Source of the DNA: the human T2T-CHM13v2.0 reference genome, Homo sapiens
Length of the DNA stretch: 64,000 nt
Strand: one strand, 5' to 3'
Assembly: GCF_009914755.1 (NCBI RefSeq)
Contig: NC_060926.1
Shown: in pieces, positions 1 through 64,000 of the stretch
Position numbering within the stretch: the stretch's first letter is position 1
Layout: every line of letters begins with the position of its first letter
Notes under the pieces: model-generated
Databases searched by the model: none
The model's input: the letters and a program-made list of their open reading frames with translations, nothing else
Told to the model about the DNA's origin: nothing
Translations under genes and position numbers: made by a program

Positions 1-2365
1 GCTAAGAACCATGATAAAACATTACAGGAACTGTTAACCAAAATAGCCAGGTGAGAGAGGAACACAAATGACCTGATGGAGGTGAAAAACACAACCTGAG
101 AACTTCACAATGCAACCGCAAGTATCAATAGCTGAATAGACCAAGTGGAGGAAAGAATTTCAGAGCTTGAAGACTATCTTGCTGAAATAAGACCGACAGA
201 CAAGGTCAGAGAAAAAAATAATGAAAATAAATGAACAAAACCTCCAAGAACTATGGGATTATGTAAAAAGACTGAAGTTACGACTGATTGGGGTACCAGA
301 AAGAGATGGAGAGAATGAAACCAAGTTGTAAAGCACACTTCAGGACATCATCCAGGAGAACTTCCCCAACCTAGCAAGACAGGCCAACATTCAAATTCAG
401 GAAATCCAGAGAATCCCAGTAAGATACTCCACGGGAAGATCAACCCCAATCACATAATCATCAGATTCTCAAAGGTCAAAATGAAGGAAAAAAAAAATGT
501 TAAGGCAGCCAGAGAGAAAGGACAGGTCACCTACAAAGAGAAGCTCATTAGACTAACAGCAGATCTCCCAGCAGAAACCCTACAAGCCAGAAGAAATTTG
601 GGGCCAATATTTAACATTCTTAAAGAAAATAATTTCCAACCCAGAATTTTATATCTAGCCAAGCAAATTTCATATCTAGTTTCATAACCAAAGAAGAAAT
701 AAAATCATTTTCAGACAAGCAAATGCTGAGGGAATTTTTCACCACCAGGCCCGCCTTGCAAGAGCTCCTGAATGAAGCACTAAATATGGAAAGGAAAAAA
801 CTGGTACCAGCCAGCCACTGCAAAAACACACTGAAATACAAAGACCAATGACACTGTAAAGAAATTGCATCAACTAGTATGCAAAATAACCAATCAGCAT
901 CATGATAACAGGATCAAATTCACACATAACAATATTAACCTTAAATAAAAATGAGCTAAATGCACCAAGTAAAAGACAGAGACTGGCAGATTGGATAGAG
1001 TCAAAGCTCATCAGTGTGCTGTATTCAAGAGACCCATCTCATGTGCAAAGATACACATAGGCTCAAAATGAAGGGATAAAAGAAAATTTACCAAGCAAAT
1101 GGAAAGCAGAAAAAAACAGGAGCTGCTCTCCTTATTTCTGACAAAACAGACTTTAAACCAACAAAGATCAAAAAAGACAAAGAAGGGTATTACATAATGA
1201 TAAAGAGATCAATTCAACAAGAAGAGTTAACTATCCTAAATATAGTTAACCCAATACAGGAGCACCCAGATTCATGAAGCAAGTTGTTAGAGACCTACAC
1301 AGAGACTTAGACTCCCACACAATAATAGTGGGAGATTTTAATACCCCACTGTCAATACTCGACAGATCATTGAGACAGAAAATTAACAAGGATATTCAGG
1401 ACTGGAAATCAGCTCTGGAACAAGTGGATGTGACAGAAAATTTTTGCATTCTATCCATCTGACAAAGTTCTAATATCCAGAATCCATAAGGAATTTAAGC
1501 AAATTTACAAGAAAAAAATGAACAGCCCCATTAAAAAGTGGGCAAAGGACATGAACAGACACTTCTCGAAAGAAGACATTTATGTGGCAAACAAACATAT
1601 GAAAAAAAGCTCAACATCACTGGCCATTAGAGAAATGCAGATCAAAACCACAATGAGATACCATCTTAGACCAGTCAGAATGACGATTACAAAAAGTCAA
1701 GAAACAACAGATGCTGGTGAGGCTGCGGAGAAACAGAAACACTTTTACACTGTTGGTGGGAATGTAAATTAGTTCAACCATTGTGGAAGACAGTATAGTG
1801 ACTCCTCAAAGATCTATAGCCAGAAATACCATCTGACCCAGCAATCCCTTTACTGGGTATATACCCAAAGGAATATAAATTATTCTACTATAAAGATACA
1901 TGCACGTGTATGTTTACTGCAGCACTATTCACAAAAGCAAAGACAGGGAATCAACACAAATGCCCATCAATGATAGAATGGATAAAGAAAATGTGTTACA
2001 TATGCACCATAGAATACTATGCAGCCATAAAAGGAATGAGATCATATCCTTTGCAGGGAGATGGATGGAGCTTGAAGCTGTTATCCTCAGCAAACACAGG
2101 AGCAGAAAACCAAACACTGCATGTTCTCACATAAAAATGGGAACTGAGCAATTAGAACATATGGACACAGGAAAGGGAACAACAAACACAGGCGTCCTTT
2201 CAGGGGCAGGGGGAGAGAGGAATATCAGGATGTGGGGCTTAATACCTAGCTGGTGGGTTGATAGGTGCAGCAAACCATCATGGCACATGATTAACCATGT
2301 AACAAATCTGCACATCCTGCACATGTATCCTGGAACCTAGAATAAAATAAAATTAAATAAAAAAC
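1..2365 (+). mobile_element. LINE-1, older primate subfamily (approx. L1PA8-13), 5' end outside the window, internally deleted in ORF2
   Basis: ORF1p-like peptide at 481-687 (AAREKGQVTYK..IRLTADL..ETLQARR). ORF2 start ATGATAACAGGATCAAATTCACAC near 902. Endonuclease peptide DLHRDLDSHTIIVGDFNTPLS at 1274-1462. ORF2 C-terminal peptides at 1518-2134. L1 3'UTR and A-rich tail at 2341-2364. Many stops and frameshifts. Confidence 0.95.
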
Positions 2366-3112
2366 CTATTTCTAAAATTGAATCTAAACACTAAATTGAT
2401 AAAACTGAAGAAGTGATTTCACAATCACTAAAAAAGTTTGCATGTATAGCAAAGGAGAGAATAAACTTCACTCTCCCCAGAACATGAGAAAAGACATACA
2501 ACTTAATATGACTATAGTAAGCTATTGTTTATTACATTAATGTGAATAGATTAGTTTCCTCTACTTACAAAAACATAATCATCATATTAGACCAAAAGGA
2601 GAATTGAAATATATGCTCTTTATTAAAGATCTACTAGAAAGTAACACAAAGTTATTGTTTAAATGTGATGAATAAGCAGAAATATAAAATAAATAGAAAG
2701 AAAGCATGTGTTAATAATGTTAATACCAAAAAAGTTAGAATTCAATGGAAAAACTTTCCATGGGGCAAAGAAAAATGTTTGTTATTCAAACAGGTTAACT
2801 GTGAGCTCACATTTATGTTCCCCTGACAAGAGTACTGATAAATACATAAAGCTTCATGAGTAAAACAACAACAGAAAGTTCTCTGAGTCTTTGGCAGATC
2901 AAATGGATAAAAAGTAGAACATGAAATCAAGGAATTGAAAAATAAAATGAATAATATTTATTTCATACATTTATCTACCTTTTTATAGTACACGTAAATT
3001 ATTGTACTATAAATGCCATGGAAAGTTTACAAAATATAACTTGAACTAGACCCAAAAAGAATCTAAAAAAATTTTATAAACATACGAATCAGTACAGAAC
3101 ACACTCTGATCA

Positions 3113-3568
3113 GGTGGGTGGTGGCCATGAGAATTCACCTCACAGAAATCCAGGCATAGGGCACATAACCGAATGAGGTCTGGGATGCTACACTTTGAAA
3201 TCTATCACCTCATTTGCACCAAGGCCATGCATCCCACAAGCCCTTCTACAACAAAGGCTGAGTGCGGTTGTTATAGTTAGGAAGATTTATGCCTGGGAGA
3301 TTGAGGACTACATTTTCAGCTAACTGACTCCAGGAGTCCTCAAAAGCGCTGTCGAAACTTCAAAACTGCACAGTAGTAGTCTAGGATACTTTGCCAACAG
3401 TTCCCACCCTCTCTCACTCAGGGTCAGCATTGCATTGCTGTATGGTAGCTCTCCCAGCTTTGCCCAGTTTCCTTCCTGTTTCCCTTCACGCGAGCATGTC
3501 CTCTAATTAAATCTTTGTACATTAATCCTGTCTTGGCATCTTGTTCTTGGATATCTCAGCCTAACACA
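3113..3568 (+). mobile_element. ERVL solo LTR, LTR16-like
   Basis: GC-richer block ending ctaattaaatctttgtacattaatcctgtcttggcatcttgttcttgg...ctaacaca, resembling the recalled LTR16 3' end. Confidence 0.6.
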
Positions 3569-4234
3569 AAATGTAATAAGATTAGAATTATTGCCAATAG
3601 CATACACAGAAATAGCAAATAGGTGAATTTTAAAACTAATTGCTAAATAATTTTTTAATCAAAAGAGAAAACTGAAAGTACAATTATACAGTTGCAAACA
3701 ATACCATGCGATGAAACTTATAATCAAAGTTGTGTTTAGAAAAACATTTGTAGCTTAAATGCTTCTATTAACCAAATAGAAATGAAAATATACCTACCAA
3801 AACTAAGAACTCAAGAACATAGAAAAAATAAACACGCCTAAGCACAGTAGGTTGAAGGAATTAATAGGGATTAAAGCAGACATCAATAGAATAGAAAACA
3901 AAAATACTATATGTGATAATTATTTTCTTACCAGAGGTGGCTTTTCTCCTCAATTAATTTTAAAAATAAGAAAATATGTGTAGAAAGTTTGAAGGAAAAA
4001 TGCTGAGTAGTCATAGATAAATAAGGTTTATAAAAATAATTATAATTGAATATTACATGGCACACAATGTTGAAAAACATGATCAGGATTAAACATATAA
4101 TTTTGAAAGACTTACATTTAACTAAAACTTGTTGAAGATGATATAATAAAACTAAATAGATCAATTTAAAAATTAGCAAGTTATCCCACTCATCTCTAAA
4201 GAGACTGGCTCAAAGTTTCAGAGGTCAGTTCTTT

Positions 4235-4354
4235 GTTTTATTCTATTTTTATTGAGCAATAATAATTGTATATATTTTTACGGGGTATAATGTGATGCTT
4301 CCATGCATGCATATATCGTGGAATGAGCAAATTAGGCTAATTAACATATCCATG
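4235..4354 (-). mobile_element. Short 5'-truncated L1MA 3' end with degenerate TSD
   Basis: taataattgtatatatttt..ggggtataatgtgatg..ggaatgagcaaattaggctaattaacatatcc is L1MA 3'-terminal sequence. Flanks tcagaggtcagttcttt (4218-4234) and tcataggtgagttattt (4355-4371) match at 14/17. Confidence 0.7.
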
Positions 4355-4805
4355 TCATAGGTGAGTTATTTCAAACATTTTAGTAACATAAGTTATATTT
4401 TATTTACAAATGTCTAGAGTATATACAAAGCAGGAAAGGTTATCAATGTATTCAATACATTTTTATAGGCATGATAATAAACCATAACTATAGGGGATGG
4501 GAAGGGAGGATCAATCCATATCACTTATAATACCGAGGCAAAAATTGTAGAAAAGGTTTGGCAAATCGGATCAGAGAAGTCAATTTAGAAGAGGTGGTAT
4601 CAAGAATGAACTGAAGAGTAGGATTTTCACCAGCGGAGCGAGGCATTTGAAACAAGGAAAAGTTAAGTGAGCTGCAGGGGCACAGCACAAAAGACCCACC
4701 TAGGTAAAATGACCATGCTTCCCAGTTTCCCTGGCCAGTGCTTGCTTATACTGCTTTCCAGTATAACTGTTAGTAGCATCCTTTTCCACTCATGAAGGTA
4801 TGCTG

Positions 4806-5093
4806 GGTCTGGGCATGGTGGCTCACAGCCTTTAATCCCAACACTTTGGGGCAGAAGCAGGTGGATCACCACTCAGGAGATCTAGACCAACCTGAGCAAC
4901 ATGGCAAAATCCCATCTCTACAAAAACTACTAAAATTAGCTGGGCATGGTGGCACCCACCTGTATTCCCAGCTATTCAGGAGGCTGAGGCAGGTGAATCT
5001 TTTGAGCCCAGGAAGCAGAGGTTGCAACGAGCCTAGATTGCACCACTGCACTCCCACCTGGGCAACAGAGGGAGATCTTGTGGAAAAAAAAAT
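4806..5093 (+). mobile_element. Alu, old (AluJ-like)
   Basis: Diverged dimeric Alu: gggcatggtggctcacagcctttaatcccaacactttgg ... gggcaacagagggagatcttg, followed by an A tail. Confidence 0.92.
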
Positions 5094-5099
5094 ATTCTA

Positions 5100-7260
5100 G
5101 GGTCTCCATACCTATTTAAAATGCTGAAAGCTGAAAAGAGCATTGTTTTTATTCTAACAACTACAATACAAAAAGCTGAATAAACTATACAATTGTAATT
5201 ATTTGAACCACAGACCGAAAGATGCAGGGCAACCAAGTAGCCTAAAATCTAATAAAAAGGATGCATCTTCAAGGAAAAATGAGACACAAGCCCATCACAA
5301 GCACAGAGCATGGAAGGAAGAGTTGCCGTTACAAATAGATAAAAAATTAACTGAATTTGTTAATGAATTGATAAAGGCTGGTTGTGGGTAGGTGTAAAAC
5401 CATATAATCCATGGAGCCATAAACACAAGGGGGATTTGCACCCACTCATCCTCTTTTCCATGGAACACAACTAGTGTTGATGAGAAACTCTGATGCCAGG
5501 GCAGGAAAACAATAAAAATCGAACTTTGTTTTATGGCTTGGAGGAGGGGAGAGGCCACCACTGCAGGAAAGGCACAAAGCCCTGGCAGAACCATCTTCTC
5601 CTGTGAGTTTTAAGCCCTTGAAGAGAGAGCAGTAAGCCCTGTCAACCTCAGGGCACAAATTAAGATCCATTACAGCCTGAGAAAGAGTAAAAGAAAAAAA
5701 AACTTTTATTTTTAAGGAAACAGGAAACCATGCTCAACCCTATCACCGGAGCAGCAAGAAAGTCCCACACAAGAACTACCAAAAATATAAGAGGGTTTGC
5801 CTGCCAGGGAGGTGAGCAGCAGGATGACTGCCAAAGCTCCATCCCTAAGGCCCAGGGACACAAGGCCAGCCTAAGAATGAGGCTGGAGCAGGACAATAGA
5901 GAAACTCCTTTCCACTTCTATAATAAGGTTAGAAAGTCCCAATTCGCAAGCTACAAATGTCTATCTCTGTGACAGCGATAAGAGGATTGAGACACCCACT
6001 ATGAGGTGCAGGCACAAAGGGAAGGCTGAAAGCCAAGGGTGGAGTAGAAACATTCAGCAAAACGCTCTGGCAACCCAGCTCCCAAGATAAACACAAGATA
6101 ACCCTCCAGGATTTAAAGTCTGTGATACACTCAAGGAAACAATAGGAACAACAAAACTCAAACCAGCTCAGATATGGAGTAGATTGAGTCAACTGCATGC
6201 ACTGTTGGTCTAGCAAAGAGGGATGCCCATTTTCAGGCACATATATTATTTCTCCCTGTCCTTACTGGAGCTACTCACAATGAGTGACATTCAATAGAAG
6301 AAATAGAAGGCTCACAAACAAGTAAGAAAAAAGAGCCCACTGGAAAGAGATAAAGCAATTAACAGACACCGACTCAGAAATGGCCCAAATATTGGAACTA
6401 TTGGACAGGAAATTTTAAATATTATTATTAATAAATTATAATTTCTCATGGAAAACATGGTCAACAGCCATGAACAGATGTGGACTTTTGCAAAGAAATG
6501 AAAACTATTCAAAAGAGTCAAATAGAAATGCTAAAAAATATCTATCAAAAATGAAGGTGAAATAGTTTTTGAGACAACAGAATACATACATACAAACATA
6601 CATATATACATATGTAAAAGAATTTAATATCAGCAGAACTGCACCACAGGAAATATTTCAAAAAACAAGCAGACAGAAAACAAAGATGTTTTTAGGCAAA
6701 GGAACATGATACTAGACAGAAATTTGAATCTATACACAAGCAGGCAAATGAAGAACTCTAGGAATAGTTAAAATGAAAGTAAATTAAAAAGACACTTTTT
6801 ATTTTTAATCACTCTAAATCGCTTTTCTTTAGACGTTCAAAAATACGCTAAAGTATCATTGAATGTCTAAAAAACACTGGTAGAAATGCATTAGGGGTTT
6901 ATATCATATGTAAATATAAAATGGATAACATCAATCAATAGCACAAAAGATGAGGGGGAAGAATCGTCAGTATGCCATTTTGTAAATTGCAGTCTAAATG
7001 AAGCAGTATGATGCTATTTGAAAGTACACTGTTATTAATCAATGATGGGCATTGAAAATCCTGTAGCAGCCACTACATTTTAAAAAGTTGTTTATAATAA
7101 GCTAATCATGAAATAAAATAGAATTATATAAATTTCTCAATCATAATTAGACAAAAAGGAGACAAAAAGGAACAAAGAACAGATGGAACAAATAGAAAAC
7201 AAATAGCAAGAAAGCAGATTTTAATTTAACTATATAAATATTTATAATTTATAAAAGTAT
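5100..7260 (+). mobile_element. Degraded old L1M 5' region / ORF1
   Basis: Degenerate L1M motifs (cagcagaactgcaccacaggaaatatt, gaaatttgaatctatacac, gaaatgaaaactattcaaaagagtcaaatagaaat). Confidence 0.6.
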
Positions 7261-7271
7261 TTAAATGCATT

Positions 7272-7816
7272 TATATCAGTCAGGGTTCTCCAGAGGGACA
7301 GAACCAATAGCATATACAAGAAAGATAATTTATTAGGAGGAATTTGCTCATGATCACAAAGATGCAGTTCTAGTACAGGCCATCTGCAAGTTGGAGGACC
7401 AGAGGCCAGTAGTGTGGCTCCCAGGGAAACTGGTAGCATGGCTTAGTCAAAAGCCTTAGAACCAGGGAAGTCTGAGAGCCTCCAGGAGGCTGCTGTTGCA
7501 AATCACAGAATCCAGAGGCTGAAAGAACCTGGAGTCTTTTGTCCAAGGGCAGGAGGAGAGGAAGGTATTCTACTCAGGAAGAGAGAGAGAAGAAGCCAGA
7601 GAATACTGGGTATCCCCCTTCTTTGGTCTGTTGTCCCCCAGCCAATTGGATGATGTCTACCTACATTGAGAGGGAGTCTTCCTGTCTCAGTCCACTGACT
7701 CACAGGTCCATTTCCTCTGGTAGAATCCTCCCAGACACACACAGAAATAATTCTTCTACTAGCCATCTAGACATTTCTCAATTTGGTCAAGTGAACAGAT
7801 AATAATAACTATCGTA
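7272..7816 (-). mobile_element. MLT2-family ERVL LTR
   Basis: Starts tatcagtcagggttctccagagggacagaaccaatag, contains cagtccactgactcaca..tcctcccagacacacacagaaataat, ends caagtgaaca..taactatc. Confidence 0.85.
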
Positions 7817-8235
7817 GCACGAATGAAAAGACAGAGATGGTCATATTGGCTAACAAGCAATTTATTCTGTCCAGAAGAAACCCCTTTAAATATAAAGACA
7901 AGTATAGATTAAAAATAAAATGATGTAAAAAGATGTACTATACCAACACTAATTAGAGGAAAGCTGAAGTGACTACATTCATACCAGACAAAATAGACTT
8001 CAGATCAAGGAATACTACCAGAAAAAAAAAGAAGGAACATTATAAGGCTGTGGCTCAGGAGAGGAGTTGACTACAAAGGTGACTGAAATAATTTTTGTAG
8101 AGTGAAACTATTACATATCTTGACTCCTGTGGCAATTACACAACCATACACATTTGTCAAATGCATAGATCTATACACTAAAAAAGGTGAATCTTGCTGT
8201 ATGTAAATTATACCTTAATGAATCTGACCTTAAAA
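7817..8235 (+). mobile_element. Old L1M fragments (ORF2 endonuclease region joined to 3' end)
   Basis: gaaagctgaagtgactacattcataccagacaaaatagacttcag, then the L1M 3' end tgctgtatgtaaattataccttaat. Confidence 0.65.
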
Positions 8236-8456
8236 ACATCACTCTAAATAGAAGTGAAACAAGTAAAGAATAAATTTGTTTTCCCAAATGTCTATTCAAT
8301 GTTTGCTAGGTAAATAACACTGTTTGAAGGCTATCTTGATATCCCTTTTTCTTCTTATTCTCTTTTAAATATAATCTGAGTGCATGTACATAATGATTTT
8401 TTCCTTTAAACTTTTTCGTTGACATAAAATTCTAATTTAAAGGATTAATTAAAGGA

Positions 8457-8765
8457 TTTTGTTTTAAGACAAGGTCTCACTCTGTCACCTGGACTCGAGT
8501 GCAATGGTGCAATTGCTACCCACTGCAAACTCAACCTCTAAGAGCTCACACAACCCTTCCACCTCAGCCTCCTAAGTAGCTGGAACTACAGGTGCGCACC
8601 ACCATGCCTGTCAATTTTAGTTTTTAGTTTATTTATTTATTTCTTTTGTAGAGATGGGGTTTTGCCCTGTTGCTCACGGTGGTCTCAAACTCCTGAGCTC
8701 AAGAGATTCGCCTGCCTCAGCCTTCCAAATTGCTGGGTTTACAGGTATGTTCCACTGTGTCTGGC
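8457..8765 (-). mobile_element. Alu, old (AluJ-like)
   Basis: agacaaggtctcactctgtcacc ... ggtctcaaactcctgagctcaag ... ccactgtgtctggc. Confidence 0.92.
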
Positions 8766-9859
8766 AAGGATCATTTTATTTAAGAATTCTTTTACTTTTA
8801 TTCTGAATTCCCTTTCTTTTCATACCAAATCTGTAAGCAAGTAGGTAAAATAATGGACATAAATGATTTCATTTTGTTCAGAAACTATTTCAAATATTCG
8901 TGGTGAAGTTTCTGATTTCATCCTCTGTCAGAAATATTTATTATTTTAAAATAGGATAGATAAAATGTTGCCTATGCAGTACTTATATACCTGAAAGGGA
9001 ATTTATCAGGGGAATTTGCTCAATTGCATGCCACCATATGGAAAAGAATTAGAAGTAAAAGAGTATCAGAAATGATGCAGGGACTTTGAATTTTTTTTTA
9101 ATACAGTGCATTGATAAATCAATTATCTCACACAATAACCCATATTCAGTATACTATAAAACTCATTACCATGAATTAGGAAGAAGTGAGAAATGTGAGT
9201 TTATCCTTTAAGTGCTAACACTACAATATTTACTATAATTTTAATGTGTTGCTTTGCGACTTACTGATCATTCAGTTTTAATTGAAAGAAAGGTATCTCA
9301 GGTAACGCTGCACATTGAAATAAAGAAATAAACATTCTTGGAAACAAAGCAAAATACTATGTAAAATTTCTTTCCAGAGACCACACATATTTGGGATAAC
9401 AAATCATCATATGAACTTAGAGTTAAAGAGCATTTCTAAAACAATATATGTGTTCTCATGCCTAGGGCTTCCTACACTGCATATTTTGTTTAATACAGGC
9501 TGAAATCTGCTCAAAAAGAGATAAATACATTTAATATTGACTGATGAACTAGGCCATCTCTGCTTTATAGTATGCAATAGTGTACTGAATTGATCACCAT
9601 ATCTGTTCATAATATTCTTGCTTTGCATGAAAGGAAATAAAAACCTCCACATATTTTCATTTATTTTTATTATCTCTTATTGTACAGCATTTTAGAAATA
9701 ATTCAACATCAAATAAGAAGACATCATTTCTTCACAATTCTGTCATCTCAATAAATCTAACTTTTAAATTTTTCACATTTTTTGAATCCTTAGCAATATA
9801 TGTACAAAATTTTTAACACTATAGTAAACATAGTGACAATACCGTTTATGCATCTATTC

Positions 9860-10445
9860 ACCTTTCAACAAATATTCATTGAGTGCCAACATCATTTTAA
9901 GACCTTAGTATACATTATAAACCAAAAATCTTTGCCTTCATGAAGATTAAACTTTGGGAGGTTGAATACAGATAATATAAAAGAATTACCCAGCAACTTG
10001 GGAAGCTGAGTCAGGTGGATCAGTTCAAGCCGGGAACCTAAGCAACATAGTGAGATCCCAACAGAGAGAGAGAGAGAAGTAAAGTATGTTGATATTAGAA
10101 AGTTTTGCCATACTATAGTTAAAAAATTAGAGAAAATATGGCAGGGGAAAGGTGTGCTCGGAGTTTGGGGAAGGGCATTGAAAGTTTAAATAGGATAAAA
10201 GAGTAGACCTACGTGAGATCCTGACACTAGAAACAATCTCAAAAGAGAAGAAGTAGTTAGTCACATGGATATCTAGGGAAAGAGAGGTCTAGACAAGGGC
10301 CAGAGCCAATGTGAGGTCCCTGGGCAGGGACATGCCTAGGAGGTCAATGGGGCTGGAATGCAGGGAACAGTAAGGAAAGTCATAGGAAGTGAAGTAAGGG
10401 AGGGAACAGGGGGTCAGGACAGGGCCTTTAGGGCTTTCTGCTTGG
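9860..10445 (+). mobile_element. L2 LINE 3' fragment containing a short Alu/FLAM-like piece (~9985-10080)
   Basis: caacaaatattcattgagtgcc; ggatatctagggaaagag..; cccagcaacttgggaagctgagtcaggtggatcagttcaag. Strand assignment is approximate. Confidence 0.6.
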
Positions 10446-13400
10446 AGTTTATTTTTTTCACTTACAATCATATCAGAAGCATTTTCCATACTGTTACATT
10501 CTCTTCTGCATCAGGTATATGGCATGACAGAGGAAACAATTCCTCAAGTGTTGTTGTTCTGACCAATGGAGCATAACCAACCTTCTAGGAAAAGAGAAAA
10601 CAGAAAAAGACACACACCAGATAGACTCCATTTTTGAAATCTCTCTTCTTTCTTCACAATTTATTTCCACTTATTTTTTCCTATTCCCATTACCACATGT
10701 AGATGCCTAGAAAAAAAATCTAATATTTATATACCTTAAAGTATTAGGGTCTCAATCTTCTATTTTCCCACCTTTCATTTTGAATGTGAAAGGAGCAATT
10801 TTAACAAAAAGGGAAATTGCAAAGAAATAATTCACACATTGGAACCTGTCCCCATCATGTATAAAGGAAGACCCTGTTTGAAGGCCTGCTAGAATATGCA
10901 ACACAATAATGGTTTATATGACAGATGAGTCTTTAGTAAACCACCGTGTTTACCCTCCTGTGAGTGTATGTGGCCAGAACTGGAATTTTGTGCAAAGGTG
11001 ACTAGTTAAAACCATACGATTCTGAGGCACATATTCCTTCCACTCTAGCTTTAAGAAAGTATGTTCTTTTCCCAGGAGATAGTGTTAGAATTGATCTGCC
11101 TCACACCAGTGTTTCATCTCTCTGTGCTAGTTATTCTGAGAGCTTTACTCATTTTTCCAAAACTATTGTTAGTATCCTTTGTATTTGCAATAAACAGAAA
11201 CCAGAGACTGCTCATTACTATGAAATGCTTTCATGATCTCATATTATTTCTTTTTAAATGCAGCCAGCTAAAACATGTTCTTGAAATGTGGCAATTAATC
11301 AACAGATCCAAAGCAAATTTTCCTTTTTGCTTTCAAGTGACTAGTTAATTAGATGATTTACTATTTAAATGCTACTCAACCTATGTGACTGTTCATTATA
11401 CTTATTTCCTGTGTCAATATAAATGTAAAAAACTTAGAATAAATAATACATTAAAATTGTGCTCATTTCATTTCCTGCTATTTTGCCAGTTTCACATTAG
11501 ATGCATTCCTACCTGGAAACACATTGATCAGTTGAATTCTCTCACATCTTTATTATTTATTCCTTATGGAAATATTCATTTCTGAGAATTATAAAGAAAA
11601 TATTTCAAGATTTTGTTATAATTGATATCCATATCATATTCAATCATTCTCTTTTTATTACTATCAGAGCTGTTTAACTTGACATACTATCAGTTTGTAA
11701 AAACACACTTTTGGTTTCTGTAAGTTCATACTTTCTGTCATTAATACAAATGCATAGATTTCAGTAACCTTAAACAACTACTTATAGGAGGCAGAATAAT
11801 TTTTAATGACATGAAATAGATATCCTCCTATTTCCCCATTGTTGCTTCTAAGCCATTTTTCCTTCATCACTGGGCGTCTCAGTTCCTTGGCATGCCCCCT
11901 CTAAAGAGCTTTTCCTCCGTAACTGTGCTACCTTGAAAAATCCCAGTTACAAGCATCCCCACTTCTAACCTCCAATCTGTTACTCTAGCACTTGCGTTTT
12001 AATAACACCTTGACTACATCAGGAACTTTAATCCATTCACGTCGCTGTTGGTCACCTCCATGTTCCCATGTCCTTCCTTATAGGCTCAGCTTAGATTCTG
12101 GGTCTATAAAAATAGGCACTCTTTTTCCCTCAATACGTTTGCCTCTGCAAATGCAAATGTTCCCTTGCTTGGTACCTACATTCAAAATCTCAAGGGCCAG
12201 TCACACATTGTCAAGTAATTATATTGTACCTCTTCAATAAATTGCATTCCCTTAGTCTCTGAAATGAGTAGTTCAGACCCCCTTGTTTTTTCTTTGAGTT
12301 TCTAACCCTAGTCCTTATCTCCATCTCAGCCGATTTTCACTCACATGTAGAGGGAAAATCGATTCTATCAGATGAGAGCTGTTTCCTCTTCCCAAAACCA
12401 AATTCACCAACCACCCCACATGTATACTTCATTTCCTTTGAAATAAAAAAAAATGTCTCCCTTTCTTTCTAGTATTAAACCTCCATATGCCCTCTGGATT
12501 AACCCTACAATTAGTTTTCTGAGGTAGTACCAGGCAGTCATTAAGAATGAAGATAAATTACTTACCCTCTGTGTGTCTTAGTTTTCTTCTCCATAACCTG
12601 GGAATAATAACAGTACCCCACTTAAACTGAGTAAGGAGATAATGAATTACTAAGTGTGAAGTGATTATATTACATTTGGGCATAATAAGTACTTTATAAT
12701 TGTCAATCATTTTTTTCTCAAAGTTTTGTTTCTGCAAATTTCATAATTATCCCCAGAATCAATTTTTCACTTTCACCCAGATCATCTCTATCAGTATACA
12801 AAGATGATTTAAAAACTTCCTTTATACACCAGGTCTGCCTCAAAAGCCTCACTGTACAGTATATACTCACTGTCCATACTCACTGTCTTCACTTTCTCAC
12901 TTTCAGTTATATATTCAACCCTCTCTAATTAGGCATTGGAGTTCACCACTTAAATAAATCTATATTTCCAGTTGTTCAGTCCAAAACTTTACATTCTGCC
13001 TTTACATTTTATCGTAAATATTGGTACTTCTCATTCACCTCATGTCATCACTGGGGTTTGAGCCTCTGAAAGTTTTCATGTGATTCTAGCAATAGACTTC
13101 TAACAACTTTCTTACTACTTACTACTTATTTATGTATTAACCAAAGTCTTTTTAAAATTATAAATCAAATGGTGCCACTCCCTACCTAAAAATAGTACTT
13201 TTTCAGTTGACAGCAGAATAACATCTAAATTGCTTACCAAGAATCATGCATAATCTCCAAATCTAGGATCAGACATGGTTGATAATTATCATGCTCCCAT
13301 CTAATATTTTTGATGCTTTTGTGCAAAAATTTATCATTTATATATATAATTTTGGATCCCAGTTTTTAATTTAATGACATATCACAAGAATTATGTCATT

Positions 13401-14934
13401 AAAATGCTTACTTCATATTTTACTGGGAGCATAATATTTCATCATATGAATGGAACACAATTTATATAACTAGTCTTATTTATGTAGTGTTGAACATTTG
13501 ATTTTTGTGAAGTCAGAGAACAGAATCTCAGTTTTCACTTATTGATGGAAATCTTGTGGCAGTTGAGACAGAATAAAATTTTCTAGAAGAACTAGGTAAG
13601 AAAGCTATAACTCAGGAATGTGCCATACCTAGATAATTAGTTTCCAACTGAAAATTCTATAAATAAAATGACGTTTGTCTACTTTATGCATAGTAAGTGT
13701 ATGTGCAAAGTTAAGAAGTGTTTCTGGCCTTTAAAATAACTGGTCTGAAAATTAATTTTAAAAGATCAAATTTTAAAGAGTAACCAAGTGATAAGAGGGA
13801 GTTGAGCAGGTACATTTCTGAGGTATAACCAATACAAGATCTAAAGATCCTTAATTAGTATTAGTGATCAGACAGCAGGGCCTGCTAACACACTCAAATT
13901 GAATCATGTCAAAATTTGGGTGATTTGGAAGGAAAGGATCTACCAAACCTCTACGCTACCCACAGACTTCAAAATATAAAGGCATATGGTTCAATAATAT
14001 TGACAGTAAATAAATAGTTACATTAGTAGCATATTTATCCAGAGTTTACCAGTGGTCAGCCTTAATAAGCAGTGATACTATATTTTCTCTAAAAAAGGCA
14101 TTGTTAGCTTTTGGTAACATGTATGCCTTTCTTATTTCCAATATATCTTAAAAAAACACAAAGCCTCCCCAGGAAACGTATGTATATAAACATAAAATTT
14201 TGTGTACAGATTCAGATGATTCAGAAATGCTCCAATTAATGTTTTATCCTAGCTTAAAAATCATCAAGAAGAGCATTAAACGAGTGTTCAAAAGCGTTTT
14301 CATTGACAGCATGAATAAATGTAGCCCATTAGCAAAGAAGGGTAAAAAAAAAAAAGAAAAAATCTATAAAACAATCACAAGATTTGAAAATGCTTGGAAA
14401 TTTATTGCAGTGGTAAGCGGCTCTATATATCTCATGTGACAAGTCCATGATTGTTTAACTGGATTTAAACAGAGTATTATGATAGATGTTCAGAGCACAT
14501 TCCCTGAGTTATCAAGAATGACTAAACCATCTTTGCGCTTTCTGTTTCAAAAGGCACTTTAGAAAGGATTCCACCAGAAATGACTTAAAAGTATTAGGAG
14601 TTTAAAAAAGAATACGCCTGACATCTTCCCTGAAGAATCCATCTCTTTCCCCAGTGATGCCAGATAAATAATTTACTACTGTGGCAATATCAATCTCTCC
14701 TCACATGTTTGGAGACTTTTCTTAGTTACCATATCATTTCAACTAATTAACAGGTTTGTTTGAGGGACCCGTTTCTTAAAAAAACTTTAACAGTTTTGTA
14801 AAAATTGATTTTTGTAATAAATTGACATAAGTTAAATAACAAGATAAGTCATCATTAAAGAAATCCCATGACAAAAGATTCCTTTAACATGAGTTTCTGT
14901 AAAACTTAATCTTCCTTATGACTTTACATGTACT

Positions 14935-15650
14935 ATGAGGGCTATAAGACAGACAATAAACAAGTATTAGTGAGGATATGGAGAAATTGGAACTCTCATA
15001 CATTGCTTGTGGGAATGTAGAATGGTTCAGCTGCTTTGGAAAACAGTTTGTCAGTTTCTTTGAAAAGTTAAACATGGAGTTAGCATACGAACCAGGAATG
15101 CCATTCCAAAGTACATAACTAAGAGAATTGAAAATGTCTGTCCTCACCAGAACTTGTGCATAAATGTTCATAGCATTCCAAACATGTTCATCATAGCCAA
15201 AAAGTTGAAAGAGCTCAAATGTCCATGCACTGATGAAAGCAAGACAAAGTCTTGCTTTTTGTCATACCTAACAAAAAATGAAAATGGAAATATCATCATA
15301 AAAAATGAAATATTGATTCATGCTACAGCACGGATAAACCTTAAAAACACCATGCTAAGTGAAAGAAGCCAGATGCAAAAAGGCAAATATATGATTCCAT
15401 TTATGTGAAATATCCAGAATAGACAAATCTATATAGACAGAAAGTACATTCATGGTTTCCAAGGGTTGGTAGAAGGTGGGAATGGGGAATGACTGCTAAT
15501 GGGTATGGGATTTCTTTTTGGAATATTAAAAATATTCTGAAATTAGGTAGAAGTGAAGGTTATACCTTAGTGAATAGACTAAAAGTCACTGAATTTTATA
15601 CTTTATAATAGTGAATATTGTGCCATGTTTATTATATCTCAATAAAAAGT
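14935..15650 (+). mobile_element. L1MB/MC-type 3' end
   Basis: gtgaggatatggagaaattggaactctcatacattgct; atgctaagtgaaagaagccag; terminal attatatctcaataaaaa. Confidence 0.85.
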
Positions 15651-18399
15651 CATCTTTTTATCAATTTGTATATTTCATACATAAGCTCTTGAAATGAACC
15701 ATGCCCTTGATGTATTTTTTTCTTATGACTTTTGCAACTGAGCCCTGAGGATTTCAAATAAGGGAATGTGTCTCTAATAAAGCAAAGTTATAAAGGGCCA
15801 TTATTTTGAGGACTAGTCATGTCAGCAAAATGATTATTAGTAATTTTTTAGATTAAATATATGAGAAGAATGAAGAACTAATTATATCAGTGGCTCCTGT
15901 TCTGTCTCTCTCTTTCTCTCTCTCTCTATTTGATTACAGGCTCATGAGCAATAGTTCTGTTGCAAAGTAAACATCCATCTGTTTAGAAGTTGCAAGAGGG
16001 TGCTGAGCACTTTCTTTGGTGCTGTATTTCCTAACTGACTTATTCAGTTCAAATTAAGTATTTGATCTTTTAGCTACAAAGCAATGCAACCCAGTCTGGG
16101 GATGCTGAAAATTGTTAATTATGAAAATGACACAGAGGAGAAGAGAAAATATTTAGCAAATACATTAAAGCTGTATAGGAAGAAAAGTAATAAACCTCTA
16201 CGTAAACATCTGTGGTTTATGAGAGTATCATATATTTTATTATTAAGCAAAAATCATGAGGCAGCAGAGAATATACTAATAATCACTAATATTTTCCAAA
16301 ACTAGATGAATTGCCTGAGACTGAAAAAGTTACATTTGTTGATAATAACATAATGAGAATATTTGATTATTTCCCTCAAGGTAGAATTTTTCAGTATTCT
16401 GCTGAGTATACAGGATTCCCTCTCTTCTTTTCACTGTTTCAATGACCTTGTATCTTTTTATCTAATAAAGCAAAACACTCATTCAACAGTTTAAACCGTT
16501 GTGTCAACTCTGAGGGTTTTTTGTCTTGGTCCTTAGCATACGAAACACGTGTAATTTGTAGCCCTGTCATGAAACTATTGGAATTTCTTCTCTCATTCTC
16601 AGTTGACATTAGTAGGAATACAGAATTCTGGGTAATTGTTGCATTGTTTATTTCATAGAATTTTTTATTATAATGATATATTTGGTTATAATGCCCAAAC
16701 TATTTCAACCTTGTGTCATAAAAATTTCATTTTAGAAGTAAAACAACTTCAGTGAATCATTGCATCCACACAATATTATTGGTTTTACGTAAGGTGGTCA
16801 ACATGGTTTAGCAAGTTATGTAACTGTTTAGTTTTATAATTCTATAAGGAATCTTATACATATGATTCTATAAGGAATTATAACAATGCTTGACATATTC
16901 AAGGCATTGAAATCATAATATAGAGCTAATTTTAAACAGTAGCAAGATAACAATTTATTCAGAGCCCCATTAAAATGTTCAATATTCAGCAATTAAGACA
17001 TGTAGTCAGACTTTTTTAAAGAATGAAGAGAGTATGTTACATTTTAAAAAAAGTGTCATCACATAGCTGTTTTTGTCAACTCTATATCTGGCTATAGAGG
17101 AAAGAATATAAAGAAATGTGTAAATTCATAGATAAAAATGTGTTTTAAAGTGTAGAATGGAGGATTAGTGGGCTAAAAGGAGTCTTGGGGTGGGGGGGAT
17201 CAGGACCATTAAAATATCAATATGTTATGTTACTTTAGACTAATGGTCAGATGAAGAATAAAATTGAGGTCACAAAATGGTTAGGCTTGGCTCTAGGAAA
17301 GGACAGGGATTTGTAATTATGGAAATAGAAGCTTTGATTCTTACAGACATGGGGACATTTAAGGTAGGCGATCAGTGTATAGGAAGCATATGGAGGCAAC
17401 AAAAATACCTATCGTTGAAACATGAATATAGAGATTCCAGTAGTATTTTCTCCAGTTTCTGAAACTATTTTTACCCTGATTATTTTTAGTCATTTCTTTT
17501 CTACCTCCCTCTCCTGAGGCATGATTCATCTCCTTTATCAAAATTCCTGCCTTAGGCTAGTTCTAACAGCCCATTCTTCCTTTTCATTATGAGAATGTGA
17601 CCACAAATCCTTCTGATGTTGACAGAGAAGGTGGGGCACTACCAGGTCTCATTGCATTGAATCAATATAATAACCTATAAAAAATGATGGCAGTCTTATA
17701 TTCATGTGAAACATTTTGTGGGCTACGGTCACAGCTCTTTCAGCCCCTAGGAAGTGAGGGGGTATATTAATTCAAGATATCAATGGTATTATTATTTATA
17801 TTATCAGTATTAAATATTAGGTGACTTTCCAACTCTTTCTGCAGTTTTATCCTTTTAGGTATGACTGGTTCTATTATCTTTGATTTACAATGTCATCATA
17901 CTAGATATATGATCCTTTGAAACTAAGGAAGGATAAGCAAGATATTCAAAATGTCCCCATGTCTGTCACCACTACAGCAACTATTTCTATAATACAAAAT
18001 CCCCATCCTTTTCTAGAGCCAAGCCTAATCATTTGGTCACCTCAGTTTTATTCTCTATTAGATCATTAGTCTAAACTAACATTACGAATTTTTTGTATTT
18101 TAACAGTCCCTTCCAGAAACTCTTTTTATTCCACTAATGCTTCATTCTATACTTTAAAACATTTTTTTAATTCTATAAATTTACACAGTTCTCTACAATT
18201 TTTCCTCTATAGCCAGAAATAGAGTTGACAGAAACAGTTATGCAGATACTTTTTAAAAATTAACACTCTCCTTTCCTTGACCAGTGTCTTACTATATCTC
18301 TAAAATACATAAAACACCTTTTTAAATCTCTGAAATAAAATATTAAATTATATTATGTTAGACTTTTAAAAATTACTGTTAACTTTTTCCATACAAAGA

Positions 18400-21040
18400 T
18401 ATTGAAATCTATCCAAATCTAAAGTTTTTCTTATCTCTTTAATATTTTCCATTTCATCTTCATGTTCTTATTTGCTTAATTTGTTCTATGCCTTAAAGAT
18501 CTATGTGTTTGTTTTTATTTTTAAGTTGAGTGCAGAGTTGACTTAATATATTCCTCAGCCCATTGCACATTGTCATCATTGGTCAATTCAAGGCTTCCAC
18601 CTTATCTATTGTTATTTTTCTTCTTCTTCTCAATGTCTGCCCCCATTCCCCTCTTACACATGGGCACCACCCTATTTGTGATACAGGTCTTAAATATGCA
18701 CATATTCCTGTAATATTATTATGTGACGGTATTTTTAATCTTGTGTATAGGATATTTTGCTGCTTAAGCTTCTCTGCTTCTTACTTTTCGTGCTTAACAC
18801 ATTTGAAATTTTACTCTGTGGTATTTCCTTCCTTCCTTCCTATAGTTGGTTTTTCCATTGACTTCATGGTCCATATTTTACATGTTTTTGATCAATAACA
18901 ACACAGATTGTTTCCAGCTTCCTGCCATTCCTAAAAATTATTTTTTGCCATTCTGACTGTGTAAACTGATATATTATTGTTCTTTAATTTTTCCTTTATC
19001 TGATTAATAGTAGGGTCGAGTATTCTTTCATATATGTTCCTGTTAGCCATGGTATTATCTACCTATACACTGCTTGTTCGCCTATTTTCCCCATTTTTCT
19101 ATTGAGATTTCTGTCTTTTTCTTATTGACTTACAAATGTCTTTCTTATTATGCCATCTATCTGTTGATTTTGTCTGTTGTCTATTAGACGGAAATCCTTA
19201 ATTTCAATGTAATCAAATGATCCATATATTTTTGCCATACAGTTTATATGTTGGGGTTTTATTTAAAAAGTTTTTTCTATGCCTGAATTACAAAACTTTT
19301 GTTTACACTTTTATTCGTTTTATTTAATAACAAGTTTTAAATCTGTCTACCATCTATGCCATGGAAATGTGCACTGTTAGCTTTATTTTTCTTCATATAC
19401 TAATTCTGTTTTCCAAATACCATTCCTAAATGATCATTTTTCCCTGTTACTTTGTGGTGCTATGTTGAAAGCTAAACATTGTTCCCATCCATTGGTTTAT
19501 TTGTCTATTCCTGAGTTAATACTATACCGACTTTTATCACTAGAGATTTGGTTACATTTTAATATAGGTAGAATAAGCCCCTCCTCTCTAACTGTCCCAT
19601 ACACCTTTAATTTTCTTTTTTTTAAAATTGGCTTTTATTCTTCCATATGAATTTGAGCATGAGTTTGCCAAGTTCCAAAAAATCTGTTTTTAAATATGTC
19701 TCTTAATGATTATATATAACAGCATATTTTTGGATTTTGATTTAAAATCAGAAACCTATCTCCTACAACATTTTGAAAATATTATATCACTGTGTTCTAC
19801 ACTCAAGCATGCCTTTTTGAAGTCTGAGGCCAATATGACTTGTTTCCCTTTATGGAGAGTCTCCTTTTCTCTCTAGAAACTTTTAAGTTTTTCTCCTTGT
19901 CTTCAATAGCCATGTATTTTACAATGTTTTTAGGTTTGGGTTTCTTATTCTCTATGCTGTTTCATTCTGAAGCCCTTTCAATCAGAAGTTTTCCAACCTT
20001 TTTCAATTAGAGAAATTTTTGGATGTCATTTCTTGAAATATTTCCTTTTCTGTGTCTACATACATTTTTTTTCTTTCCAAATGGAATTTCTTTTTAAAAA
20101 TACTTTGATATTCCTATTGCTGACTCCAAGTATGTTGACTTTTTTTTTCCTCTCTCTTTATTCTCTCCTAGGACATTTTGGGAGAATTTTCTAGCCCACT
20201 TTTCCATATTCTGTCCTATTATTTGGCTGTATCTTTTAGCTATTTATCCAAGGTATTGGTAATTTATTTAAACTAACATTTTTCACACCAAGTGTGCCTA
20301 CTTGGTTCTTATTTATAAATGCATATTCCAACCATTCTATCTTAATTCTTTAAGAATGTTTACTAGTTTTGTTTAGAGTTTTTGGCTAGAATTTTCAGAA
20401 GCAGTGCTAATGCTGGGTCACCTAGTACGTGCAGTTTGGATGGCTGCCTTTCTTTGCAACAATTATGCTCCTCGGGTGTACAGTTATTTTTGTTTTTGAA
20501 CTTGTTTTGCTCTGGCTGTTATTGGAAGATGGAGGCCCAGGTTCTAGCTTGTGCTCCTGAGGGTTGAAGAGTAGGTGAATGTGGATGTTGATCATTGGCA
20601 GAAAACCCACCATGCCACAATTTGAACATGACCATCCCTCTTTGCACTTTCCTCACCAGATGACTGTCAACCCTTGATGGTAGTCAGATAATGCTGGGGA
20701 TGGGTTTGGAGATGGTATGGGGTTTGGAGATGCTATGGGGTTTGCCATGCTCACAGGTCTCTTTGTTATCTCTCCTAACACTTGTCAGGTTCCTGTGTAG
20801 CCTGAATGCTATCTGCTGGCCCTGTGGCACTGGGTAGTCAATGCTGTTTTTCTGTCCCTTGAGCTACCATGTGGCCAGGAAAGTTCTTAAAGATACAGAT
20901 TAAAAGCCCACCCTATCTTTTTCCTCCACCATGGTACTTTGTTCCTCTACCACATCCATGTTCAAGCACCCCTCTCAATCTTTGTCTGCTTTTTTTTTTT
21001 TCCTTTAAATCCATTTTATTTTACATCTACTACATCTTCT
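18400..21040 (-). mobile_element. Degraded old L1M (3' end, ORF2 and ORF1/5' fragments)
   Basis: T-rich strand with degenerate L1 motifs (tttccccatttttctattgag, ttcttccatatgaatttgagcatgagtttgccaagttcc, tttgaagtctgaggccaat). Confidence 0.6.
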
Positions 21041-23463
21041 GGGGTGAGAGAAAAGGAGAATAATGGCATTTAAGAAAATTTTCGTTTTGTTGAGTTCTAT
21101 TCACATTGTTTTCAAATGATTGATTTCAAAATAGTGCCAACTTTCATTGAATGCTATGTTTATACTAGGCCTGTGCTAAGAGTTTTGTACATATTACATC
21201 ATCTAATTCTCATAAAAACTCTAGGAAATAGATGCTTTCATTGTTCTCATTTTACAAAGGACAGAAATGAAGTCTAGACAAGGTACTTCACGTAGGAAGT
21301 AACAGAGCCAAGGTGCAAATTTAAGCTGTCAGATTCCAAAGTCTATTCCTTCCAGTCGATAGTGTAATTAGTGTAATTTAAATTAGGTTTGTTCTGGGCA
21401 TCCGTGGATTGACTTCATAATATCCAAAAACCTTCTAAAATTGCGTCCAAAATTTTTGTGTTTATATATACGAGGTTTTTTGTTTGTTTGTTTTTTGTTT
21501 TTTGTTTTTTTTTTTAACTATAGATTGAATTCATTGCTTTAACTGGATTGTCAAAGGTTTCTATGAGTCTCCATGAGATGAAAACTGACTTTAGGTGAAG
21601 TCAAATTACACAGGTGCTTTGGCACTGAAGTCAGCCAGTAATGTTAAAATTGCATATAGTGATTTACCTCTGAAACTTTCTTAAATGACCCTTATGTTGC
21701 CTAGACTAGGTCACTGGAAGCTCAAAAGCCAAGGATTAGTATGTATTTTTCATTTCTCTTTGCTTTTAGGTGCCAGTATTTTTTTCTTGGGACAGTGGAG
21801 GACAACTAACTTTGAAAATGTGATGGGGATTGACAAAAGGGGGCATAAATAAAAGATTATCTCTCAAGAAACGTGTTTAATTGTGTTTATTCCAATGCTT
21901 ACATTGAGGCGAAAAATATGTTTAAAACTCAACTTCAACCTGGTATGAAGACAAAAGAAATAGCAATATGTTCAGTAGCTTGTTCTGCATGCCCTAAAGC
22001 CTGTCTGTCTAGTCATAATCAGCCCCAGGAGGTGTCAATTTGGCCTTCTTGAGTGCTCAGCTGATCCTATTCACTCCAGCAGAATCTGGTAGGTTTTCTA
22101 TTCATGGGTTCTAGGGAAGATGAGTCCTGTTGAAAAACTTCTAACAATTTTCTCCTGTTAATGGAAGATTTTATGATGAAGCTTAGATAAAGATCTCTTT
22201 GAGGTGCCATTGATTCAACTTGTCTCAATTTCAGAGCTGACTATAGCTCTCAGGGCTCCTTTGTACCATGAGTTCCCTCAGTTCAATTTCCCCAGCCCCG
22301 TTTTCAGGGCAACTTAATGTCTCATCCCCAAGGGAAGTCTAGAACTAAACTAACTTCAGAAAACAGGTAATTATGCTGGGCAATTAGATTAAACTTTGCT
22401 CTTCTGAAGTAAGCTCTAAGGCACAATCATATTCATAGAAAAATACTTAAATGATAGACATGTAGTACTTTTAAAATATTGAAAGAGGGTAGCATGCATA
22501 GTTTCTTTAATGGAAATGGAGCACAGTATGCTATCTAAGTAAAATGAAGGGTAATTAGTTTACATGTCTATTTCAGAAATTGAGAGGGTAGAAAATATCA
22601 AAACTTACCACATACTGCTTTCAGAATTCAATTATTCATTTAAAACAATACTGATCCGTAATACTGAAAGAAAAGAAAAGAAGTCTGCCAGCTTCAGCCT
22701 TGAGATATTTTGTGTTCTCTAGAGTCAATTTATTGGTTTTTGGTTTCTGGTCCCACATGGACCTTAAATAAAACTTTTCTATGAGGTGTTAGCCAGTAGC
22801 TTGTAGAAAATGTTTTCTTGCCAAAGGCACAGAATGTGAATCTTGAGTTTTCCCACAATGAGTAACTGAATCTGAAGGTGTCAGGAGTAAAATGACTCCA
22901 TCTTATAATCTCTCCCAGGGGCAAGGAGCTTCTCACTTCCAGAATAAATTGATGATGAGGTCCACTTTCTACCTGCCAGCATGATGATCAGCAAAGCTTT
23001 CACTCCAGCTTGCTGACAAGAGAAAAGTGCCTGTCCCAATTGGTAGGTGTATGTTATTTATGGAATGGAAGGCTTTATAACCTGGTATGCACAATGGTTC
23101 CACTGAAAGTCTTCATGTGTTATAAGCACAGCTATTTGTAAATTGCACTCACAGAGGGATACCACTCCTCCTTCCCACATACATGAATTTTATTCTTCCT
23201 TCTCTTCGCAGTTTCCCAATGTGATACTCTATTTGATAGCCCCTAAGCATCTCATTCTAAAACCCCAATCTGGTATCCTCATGTGTAAACTATAATACAG
23301 CTTACGTGAAATGTAAAGGGCTTTCACATTTGTTTTCTATATCCATTTAACTCTGAGCAAATATCACCATCTCAGTTTACAGCTGAGGACACACAGACGC
23401 AAGACAGGAGCTATCACTACACAATCTGTGTTCTCTACTTTTCTACTGTTTTCCTTGAAATGA

Positions 23464-24893
23464 AGTTCTCAAACTTAAAGGTATGTAAGATTCATTCAAG
23501 TTGTTTGCTAAATGTAATAGGAATTCTAGTTAATATGATGCTTAATATCACCAGGCACTCTTTTAAGCACGTCACATATATCAACTGAATTTTTCCTCAC
23601 AACAGCTCTGAGTTAAGGACTATGATTTTCTCATTTCACAGGGAAGAAAGTGTAAGTACAAATAGGTTTTTTAATTGCTTAAGGATTAACATTTAGTAAA
23701 ATCTGGAGCTGGAATTCAAGCCAAGGCAGCCTGGTTGCAGAGTCTACCCACTACACTGGTCCCTAAGAAGAGTCCTTGTTCCCTCTTCTACAGATTTTTT
23801 TAAAATTAGCATCTGAGGGTAGATCCCTGGAATCCAAATTTTCTTTTTTTTTTTTTTTGTACTGGTTCCTTTATTCAAATTAAGATATTACAATACAAAA
23901 ACATTGTTCTAAATGTAGGCTTATAATGAAAATCATACTATTCCATACACTTGCATAAATGACTTAAACAATTGAGAGACAATATTTCCCAAATAGTATA
24001 TCATAGAGTTAATAACTGAAACACACCATGAAAATGCTCTGTGGTCAAACAGATTTGGGCAATGCTGGTTAAGTAAAGTTAAAGAGTTGGTTTTGCAATA
24101 TGACTTCTCAGAGCTATTAATATGTTAGTATATATTTGAATACTCAAGAGGGAGCTATAAGCAGTAAGCAAAATTTTTTTTAGAATATATTTGATGAAGA
24201 AATTATTTTTAGATGGAAATCTATAAGGCTGTTTTATATAAAAAAGGAAGGCATTAATCTTTCTCTTCTGAAATGCCAAACTTCAATGATGAGTCCTGCA
24301 AACTGGTTCCTTATGGCACGATGCTATCCAGGAATAGGATAGCATTGATGTAGGATTGGCTATGTGTTCGTATCTGAGTGTTAGCATGACATTTGCATGC
24401 TATGTCATGGACTGAGAATCTGGGTTAGGTTGTCCTGACAGCAAACGCAATTGTGATATTGTCAGTATACCACTCTCTCTATTTACTCATCTAAATGAAC
24501 CACTCTACAAGAAACCTTTGAAATTTAATAAATTCAACTCATATTGAACTCACAATTTAATTTTAATTCATATTTACGAGCTATTGAAAAAACATTCCAC
24601 TCACTTGAAAATTCAAAACAAAAATAAGAGTATTCTTTATTCCATAATTGCACCGACTGAAAATATTAAATAAAAACAAGACGAGAACTTGTCTCTAAAG
24701 AACTTTAAGGAGTCCATTTCTCAAAAAACTATGCCATACTATAGATTCTTCAATATGACCTACAAAGAGACTTAGACTCCCACACATTAATAATGGGAGA
24801 CTTTAACACCCCAAATTTTCAACATGCACTTCCCCAAACCCTCAGGTGGCTCTCATGCCAGGGTTCTCAGATCACACTTTGAAAAACATTGGC
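23464..24893. mobile_element. MER5-like hAT DNA transposon split by a MIR (~23520-23760) and by the retro-insert at 23844-24810
   Basis: Left part gttctcaaactt..; middle gagggtagatccctggaatccaaattttc resumes at 24821 as aacatgcacttcccc..caggtggctctcatgc..gatcacactttgaaaaacattgg, the typical MER5 terminus. Confidence 0.7.
23844..24810 (-). mobile_element. L1-mediated retro-insertion: non-L1 cargo with poly(A), plus a 5'-inverted 58-bp L1 ORF2 fragment (probable 3' transduction)
   Basis: TSD ccaaattttc at 23834-23843 and 24811-24820. T15 at 23844-23858. tttatt (AATAAA on -) at 23870-23875. L1 ORF2 sequence tgacctacaaagagacttagactcccacacattaataatgggagactttaacacccca at 24756-24813 on the opposite strand. 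Confidence 0.85.
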
Positions 24894-25289
24894 TTTAGGA
24901 TTCAAACACACTGTTTGGTCTTCAGTAATAATATATTGCAATAAAAGTGTTCCAAGGGGGCATTACAAACTAACTGTTTATAAGCAACGGAGCAAAACAG
25001 GAGGATGGGACAAGAAACAGTGCTTGAGGGTTTAAAAAGGTAAGAAGTTAATAGAGTTAAAGGAGAAAATTGATATTAAGAAAAGCCACGGGAGAAAAAC
25101 AGATACAACACCCCCCTAATAATTTTCCTTGGAGCTGGACTACTCAATACCAAGGTTGGAAATTAAAAGTTAATTTTTTTTCTCAAGTGGTTTTGAGAAA
25201 AAAAAAAGTGGAAACAATGGCAGAGGGCTTGGGTTAAAATTATTTACTAAATAGTAACAAGCCAAGTTTCTTGACTTGTAGGATCTATA

Positions 25290-25478
25290 GCTACACTGTC
25301 TAAAATGGTAACCACTAGCCATATTATTTAAATGAATTGAAATTAAATAAAATTTAATATTTAGTTTCTCTATCACCCTTGCCACATTGCAAGTATTCAA
25401 TAAGCACATATGGCTAGTGGACAGCACACAGATCTAAAATCTTGCCTTTTTTGCAGAAAGTTCTATTGGACAGCACTA
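25290..25478. mobile_element. MER3-like hAT-Charlie DNA transposon
   Basis: ctgtctaaaatggtaaccactagccat ... gccacattgcaagtattcaataagcacatatggctagtgg ... gcagaaagttctattggacagcact. Confidence 0.8.
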
Positions 25479-26829
25479 ATCCATAGAACTTCTCCCAACT
25501 ATTCTTTTAATTTTTTTCTTACTGTTAGCAAAATCCTATCTGTTAGAGCAATTAAATAAAGAACATTTAGCATTCGCATTTTGCCTGCCTCAAGAACACT
25601 GAAAAGTTTAATATGTCAGTTTACAGTCCTGGTCACTTATCAGCATATCTCAACAAGGACTTGTTATTTTTCCACTGTTAAAGATGGAGTTATGTGGGGT
25701 TGGAGGGAGGATGATGGTGTGTGAATTATAAACCATAGCAATCTTCCCTCAAATGTGAATGGGTGATTTCCCAGGCAAATGTCACAGGCTAAGGGAGTTC
25801 CAGGTGGACAGGTATTCCAGGATGCATGCACCATGAGGGCAAGGAATCACATCAATGTCACCATCATGGCTTTTTACATTTTGTTTTTAGTTTGGATATA
25901 ATTTTTACCCTCCATTATTACTGACAGCAGTGGATGGAAAATTTTTAAGCTGTCTCAGTCTGATATAAGTCAAGAGTCATTTCATTAGCTTCACATATAC
26001 AACCCACTACCATACAAACTAAAGCATTTGCTGAATAAGCCATATGGGGGCTCAATGGGTCTGCAAAGACTCCTGAGTAGTCTGTCCCCTCAGTTCAGAT
26101 CTCCTTCCTCCAGCAGGCTAATCAGCTGTTGGCCAAGAGTCAGCCTCCTGTGGCTGGACTGCTTTGACCTCCCACTGGGTGCCAGGGGCCATGGAATTAT
26201 TAGAGCAGTGGTTCCAACATTTCTGGGTCAGCTTCCTAGGGTCATTTTAGACAATCTTCTAGAGGTTCAATAGATAAATATTCACTCCCAGGAGTGAGTT
26301 TTCTAAGGGTTCCAGTTAGCTCTAATATAGTGGATACTCTTTCCAATGATATAAGCACCAGATAATTGGAATGAACTTTATAAAGAATAGCTATTAGCTA
26401 TTAGTTAAGACAGTTTAAAATGCCTTTTCTTTCAGCTTCAATTATGAATTATTATACATGCAATTATTAGTTATGATCACTCATGCCAAACTTCCCTTTC
26501 TCATACGAGATGGAACCCTAACCAAAATCTCAGAATCATTGAAATTTAGGACTGAAAGAAAATTTTGAGATTAGCTATTCTAACCTCCTGTTTTACAAAT
26601 GAAGAACTGTATCTTAGAAAGGCTAAGAAATTAGTTCCCAAGTTAATTTAGAGAATTATAATTACTGACGTGTAACTCCTAATTTCTTATTCAGTACTAT
26701 TTTTACCATTTTCCTTTTCTGCAGGAGTAAAGACTTGCACTATCACACAGAACGTACAGAAATATTTTACTGTACATTCCCTATGAAAGGAAGATGTTTG
26801 AGCTTCAGTTCCAGAGAAGGCACTATTTA

Positions 26830-27090
26830 GCAATAACTAATACATGTGTGATGCCAAGTAGATGCTAAGCACTGTCCTAAGCACCATGGTTACATGATCT
26901 CATTCAGTCTTCTTGACAGCACTCTGAGATCCAATTATTATTCCCATTTTATAGATGAGTGAGCTGAATCACAGCAAGGTTAAGCAATTTGCCTAAGTAT
27001 ACACATCTAATGCTTGGTCAAATCTCAGTTCAAACTCAGGAAATGCAGTTGCAGACTCCATGCTCTTACCCTGCTGCTTTGCTGTCTAAA
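26830..27090 (-). mobile_element. MIR SINE
   Basis: MIR core attattcccattttatagatgag..gaatcacagcaaggttaagcaatttgcctaag. Confidence 0.75.
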
Positions 27091-28490
27091 GACTCATATC
27101 TGGAGCTATCAACTAGAATGAGTAAATACATGCAAATGAGGTTGGAAAAAATGTCTGTGTGCCTATAATGCTCAGTTCTAAGGCAAAATTTTGATAACAT
27201 TTTCTAGTCCATGTTTATAGAAACTAAAAGCTGTAGTTTTCATTACAGCATTCATTATTGAAGACATTTTATTTGTTTCTAAGCCAACCCTTTCAGTGAT
27301 CTTAATGAGTCCAGCAACCAAGTAGGCAGAGCAGTAAAACCTCCTACTTTGGTGACGATACTTAACAGTCATTTCTAACCAGGAGCAGCAGCAATGGCAG
27401 ATGAATGTCATTCTCTGCTCTCTGGGGTGCAGCTCTTCAGAACAGGAACAAGTTACATAATCAGGAGGGATTTCCATTTGAAACAGTCTGGGGTGGTTAA
27501 TCTGGGAAATGCTATTCCTGTTTTCTGGGGATAAATGTTGACATCACAATGAAAAGCGAAAAAAATGTTCTGATAAAAGTGAACTCACTTATTTTGGTAC
27601 AAGCACGCTGGCTCATATATGTAAGTCCCCAGCATTGTCACAAAATAAGTTTATTGAGCTAGAGGTTAAGAAAAAGTGATTTCCAGAATGAACACTCACC
27701 TAGGATATGTCACGTTCATAAGGATGATGTAAATATATATAAAATATGGGAATGACAGTCTGTCTTCAGAAGATTGTAAGCTCTTTGTTGGTGAGGACTA
27801 TACATTATGTTTCTTAGCTTTCTGCCTAGTACCCAACACAGTCCTGGGCTTAGGTAGGTGAGAAAGATGTATGGCTGAAGCAATGGGATCGTGGTCAGAC
27901 TCGTCCATGAGGAAGAATTGTCATGACTCTGCCCTGCTTAAATCTTGGCTATTGCTGCAGAAAGAAGCTTTGACCCTTTGAGATTAGCTCTCAGTTCTTT
28001 AGCCAGATGTGAACCTCTCTGAACCACAGTGATCTTGCTTAAAATGTCTATCCCATTGGGTAGTGGTAACAATACATTTAGATACTTATGAAAAATTATT
28101 TATAAAATCAAAAGCTACATATGGTTATAAGTTGTTAATAAGTCCTCCCGTAATCTGATAATCAGGATTGAACAAAAATGATTTGATTGATAAAAATATA
28201 TCCACTTCCTAACCCCATCATGACTTATGCCTCTGACAACCTCCTCTCTGCTTATGGGTGAGGATTAATTATAGTCAAAGTTTCTCTACTCTCCTGTCCC
28301 TACCTTCCCTCGTTTACTCGATGTTCAAATAGACTACTTATAGCCATATAAGTTATGTATATTTTTAATCAAAACATCACAGAAAAGAAATCCTATTCAA
28401 AGCACTATAGGAGTGACCCAGTGTTAGAAATAAGTGTTCATCATCCAACTTCAGTCACTTCTAACTGTAGCAGCACTTAATGCCAATCAA

Positions 28491-28792
<302 letters not shown>

Positions 28793-29263
28793 GCCAATCA
28801 ATTTTTAACAGAGGAGCTAAAGAACGATGATAACATAGATGAAAAAAGTCTCTGGGTAGTGAATCATCACCTACAGAAGTACTTGTGAAATTTTCATATT
28901 CATGCTGATCACCTTGCTAAAAGGCAGATACTAAATGAGCAGAAATGGGGTTGATTCTGAGTTTCTGCACTTCCCAGGTGACATCAAACACTGCTGGTCT
29001 GTGATCTACACTTTGAGTCACCAGAACTTAGACTATGCTCACTGACTTTTTTTTTTTTTATTATAGCTTAAGGTCTAGGATACATGTTCATGATGTGCAG
29101 GTTTGTTACATATGTATACATGTGCCACGTTGGTGTGCTGCACCCATTAACTCGTCATTTACATTAGGTATATCTCATAATGCTATCCCTCCCCCCTCCC
29201 CCAACCCCAGGACAGGCCCCAGTGTGTGATGTTCCCCTTCTTGTGTCCAAGTGTTCTCATTGT

Positions 29264-33074
<3,811 letters not shown>

Positions 33075-33137
33075 TATGATGTTAGCTGGTTATTTTGCTC
33101 ATTAGTTGATGCAGTTTCTTCCTAGCATCGATGGTCT

Positions 33138-34155
33138 TTACAATTTGGCATGTTTTTGCAGTGGCTGGTACCAGTTGTTCCTTTCCATGTTTAGTGCTTC
33201 CTTCAGGAGCTCTTGTAAGGCAGGCCTGGTGGTGAAAAAATCTCTCATCATTTGCTTGTCTGTAAAGGATTTTATTTCTCCCTCACTTATGAGGCTTAGT
33301 TTGGCTGGATATGAAATTCTGGGTTGAAAATTGTTTTCTTTAAGAATGCCAAATATTAGCCACCACTCTCTTCTGGCTTGTAGAGTTTCTGCCGAGAGAT
33401 CTGCTGTTAGTCTGATGGGCTTCCCTTGTGGGTAACCCGACCTTCCTCTCTGGCTGCCCTTCACAATTTTTCCTTCATTTCAACTTTGGTGAATCTGACA
33501 ATTATGTACCTTGGAGTTGCACTTCTCAAGGAGTATCTTTGTGGCGTTCTCTGTATTTCCTGAATTTGAATGTTGGGCTGCCTTTCTAGGTTGGGGAAGT
33601 TCTCCTGGATAATATCCTGCAGAGTGTTTGCCAATTTGGTTCCATTCTCCCCGTCACTTTCAGGTACACCAATCAGACATAGATTTGGTCTTTTCACATA
33701 GACCCATATTTCCTGGAGGCTTTGTTCATTTCTTTTTACTCTTTTTTCTCTAAACTTCTCTTCTTGCTTCATTTCATTCATTCGATCTTCAATCACTGAT
33801 ACCCTTTTTTCCACTTGATCGAATTGGCTACTGAAGTTTGTGCATTTGTCACATAGTTCTGGTGCGATGGTTTTCAGCTCCATCAGGTCATTTAAGGTCA
33901 TTCTCTACACTGTTTGTTCTAGTCAGCCATTTGTCTAATCTTTTTTCAAGGTTTTTAGCTTCTTTGCAATGGGTTTGAACTTCCTCCTTTAGCTTGGAGA
34001 AGTTTGAACGTCTGAAGCCTTCTTCTCTCAACTTGTCAAAGTCATTCTCCGTCTAGCTTTGTTCCATTGCTGGCGAGGAGCTGCATTCCTTTGGAGGGGG
34101 AGAGGCACTCTGATTTTTAGAATTTTCAGTTTTTCTGCTCTGTTTTTTTCTCCAT
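33138..34155 (-). pseudogene. L1 ORF1 (RNA-binding chaperone), disrupted
   Basis: Fragments KRNEQSLQEIWVYVKRPNL..QENFPNL (33901-33461) and IRLTADLSAETLQARREW..LQKHAKL (33464-33138) are in different frames. ATG at 34155. Confidence 0.93.
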
Positions 34156-35147
34156 CTTTGTGGTTTTATCTACCTTTGGTCTTTGATGATGGTGATGTAC
34201 CAGTGGGGTTTTGGTGTGGATGTCCTTTCTGTTTGTTAGTTTTCCTTCTAAAAGTCAGGACCCTCAGCTGCAGGTCTCTTGGAGTTTGCTGGAGGTCCAC
34301 TCCAGACCCTGTTTGCTTGGGTATCAGCAGCAGAGGCTGCAGAACAGCGAGTATTGCTGAACAGCAAATGTTGCTGCCTGATTCTTCCTTTGGAAGCTTT
34401 GTCTCAGAGGGGTACCCGGATGTGTAAGGTGTCAGTCTGCCCCTGCTGGGGGGTGCCTCCCAGTTAGGCTACTCGGGGGTCAGGGACCCACTTGAGGAGG
34501 CAGTCTGTCCGTTCTCAGATCTCAAACTCCGTGCTGGGAGAACCAGTACTCTCTTCAAAGGTGTCAGCCAGGGAAATTTAAGTCTGCAGAGGTTTCTGCT
34601 GCCTTTTGTTCAGCTATGCCCCGCCCCCAGAGGTGAAGTCTACAGAGGCAGGCAGGCCTCCTTGAGCTGCGGTGGGCTCCACCCAGTTTGAGCTTCCTGT
34701 CTGCTTTGTTTACCTACTCAAGCCTCAGCAATGGTGGGCGCCCCTCCCCCAGCCTTGCTGCCACCTTGCAGTTCTATCTCAGACTGCTGTGCTAGCAATG
34801 AGTGAGGCTCCATGGGCATGGGACACTCCCAGCCAGGTGCAGGGTATAATCTGCTGGTGTGCCGTTTGCTAAGACCGTTGGAAAAGCTCAGTATTAGGGT
34901 GGGAGTGACCCAATTTTCTAGGTGCCGTCTGTCACTGCTTTCCTTGGCTACAAAAGGGAATTCCCTGACCCCATGTGCTTCCTCACCCTGCTTCAGCTCA
35001 CATTTGCTGGGCTGCACCCACTGTCTGACAAGCCCCAGTGAGATAAACCCGGTACCTCAGTTGGAAATGCAGAAATCACCCGTCTTCTGCGTCGCTCACA
35101 CTGGGAGCTGTAGACTGGAGCTGTTCCTATTCATCCATCTTGGACTC
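34156..35147 (-). promoter_or_regulatory. L1 5'UTR with internal sense promoter and antisense promoter region, including ORF0 remnant
   Basis: GC-rich L1 5'UTR; YY1-type motif ccatcttgg at the 5' end; antisense ORF0 ATG at 34731. Confidence 0.8.
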
Positions 35148-38100
35148 TGATCACTAACATTTTTAAGTACAAGAACATACTTAAATTTTTAATTATTGAC
35201 TTTATTCTGATTATAAATTTTAAAAATATGTGGAAGTAAAAAATCCTATTCTTACCACCCAAAGACAACCACAACTAAGTTGGGGTATATAATATATACA
35301 TAAGTACCAAATCAAAATTGGGGTTCCTGTATCTACATTGTTTTAAAGTTGCCTTTCCACTAACTTTAAAATTACTGAAGAAATACATATTAATTTTAGA
35401 ACATTCATAAAATAAAAATAAGGAAACAGAAGATAAAAACCACTTGTAGTCTTATCACTTAAACACAAAATACAAACAACATTAACATGTTAATCTATTC
35501 TCTCCCATATCCCTACACATCAACTCCAACTCCATGGCCACTGTGTATGTGTACCAACATCATGATGACATCATGATGATAAGATTGACGGAAAGGCACA
35601 GATTCAGTCAGGTAAAGTTGCTTGAAATAAAGGCTATAAAAATGTTAGTTTACAATTATGGAAATGTATGCTGTCTCTCTCTATATATATAATTGCAAAT
35701 GGACAAAAAATGGACAAAGTAAAAATCAATTACATGTATAATATTCAGGAATTAAAATGATATCCCAAACTTAGAAAAAAAGTTAGATTGTTAATAGCAG
35801 ATAATGGAGGCATGAAGGATTTTTGCAAAGTCCTCAATGTGCCCCATGGATGTAGAGCCATGACTGATGCCAGACAAAGAATGAGGACCCCTCCAGGCAT
35901 GGTTAGTCAATAGTACTGACTGTATATAATCATTGCATATTAAGGCCGTATACTTTATAGCTTCTCTTTTGAAAACAGTCTGGCATTTTATTACTAACAT
36001 AATTTTTCACCAAAAAATACTCTCTTATGAGATAATTTTTAAATGTTACCCTGAATTTCATTCTATACTTTCAACAAAACTTACCATTTTCCTATTTCTA
36101 GACCTTTTAATTATTTCTATTTTCCAAATTTATAAATAATGCTGTGATATACATTCCTATATTTATTATAATAAATCCTTGTCTAATATTCTTAATCTGG
36201 AGAACCTTTCAAAGGGTGTGTATTTTATATGTAATACAGCCTTATAGTTTAAAAAAAGTCACAAAACAACCTTCTTCTGAAACCATTACCAAGATATAGC
36301 TATTGTTAATATTTTATAAGTATCTTTATAAATATTTGTATGTGAATGTATATATCCATATATAAATTTATAGTAGGGTTTAGGGGGGATTTTCTGCAAG
36401 AAGAACTATACTTACTATACTTTGATTTGTTATTTATTTACCTGAATCATTTTAATGAGTTCATAGTAGCATGGGATTACATGAGTTTTCATAGATAATC
36501 ATTATTTTCCAATAGCCCACTGAAAAACATTTGTTTTTGCCCTTCTCCTGCAAGTAAAATTGCTAGGCCAGAGGGTGTATTCATTTTCCTTTTTATTTTG
36601 ACAGATAATAGTCTGCAAAAAGGTTTTACTGATTTATACCTCCTTTCTACAATGGTAAAGAGGTTCCATATCCCCACACCCTTGTCTACAATGGGTAGTG
36701 TGTTTCTTTATAATATAAAATTTTAAATATTTAGCAGTTTCAGTTTCTTAGAGCTTTAAATTTTCATTAGAGCTCAACTCTAGCCAAAATTTCATGAGCA
36801 ACAATAAGCAGTGTTTTATTTATTTTCTAGCTATGTCTCTTTTTTTTTTTTTTTTTTTGCTTTTTCTTTGATGTAATAGTCACTTACAAGTATGTTCCTA
36901 CGTGTTCATGTGTCAAATAACATTCGGGAGGATGGACTGTAACCCCAAAACGGTGGGATAGGAATTTGTGATGATTCTTGAAATCCTCTGTCTCCCTATT
37001 CCGAATAAATTATCTAAAAATTTTTTGTATGCTTGCTTTGTCTTAGACTAAATAAGTAAAAACTTTCAATTTTGTGGTATTTCTATGTATCTTTGTGGTT
37101 TCTGAAGTTTTGCCTTAAAAATAGCTGAAGCTATATTATCTAATATATATTAACATGATAATTTACATAAAACTATGTTACAGATTATACTCTTTATGAT
37201 TTTATTGTTATACTTTTTGGCATCATTTAACTTTTTTGCTTTTTCTCTTAATGCAACCTGGCTTAATGTTAATGTAGGCTGTCAGTGTTGTGTTTTGTGT
37301 GTTTGTTTTGGTGTTGGTTAGTATTTGCCAGGCATGTCTTTGCCATATTTTTACTTTCAAATTTTGCTTAATGATTCTCTATAATAATGTTAAATATTAG
37401 TTTTTATCAATTTAAGAATCATTTTATTTTACCAGAAGAGTTTTTGTTTTGTTTTGTTTCTGTTTTTTTTTTTTTTTTTTTTAACATCCTAAGCCTCAGA
37501 TGGTGCTATAGGTAGTTCCCCTGGATTCATCCATTTTTTGCTCTGGATTTTGTTAAAATAGCATACTACAGTTTACCATATCTAGTGACACTGAAGTTTC
37601 TCCTGAGATGGAAGCATTCACTAGTTTTCAGGCTATTTTTCCAAATCAGGGTAAATTAATGGTTACATGGTAGAGTGAATGCTTCTGAGATGTTTTCCTG
37701 ACTTCAGACCTTATATATTTTCCAAAGAACTGTAGTTATAGATCAATGCCAAGATAATGAATCAGGTCATAATTTTATGGAAAAATAAATAAGAACAACT
37801 TACTGAAAAGGATATCCTGTGAACTCTTTGGGTTGATTGTTAATATCTTCTGGCCTGCCAGAAAGGTCAGTATGGGTTTCCCCTTTATCCTTTCCCAGAA
37901 GTTCATGGTAATTGTGAAAATTAGCGACAGGTATGGCAATAAGACATTCTCTTGCTAATTCTAATTATTTTAAATGGAGGTGAAACAGCCACATCTTTGC
38001 AGTTTTCCAATTGAATCAATGTCAATCAATAAGCTAGAGGCCAAGAGGGTAAATTTTCTTGACTGCTAATAGCTGAATAACCCTCTATTTCCTCATATGA

Positions 38101-38539
38101 AATGATTATCTTTGATCCTTCTTACTGCCAAGTTGCTCTAAATTGGAAATAGAGATGTGAGCTGATGGATAAAAATGTTGATGTAAAAATCAAATTCTCA
38201 CAAATCACAAAAAACAGACCTGCACACCCCCACATCCACACTTACATACTGAATCCTGTATGAAGGTCAGTTAGAGCCTTTCTATATCACCAGAAGTTTA
38301 TATGCAACATTTGAGTTCCTGTGAGCACCAGAGGAATACATTTGGGTAGAACAAGAAAATCCTTGAACTAGGACTTTGATGACCCAAGTTCTAATTGCAT
38401 TTTTTCCATTAGTACATCACTATTAAAATATCACTTAAACATTATCAGAAAAAATGTGAATGACAGGTCTATGAGGTTCATAAAGTTGTTAATACCATAT
38501 AGAAAAATTTGAGGAATTTTTCCAGAGAACACAGACAGC

Positions 38540-39305
<766 letters not shown>

Positions 39306-39392
39306 GAAAGGAGCCAATACAAGAAAGCTAATAAGCAGGTTACTACTGTGAGCATCAATTCTGCTGAGATCTTTTGGGAAATAGTGCTGAAC

Positions 39393-39765
39393 TGATATGG
39401 TTTGGCTATGCCCGCACCCAAATCTCATCTTGAACATCTTGAATTATAGTCCCCATAATCCCCACGTGTCATGGGAGGGACCTTATGGGAAGTTATTAGA
39501 TTATAGGGGTGGTTCCCCCATGCTGTTCTTGTGATAGTGAGAGAGTTCTCATGAGATCTGATGGTTTTATCAGGAACTTTTCCCCCTTCTCTCTGAACTT
39601 CTGTCTCCCACTGCCATGTGAAGAAGGACATGTTTGCTTCCCCTTCTGCCATAATTGTAAGGCCTCTCCAGCCATGCAGAACTGTGAGTCAATTAAACCT
39701 CTTTCCTTTATAAATTACCCAGTCTCTGGCAGTTCTTTACAGCAGCATAAGAACGAACTAATACA
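39393..39765 (+). mobile_element. THE1 (C/D-like) MaLR solo LTR
   Basis: tgatatggtttggct..cacccaaatctcatcttgaa ... aactgtgagtcaattaaacctctttcctttataaattacccagtct ... actaataca, with TG..CA ends. Confidence 0.92.
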
Positions 39766-39815
39766 CAAACATATCTCAGAATTGTCCCATTCCAGAAGCA
39801 AGAGAATTAGAGTAT

Positions 39816-40214
39816 TGTATCAGTCTGAGATCTCAAGAGAAACAGAAAAGTGTGTGTGCTTGTGTGTGTGTGTTTGCACACACGCACACACACTCACACA
39901 GAGATGAATTTATTAAGAAACTGGCTCATGTAATTGTGGAGACTGGCAACTACACAATCTGCAGGACAAGCGGAAAGGCTGGAAACTTAGGCAGAAGTTG
40001 GTACTGCGGTTTCGAGGTAGAATTTATTCTCTGAGAAATTCCATCTTTTGCTCTTATGGCCTTCAACTGATGGAATGAGGCCCACCATATTATTGAAGGT
40101 ATTACTTTTTACTTAAAGTTAACTACATCTGCAAAATACCTTAACAGCAACACCTAGATTAGTGTTTGATTAAGTAGCTGGCACTGTAGCCTAGCCAAGC
40201 TAATACCTAAAATT
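39816..40214 (-). mobile_element. MLT2D-like ERVL LTR
   Basis: tgtatcagtctgag..; gccttcaactgatggaatgaggcccacca..; cagcaacacctagattagtgtttgattaa..ctgtagcctagccaag. Confidence 0.8.
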
Positions 40215-40660
40215 TAGTTTCCTAGAGCTGCCATACTAAATTATGACAAACTAGGTGGCTTTAAACAAGAGAGATTTATTCTCTCACAGTTCTGGAGCCT
40301 AAAAGTCTGAAACCAAGGTGTTGGCAGGGCCACATTCTCTCCAAAGTCTCTAGAGGAGGATTCTTCCTTGCTGCTCCCAGCTTCTGGTAGCCCCAGGCAT
40401 AGCATCATGCTACCGCATAACTCAAATCTCTATCTCTGTCTTCACATGGCTGGCTTCTCCCATGTCTGTCCATATACAAAATTTCCTCTTTTTATAAAAA
40501 CATGAGTTATGTTGGATTAAAATCTATCCTAATATAGTATGGCTTTATTGTAAAATGATTACATCTATAAAGTCTCTATTTCCAATAAAGTCACATTAAT
40601 GGGGACCAGGGGTCAGGACTTCAGCATATCTTTTTGAGGGATGCAATTCAACTCATAACA
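40215..40660 (-). mobile_element. MLT1C-like MaLR LTR
   Basis: ttagtttcctagagctgccat..tttattctctcacagttctggag..; ends gcaattcaactcataaca. Confidence 0.85.
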
Positions 40661-41500
40661 CTGACTTTTATAGGTATTTGTACACCATCTGTTTCTGCAT
40701 TGGTTGAGGGTTACTCCTAAGACTATTAACACTCCAGCAATTCAGTCTGCTTGGTGAGTGGGCCAAGAACACCGAGGCCAGAAAAAAAATAAAAATAAAA
40801 CCCTCAGGCAGAGTTTGCTATGAAAAGCCCTTAGCATATATAAGATCAGGGAGTACTGAAGGAATATGGTGATGTGGGTGAGGTGTGGACACTGTTCCCT
40901 GCACATGGAAAATACCAACCAGGAGGCCTCAAAAGATGATATTTACCTAAGAATTCACACCGTGTCTATAGTGAATTCATCATTCTCATAGATCCTAAAG
41001 CAGGGTATCAGGTGCCTTACATAAATACTTCTGAAACCTAAATATCTAGGGAGTAGAAAATCTACTATTTTATAACTATTTTTTGAAGTAATAGCAGAAT
41101 TCAACCTTCTTTAAAATTATTTTTTAATTTTTGGTGAATACTTTATCACCTCTTTGGCTATGCAAAGGTTAAACCAAATGCCATACCATAATGGTGACAT
41201 ATGAGACAAACTTTCTTATTGTGATCAGAATTGTACCTCAGAAGAGCTTGTTTTGATTTTGCCTGTAAACCAGACCTTACACTAGCTGTAGAGAAAGAGT
41301 GTTTTGATTCTATCATTGGATGATGCAAGAAAATTGACTGTGAGGTACAGACTATAGGTAAGAAGGTTCTAGTGTCCCTGTTATAGAATTTATATGTTTA
41401 TAGATGCCCAGGTCCCTGCATTTTCACAGCAAGTGAGGGCTCATAATGTTACAGGTCCTATGGTGGGGCCTACTCTGAAGATTGAGGGAACCACAATACC

Positions 41501-41937
41501 TATATTAGTTTGCCAGGCCTGCTGTAACCAAGTACCACAAATTGAGTGGCTTAGACAAGAGAACTTATTGTCATACAGTTCTGGAGGCCAGAAATCCAAG
41601 ATCAACGTATCAGCAGGGTATGCCCCCTATTAAGGCACTAGAAAAAGGTATGTTCCAGAACTCTCTCCTAACTTTTAATAATTCACCTTGGTTGTGGCTG
41701 CCTAACTCCAGTCTTCACATGGCATTCTCCTGGTGCATGTGTCTCTGTGTTCAAATTTCCCATTTTTTGTAAGGAAAACAGTCATATTGGATTAGGAGTC
41801 CACCCTACTCCAGTATGATTTCATCTGAATTAATTACACCTGCAACAATCCGATTTTCAAATACGGTCACATTCTGAGGTCCTGGGAGTTAGGATTTCAA
41901 CATATGAATTGGGAGACACACTGTTCAACCCATTACA
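41501..41937 (-). mobile_element. MLT1B/C-like MaLR solo LTR with 5-bp TSD
   Basis: tatattagtttgccaggcctgctgtaac..cagttctggaggccagaaatccaagatcaa..ttcaacccattaca. Perfect TSD atacc at 41496-41500 and 41938-41942. Confidence 0.9.
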
Positions 41938-44239
41938 ATACCTTTGTCCAATTTTAAAAATTTTTCTTCTTTTTCTTTTTTTTTTTTTTTTTTTTGGTCA
42001 TTATTCTTTTCTATAACTCCATATCTTTGGTGAAATAAACTGGGTTTGTTCTCAAGCCTGTGCCAGACCTGTGGTGATGCTATACAGGAAAACCTCCAGA
42101 GAAACTTGGTAATGCTGATTAGGAAGCAGAAAAAAAAAGCAATTGGAAAAAAAACAATCTGCTGCTGGTAGGGAAGAAAGAAGATGGTTGACAGAGATGC
42201 TAAAACCAGCACAGGTTTTCAGGATCTGTAAACACTCCTAAAAAACCCAGAAAGACCCAGAGGGAGAAGAGACAGGATCCCCTACTAATCAAGCGGGATG
42301 GAGACTGGGACATTATGTCCATTTGGAAACTAAGAAATATTTGGGGATATGTGGTTTTAAACCTCATCTTGCCAACACCATCCATCACGTTGGCACAGAC
42401 TCACGTTAATAAAGCTCAATGAAATGGGTATATTTCAACCACAATCTCAACTAGTTATTTAGAATGATAAATACAATTATGAGGTAGATTAGAATACTTG
42501 AAATAGCCATTTGATACATAATTCCCTGAGGCCCATTTCTTGTAGGAAGTCCTTTTTTTACTTCCATTAAAAAAAATACAACCATAGGCAGATTGGACAT
42601 TGATGCCAGTCTTCTTTCCAATGCATTTTCTTCTCATGGGCCGAAGGATGCCTGCTAAGTGCAGGTCAGAATAAGGCAAGTGAGAATTATCTGACTGGAA
42701 CACTCAGGTATGTCGAGCTCTGGAGGCTGCTCTGCCCATCTCCATAGAGGATATACCCTTTGCCACCCTCCCAAACTTAGAATTGGAAAGAGTACAAAAA
42801 TATTTGGTCTTCTCATTTCTAGTTTTCTGGCTGATTTGTATCCTTTGTACACATACATCCTTCTCCAAAAAAAAAAAAGAAAAAAAAAGAACATCAACTC
42901 TTGTGTTTAGATCTCAAGATACTTAGGCGTCTTCATATTCCATTTCTGTACTTCCGAGTTTCCAATGTTCCCAAGCCCTTCGGACACAGAGTCATATGCA
43001 TTTCCCCTGTGAACTTTCCCTGATGACTGACCACAGCCATAATGTGTGGATTTTGCTACTTTATCTATCAGATATCATTATGTTTCTTATCTCCAAGTTC
43101 TGTGGAAGGGAGTCCTCCTTCTGACTTCCAAATTCTAACAAAATACTGGACATTGGAATGCCCCCACTTATCTGGCATATGTCCAGATTTTGTGTAAAAT
43201 ATCTTATGTGATATTATATTATTGTGAAAAATGATCTCGGGATCTAATCAAACCATCTATCTCATTGTATAAATAATTACTTGGAAAAGGTTTGTGTGAG
43301 ATGCTCAAATACATAGAGGTGGTAGATGGCATTGCTGAAGCAGAGCCTGGCCTTTCGGACTCTCATTTTGACATCTCCCTCTGCTCCAGGCTGCCTCTGG
43401 CTACTGGTTCCTCCACATTTCAATTGCTTCTGCCGCATGCGGGAGAGTGCTCACTGATAATGATCTGTCCTTTCCCTTATCCTTTTTCCCTCTCACACAG
43501 GGGAGAATGTTACAGGACCAAATCACTGAAATGTAAAAACATTTGGAGGGTTTAGCTTGTTTTATTTTTATTTTTTCTCATTTCTTGTCAGGGAAAGAAC
43601 ACACCACTTTGTCATCAAGACAAAGTAGATTCTTTAAGAGGATTGTTTTCAACAAGGCTGCTCTGTGGTGAATATTGGCCATGACCTGATAGAAAATGAA
43701 TTGAGCCATTCAAACATGTTAGTAGCCTAATACTGAAAATTTATTTTCCCATTCTAATGAAAGATGATGGCTTCTTCAATCATAAACTTGGTCTAGTTTT
43801 ATTTAAATATTGAAAGTGTCATCAGCATAGGATCTATTGTGCTGGGCTTCTAAAGAGAGAAGCAAACAGTCATTTTCTGAGCTTGATTGGGCCTGATGTG
43901 TTATGATATGTAGGATAATTTATTCTTGCTTTAAGTCCAATTAAGGTGAAACACTTCTCAGACAGCAGAGGTTTTGATGGGCTAACCGAGGCTTATGTGG
44001 ATTACAAAGATGTCCTCTGGAAGGAAAATTTACTTTGAGACAGTCCATTCCACTTTTTGAGATGGAAAAACAATTTTTCTTAGAAATGTAGTGTTACTGA
44101 TAAATACCAGAAGTCAGTTCCTATCTCTGAGTTAATCACAGCAACTACAAGACTGAATGCTCACCCATCTTTTACTGTTCCACAGGCATAAAATGGGAGA
44201 GCAGAATGCAGTTCAGCAGAAAACAGGAGAGTGCAGGTG

Positions 44240-44465
44240 CTGAGGCCACATCAGCTGAGTGAGAATTCCACCTCCTTCCTCTCCTAGCTGTGTGACCTTC
44301 ACAATGTGCTTGGCCTCTCTGTACCTCAGTTTCCTCATCTGGAAAATAGAAATAATGATATATAGTGTCTATTTTCAGAGCTGGAGTGAGAACTGAATAT
44401 GTTAATATATGTAATGTAGGAAGAGTACCTGCTGCTGATAAACTAAATATTAGCTAATATAATAC
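44240..44465 (+). mobile_element. MIR SINE
   Basis: ctagctgtgtgacctt..ctctctgtacctcagtttcctcatctggaaaatagaaataat. Confidence 0.75.
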
Positions 44466-45119
44466 TTGTTATCATATGCCACGTTTTTAGCCAATTATAT
44501 TTAATTTAGAGCACAAAGTCTGATATCTTTGAGGATGTCCAGATGTGATTCATGTATCTATCTTTAATATTATTGAAGTAACATTAAATTGACTTCAGAT
44601 TTTTATCTAAGTCAAATAGTCAAATATTGATTTATATTTGCTTAATAGACAGAAAATAAATCTCAGAGTCAAATAGTTCAGGAGTTAAATCACAGCTCTT
44701 CCATTTTAACATTTCAGTAAACAAATAATTATCTTAATTGTGTCTTACATTCCTAGCTACAGAATGGAACAATAATACTTATCCATAGCTAATATGTATT
44801 GAGCACTACTACATATCAGGCACTGATTTAAGCCCTTTGGATGTCATAATTTATTTAATCTTCAAAAACACTCTGTGAAAGAATAAGTCCATTGCTCAAG
44901 CTGTTACAGTTAATAAATAGCTGAACTGAGATTGAAATCCCAGCAGGATTCCAGATCCCAAACTCTCAATGTATAATGTATTCATTCATTCCACAAATAT
45001 TTATTTTTTGCCTTACATGTGTCTAGGTGGTGAGGATATAGCATTGCATAAAAGGGAGAAAATAAAAAAATGTCTTCTGACAAATTTAACTCACTAAGGT
45101 GACATGTGAGTTAATATAC

Positions 45120-45445
45120 AGTGCAGCATCGTCCATTAGAAATATAATGCAAGCCACAGATCTAAGCCACATATGTAACTTCAAATTTTTAGTGGCCATA
45201 TTCTAAAAAAATAAAAAGAACCAGGTAAAATTAATTTTAATAATATATTTATATAACCCAAAATATTATCACTTCCACAAGAAGCCAATATGAAAAAATA
45301 TTAATGAGGTCATTCTATTTTATAGATATTAAATTTTCAAAACCCAGCGTGTATTTAACACAGCACAGTTTAATTCACACTGGCCACATTTTAAGTGCTC
45401 AACAGCACATGTGGCTAGTGGCTACAGTCTGGCACAGGGCAAACT
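45120..45445. mobile_element. MER33-like hAT-Charlie DNA transposon inside an L2
   Basis: gtccattagaaatataatgcaagccaca ... gccacattttaagtgctcaacagcacatgtggctagtggctac. Confidence 0.8.
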
Positions 45446-48400
45446 TACAGGATAAGAATGAGTCCACGAGAGGAGCTCAGTGCAAAGACTAGGAGTGGAG
45501 AAAGGGCTCTGCATGCCAAAGTGACTGGAACAGAGTAAAGAAGAAGGAGAGTGGTCAAGATGAGGTTTAACAGGGAGGTAGGGGCCCGATCAGGCAGGAT
45601 ATTGTAGGTCATGATTTAGGCAATTCATCTGGGAAAAAGCAGGGATTTCTTTGCCCTTTTGTTCTAAAGCACAACTCCCTTTATCTTTCAAAATCTGAGA
45701 CCTGAATCCAGTGAGTGTATAATGAATGACTAAATGACCTGCAAACTTTGTTAGCAAAAAGTTGTTTGTGTTAATGATCTTTGCATTGTGTCTCATTTAC
45801 TTTATCAAAGCAAACTAATGCCTCAAGTCACCTGAGACATCAGTGGCTGAAATACTAACTTCCAACACAGTGTTCAATGTGGGAGCCAATCGCATTTCAT
45901 CTCTGCAAATAGCATACATGCATAATCAGTTTGGAGAGTTGATATGAAATGAGGCATTTTCATCCAGAGTTGGTTTAGTTCATTAAGGTTGGCTTTGATT
46001 TAAATTCCAAGTGATGCTTACCCTCAAAACAGTTAATTCAAGCTCATACTTACTGATAGAAATAAAAAAGAAAAACAACAGTTAAAACAGAATGAAATTA
46101 TGTGATTCCAAATGTTTTATCCCTTCTCTTCAGTAACCTTAGAATTCAACAGGTGTGTGGCATAGCATCATACAAAGAATGAATATTTGCCGGTCCAAGA
46201 ATGGTATGATTCCTGTATTTTTTTTTTCAGATTTAGACAGCACATTCAAAGGTGACTCTGAAATGTTGTAATCTGAAGAACCTGGAAGCACTTGAATCTG
46301 CAAAACCTTTTATATCTAACAATAAGCCTTAACAAATTGCTACACATAATTACAGGGACTTCTCCCTAGGTAGCATTCATTATAAGCTGTAAATTTTTAA
46401 AAAGATTTAACACTTGTTTTTACACCTTGTTAAAATGTTGTGTCCTTCGCAGTCTACTACTAAGACAATCTTACATTATAAATTTGGAAATACTTCAACA
46501 TGAAAAAATTATTTTTATATTTTTATCTTGATAGGTAAGTTGAATGATGTTGAGTTATATACCAATAACGTTCAAGGAACTATTCGCAAGGAACTAATCT
46601 CAATGCTGTTTTCTGGATTTTCCTGCTTTAACAAAAGCCTGCCTTCTTGCTCCATTCCTATTACACAGAACAGCAGTCTTCGTATGAAATTAACAGAAGT
46701 GTGTAAGTTCAGGTCACTACTAAGTAAGCGGAACTATTGGAAATCTAGTTTCTACAAATTGAAAATCTCTGTTTCTTATCCTTATCCTTGCAACGTCAAA
46801 GGTTGTTTCATCTGTTCCCTCCCTCAGTTAATGTATATCTATCCAACTTTTTATTTAAGACACTAAGATGATCACTGTAGAGGGGTAGGGAAAACAAACA
46901 AACAACAACAACAACAAAAATAAGCACATTTGAAAAAACATAAGCGACTCCTAATTAAGAATGTTGCATACATGATTATAACACAATTTAGAATGGGATG
47001 TGCCAAATGCCCCTGAAAGATATATACAAAGCAATATGATAATTTAGATAAAGAAGGAATTCCTGGTGAGATTCAGAGATATAGTTATTGAGGATGGTTC
47101 TCAAAAATGTGTAGAATTTCAATAGAAAGATTTTTGAGTGAGTAGGCATTTGAGAGAAGGAATCTGTTCAACAGAATGATCACTTTATTTTGTTTTTAAA
47201 TTGAAGTCTCAATAAAAGGACAAGAGTGAGAGACAAGCAGGCTGGGATCTGGTTCAAGTAAATCCTGAATGGTAGGCTGAATATAAACCTCATTCCATGG
47301 AGATTAGGAAGCCTGTGAAAATGTTTCAGCACAGGAAACATTTTTCTTTAGATTTTTTTTTTTTTAGTAGAAAAACACTTAGGATTTATTGTAAGAGAAA
47401 TGGACAGAAAACAGACAGACCAATTGCAAAGTAATTGAAAGTCCAGTGGTAAAATTGCAGGGGTTGAGGCCTCCAATCTTTGTGACATTGTGAAATTTTA
47501 TTCTCAAAGCCTAGATCTTTGAGACACGGTAGGGGAAAATGATGATGATGACACAAGTTTCTAATCTGGCCAACGTAAAAAATAGAAAAGTGAGTGAGCT
47601 GCTGGTTTGTGGGGAAGATGATGTGGTTGGGACCAATAAAATCTGGCTATCTATTATCCTCCTTAGATTGTGGAACTGAAAGACAAGCTGTAGTGAGAAA
47701 AGAGGCCAGGAGGAGGCGTAGAGACAGATATTCTGGAGATAAGACAGACAGATGACAAAGATTCATGACATTCAGACTGTTCCTCTCTAGATAAGACCAG
47801 GCCTCTTCTAACAAAATCCCAGGCAAGCCAACTGCAGATTGTAGCTATTGGTTTTCTTCCTCCCCTTATTAGAGAATGAAATCTTAGTTGCATTGTTTCA
47901 TTAAAAAATATATGTATAAACTGTTGGATGTGGGAGACAAGGGTGTTGAAATGCCTGACCTCACTTTTCTTTTAAGAAAAGGGTTTTCTTTTGTAACTAG
48001 TTTTTTTGTGTGTGTGTCTAGAAGGATGTTTTGTGTGTTCATCCACAGAATGGGTAGTGAACCTACTCCAGAAGAGTGAAAGACCCTAACTTTCTAAAAG
48101 AGATTTTTGAGATTATCTTACAGTTTTATCTACCTATGTCAAAAAATTACTTTCGGCCACCTTTCCTTGGTCTAAGACCTAACCATTCTTCCAAGTTGTT
48201 GTAGTCTGTTCTTCATTCTCCTTTAGCAATGGATTTACAGCCACTATTAACGTTTATCTATTGATATGTAAGTCTCTCTACTAGATTCTAGTATCTTTGC
48301 GAACATAGACTGTTACTCATTTTACCAATCTGCAAGTACTTTGCAAAAAGAGGTTGATAAATGATTAGGGAATGAATGCATGTGTAACAACCTGGTTTAC

Positions 48401-51400
48401 TGAGAACATCCTATATGCCAGGGATGTTCTTAGTACTTTGCGCTTGCCACCTCATTAATCTTTGCCATAAACCTATAAGATCGGGACTGTTACGTTGCCT
48501 AAAGCAAGGTGAGGGTTAGTACTGGTTATATAAGTAGCAGAGGTAGAATGTGAACCTAGGAAGCCTGGCACCATAGCCTGTGATCTTAGTGACTATGTAT
48601 ATTGTATATTGCTGGTACTGTAGTTCATGTCCTGATTTGCTTGCCACATATAGGGGAGGAGAAAGGGGCAAAATGAAATTTGGAGCAATGACTTTGAAAT
48701 CATGAGTATATGATTTCATACAAGTCATAAATTAATTTCTCAGTTTCCTCATATAAAAATGGATTAATAGAAGTATTTATTCATGAAATCCTTGTGTCAA
48801 ATAAATGAGACAATGCACATAAAAATGCACATAATAAAAACAAATCTTCATGATAATGCAAAGTATGCCTAAAGTGTTTAACTCACATCTTCTCCTTTGA
48901 GATCACAATACCACATTCCATCTGGGAGTGAGATCTTAGCATCTACCCTTCTGCATTTGATGCTATACAACATTATTTTTCCCAAGAGCAATGATTTCTC
49001 ATCAGTATGACGCTATCCAATAACAGTCGTAAAAATATAGAAAGTAGCATTCATGTCCATTAGTAAGAATGATCGACAGGCCAAAAAATTAAGGGCCTTA
49101 TTATTTTGTAACTAAAAATGAATCTCTCTCAAATGTTAAGTTGGAGGCATTTCTTATTTTCTTATTAGGGGGTGATAATTAAGCTAATAATAGCATACTT
49201 TACTCTGTGTGGTGGCACACTGATGCATTTTTCTTTTTAACCAACCTACCGTGTTATATGTAGTTACAGCACTCGGAGTACATAGTTAAGCAAACACATG
49301 GGTAGCAAAGAAAGGTCATTATTAAGAGATTGTTTTATTTATTTAAAAAAGTATTTTTCTTTGAAATTTTTCTAACAAAATGGTATTCAATCTAGAAATT
49401 ACAGTAAGAAACAAAAGATGCTAACTCTAATGAAGGAGAAGTGACAAAAGAGGTTGGAGAAGAAATACATGCTTTAACGCTCCTATTCTCCAGATAAAAT
49501 AAGGCACCTGATACTAACACATGAGTCCCTGCCAAGAGAAAATAATCATTGTATTGTAGTGGCTCTTTGTGCACAGAATTTAAGGACAGGGCCTACTCTT
49601 ATCCTTGAGGGAAAAAAGTAAGTATCTGATTTAAAATATCCACTAATGTGCTTACAAGAAATAATGCATAACCCATTAGCAAGCCTTTGCATAGCAAATT
49701 AATAATTTGAGATTCGGAATTTACCTGAAGGTCTCAGATTTATACTAGTTTAACTTTTTCTTCACTTCTTTTGAATTATGGACATGGGAACAATTTTTCA
49801 TACTATTTGGTGAGCCTGTTACTTTTAGCAATAGCACTTGCAGTGTATGTCTTGAATTTGAATGTGTATATATGAAAGCTACAACCAAATGGCCTATGAG
49901 ATATTATTAGTTTCTTTACACAAAATCTGCTAGAATATGATATTTTAAAATTTTACAGTATAAAGTAAAAACTTTCAAAATATTAATTGAATCTCAATAG
50001 GAAGCGATGTAGCATATAAGAAGTCCAGTTTACTGCTTTGAATTGTTCTCTTAATAAATCTCACTATGCTAGAATGATGACTCTCATATTTTGCCTGCAT
50101 TAAAATCATTTTAGAAGGTAATTGGTTTAGCTTGTTGTAATACTACCTGATAATATTTCTTTTGCTTTTCAAGCAAAGAATAAGGTATCATTAAATTATT
50201 GGTGCATGGGGAAGTAATGTATTACAAATGTTAGTGAGTACAGAATATAAAATGGACTTAAGAAAAATAAATACGCTTCATTCAGGAGACTTACTGCAGG
50301 TTTCGTTGGATTATTTAAACTCATTCAGATAGGTTTCTATTTGATGGGCAAGAATTGCTTGGTAACCCATTCTCTTTATTTTTCTTATATGAAGTTTACT
50401 AATTGAAAAATATATAGAAAATACATTAAAAGCATTAGAAGGTGTATTTTGGAAAATTCACCTAATCCTACTTTAGAATTAAAATGAGATGTGCTATTGT
50501 TTTGAACATTTAAAAAAATAAGGTATATCAAAGTTTAATTTTTGTTGTTGAACCTGAAATTAGAGAAATAAAATGATTAGGTTTACATAACTTTAATGCA
50601 TTTTTTTAAAATTAGAATGTCCACAACCATAAAATGAAACAATTTTTTCAAATAGACTGTCCTAAGTGATATATCGGTATATAATAAATATAAGATATAA
50701 TGTAATAAATAAAATAAAATAAGTATGTGATAAATATGTAAACGTGTGTGTAACTATACTTTCTACGGATGATTTTTAATAAGTTAAAACATAATACTAT
50801 TTTACTAAATTGAGAATATTTTAATTCAGTAGATATATCAAATTAGCTGAATGTTTTCCTTCCACAGAAATTTTTTTAAAAAATCAATAGCCCATTGTTT
50901 TTTTCTAGACTGAGGCGAACTGAACGAATTAACTAAGTCTGAGGGAGTGGGTAGTTCGTAAAGTCATAGCCCAAGAGTCTAAAGTTTCCCTAGCATCCAG
51001 CTTACTCTTGTGTGTACAATTATATACATCATTTTAACAAATTTAGCAAGTGCTGCTCACTGACTTAGCCTGATATTTCACCACAATACACAACTGTAGG
51101 TTGGAGGGCAGGTGCCTTGTGAACTGTGGACAGAGTCCCGATCAGCTGAGCACACACAGTATGTAAACATGTCAGAATAGATAATGGATACAGTGATAGA
51201 TGCTTCTGTGGTGAGGAAAATCAAAGAAGCTGTCATTTAGCTTGACAAAAGAAAGGGATGGAAAGCAGGACCGACTGCCCTGAGCAAGGAAGACAGGTGG
51301 TCCAGCTGAAGAAGGGAGGGAGCAGTAATGATCTTGGAGGCAGTTAATGGCTGTCTGATCTATGGCATCCTTGTACATAAATATAAGCCATTTACCAGCT

Positions 51401-52994
51401 AAAAATGCTTGAGAAGGCAAAGGAATAGAAGTCACCATTATTTTTCCCCTTATCTTACATCGGTTATTTGGCAATTTGGATAAAATGAATATTTAATTTT
51501 GAGAGATTATGGAAGACTATCCTCTAACTACCAACATCTGCTATAAGAAAATAATTTTATGTACAAGTACTATACTCTGGTTGGTTAGTTGGTTGTCAAG
51601 CTGTAGAATTTATGAGCTGGGTTTAATGAAATTAAGTGGATGTTGTGATTGAAGAAACTAGACATCTTGTTACATGAAGAGTTAAGAGCTAATTTATTTG
51701 TTACAAATCTCACAGTCAATGCCTCAATCAATTGGGGAAAATGTCCAAAAAGCTGAAACATAAACATGTGAAATACATCCATGGTATGGTAAGCTTTAAG
51801 GGAGTTGACCATTTCAGTTGATAAAACAGGAAGGATTATAGAAGCCAAATCAGCTTAAGGCAAAAGTTCAAGTACCAATTAAGATAGAGCCTAATAGAAC
51901 CTATTCGTCAGCTATTAAGTGACTCTGTAGACAGTGAAAGTCTATTTGTTACAGAGATGAGATTTGTTCACAATTTTAACTATACTTAAGTATAATTTTA
52001 AGTATTTTCAGATTTCAGATGAACAGACGTGCTAGAGGTTAAAGGGAGAAGATTACTGTCATTAAAATGCATATTTAATTGAATTGTCCAGGCCTTTGAT
52101 TTTTTCCTTCCACATTCCTTCTGCTTTAAGATTCAATTCTTTTGTCTATAGAAATTATATGTGGGAAATTATCAATGCAATACTTTTTGTTTATTTACCC
52201 TAATGAATGGAAGCAGTGATATCAATGTAAGTAGATAAAAGCAATCTAAAAATACTTGTCTTTAATGTTATATTTAAAAATTTGCATGATTATTTCTGTA
52301 TATATATACTGCATAGCTACAGTAAAAGATGTTTGATTGCATATTATATTTTGTCTCAATCTCTCTATATTTGCTACTAGCCGACCACAAAAAAAATTAA
52401 AAAATAAAATAAAAAAACATGGATTCTGACACTTAAATCTTGAACTGGAACCAAATATGCCAACTTTTAACATACTTCCTTGCCTTATTAGAAAGCTGGT
52501 CTTGGTCAAAGCATTTACTTTACTGAGTCTCAGTTTCTTGTTCACAGAAATGAAGTGAAGAATGTTTCTCTTATTGATCTTGCCATGGAGAACAAATGGA
52601 ATAAGGTATGTTACTCTACTTCGATAAATGCACAGATTAAAACTCAAGGCCACAGACAAATGAGCTTGGTCTCCACCTTAAATAAAATCCTAGAATGGAA
52701 TAGAAAAATGACTAGTGTTTACTAGGAGAGAATAAAACGTATCTAACCTCATTTCTTTGTTTCATGGAATTCTTAATTGTTTGGTCAGGAAAATTAGGAA
52801 GGAATATTATGTCTAAATTTTAAGACCCTTGACAAAATCCATTTTGATCATTTTGCAAACAAGTTTTATAAATATAGAGTGAATTGAAGAAAAAAGAGAT
52901 ATTAACTAAAATCCTCTGTGCCAATTACAGTGCTTGGCGTTAACATGTATTATTTTGTTTAGTGCTTCCAAGCTTGTAATCAACCTCTGAGGGA

Positions 52995-53260
52995 TAGTGT
53001 AACAGGGGTGGGTGAAGTACATGCTCTAGAACTAGAGTACCTGCTTTAAATCTCAGGTCCCTTGCTTTCAAGCTGTGTGACCTCAAACAAGTTATTTAAC
53101 TGCAATGCACCTCAGTTTTCTCACAAGAGGCACATTGTGGTTATAAACAAAATAGTTCACAGCTTAATAGAGTTATCATGAGGATTAAATAAGTAAATAC
53201 CTATAAAGGTTTTGGAATACTGCCTGACACATAGTTAGCAGTTAATAAATAATATTTGCT
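52995..53260 (+). mobile_element. MIR SINE
   Basis: agctgtgtgacctcaaacaagttatttaac..cctcagttttctca..gaggattaaataagtaaatac..tgcctgacacatagt. Confidence 0.75.
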
Positions 53261-56200
53261 AACAGCTTTTAAGCAATTATTAAATGTTAACTCAGAACAC
53301 TGCAGTTCATTAAGTGATTTGTCCAGCCTCTCATACAAATTAAGAAATGGAGTAATGATTCAGGTCTGTCTGAATCAGACCCATCTCCCTTTATGGCTCC
53401 AACACTTTATTCTTTAAACATCTCCATACCAGGCTGTATGGACTACTGGACTCTGCCAAAAGTATGGGGTGACAGATTGGGATAATATCACAGCGTTGCA
53501 AACAGCTAAGAATGCAACATTAGATATTCCTGTACTTAAAATTACGATTCAGGCTCATCACCAGTGGAAACTTCTCTCTAGTCATGTTTTTATGCAGTCT
53601 TGGCTGTCTGCCATATTCTCCAATTAATATCTCTCACTCCTTCTATCTGTCACTTTCTCTCTCTCTCTCTCTTCTCTAAACTCACTGTTCCTCCTCTCTT
53701 CTATGATTTCCATCCCCTTTACATGCCTGATAACTTCTTATGCCGCATGGTTTTGCTTCCATTTTGCTTAGTTTTTGTTTTTTTCTAGGCTATATCTTCA
53801 AGACCTCACCTGCCACTTTCAGATTGCATATTAAAATTTTCTATTATGCAAACACTCACACACAAGTTTCTTACATAGGAGAAACTTGAGTTTCAAGAGG
53901 TAAGATAATATCTTCCGAGCTATTCATTTGACCAATTTGCCTCCCTGCTTTAAAAACCTGGCATATTTTCCCATTACCTCTAGGATAAACTCCTTCATTT
54001 GGCATTAAAGACCCCTTTTAATCTGTTCCTTAGCTAGTTTTCTAGTGTAACCTTCATTATAATAAAGAAAAGTGGAAAATAAAGATTATGGAAATTTTTT
54101 TAAACACTTGTAACTTCCACCACATAATGATAAGATGCATTACACAGTTGATGTCCATCTTTATGTCCTATCTGTGTAACTACATAAATTTTACATTATA
54201 AAAATTGAAAGCCACTTCATATTCTTTCTTAAAACCTGTTTTTAAGAAATAAACAATAAATTGTTCTCTAATATTAATAAATATTAATATATAATACCAT
54301 TCTTAATGGTTGAAGAGAATGTTAATATAGGGCACTAATTTTATCAGTTCTGTGATCTCTAAATAGTTATACTTTTCCCAACTTTTTGACACTATAACCA
54401 TCACTGTTATAAGCTTCCTTGTAGCCAAATCATTGCATATATCCTTATAAATATTAGTATAAATTTATAAATGTAGAATTGGCAGCTTAGTATATACGTG
54501 TAAAAATCGTGTTTCACTCAAACCCCGGGTAGGGCTATATGTTATAAAATTGTAAATATGTGTCAACGCTTTGGTGAAAATTATATCTTACAGCTGTACC
54601 CAATGTTGCATAACTCTTTCTTAGCACGTTAGGATATGTATTCCTATATATCCAAATATCTCATTTTCAGTACGTGAAAAATGTTGTTCTTATATATCAA
54701 ACACTTAAGATATTCAATAATCGTATTTTGAGAGAACATCAGAAAGTAAAAGCTAATTTTGTTAAGAAGTCTATGACAGTCTCAGAAGCAATGAAAATTC
54801 TTATGTATCCATTTATGTGTGACTATTAAGTTAAAATAAAAGAATTTGTTTAATACTAAACTTTGTTTACATGATGAAATTAAATTTAGAAAGAATAAAT
54901 AAATACTAAGAAACACATGTAATTCTCATCAGTAATCATAATCAAATGGGCTCATATTATTGCCATTAATTATAAATTAAGAGTTGGTGATGGTCTCATA
55001 AACATTGATGCTTGCACGTTCATTGTCTGGAGCTGTAACTTGGAAATGATATTCTGTTGATCCTTATAAAGCCAGGGTTTTATAAGACAAAAGCATATCA
55101 TATGGCTAGATAGAAGATAGCACGTTGGGCCCTGCACATGATTCTTGTTCCGACCTCTGTAGGATGTGTGAAGTCCTGGGACTGATCGATGGGAGTGGGT
55201 GATCCACAGTCCACTGTGGCCTGTTTCCTATCAGGGTGGAAGCTCTGGAAGGGCATATCTGCGAGAGCTGGTATGTTGGGTGTTGTGATTGTGACAGGCA
55301 TGTTAGGATGTTCAGAACAGTTAGGCAAGGTCTGTCAGTGTGTCTGGACCAGTCCTCCTTCGGAGCCACCGATGTCCAGAGGAGCCTGCGTGTCCCTGTG
55401 GTTGGTATTCCATGTTCAGGAGTCCCAGAACAAGCTCTAAGTACCTTCAGAGTGCTCAGGATGTCTAGGCCATCAAGCTAGAATTCTCCAGGAAGTCAGA
55501 ATGTTGCCCATGTCTTTGTTACTCCCAAACCCCTGCAGAGGTCTATATGAAGATAGACTTCTCCAGTTGGGAATATAAAGCGTATGCAAAGAAGGATGCT
55601 AGAAGCAGGATTTTTATTCCCTTTCTTGTTCCTAGCATGTGCTTCTGGAGGAGACAGGGAGTGAGGATCCATCCAGAGCCCAGCCTAGGCTAAATAAGAC
55701 TCCTGAAAATGCTATAGAAAAAGTTCTCTAAATATTTTAGTTATACTGCTAATACAGCACTAACACATTGTACTTTGATAGACTTTAGCCACTTTAATAT
55801 GGTTTAAAAAGAACTTTCATTATATGGTTCCAGAATGGGTTTTCCGGAAATAGACTCTGAAATCAGAATTTTAATCTGAAATAAGAATAAGAAATAGACT
55901 TGGAAATACGTTTATTTGGTCAATAAAGGAAGCTCTGATAGAGAAGAGTGCAAATGAGATATAAGAAGTCAGTATCTTATTAAGGTAGTTACCACTGAAG
56001 GTAACTGAAGATTACCTGAAGCAACTGAAGTCTTCGGTTGAAGACTGCTGTTGGGGTAAGCGGGCAGCACTTCTGGCCAGGTTCAGAGGCAGGTAAAGTG
56101 GCTTCAGTGCTATTTGCCTGTTAAAGTCCTCAGGCTAAAAAAGAGAAATGGTGATGTGTGGAATTTGGACCTGCATATATTAAGGAGATACAGGCAAGAC

Positions 56201-56444
56201 TCTCACAATGTCTGCCACAGATCCCTTTCTACTTACCTAGCCTCACTTCGTTCTTATGTCACATGCTCTAGGAATTCTTACTAGCTTGCTGTTTCTTTCA
56301 CTATACAGGATATTTATTGGATATACACTGTGTTCTAGGTACTTCATCAGGTACTCAAAATGCGAGAGCAAAGATAGAAAGGGTCCCTGCTTTCATGGAC
56401 ACAATGTTCTTTCTTCTTTCTGAAATATTATTTTCATTGCCCAC

Positions 56445-56807
56445 TGTCTTAGTCTGTTCAGGCTGCTATAACAAAATATCATAAGCTGGGTGGCTTATAA
56501 ACAACAGACATTTATTTCTCATGGTTCTGGAGCCTGGGAAGTTCAAAATCAAGGCGTCTGCATATTTGGGGTCTGGTGAGGGCCCACCTCCCAGACAGCT
56601 GTCTTGTCAGTGTAACATTACATGGCAGAAAAGGCAAGGCAGTTCTCTGGGGCCCATTATATAAGGGCACTAATTTCATTCATGATGTCTGTGCTCTTAT
56701 GACCTAATCACCTCCCGAAGGCCTCACCTCCTAATACCAACATGTTGGTAATTAGGTTTCAACCTATGAATTCTTCTGGGATGGGGAGTTACATTCAGAC
56801 CATAGCA
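56445..56807 (-). mobile_element. MST/MLT1A-type MaLR solo LTR
   Basis: tgtcttagtctgttcaggctgctataacaaaatatcataagctgggtggctt ... acattcagaccatagca. TSD cccac / tccac. Confidence 0.88.
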
Positions 56808-59329
56808 TCCACCTAATACACTTGTTCACAAATGAAACTTTGTTTTTTTCCTCACAAAAATGAGAGCCTGACGAAGGTAGAAACCATCCTGCCTCATTCA
56901 CTGCTAGAGTCTCAGCCCCTGGCAAAGAGTTTGGCATACAGCATGTGTCCAACACATTTCAGTTGACTGTGTGATACTATAGGTGATTATAAATGTGAAA
57001 GTTGGCTTGGTTAGAGGAGGATATCCTTGAGGGCACTCGTGCCTTATTCAGCTTTGTGTCTCTGGAACTTAATATATCTCTGACACATTATAGATATTCA
57101 ATATTTTTAATAGAGTTAAATTCAGTTTAATCAAATTGAATTATTGTTTAAAATACATTGACCCAGATATACTGATAACTTGAAATCATGTTTCATAAAT
57201 TATCGTTGAAGGAATTGGAAATATTACATTTGAAAAAGACAAACCTCGGAGAGGACATAGCACTTGTCTTCAAATGTCATTGGTACTGATAAAGAAAAGA
57301 CACTGGACTTGTTGAGTCTGTCCCAGAAGAAAACAGATTTTAGCACTAAATTAGAGCTATCAAATTTAATATGCTACTGTCAGGGGCCATTAGTTGCACA
57401 TCATTGGAAGTGCCCAAGCAAAGACTGGAATGTGGTAGAGAAAATTTAGCAGTAATACATGCAGTTGATATAAGTACCTGAGATTCTATGATTCTTCTAG
57501 ATAATTACAAAGCAATGTATTTCTTCATCTTTGTCAAACATAATTTTACAAAGAGTGTTCTAGGAGAAAATTATCTCTACCTTTTCCCCAATGAGGTTGT
57601 GTGTTCAGCTAATTGTTGAATTGCTTTATACCTCACAAGTGGTTTTCACATAATCCTTGCAGAGATTCCTTGCATAGGCAGACAAAGTATTATCCCCATT
57701 TAACATGAAAGATGACAGATGCTTATAGAAATTAACTCATTTGTTAAAAGTCACACATATAGTAATTGATGGAAATAGAAGTTGAACCTAGGTTTTTCTG
57801 CTTTCTCATCCTAAGCTGTCTACCTACCATACCATGCCACTTCTATTATTACTGAAATTCAGATAGGAAAAACACAACCATCTTTTTAAATAATAATGCA
57901 GCGCCTCCCTTGCAGAAGAACTCTGACAAGCCCTCTGTAATTTGTAGTTGAGAATTGAGTTTAAGTTGTATGATCAACAGCACACAAATAAGTAGAAACA
58001 AGATCAGGTTTAGAACACAGGGCTCTAGTAACTCAGGTTGCCCCGCATCATCTTACTGCTTTTTCTGGGAGGAATTATGATGATGCTTTTATGTTTCTGA
58101 ACAGGAAATGTTTATAAATCTTAATGTACCATTTGCAAGTGATGTTACCTTATGAATATTAAAAGATTAGGAAATGACATTGGCTTTTGTTGAAAACCTT
58201 AAGTGACCCTATAAGCAGACACAACAAATGATTGCTTTTATTTTGGTGCCCTCTAAATATTATTAAAACTCTTTATAGTTGGCAATAAATAATGACAAAC
58301 GAATGCTTGATTTATAGCAATTATAGTACAGATGAGTTGGATTCATGTGCTGCACTGTAATGAAGATAATAGCTCAAAACACATGAGAAACAGTCACTCA
58401 GTGAAATATGAGCTGATTTGCATGATCCATGTCCCTTGAGTAACCTGTAATTGGCTATTATGAAATGGACTAAGAATGATTTGGACTAAGGAGAGGACTG
58501 GATTACTATATATTTTACATGGATATTTTTTATTTCCAACATCAGAATATTTTGTGGCATGTAGAATCTGTGCCCCCATATCTAACATGTGGAGGTATTC
58601 GACAGCTAAAGGCCATTCTTCTCTAACACCTTTGAAAATTTTTTTCATTGAAAATAGCATCACATCAATTTTATTCACAGGAAACATCACACAAAATTGT
58701 CCTTTTTTAGCTTCAAAATGTCTTACATTATTTCTTAGTAACCCTTTTAAGAGTAGATTTTGAGGATATGGCTGAAATAGCATTGTGGAATTCCCAAAGG
58801 GATTCCAAGTATATGTGTGACTTAATTTCTTCAGCAAGGAAAATTTAGGTAACTCTTATTTTTAATATTTGAGATCTTAGGACACTTCTAGTGAAAACTG
58901 GCTTCATTAGTGTTTTAAATATTTGCCTGAATCTTCCCTGGACACTCCTCCCAGTAGAAAACCACACCAAAAAACAATACACATAAACATTGGTTATTTT
59001 TCTTTCTTGGTGAAATTAACTGCCATTTTTGAAAAGCAATGAAGGGAATTGTACCAAACAGTATTTAACGCTTAGACCTTCTGTCACGCTTCTGAAATCC
59101 CATTCTCATTTTCACACAAATAACCCAAGGGATACAGTTAGTCCCACTGTAAGTGGGATCATCAATGTTTATCCTAAGCTATGGCTACAGCAGCCATAAT
59201 GGGAAAACATATACCATAATTAAGAGCTATAGCCAACTAATTAGGTCAAATTATATCTAATTATAAATCCAGTAATCTATGTCCAAACTAGTTGCTGGTA
59301 GCTAAAGGAAAATAATATAATTTTCATTA

Positions 59330-60022
59330 ATCTCCATTATGGTTTATCCAACATCTTCTGATCTCCTGACGATACACTGATCCTCATTACTGTTTTCTTT
59401 CATATGGACCACTGCAATACCTTATTTCTCTGCATCAATTTTTGCTTCCTTCCAATTCATTCCCCATACTGCAGCCGGAATTATTTTTGTAAACTCAACC
59501 TTATCATGTAACTTTCTTGTTTAAAACCTTCCAAAGGCCAACAGAATAAAGAGTACATTTCTTGACAGGTGTCCAGGATCTTTTATGATCTGACTCCTGC
59601 CTAGGTCTCCTACTTGATCTGACAGTGGAATCTCCCTCACTGTCTTGGGTGAAACCTTTGTTCAGATTCTTACTCGTGGCATTCTTCCTTTTGCATTGCG
59701 GATTCTCTGCATTTGCTTCTGTCTGGTTGGGAGTACTTTCTACCACCTCCTCTGCTTTACTTTCAAGTGATTTGCTTCTACTTATTTTTTAGATCTCAGC
59801 TCAAATCACCTCATTAAGAAAACTATCTGTTACCACCAGTACTTTTCAATTGTGGTATTTCTTTTTAATTTCTTTTAATTGTAAAATTATGTGGCTAAGG
59901 TCTATCTCTTATTAGACTATACATGCCATGAAGATAAGGATGACATCTGTTTTGCTCACAGCATATCCAGACTATTCTTGTACAGTTCTGGCACCAGTAT
60001 ATGCAATAAATATTTGTTGATC
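59330..60022. mobile_element. L2 LINE fragment
   Basis: ttccccatactgcagcc; cttgtttaaaaccttccaaagg; agatctcagctcaaatcacctc; terminal caataaatatttgttga. Confidence 0.7.
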
Positions 60023-60551
60023 AATATGTAAAAAGTAGACGAACATGTAATTCAATGGTGAGAAATAAAGTTGAATAATGTGAAGACAAATTCATTGTTT
60101 AACATCGTAAAAAAGTACATGCATTTGTCTCTTCGGCCCCCAAACCTCTCACTCAAAATGTATAAACACACACAAACAACGAGAATAGGACAATAGTTAA
60201 AAGTAGACTAGAGAGTTAAACAAATTAATTAGGGATTGAAAGTGAACTAAATGAGCTGAATCTGTCTTAGCAAAGCAGGGATTGCTAACACCTTAAAGAT
60301 CTTTGAAATGAATACCAAAGAGAGATAAACTGATTTCTACCCACAGAATTCCAGAAAGTCTCAGATACTAGAGGCACCAAGTATCATGGAAGTAGAGTGA
60401 GGTGAGGGGCTGAAAACAGGGGGATTGTTTGAAAATCTGTTGAAAATAAAATGCCGTTGTACAATCCAAGTACCACACTTCTCTACCCGACGTGCATTGA
60501 ACTACCAGATGATAAAGCCTCTCTCTACCTTCAGTTGAAACAGGAGAAGTA

Positions 60552-60630
60552 TTGGTTGGTGCAAAAGTAATTGTGGTTTTTGCCATTACTTTCAATGGCA
60601 AAAACCGAAATTACTTTTGCGCCAACTGAA
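60552..60630. mobile_element. MADE1 (Hsmar1-derived mariner MITE), miR-548-type hairpin
   Basis: ~80-bp palindrome ttggttggtgcaaaagtaattgtggtttttgccatt-actttc-aatggcaaaaaccgaaattacttttgcgccaactgaa, flanked by TA at 60550-60551 and 60631-60632. Confidence 0.93.
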
Positions 60631-61934
60631 TATTATCTACAAAAGTTTCACTGGAAAATCCCAAGACTCAGAAACACCAGACAAGCGGAGATCAAGTATA
60701 AGACACTGCTCTGGTAATGGGAGGAATAAATGAGAATCTACACACACAATTTGAAAACTCTATGTCTCTTTGTTATACTCAGCTCCAAGCATGTCGGCAG
60801 AGATGGACAGAATAGAATACTCACCGGGCAAAAGATGAGAGTATTCTATTCTAGAGAAACTGATTACCTCTAGATAACAAGCCTACAGATAATGACATTT
60901 GTGGGTTTTGGAATAATTTTTTTGTGTTTTTACACAATTGTATTGCTATTAAGTTCACCAATCAATAAGTCACATCAATGTATACATAGCTTCTAATCAT
61001 CTTCTTAATCACTTACTCTTAAATTTGATAGTTATCAAGAATAACCAAATAATTAAGGAATGTCTAGAACATGAAAGAGAAGGAACAAACAAAGGCATTT
61101 TCATAGGAAACAGAAACAAGGCAGGCAACAGAAGAAAATGTTTTGGAAAATCCTCTAAGTAATTATTTCAAAGTAGGATATGAGGCTGCATCCAAGAAAT
61201 AAGAAAATAACTCAAAAACAATGCATCAGAAAATGAAAAACATGATACCCAAACTGAAAATTTTAATAGGAGGTTTGGAAAATAAATTCAAAAAAATCTC
61301 CAAAACTGTTGAATAAAAAAAAAAACCTGTGAACAATACATGAGAAAAGAATTATAGAATTAAACTAAGAAGGCTAACATATGGCTAAAATTAGTTCCAG
61401 AAAGAACAGAAAACTGAAAGGGCAGAAATTATCAAAGAAATGATATATAACCACAAGACTGTCTTCCAGAACTAAAGAATATCAGTTCTCAAGTCGAAAT
61501 AGGCCATGTGGGGGTCTGGGGGGAAAGGTGATGTACTTTGTAATTTCAGAATGCTGGAGGTAAGAAAAGTTAATGAAAGCCAGGTCCCAAAGAACTGATA
61601 CAGCTTCAGAGATTGGCAAGCACGTTGACTGTTGATTTAAGGCTACTCTCATTTTAACTCTTGAACAAACCAATAAACAAGCAGTGCAAAGGTATATAGA
61701 AGACAAGGACACAAGTAAACAAACATTGCTCCACATGGCTTCCCTGGCTCTTCACAGAGGTACATTACAAGTTATGTGGTCAAGATGGCCTACAGGGACT
61801 AAGGAGTAATCTGGTGAGATGAGCTCAGAAGTATAGCCTCATTGATGCTGCAATATTGGGCTAAGATAGAGCCATATGAGCACTCAAGAGTCCATAATTA
61901 GTAATTTAAACCATATGAAGGAAGTCTTGCTATG

Positions 61935-62233
<299 letters not shown>

Positions 62234-63722
62234 CATCTTACTATGTCATAATCCTACAATTATCTATTCTGTTTCCTGTTCCTCACTAGGCTAACATCTG
62301 TTCTGACCACATCCTTCCAAACCAATAAAGGCACAGGAACCAGCACGGCATCAGACATCTCAAAAACAATCTTGGGAAAAAAGGGGATTAAAGACAAACC
62401 TTCAATCTCCAAGGGAGATTGATTTCTGAGCTAGAATTCTGTAACAATCCTGACAGATAATAAAGTGTAAGGGTAAAATAAAGACATTTTTACGCATGTA
62501 GGCTCTCAAAAATTGTTTAATTTCTGTGAACCCTTTCTCAGGAAGCTAGAGGATGTATTCCACCAAGAAAATAAACGTTTTAGGATCTAAGGAGCAGGGG
62601 TTAGTACATAGCAAAACCAAAGAGATTTTCCAGGAAATGGTGAGGAATATCCTCAGGACAATAGTTGTACATACATCTGAGTGCAGGAACAGAAAGATAT
62701 GGGAATAAAACAGAACTGATTGAATGCTTAACTAATCTTGCCTTGTAGAAAACAATATAACTTAAAATATTTAAAAATGTATTTTTAATTTCAGAAAAAG
62801 TAAAAGAAAGTACAACAAATGTAGTGTATGCATATTATATTATTTTGCTAAGCTCTCAGTATTATCGATATAGCTATAATATTATAAACATTATTGGGAT
62901 AATGGGCAAGATATATAATATGTAAGGGCCAAATTCTTATCTTCTAAAATATGCATTAATCCTTTCATCCTGCCATATCATTTCTAGGAATATTTCCCAA
63001 AAGAAAATTGTTAAATTTTTAATAACTTATGGCCAAGGTTATTCACTTTGATATTATTTATAATAGCAAAAAGTGGATATGATTTGATGAATTTAATGGA
63101 CAACTGACTCAGTAAACTATGGTACATTCCCACAATAAAATATAATGCAGTTATAGAAAAGGAATAAGGAAGATCTTTGTATATCAAGTGATCTCTTAGA
63201 TATACTGTTAAATGGCAAAAGTCAAAATATACAATTGTGACTAATAAATGCAGAGCAAATAACTGAACTACTAAATCGCTACTTTGTAATTCCTAAAGAA
63301 ATTTTTAAATCAAGTTAAAATCATCATCACATGAAACTGTTAGAAAAAGGTTTTAAATGGAATTTTAAAGTAGAGACATTAGGTTGTCATCCCCTGAATC
63401 CAAATTTTAGTCATAACATCTACTGAGAATAGGAGGACCAAACATTATCCAGACCTGATGTTCTTCTGGAGGTCTGACAGGAAATCTTAAGTCATCATCT
63501 TACATTCGATTTTTTTTAACTCTTCTTATTTATCTTAACAAATGCCTATAATTGGTACATTCTACTCCATAACATATGCACTTATTGCACTTATTTTGAT
63601 ACAACACTATCAATGTTTTAATTATATGCCACTGAGCAAAATTGATGCTCTAGAAATATGTACCTTATATCTTCTGTAGTTTCATGTAGTTTCCTCCTTT
63701 CTTGCTTAAAGATTTTCACCAT

Positions 63723-63728
<6 letters not shown>

Positions 63729-63794
<66 letters not shown>
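63729..63794. repeat. Compound microsatellite (TG)16(AG)17
   Basis: Read directly: TG repeats at 63729-63760, AG repeats at 63761-63794. Confidence 0.98.
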
Positions 63795-63795
<1 letters not shown>

Positions 63796-63815
63796 CAACA
63801 TTTTCACAAAGTTTG

Positions 63816-63957
63816 GTGGTTAAGGCAGAAGAATCGCTTGAACCTGGGAGGCGGAGGTTTCAGTGAACCAAGATCATGTCACTGCACTCCAGCCTGGGCG
63901 ACAGAGTGAGACTCCATCTCAAAAATAAAATAAAATAAAATAAAATAAAATAAATAA
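63816..63957 (+). mobile_element. 5'-truncated Alu (right arm) with (TAAAA)n tail
   Basis: aggcagaagaatcgcttgaacctgggaggcggagg..gggcgacagagtgagactccatctc followed by pentamer repeats. Confidence 0.9.
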
Positions 63958-64000
63958 AGATAGAAAAAAGAAAAAAATTAAAAGAATGTCTAAGATGATA

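What the first reader, a model, noticed from the sequence alone, without database searches (positions are those of the whole stretch)
24756..24820. 58-bp inverted young-L1 ORF2 fragment at the insert's 5' junction (twin priming with a multi-kb gap)
Seen: tgacctacaaagagacttagactcccacacattaataatgggagactttaacacccca lies opposite in orientation to the insert's poly(A) and overlaps the TSD by 3 bp (cca). It differs from the same region in both local L1 copies (~1290-1350 and ~32630-32690), so it was not copied from them. From memory, the cacacattaataatggg variant matches L1HS/L1PA2. Known: twin priming yields TSD, antisense piece, sense piece, poly(A), with microhomology at the TSD end. Unusual: the inverted piece comes from the ORF2 endonuclease region, and the remaining >3 kb of L1 including its 3'UTR is absent. 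That implies either a very large deletion at the inversion point or a template switch between two different RNAs.
Basis: partly seen in the sequence, partly recalled or inferred. Interest (0 to 1): 0.7.

Follow-up and report, generated by a model that had tools for sequence, protein, structure and literature searches.

The report
Jumping-gene insert from a missing parent
A 1-kb insert on human chromosome 2 carries 897 bases copied from chromosome 4 plus a flipped 58-base scrap of a LINE-1 jumping gene; it was likely copied from both ends of one long RNA of a LINE-1 that is missing from this genome at that chromosome 4 site, a known process here with an unusually long skipped stretch.

Summary
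On the minus strand the insert reads: 10-bp TSD, 58-bp inverted L1 ORF2 piece (L1 position about 2374-2431), 897-bp unique cargo, A15, TSD. A sibling insertion at chr2:81.35 Mb, however, carries an L1 3' end, a 17-nt lineage tag and the same cargo, showing that an L1 once lay 86 bp upstream of the cargo. Full-length L1PA2-type members of that tag lineage hold the 58-mer exactly (2 of 3). Best reading: twin priming on one ~7-kb read-through RNA, skipping ~3.74 kb (0.72). The 58-mer has 1,620 exact genomic copies, so a second L1 RNA cannot be excluded. Such gaps are rare but known: 7 of 287 published rows reach 2 kb, 1 of 287 exceeds 3 kb. A by-product: three source sites of this lineage (chr16, chr4, chr3) are all empty here. 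New member of a known kind; no function indicated.

The parts
23834..23843 (.). Target-site duplication, copy at the insert's 3' (poly(A)) end, 10 bp
   Evidence: word occurs only here and at 24811 in the window
23844..23858 (-). Poly(A) tail, 15 nt (first two A may be templated by the chr4 source)
   Evidence: absent from the chr4 source
23859..24755 (-). Cargo: 897 bp of unique DNA transduced from chr4:95,265,451 onward, sense to the poly(A)
   Evidence: 98% to chr4:95.265 Mb, 99% to sibling chr2:81.353 Mb; alignment
23870..23875 (-). AATAAA signal 11 nt upstream of the tail; the sibling ends about 4 nt further on behind the same signal
24756..24813 (+). Inverted L1 piece, 58 bp, L1 positions 2374-2431 (ORF2 endonuclease region) counted on the chr7 lineage member; 1-bp ambiguity with the cargo, 3-bp overlap with the TSD
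24811..24820 (.). Target-site duplication, copy at the insert's 5' end; ends in a TTTC/A endonuclease-type site
   Evidence: TTTC/A listed as an EN cut site in PMC12016303 Table 1
24819..24825 (+). 7-bp match to the L1 sequence just 3' of the priming point (possible extra primer pairing; post hoc, weak)

Best explanation
The insert is an L1-made copy (TSD, tail, EN site) of chr4 DNA joined to a flipped 58-bp L1 piece, likely produced by twin priming on a single read-through RNA of a full-length L1PA2-type element that likely stood at chr4:95,265,365 and is absent from this genome. Inferred steps: transcription ran through the L1 and 0.98 kb of flank to an AATAAA; the T-rich nick primed on the tail and copied 897 nt, stopping before it reached any L1 sequence; the second nick end paired by 3 nt (perhaps 3+7) at L1 position ~2429 and copied 55-58 nt; the two cDNAs were joined over 1 nt of microhomology, dropping ~3.74 kb. 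No function is indicated.
For: Shown: order TSD / antisense piece / sense piece / poly(A) / TSD, with the L1-3' end of the inverted piece at the TSD, the polarity twin priming predicts. Sibling at chr2:81.35 Mb: inverted L1 4573-5928, sense L1 5944-6049, tag, then 86 bp of chr4 flank and the same cargo, inside a TSD, so L1 and cargo were on one RNA. Window and sibling share the allele at all 6 positions where chr4 differs, and the window lacks both sibling-private changes. 58-mer exact in 2 of 3 full-length tag-lineage members, 1 mismatch in the third. 3-bp 5' and 1-bp inner microhomology fit published ranges (PMC5673974 passages). Kilobase gaps occur: 17 of 287 rows of at least 1 kb, 7 of 287 of at least 2 kb (5 distinct), 1 of 287 above 3 kb (PMC12016303 Table S12, counted by eye).
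Against: The source L1 itself was not seen; its 5' half is inferred from relatives. The 58-mer is shared by 1,620 loci, so it cannot be assigned to this source. A 3.7-kb gap is far from typical (median internal deletion 14.5 bp; 132 of 287 within 20 bp). The priming site is not specially complementary: rank 520 of 1,490 anchored sites with the 10-nt TSD as primer, 22, 42 and 200 with 15, 16 and 20 nt, and better sites lie nearer the 3' end. Two ends extended on different RNAs have precedent.
Confidence: 0.72

Rival explanations
1. Two templates: the tail end copied the chr4 read-through RNA, the second nick end primed on a different young L1 RNA.
For: 58-mer is common to 1,620 loci; the gap then needs no explanation; a DNA end extended on a different mRNA is described in an L1 cell model (bioRxiv 2024.12.14.628481 passage) and antisense RNA/L1 chimeras are attributed to this route (PMC13174262 passages).
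Against: The source RNA itself carried L1 (sibling) and lineage members hold the exact 58-mer; kilobase gaps already occur among L1-only inversions, although those rows could hide two-RNA events too.
Confidence: 0.12
2. Ordinary twin priming with a small gap, followed by a later deletion of 3.7 kb or more across the inner junction.
For: Geometry allows it: the TSD-side end is fixed, and one deletion would shorten both arms; the 1-bp junction microhomology does not discriminate.
Against: Needs a second rare event in a short time (cargo has 2 private substitutions in 897 bp); no longer allele is known to me; large gaps arise de novo in somatic insertions.
Confidence: 0.08
3. The RNA was spliced from ORF2 into the chr4 flank, so the true gap is only about 200 nt.
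For: An acceptor-like AG with 83% pyrimidines upstream lies 37 nt before the cargo start; an 11-nt word is shared between L1 position 2608 and the flank 21 nt before the cargo.
Against: No donor-like site better than 6 of 9 consensus matches in L1 2432-3300 (13 GT sites); a second 11-nt shared word at L1 929 shows such words arise by chance; such an RNA would lack the RT coding region and need ORF2p in trans; no spliced copy found among the 4 cargo hits; the sibling is unspliced.
Confidence: 0.05
4. An orphan transduction whose 5' end was patched with 58 bp copied from L1 DNA by a repair polymerase.
For: Templated insertions under 250 bp are described; microhomology at both ends.
Against: Those templates lie within 15 bp of the site; the local L1 copies differ by 5-6 of 58; orientation and source identity fit twin priming without extra assumptions.
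Confidence: 0.03

Closest known systems
L1 5' inversion by twin priming with internal deletion (Ostertag and Kazazian 2001, recalled, not held; described in bioRxiv 2024.08.27.596794 and PMC12016303)
   Same: TSD, antisense piece, sense piece, poly(A); microhomology at TSD end and inner junction; internal deletion (66% of inversions).
   Different: Gap ~3.74 kb against a median of 14.5 bp; only 1 of 287 listed rows is larger (4,201). The sense arm contains no L1 at all; that table covers only inversions inside L1 sequence.
L1 3' transduction with inversion (e.g. TTC28 source, PMC5673974; PMC13009371)
   Same: Unique downstream DNA ended at a flank AATAAA; inversions are frequent (16 of 35).
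   Different: Germline, L1PA2-type, old; source absent from the assembly.
Transductions whose source locus lacks a donor L1 (TIGER class 1, PMC4862182 section 14); multi-step transduction families (Szak 2003, recalled, not held)
   Same: Empty source site explained by the L1 segregating apart from its offspring.
   Different: Here three empty source sites of one tagged lineage are traced in one genome; I found no paper naming these loci (searches; partial supplement searches).

Membership tests
L1 TPRT insertion | Target-site duplication of about 5-25 bp | tested here: met
   10 bp, only two copies in window
L1 TPRT insertion | Non-templated poly(A) tail | tested here: met
   A15, absent at chr4 source
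L1 TPRT insertion | EN-type cut site | tested here: met
   TTTC/A
L1 TPRT insertion | Empty pre-insertion allele in outgroup or other haplotypes | not testable with these tools
   No primate or other human genomes held; flank search in fetched loci uninformative
L1 3' transduction | Cargo maps to one unique locus and ends near a flank poly(A) signal | tested here: met
L1 3' transduction | Full-length L1 immediately upstream of the cargo at the source | tested here: inconclusive
   Absent in this genome; sibling shows L1 3' end and tag joined to the flank 86 bp upstream; full length inferred only
Twin-priming inversion | 5' piece antisense, its RNA-3' end at the TSD | tested here: met
Twin-priming inversion | Microhomology at TSD end and inversion junction | tested here: met
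   3 bp and 1 bp; 1 bp is no more than chance
Twin-priming inversion | Both pieces copied from the same RNA molecule | tested here: inconclusive
   Compatible but 58-mer has 1,620 copies
L1PA2-type lineage | GAG, not ACA/ACG, at the 3'UTR diagnostic site (diagnostic recalled) | tested here: met
   GAG in chr6, chr7, chr13 members and sibling; ACA in the unrelated chr4 element
L1PA2-type lineage | Best alignment to the Dfam L1PA2 consensus | not testable with these tools
   No repeat library available
Spliced retrotransposed L1 (SpIRE) | Exact donor-acceptor junction in the insert | tested here: not met
   Junction is an inversion; cargo starts 37 nt past the nearest acceptor-like AG

The most novel reading that the evidence does not exclude
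This insert is a two-ended fossil of the 7-kb RNA of an extinct L1, part of a hominin-era lineage in which at least three successive source elements (chr16:72.687 Mb, chr4:95.265 Mb, chr3:102.813 Mb) vanished from all human haplotypes while their offspring persisted: a traceable pedigree of active L1s lost from the species.
Probability: 0.4. Interest if true: 0.5.

Novelty: new member of a known kind. Interest (0 to 1): 0.3.

Why it matters
As a single event it adds one germline example at the far tail of twin-priming gaps, showing the second primer can land kilobases from where the first cDNA stopped. It is also a caution: an empty source site does not show that a transduction is orphan or chimeric. 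The tagged lineage with three empty source sites offers a concrete test, in pangenomes and ape assemblies, of whether active full-length L1s are lost more often than their offspring.

Tried and rejected
Local L1 copies as template: 5-6 mismatches in 58. Fragment pre-existing at source: no; the old L1 just upstream of the chr4 cargo is 63.5% identical to the young element and gives no match within 20 mismatches. Full-length L1 at chr4:95,304,647 as source: it is 39 kb downstream, ACA-type, lacks the tag and has its own TSD. Sibling as parent: it has no L1 5' of position 4573 and two private changes the window lacks. Source with the gap already deleted: the sibling keeps L1 4573-6049 from it. 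Primer complementarity as cause of the distant site: top 1.5% only at one of four primer lengths, chosen after seeing the match. Source of the chr13 member's second 13-bp tag: one search found only itself. Polymorphism look-up: 12 locus prefixes plus 4 number prefixes in the 1,019-genome supplement found none of these loci, but the file is cut (18,827 rows of Table 18; Tables 19-20 not held) and the ACA-type chr4 element was not found either, so this says nothing. A recalled hg38 coordinate as search term gave only unrelated papers. Szak 2003, Ostertag 2001 and the T2T repeat paper were not held; the Halabian supplement was unreadable.

Full report
Observation. The insert lies on the minus strand between two copies of a 10-bp word, at 23834-23843 and 24811-24820, the only two in the window. 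From its 5' end: TSD, 58 bp antisense L1 (24813-24756), 897 bp unique DNA (24755-23859), A15 (23858-23844), TSD. The target ends in TTTC/A, an EN cut site in PMC12016303 Table 1 (passage). The 58-mer overlaps the TSD by 3 bp and the cargo by 1 bp. It has 1,620 exact genomic matches against 0 for the reversed control and differs from the window's two L1 copies at 6 and 5 of 58 sites.

Source of the cargo. A genome search (894 of the 897 bp) gave 4 hits: itself, chr2:81,353,147 (99%), chr4:95,265,451 (98%) and an 88-bp weak hit (77%, not followed up). The chr4 copy has no tail and continues as ordinary DNA, so it is the origin. Upstream of it lies only an old L1 (63.5% to a young element); in 170 kb around it the one full-length young L1 is 39 kb downstream, ACA-type, with its own TSD.

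The sibling changes that. The chr2:81.35 Mb copy reads: TSD, inverted L1 5928-4573, sense L1 5944-6049, an AAT-rich tract, a 17-nt tag, a short A-rich linker, 86 bp of chr4 flank, the same cargo, tail, TSD. So an L1 once sat at about chr4:95,265,365 and read through to the same AATAAA. The sibling's own gap is 15 nt, a textbook inversion. Over the cargo, window and sibling share the allele at all 6 sites where chr4 differs; the sibling has 2 private substitutions, the window 2 plus three small deletions. Their tails start about 4 nt apart. Independent copies of one source haplotype is the simplest reading (inference).

The lineage. The tag occurs 6 times exactly and once with 1 mismatch, control 0. 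The mismatch hit, chr16:72,686,692, is the origin: an Alu tail with no L1 in the 10 kb fetched. Three carriers are full length (chr6, chr7, chr13; about 98% to each other) and have GAG at the 3'UTR diagnostic site (GAG = L1PA2-type is recalled). The 58-mer is exact in chr6 and chr7, 1 mismatch in chr13, at L1 positions 2374-2431. The chr3:106.80 Mb carrier has a second 24-nt tag that maps to chr3:102,812,978, a TTTT/AAAA site with no L1 in the 400 bp read upstream. Thus 3 of 3 source sites I could locate are empty here; the chr13 second tag found no source and the chr4:139.5 Mb second tag is Alu-like and was not searched. Non-CpG private change is 0.42-0.57% for the full-length members and 0.22% (95% interval 0.06-0.57%) for the two cargo copies together; against about 0.6% per lineage since the chimpanzee split (recalled), this suggests a date near or after that split, with wide error. 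Empty donor sites are known (PMC4862182 section 14).

Mechanism. On the inferred RNA the skipped stretch is 3,621-3,630 + 114 = about 3.74 kb. The polarity is that of twin priming: the RNA-3' end of the inverted piece abuts the TSD. Shown: structure, source, sibling, lineage match. Inferred: full-length source, one RNA molecule, order of priming, joining. BLAST extends the L1 match 12 nt past the 58-mer with a 7-bp block; folding primer against 1,490 anchored RNA sites ranks the real site 520 (10 nt), 22 (15 nt), 42 (16 nt) and 200 (20 nt), using RNA parameters for a DNA-RNA pair. That is suggestive at best and does not explain the distant site.

How unusual. bioRxiv 2024.08.27.596794 (passages): 66% of 1,703 inversions have an internal deletion, median 14.5 bp. 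PMC12016303 (section 8 and all of Table S12): 132 of 287 within 20 bp; by my count by eye 17 of 287 rows have gaps of 1 kb or more (10 of 106 germline, 7 of 181 somatic), 7 of 2 kb or more (two germline pairs are duplicates, so 5 distinct), 1 above 3 kb (4,201, somatic; that row and the 2,780 row carry inconsistent overlap flags). One germline row has a 51-bp inverted piece and a 1,385 gap. The table covers only inversions inside L1. So this event is in roughly the top 1% but of a known kind. Inverted transductions are common (PMC5673974 and PMC13009371 passages).

Rivals. A second L1 RNA as template cannot be excluded since the 58-mer is so common; precedent exists (passages of bioRxiv 2024.12.14.628481, PMC13174262, PMC2837659): 0.12. 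A later deletion across the junction would give the same picture: 0.08. Splicing into an acceptor-like AG 37 nt before the cargo lacks a good donor (best 6 of 9 among 13 GT sites): 0.05. DNA-templated patch: 0.03.

Literature seen. Passages only: PMC13192797, PMC12350158, PMC2912911, PMC5860796, PMC9311842; PMC6191304 supplement list only. I found no paper naming these loci in searches; Szak 2003, the T2T repeat paper, bioRxiv supplements and the transduction tables of PMC12350158 and PMC9311842 could not be seen and may list this family.

Verdict. Real; a rare-tail member of twin-primed 3' transductions from a missing L1PA2-type source. No gene is touched (nearest annotated lncRNA ends 8.6 kb away, per the hub's table). 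Interest 0.3, most of it from the empty-source lineage.

Noticed in passing
G000 chr16:72,686,692 (L015); chr4:95,265,365 (L003); chr3:102,812,978 (L037): Three source sites of one tagged L1PA2-type lineage, all without the L1 in this genome; at least 7 offspring present including the window insert.
   Followed up: partly
L016 chr6:99.59 Mb, L017 chr7:135.21 Mb, L018 chr13:35.23 Mb: Full-length lineage members, ORFs broken; the chr7 copy keeps a 1,152-codon open frame in ORF2. The chr13 copy has a second 13-bp tag of unknown source.
   Followed up: partly
L011 chr4:139,535,111: Short lineage member (93 bp of L1) with a second tag resembling the middle of an Alu: another intermediate source.
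   Followed up: no
G000 chr4:95,215,892-95,216,893: Another young L1 with an inverted piece (4132-4478) and sense part from 5202: a gap of about 720 nt, plus a further internal gap.
   Followed up: no
G000 chr4:95,304,647-95,310,681: Full-length ACA-type (Ta) L1 with a 3' extension of about 190 bp before a second A tract and a 17-bp TSD, i.e. itself a likely transduction.
   Followed up: partly
window 28473-28807: Young Alu with a TSD of about 14 bp, resembling AluYa5 (recalled diagnostic), overlapping the RefSeq silencer 28637-28813.
   Followed up: no
window 23800-23833 and 24821-24890: Flanks look like two halves of an old MER5-type DNA transposon split by the insert (recalled resemblance; BLAST against fetched loci did not confirm).
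   Followed up: partly
window 12-2363 (+) and 29048-35143 (-): Older L1 copies, about 80% and 92% identical to the young element.
   Followed up: partly

What the first reader, a model, noticed from the sequence alone, without database searches (positions are those of the whole stretch)
23834..24820. Near-orphan L1 3' transduction: ~900 bp of foreign genomic DNA retro-inserted with poly(A) and a TSD
Seen: a perfect 10-bp direct repeat ccaaattttc (23834-23843, 24811-24820) brackets a 967-bp segment. On the - strand this segment ends in AATAAA, 11 nt, then A15. The reconstructed empty site reads TT/GAAAA on the - strand. Removing the segment rejoins the two halves of a MER5-like element. Known: TSD, poly(A) and a TT/AAAA-like site are hallmarks of L1 target-primed reverse transcription. 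Inferred: the cargo (23859-24755) is not L1, Alu or SVA and has no ORF. It appears to contain an old DNA-transposon fragment (~24030-24200), so it is probably genomic DNA downstream of a source L1 elsewhere, or a retrocopied 3'UTR/lncRNA end. The pure tail and perfect TSD suggest a very recent event that repeat annotation would largely miss.
Basis: partly seen in the sequence, partly recalled or inferred. Interest (0 to 1): 0.85.

Follow-up and report, generated by a model that had tools for sequence, protein, structure and literature searches.

The report
Near-orphan L1 transduction with inverted stub
About 900 bases copied from chromosome 4 were pasted here by the L1 retrotransposon machinery together with a tiny back-to-front piece of L1, an ordinary and well-known kind of event whose parent L1 is missing from this genome assembly.

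Summary
A perfect 10-bp duplication (23834-23843, 24811-24820) brackets a 967-bp insert. On the - strand the insert ends in AATAAA, 11 nt, then A15.

The interpretation, an L1 3' transduction, is supported and can now be traced. 898 nt (23859-24756) copy chr4:95,265,450-95,266,353 of the same assembly. That locus has no tail and runs on collinearly, so it is the donor.

A sibling insert at chr2:81.35 Mb carries an L1 3' end, an (AAT)n tail, a 17-nt tag and an A-rich stretch. It then carries the same chr4 sequence, starting 84 nt further upstream, and its own poly(A) and 15-bp duplication.

The remaining 54 nt of the window insert (24757-24810) are L1 ORF2 endonuclease-domain sequence in the opposite orientation. 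They have 3-nt and 2-nt microhomologies at their junctions, which fits twin priming that skipped about 3.7 kb of the RNA.

No L1 lies at the chr4 donor site in this assembly. The tag itself comes from an Alu tail at chr16:72.69 Mb, which is also empty.

The L1 lineage has GAG at the diagnostic triplet, so it is older than Ta and pre-Ta. Divergence is 2 substitutions in 899 columns, which suggests a few million years rather than "very recent". This is a known mechanism and an ordinary finding, with a neat pedigree.

The parts
23834..23843 (.). Target-site duplication, the copy next to the poly(A) tail (3' copy in insert sense)
   Evidence: Exact 10-mer repeated at 24811-24820. It abuts the T15 run.
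23844..23858 (-). Pure A15 poly(A) tail (T15 on the + strand)
   Evidence: It is absent from the chr4 donor, which continues with unrelated sequence.
23870..23875 (-). AATAAA polyadenylation signal, carried over from the chr4 donor
   Evidence: 11 nt lie between the hexamer and the tail. The same hexamer is present in the donor, followed there by a GT-rich stretch.
23859..24756 (-). Transduced segment: 898 nt copied from chr4:95,265,450-95,266,353 of the same assembly
   Evidence: 98% to chr4, 99% to the chr2:81.35 Mb sibling, query 55-952. (899 ungapped columns; 2 private substitutions and 3 small deletions in the window copy).
24755..24756 (.). 2-nt microhomology (AT) at the junction between the transduced segment and the inverted L1 piece
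   Evidence: both the chr4 donor and L1 copies read AT at this position.
24757..24810 (+). 54-nt L1 ORF2 fragment (endonuclease domain, ORF2 residues 131-148), inverted relative to the poly(A) tail
   Evidence: 19 of 40 scored matches are 100% identical L1 hits to this piece, and 18 more are 97-98% identical. One search shows it in L1 context; the frame reads DLQRDLDSHTLIMGDFNT inside a Pfam Exo_endo_phos match (E 4.7e-22) of an L1 ORF2; it is identical in 2 of 3 full-length tag-bearing L1 copies.
24811..24820 (.). Target-site duplication, the copy next to the inverted L1 piece (5' copy in insert sense). Its first 3 nt (24811-24813, CCA) also match the next 3 nt of L1.
   Evidence: all 5 L1 copies examined continue CCACTG after the fragment, and the window continues CCAAAT.

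Best explanation
This is a 5'-inverted, internally deleted ('near-orphan') L1 3' transduction.

An L1 of a GAG-type lineage, older than Ta and pre-Ta, once sat at about chr4:95,265,366 in this assembly's coordinates. Transcription ran through L1's own weak poly(A) site. It ended about 1 kb downstream at a canonical AATAAA in the chr4 flank.

L1 ORF2p nicked the window's + strand at TTTC/AA and primed on the poly(A) tail. It copied only the last ~900 nt of this RNA, all of it chr4 flank. The second target strand was nicked 10 bp away. Its 3' end (...TGG) annealed to CCA inside the ORF2 region of the RNA and primed a second cDNA of only 54 nt. This is twin priming. The two cDNA ends were joined at a 2-nt microhomology, which left out about 3.7 kb of RNA.

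Shown: the hallmarks, the donor, the sibling, the orientation and the microhomologies. Inferred: that one RNA supplied both pieces, and that a full-length L1 once occupied the chr4 site.

The insert has no ORF and no sign of function. It is a neutral insertion.
For: - Hallmarks: TSD, A15, AATAAA and a TTTC/A nick site. TTTC/A is one of the three endonuclease cut-site motifs counted in the Table 1 legend of PMC12016303 (passages).
- Copies: among the 40 of 65 first-look candidates that were scored, 3 loci carry the cargo, namely the window itself, chr2:81.35 Mb and chr4:95.27 Mb. A repeat search with 23990-24420 found the same 3 plus one weak repeat hit.
- Donor: chr4 has no tail, extends collinearly on both sides, and has AATAAA followed by a GT-rich stretch.
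- Sibling at chr2:81.35 Mb, in order: inverted L1, the last ~70 nt of L1, (AAT)n, a 17-nt tag, an A-rich run, then chr4 sequence starting 84 nt upstream of the window's start. Its poly(A) is added 4-5 nt further downstream, and it has a 15-bp TSD.
- Independence: the different poly(A) sites and non-shared private substitutions (2 and 2) show two independent events from one source RNA species.
- Orientation: the L1 piece is antisense to the tail. Its 3'-most L1 base abuts the 5' TSD, as twin priming predicts. There is a 3-nt primer/RNA microhomology and a 2-nt joint microhomology.
- Gap size: in full-length relatives the piece lies 3,624-3,633 nt upstream of the tag, and the tag start lies a further 113 nt from the direct cDNA's end.
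- Precedent for gaps: 155 of 287 inverted L1 insertions in PMC12016303 had more than 20 bp between the two cDNAs (section 8), so gaps are not unusual.
Against: - No L1 lies upstream of the chr4 donor in this assembly. The defining 'source L1 next to the donor' is therefore inferred from the sibling and was not seen.
- The 54-nt L1 piece is identical to at least 19 other L1 copies, so it cannot be assigned to the same RNA.
- A gap of about 3.7 kb between the two cDNAs is far larger than the typical case. In 132 of 287 insertions the two cDNAs lay within 20 bp.
- The insertion's presence or absence in other humans and apes was not testable here.
Confidence: 0.88

Rival explanations
1. This is the same 3' transduction RNA for the 898-nt part, but the 54-nt inverted ORF2 stub was copied from a different L1 RNA. 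The second-strand primer would have annealed in trans to another L1 transcript. Under this reading the source RNA need not have been near full-length.
For: The stub is 100% identical to 19 of the 40 scored genome matches, so it carries no lineage mark. The gap of about 3.7 kb between the two cDNAs is much larger than in the 132 of 287 inverted insertions that lie within 20 bp.
Against: A single RNA explains everything without a second template. ORF2 lies upstream of the 3' flank on the read-through RNA, as twin priming requires. The stub is identical in 2 of 3 full-length tag-bearing relatives. 155 of 287 inverted insertions in PMC12016303 also had more than 20 bp between the two cDNAs.
Confidence: 0.08
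2. This is a processed retrocopy of an ordinary chr4 Pol II transcript (a lncRNA or 3'UTR end) that is not driven by an L1. The L1 pieces would have been joined by chance template switching.
For: No L1 lies at the chr4 donor in this assembly. The donor has its own AATAAA and a GT-rich downstream element. 5' inversions also occur in processed pseudogenes (3 of 23 in PMC12016303).
Against: In the sibling, the chr4 sequence is preceded in the same orientation by an L1 3' end, tail, tag and an 11-nt A-rich remnant. That is the exact picture of an L1 inserted at that chr4 point. Both independent offspring carry L1 parts. The same tail and tag are found on 5 other L1 copies.
Confidence: 0.03
3. This is a DNA-level duplication, or a secondary copy made from the chr2:81.35 Mb sibling rather than from chr4.
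For: Identity to the sibling (99%) is slightly higher than to chr4 (98%).
Against: The poly(A) tail, TSD and endonuclease site argue for an RNA route. The window copy lacks both private substitutions of the sibling. Its tail starts 4-5 nt earlier. Its ORF2 stub (about L1 nt 2,370-2,425) is not contained in the sibling, which holds only the 3' ~1.4 kb of L1, inverted, plus the last ~70 nt. The extra chr4 differences are private to chr4 (6).
Confidence: 0.01

Closest known systems
L1 3' transduction, including 'orphan' transductions
   Same: Read-through of the L1 poly(A) site, use of a downstream AATAAA, retro-insertion of flank DNA with a poly(A) tail, a TSD and an endonuclease-type nick site. 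The insert is severely 5'-truncated, so almost only flank is inserted. PMC12350158 (passages) reports 878 partnered and 48 orphan transductions in 1,019 genomes. A T2T preprint (10.1101/2022.12.01.518724, passages) quotes on average 6.9 transductions per Mb in CHM13 autosomes.
   Different: It is not a pure orphan, because a 54-nt L1 piece is present. That piece comes from ORF2 and not from the L1 3' end, and it is inverted. The source L1 is absent from the assembly at the donor site.
Twin priming (5' inversion of L1 insertions; Ostertag and Kazazian 2001, seen only as reference 14 of PMC12016303, because the paper itself was not held)
   Same: An inverted 5' segment lies next to the 5' TSD, with its 3'-most RNA position at the TSD. 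There is microhomology between the target 3' end and the RNA. The inverted part derives from RNA upstream of the direct part. Such inversions occur in 18.4% of germline L1 insertions.
   Different: The gap between the two cDNAs is about 3.7 kb, against 20 bp or less in 132 of 287 cases. The inverted cDNA is only 54 nt, against a germline median of 751 bp. The direct cDNA contains no L1 at all.
Processed pseudogene / retrocopy
   Same: The same ORF2p-mediated target-primed reverse transcription of a polyadenylated Pol II RNA, with the same hallmarks.
   Different: The template is an L1 read-through RNA and not a cellular mRNA. It contains no exons and no ORF.
Serial (nested) transduction lineages used to trace L1 pedigrees (the approach of Szak 2003 and Macfarlane 2013, recalled and not read here)
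   Same: Successive 3' tags record successive source loci. Here a first tag from a chr16 Alu tail is followed by a second tag from chr4.
   Different: This lineage is GAG-type, unlike the Ta lineages usually traced. Both tag-donor sites are empty in this assembly.

Membership tests
L1-mediated retro-insertion (target-primed reverse transcription) | 3' poly(A) tail not encoded at the donor | tested here: met
   A15 at 23844-23858. The chr4 donor continues without an A-run.
L1-mediated retro-insertion (target-primed reverse transcription) | Target-site duplication flanking the insert exactly | tested here: met
   A perfect 10 bp abuts the tail and the end of L1 homology. The chance is about 4e-5.
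L1-mediated retro-insertion (target-primed reverse transcription) | Endonuclease-type nick site (TTTT/A-like) | tested here: met
   TTTC/AA on the nicked + strand. TTTC/A is one of three motifs scored as a cut site in PMC12016303.
L1 3' transduction | Non-L1 part matches a unique donor locus that lacks the tail and ends at a poly(A) signal | tested here: met
   chr4:95,265,450-95,266,353 at 98% identity, with AATAAA 11-16 nt before the ends of both offspring.
L1 3' transduction | Donor lies immediately 3' of a (full-length) source L1 | tested here: not met
   In this assembly an old, diverged L1 fragment and 9 unrelated bases precede the donor, and there is no young L1. Indirect support comes from the sibling, which joins the L1 3' end, tail, tag and A-rich run to this exact point. 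Other haplotypes could not be examined.
L1 3' transduction | L1 sequence upstream of and in the same orientation as the transduced part | tested here: not met
   In the window the only L1 piece is inverted ORF2. The feature is met in the sibling locus. Hence 'near-orphan'.
Twin priming | Inverted 5' segment whose 3'-most RNA position abuts the 5' TSD, with primer/RNA complementarity | tested here: met
   L1 ...AACACC|CCA against target CCA..., giving 3 nt of complementarity.
Twin priming | Inverted and direct cDNAs nearly contiguous on the RNA (small gap or overlap) | tested here: not met
   The gap is about 3,624-3,633 nt plus 113 nt. The literature shows this feature is typical rather than obligatory: 132 of 287 lie within 20 bp.
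L1HS Ta / pre-Ta subfamily | ACA or ACG at the diagnostic triplet (positions 5,929-5,931) | tested here: not met
   The 4 tag-bearing copies that cover the triplet read GAG. The sibling reads GA followed by the junction. The criterion comes from PMC12350158 section 53. Calling the lineage 'L1PA2-like' rests on recall.

The most novel reading that the evidence does not exclude
The window insert is the last link of a three-step L1 pedigree written in nested 3' tags. The steps are the chr16:72.69 Mb Alu tail, then a GAG-type L1 lineage, then chr4:95.27 Mb, then two chr2 offspring. Both progenitor sites are empty in a complete assembly. The boldest reading is that the chr4 progenitor, a GAG-type and pre-L1HS-like element, still segregates as a non-reference L1 in some humans. 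It would then have been active well after the human-chimpanzee split, extending the activity window of a subfamily regarded as extinct.
Probability: 0.08. Interest if true: 0.5.

Novelty: new member of a known kind. Interest (0 to 1): 0.27.

Why it matters
The biological importance is small. This is one more neutral L1-mediated insertion in a gene desert, made by mechanisms described more than twenty years ago.

It does illustrate three points.
- Annotation methods that start from an annotated L1 3' end will miss inserts whose only L1 part is a short inverted ORF2 stub. No stretch of 100 bases or more in 23834-24820 is in the hub's list of masked repeats.
- Nested tags allow a source pedigree to be rebuilt even when the progenitors are absent from a telomere-to-telomere assembly.
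- Two successive progenitors that left fixed or surviving offspring are themselves missing. That fits the view that active full-length L1s are short-lived alleles.

Tried and rejected
- MER5 claim. Genome searches with the left flank gave only two weak hits to 23694-23746, about 100 nt from the site. The right flank gave the self hit only. Sensitive BLAST of both flanks against the two weak paralogues found no alignment crossing the site. BLAST of an in-silico empty site against the rest of the window and all fetched loci found no hit longer than 27 nt. The claim stays untested. From recall the flanks do resemble a MER5-type element, and 23540-23760 resembles a MIR.
- Polymorphism check. Six CHM13 coordinate prefixes for the three loci were searched in the one held supplementary file of PMC12350158, with 0 occurrences. 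This is weak, because it is unknown which tables that file holds.
- The 17-nt tag was searched as a text string in the paper library, with 0 papers.
- The twin-priming paper (PMC311219) is not held.
- A first L1-tail alignment included the chr3 copy, which holds only about 190 nt of L1 and misaligned at 49% 'divergence'. I dropped that row and used the other four.
- Segmental duplication and a copy made from the chr2:81.35 Mb sibling were considered and rejected (see rivals).
- The chr4 branch excess (6 private substitutions against 2 and 2) is only suggestive. My own binomial estimate gives p of about 0.08.

Full report
**Observation.**
The 10-mer CCAAATTTTC lies at 23834-23843 and again at 24811-24820. 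A pure T15 run follows at 23844-23858. TTTATT at 23870-23875 is AATAAA on the - strand, with 11 nt between the hexamer and the tail.

The 2.1-kb neighbourhood holds five exact 10-nt direct-repeat families, so the repeat alone proves little. Its two copies, however, sit exactly at boundaries defined independently: the tail on one side and the end of L1 homology on the other. With local base composition, a 10-mer match at a fixed pair of positions has probability 2.7e-6, or about 4e-5 with 16 offsets allowed. No ORF of 40 aa or more overlaps the segment.

**Where the cargo comes from.**
I searched the window's own assembly with the insert. 40 of 65 first-look candidates were scored. The matches were:
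- the window itself;
- chr2:81,353,146-81,354,049, at 99% over query 55-952;
- chr4:95,265,450-95,266,353, at 98% over query 55-952;
- 37 short hits to the first 56-60 query bases only, of which 19 were 100% identical and 18 were 97-98% identical.

A second search with 23990-24420 again found only those three loci, plus one 77% hit to 24053-24140. That hit is weak support for an ancient repeat fragment inside the cargo.

The chr4 locus has no A-tail. After the shared end it continues with a GT-rich stretch, and the similarity to the chr2:81.35 Mb copy extends 84 nt further upstream than the window copy reaches. chr4 is therefore the donor.

**The sibling shows that the RNA was an L1 read-through.**
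The chr2:81.35 Mb locus reads, in insert sense:
1. a 15-bp TSD (AAAAAGTCAGAAAAC);
2. about 1.35 kb of inverted L1, covering the ORF2 3' end and the start of the 3' UTR;
3. the last ~70 nt of L1 in direct orientation;
4. an (AAT)n tail;
5. a 17-nt tag (TAGCTCTGTGGACTCTG);
6. an 11-nt A-rich run;
7. chr4 sequence beginning at about chr4:95,265,366;
8. a poly(A) added 4-5 nt further downstream than in the window;
9. the TSD again.

This is a classical twin-primed L1 with a 3' transduction. The A-rich run between the tag and the chr4 sequence looks like the tail of an L1 that once sat at that chr4 position.

Over 899 ungapped columns, the private changes are as follows:

| Copy | Private substitutions | Private deletions |
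|---|---|---|
| Window | 2 | 3 (of 2, 1 and 3 nt) |
| chr2:81.35 Mb sibling | 2 | 0 |
| chr4 donor | 6 | 0 |

Private changes and different poly(A) sites mean two independent retrotransposition events from the same kind of RNA. Neither offspring derives from the other.

**The L1 stub in the window.**
Bases 24757-24810 are identical to many L1 copies. Placed in L1 context, they read in the sense direction on the + strand, which is antisense to the poly(A) tail. In frame they encode DLQRDLDSHTLIMGDFNT, residues 131-148 of an L1 ORF2. The N-terminal 230 residues of that ORF2 match Pfam Exo_endo_phos (E 4.7e-22), followed by RVT_1.

All 5 L1 copies examined continue CCACTG after the fragment. The window continues with the TSD, CCAAAT. 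The 3' end of the upstream target strand (...TGG) is therefore complementary to 3 nt of the RNA exactly where the inverted cDNA starts. At the other end, L1 and the chr4 donor share AT (24755-24756).

This geometry is what twin priming predicts:
- the 3'-most L1 base lies at the 5' TSD;
- the inverted part comes from RNA upstream of the direct part;
- both joints show microhomology.

PMC12016303 (sections 3, 7 and 8 read) gives the background. 5' inversions occur in 18.4% of germline L1 insertions. In 132 of 287 inverted insertions the two cDNAs lie within 20 bp, so 155 have larger gaps.

Here the gap is large. In three full-length relatives the 54-mer lies 3,624-3,633 nt upstream of the tag, and the direct cDNA ends 113 nt beyond the tag start. 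About 3.7 kb of RNA was skipped. Both reverse-transcription runs evidently aborted early, at 898 nt and 54 nt.

Because the 54-mer is not lineage-specific, I cannot exclude that it was copied from a second L1 RNA. I give that rival 0.08.

**The missing source, and an older tag.**
Upstream of the chr4 donor the assembly shows an old, diverged L1 fragment and 9 unrelated bases, with no young L1. The progenitor is therefore absent from this assembly. Either it was lost or it is non-reference.

An exact search for the 17-nt tag gave 8 matches, against 0 for the reversed control. They sort as follows:
- Six are L1 3' ends with the same (AAT)n...AGT AAT AAT AAT AAAA tail, then the tag, then poly(A). 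They lie at chr2:81.35, chr3:106.80, chr4:139.54, chr6:99.60, chr7:135.21 and chr13:35.23 Mb.
- One, on chr8, is unrelated unique sequence and probably a chance match.
- One, at chr16:72,686,692, is an Alu whose A-rich tail has the same (AAT)n...AGT...AATAAAA. It is followed by the tag and then by unique flank with no poly(A).

So the lineage's tail and tag are themselves an earlier short transduction. An L1 lodged in that Alu tail, and the AATAAA lies 18 nt before the tag's end. The chr16 site is also empty in this assembly.

The chr6, chr7 and chr13 copies span about 6.06-6.09 kb and are 97.7-98.2% identical pairwise.

**Subfamily and age.**
The four tag-bearing copies that cover the diagnostic triplet read GAG. 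The sibling reads GA up to its junction. PMC12350158 (section 53) defines pre-Ta as ACG and Ta as ACA at positions 5,929-5,931, so this lineage is neither. 'L1PA2-like' is my recollection and not a tool result.

For dating, 2 substitutions in 899 columns is 0.22%. With recalled hominid rates of 0.5-1e-9 per site per year, that is roughly 2-4.5 million years. The Poisson 95% range for 2 events is 0.24-7.2, which corresponds to about 0.3-16 million years. The pure tail and perfect TSD fit a youngish insert, but 'very recent' is not shown.

The longer chr4 branch (6 against 2 and 2) would fit a source allele that belonged to a haplotype diverged from the empty one. My binomial estimate of p about 0.08 makes this only suggestive.

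**Comparison with what is known.**
L1 3' transduction, orphan transduction and twin priming are all long established. PMC12350158 (passages) lists 878 partnered and 48 orphan polymorphic transductions. A T2T preprint (passages) quotes on average 6.9 transductions per Mb in CHM13 autosomes. It describes a detection method that starts from annotated L1s or SVAs and their TSDs. I infer that such a method would overlook an insert whose only L1 part is a 54-nt inverted ORF2 stub.

I found no printed mention of the tag or of these coordinates (one supplementary file, contents unknown). bioRxiv supplements and the T2T repeat paper's tables, which may list these loci, were not available.

**Verdict.**
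The thing is a neutral, near-orphan, twin-primed L1 3' transduction from chr4. It belongs to a GAG-type L1 lineage whose two successive tag-donor sites are empty in this assembly. It is a new member of a known kind. Interest is low to moderate.

Noticed in passing
L012-L016 and L018 (chr2:81.35, chr3:106.80, chr4:139.54, chr6:99.60, chr7:135.21 and chr13:35.23 Mb); L023-L025: This is a family of six L1 copies that share an (AAT)n tail and a 17-nt tag before the poly(A). Three of them (chr6, chr7, chr13) span about 6.06-6.09 kb and are 97.7-98.2% identical pairwise. All copies that cover the diagnostic triplet read GAG.
   Followed up: partly
L019 / L026 (chr16:72,686,640-72,686,710): An Alu tail with the same (AAT)n...AATAAAA, followed by the 17-nt tag and unique flank, is the apparent origin of the lineage's tail and tag. 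No L1 is present there in this assembly.
   Followed up: partly
L013 (chr3:106.80 Mb), L014 (chr4:139.54 Mb), L018 (chr13:35.23 Mb), just after the tag: After the tag and a first A-run, these three copies carry a further short non-L1 stretch and a second A-run. In L014 the stretch is an Alu fragment. They look like further nested short transductions in the same lineage.
   Followed up: no
L003 1-1410 (chr4:95,263,950-95,265,360): An old, strongly diverged L1 ORF2 fragment in sense orientation ends 9 bases before the donor start. It is not the source element.
   Followed up: no
window 23672-23746: The left flank weakly matches chr1:205,568,141-193 (83%) and chr15:63,199,956-995 (90%; 75% over 75 nt in a more sensitive alignment). 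This is an ancient interspersed repeat, MIR-like by recollection, and is separate from the claimed MER5 element.
   Followed up: partly
window 24053-24140: Inside the cargo there is one 77% match to chr2:174,269,141-228. An ancient repeat fragment was carried along from chr4, but its family was not identified.
   Followed up: no
window 36840-36858, 37463-37482, 41976-41995 and eight other places: The window holds eleven pure A or T runs of 12 nt or more. Apart from the one studied, they may mark tails of other retro-insertions.
   Followed up: no
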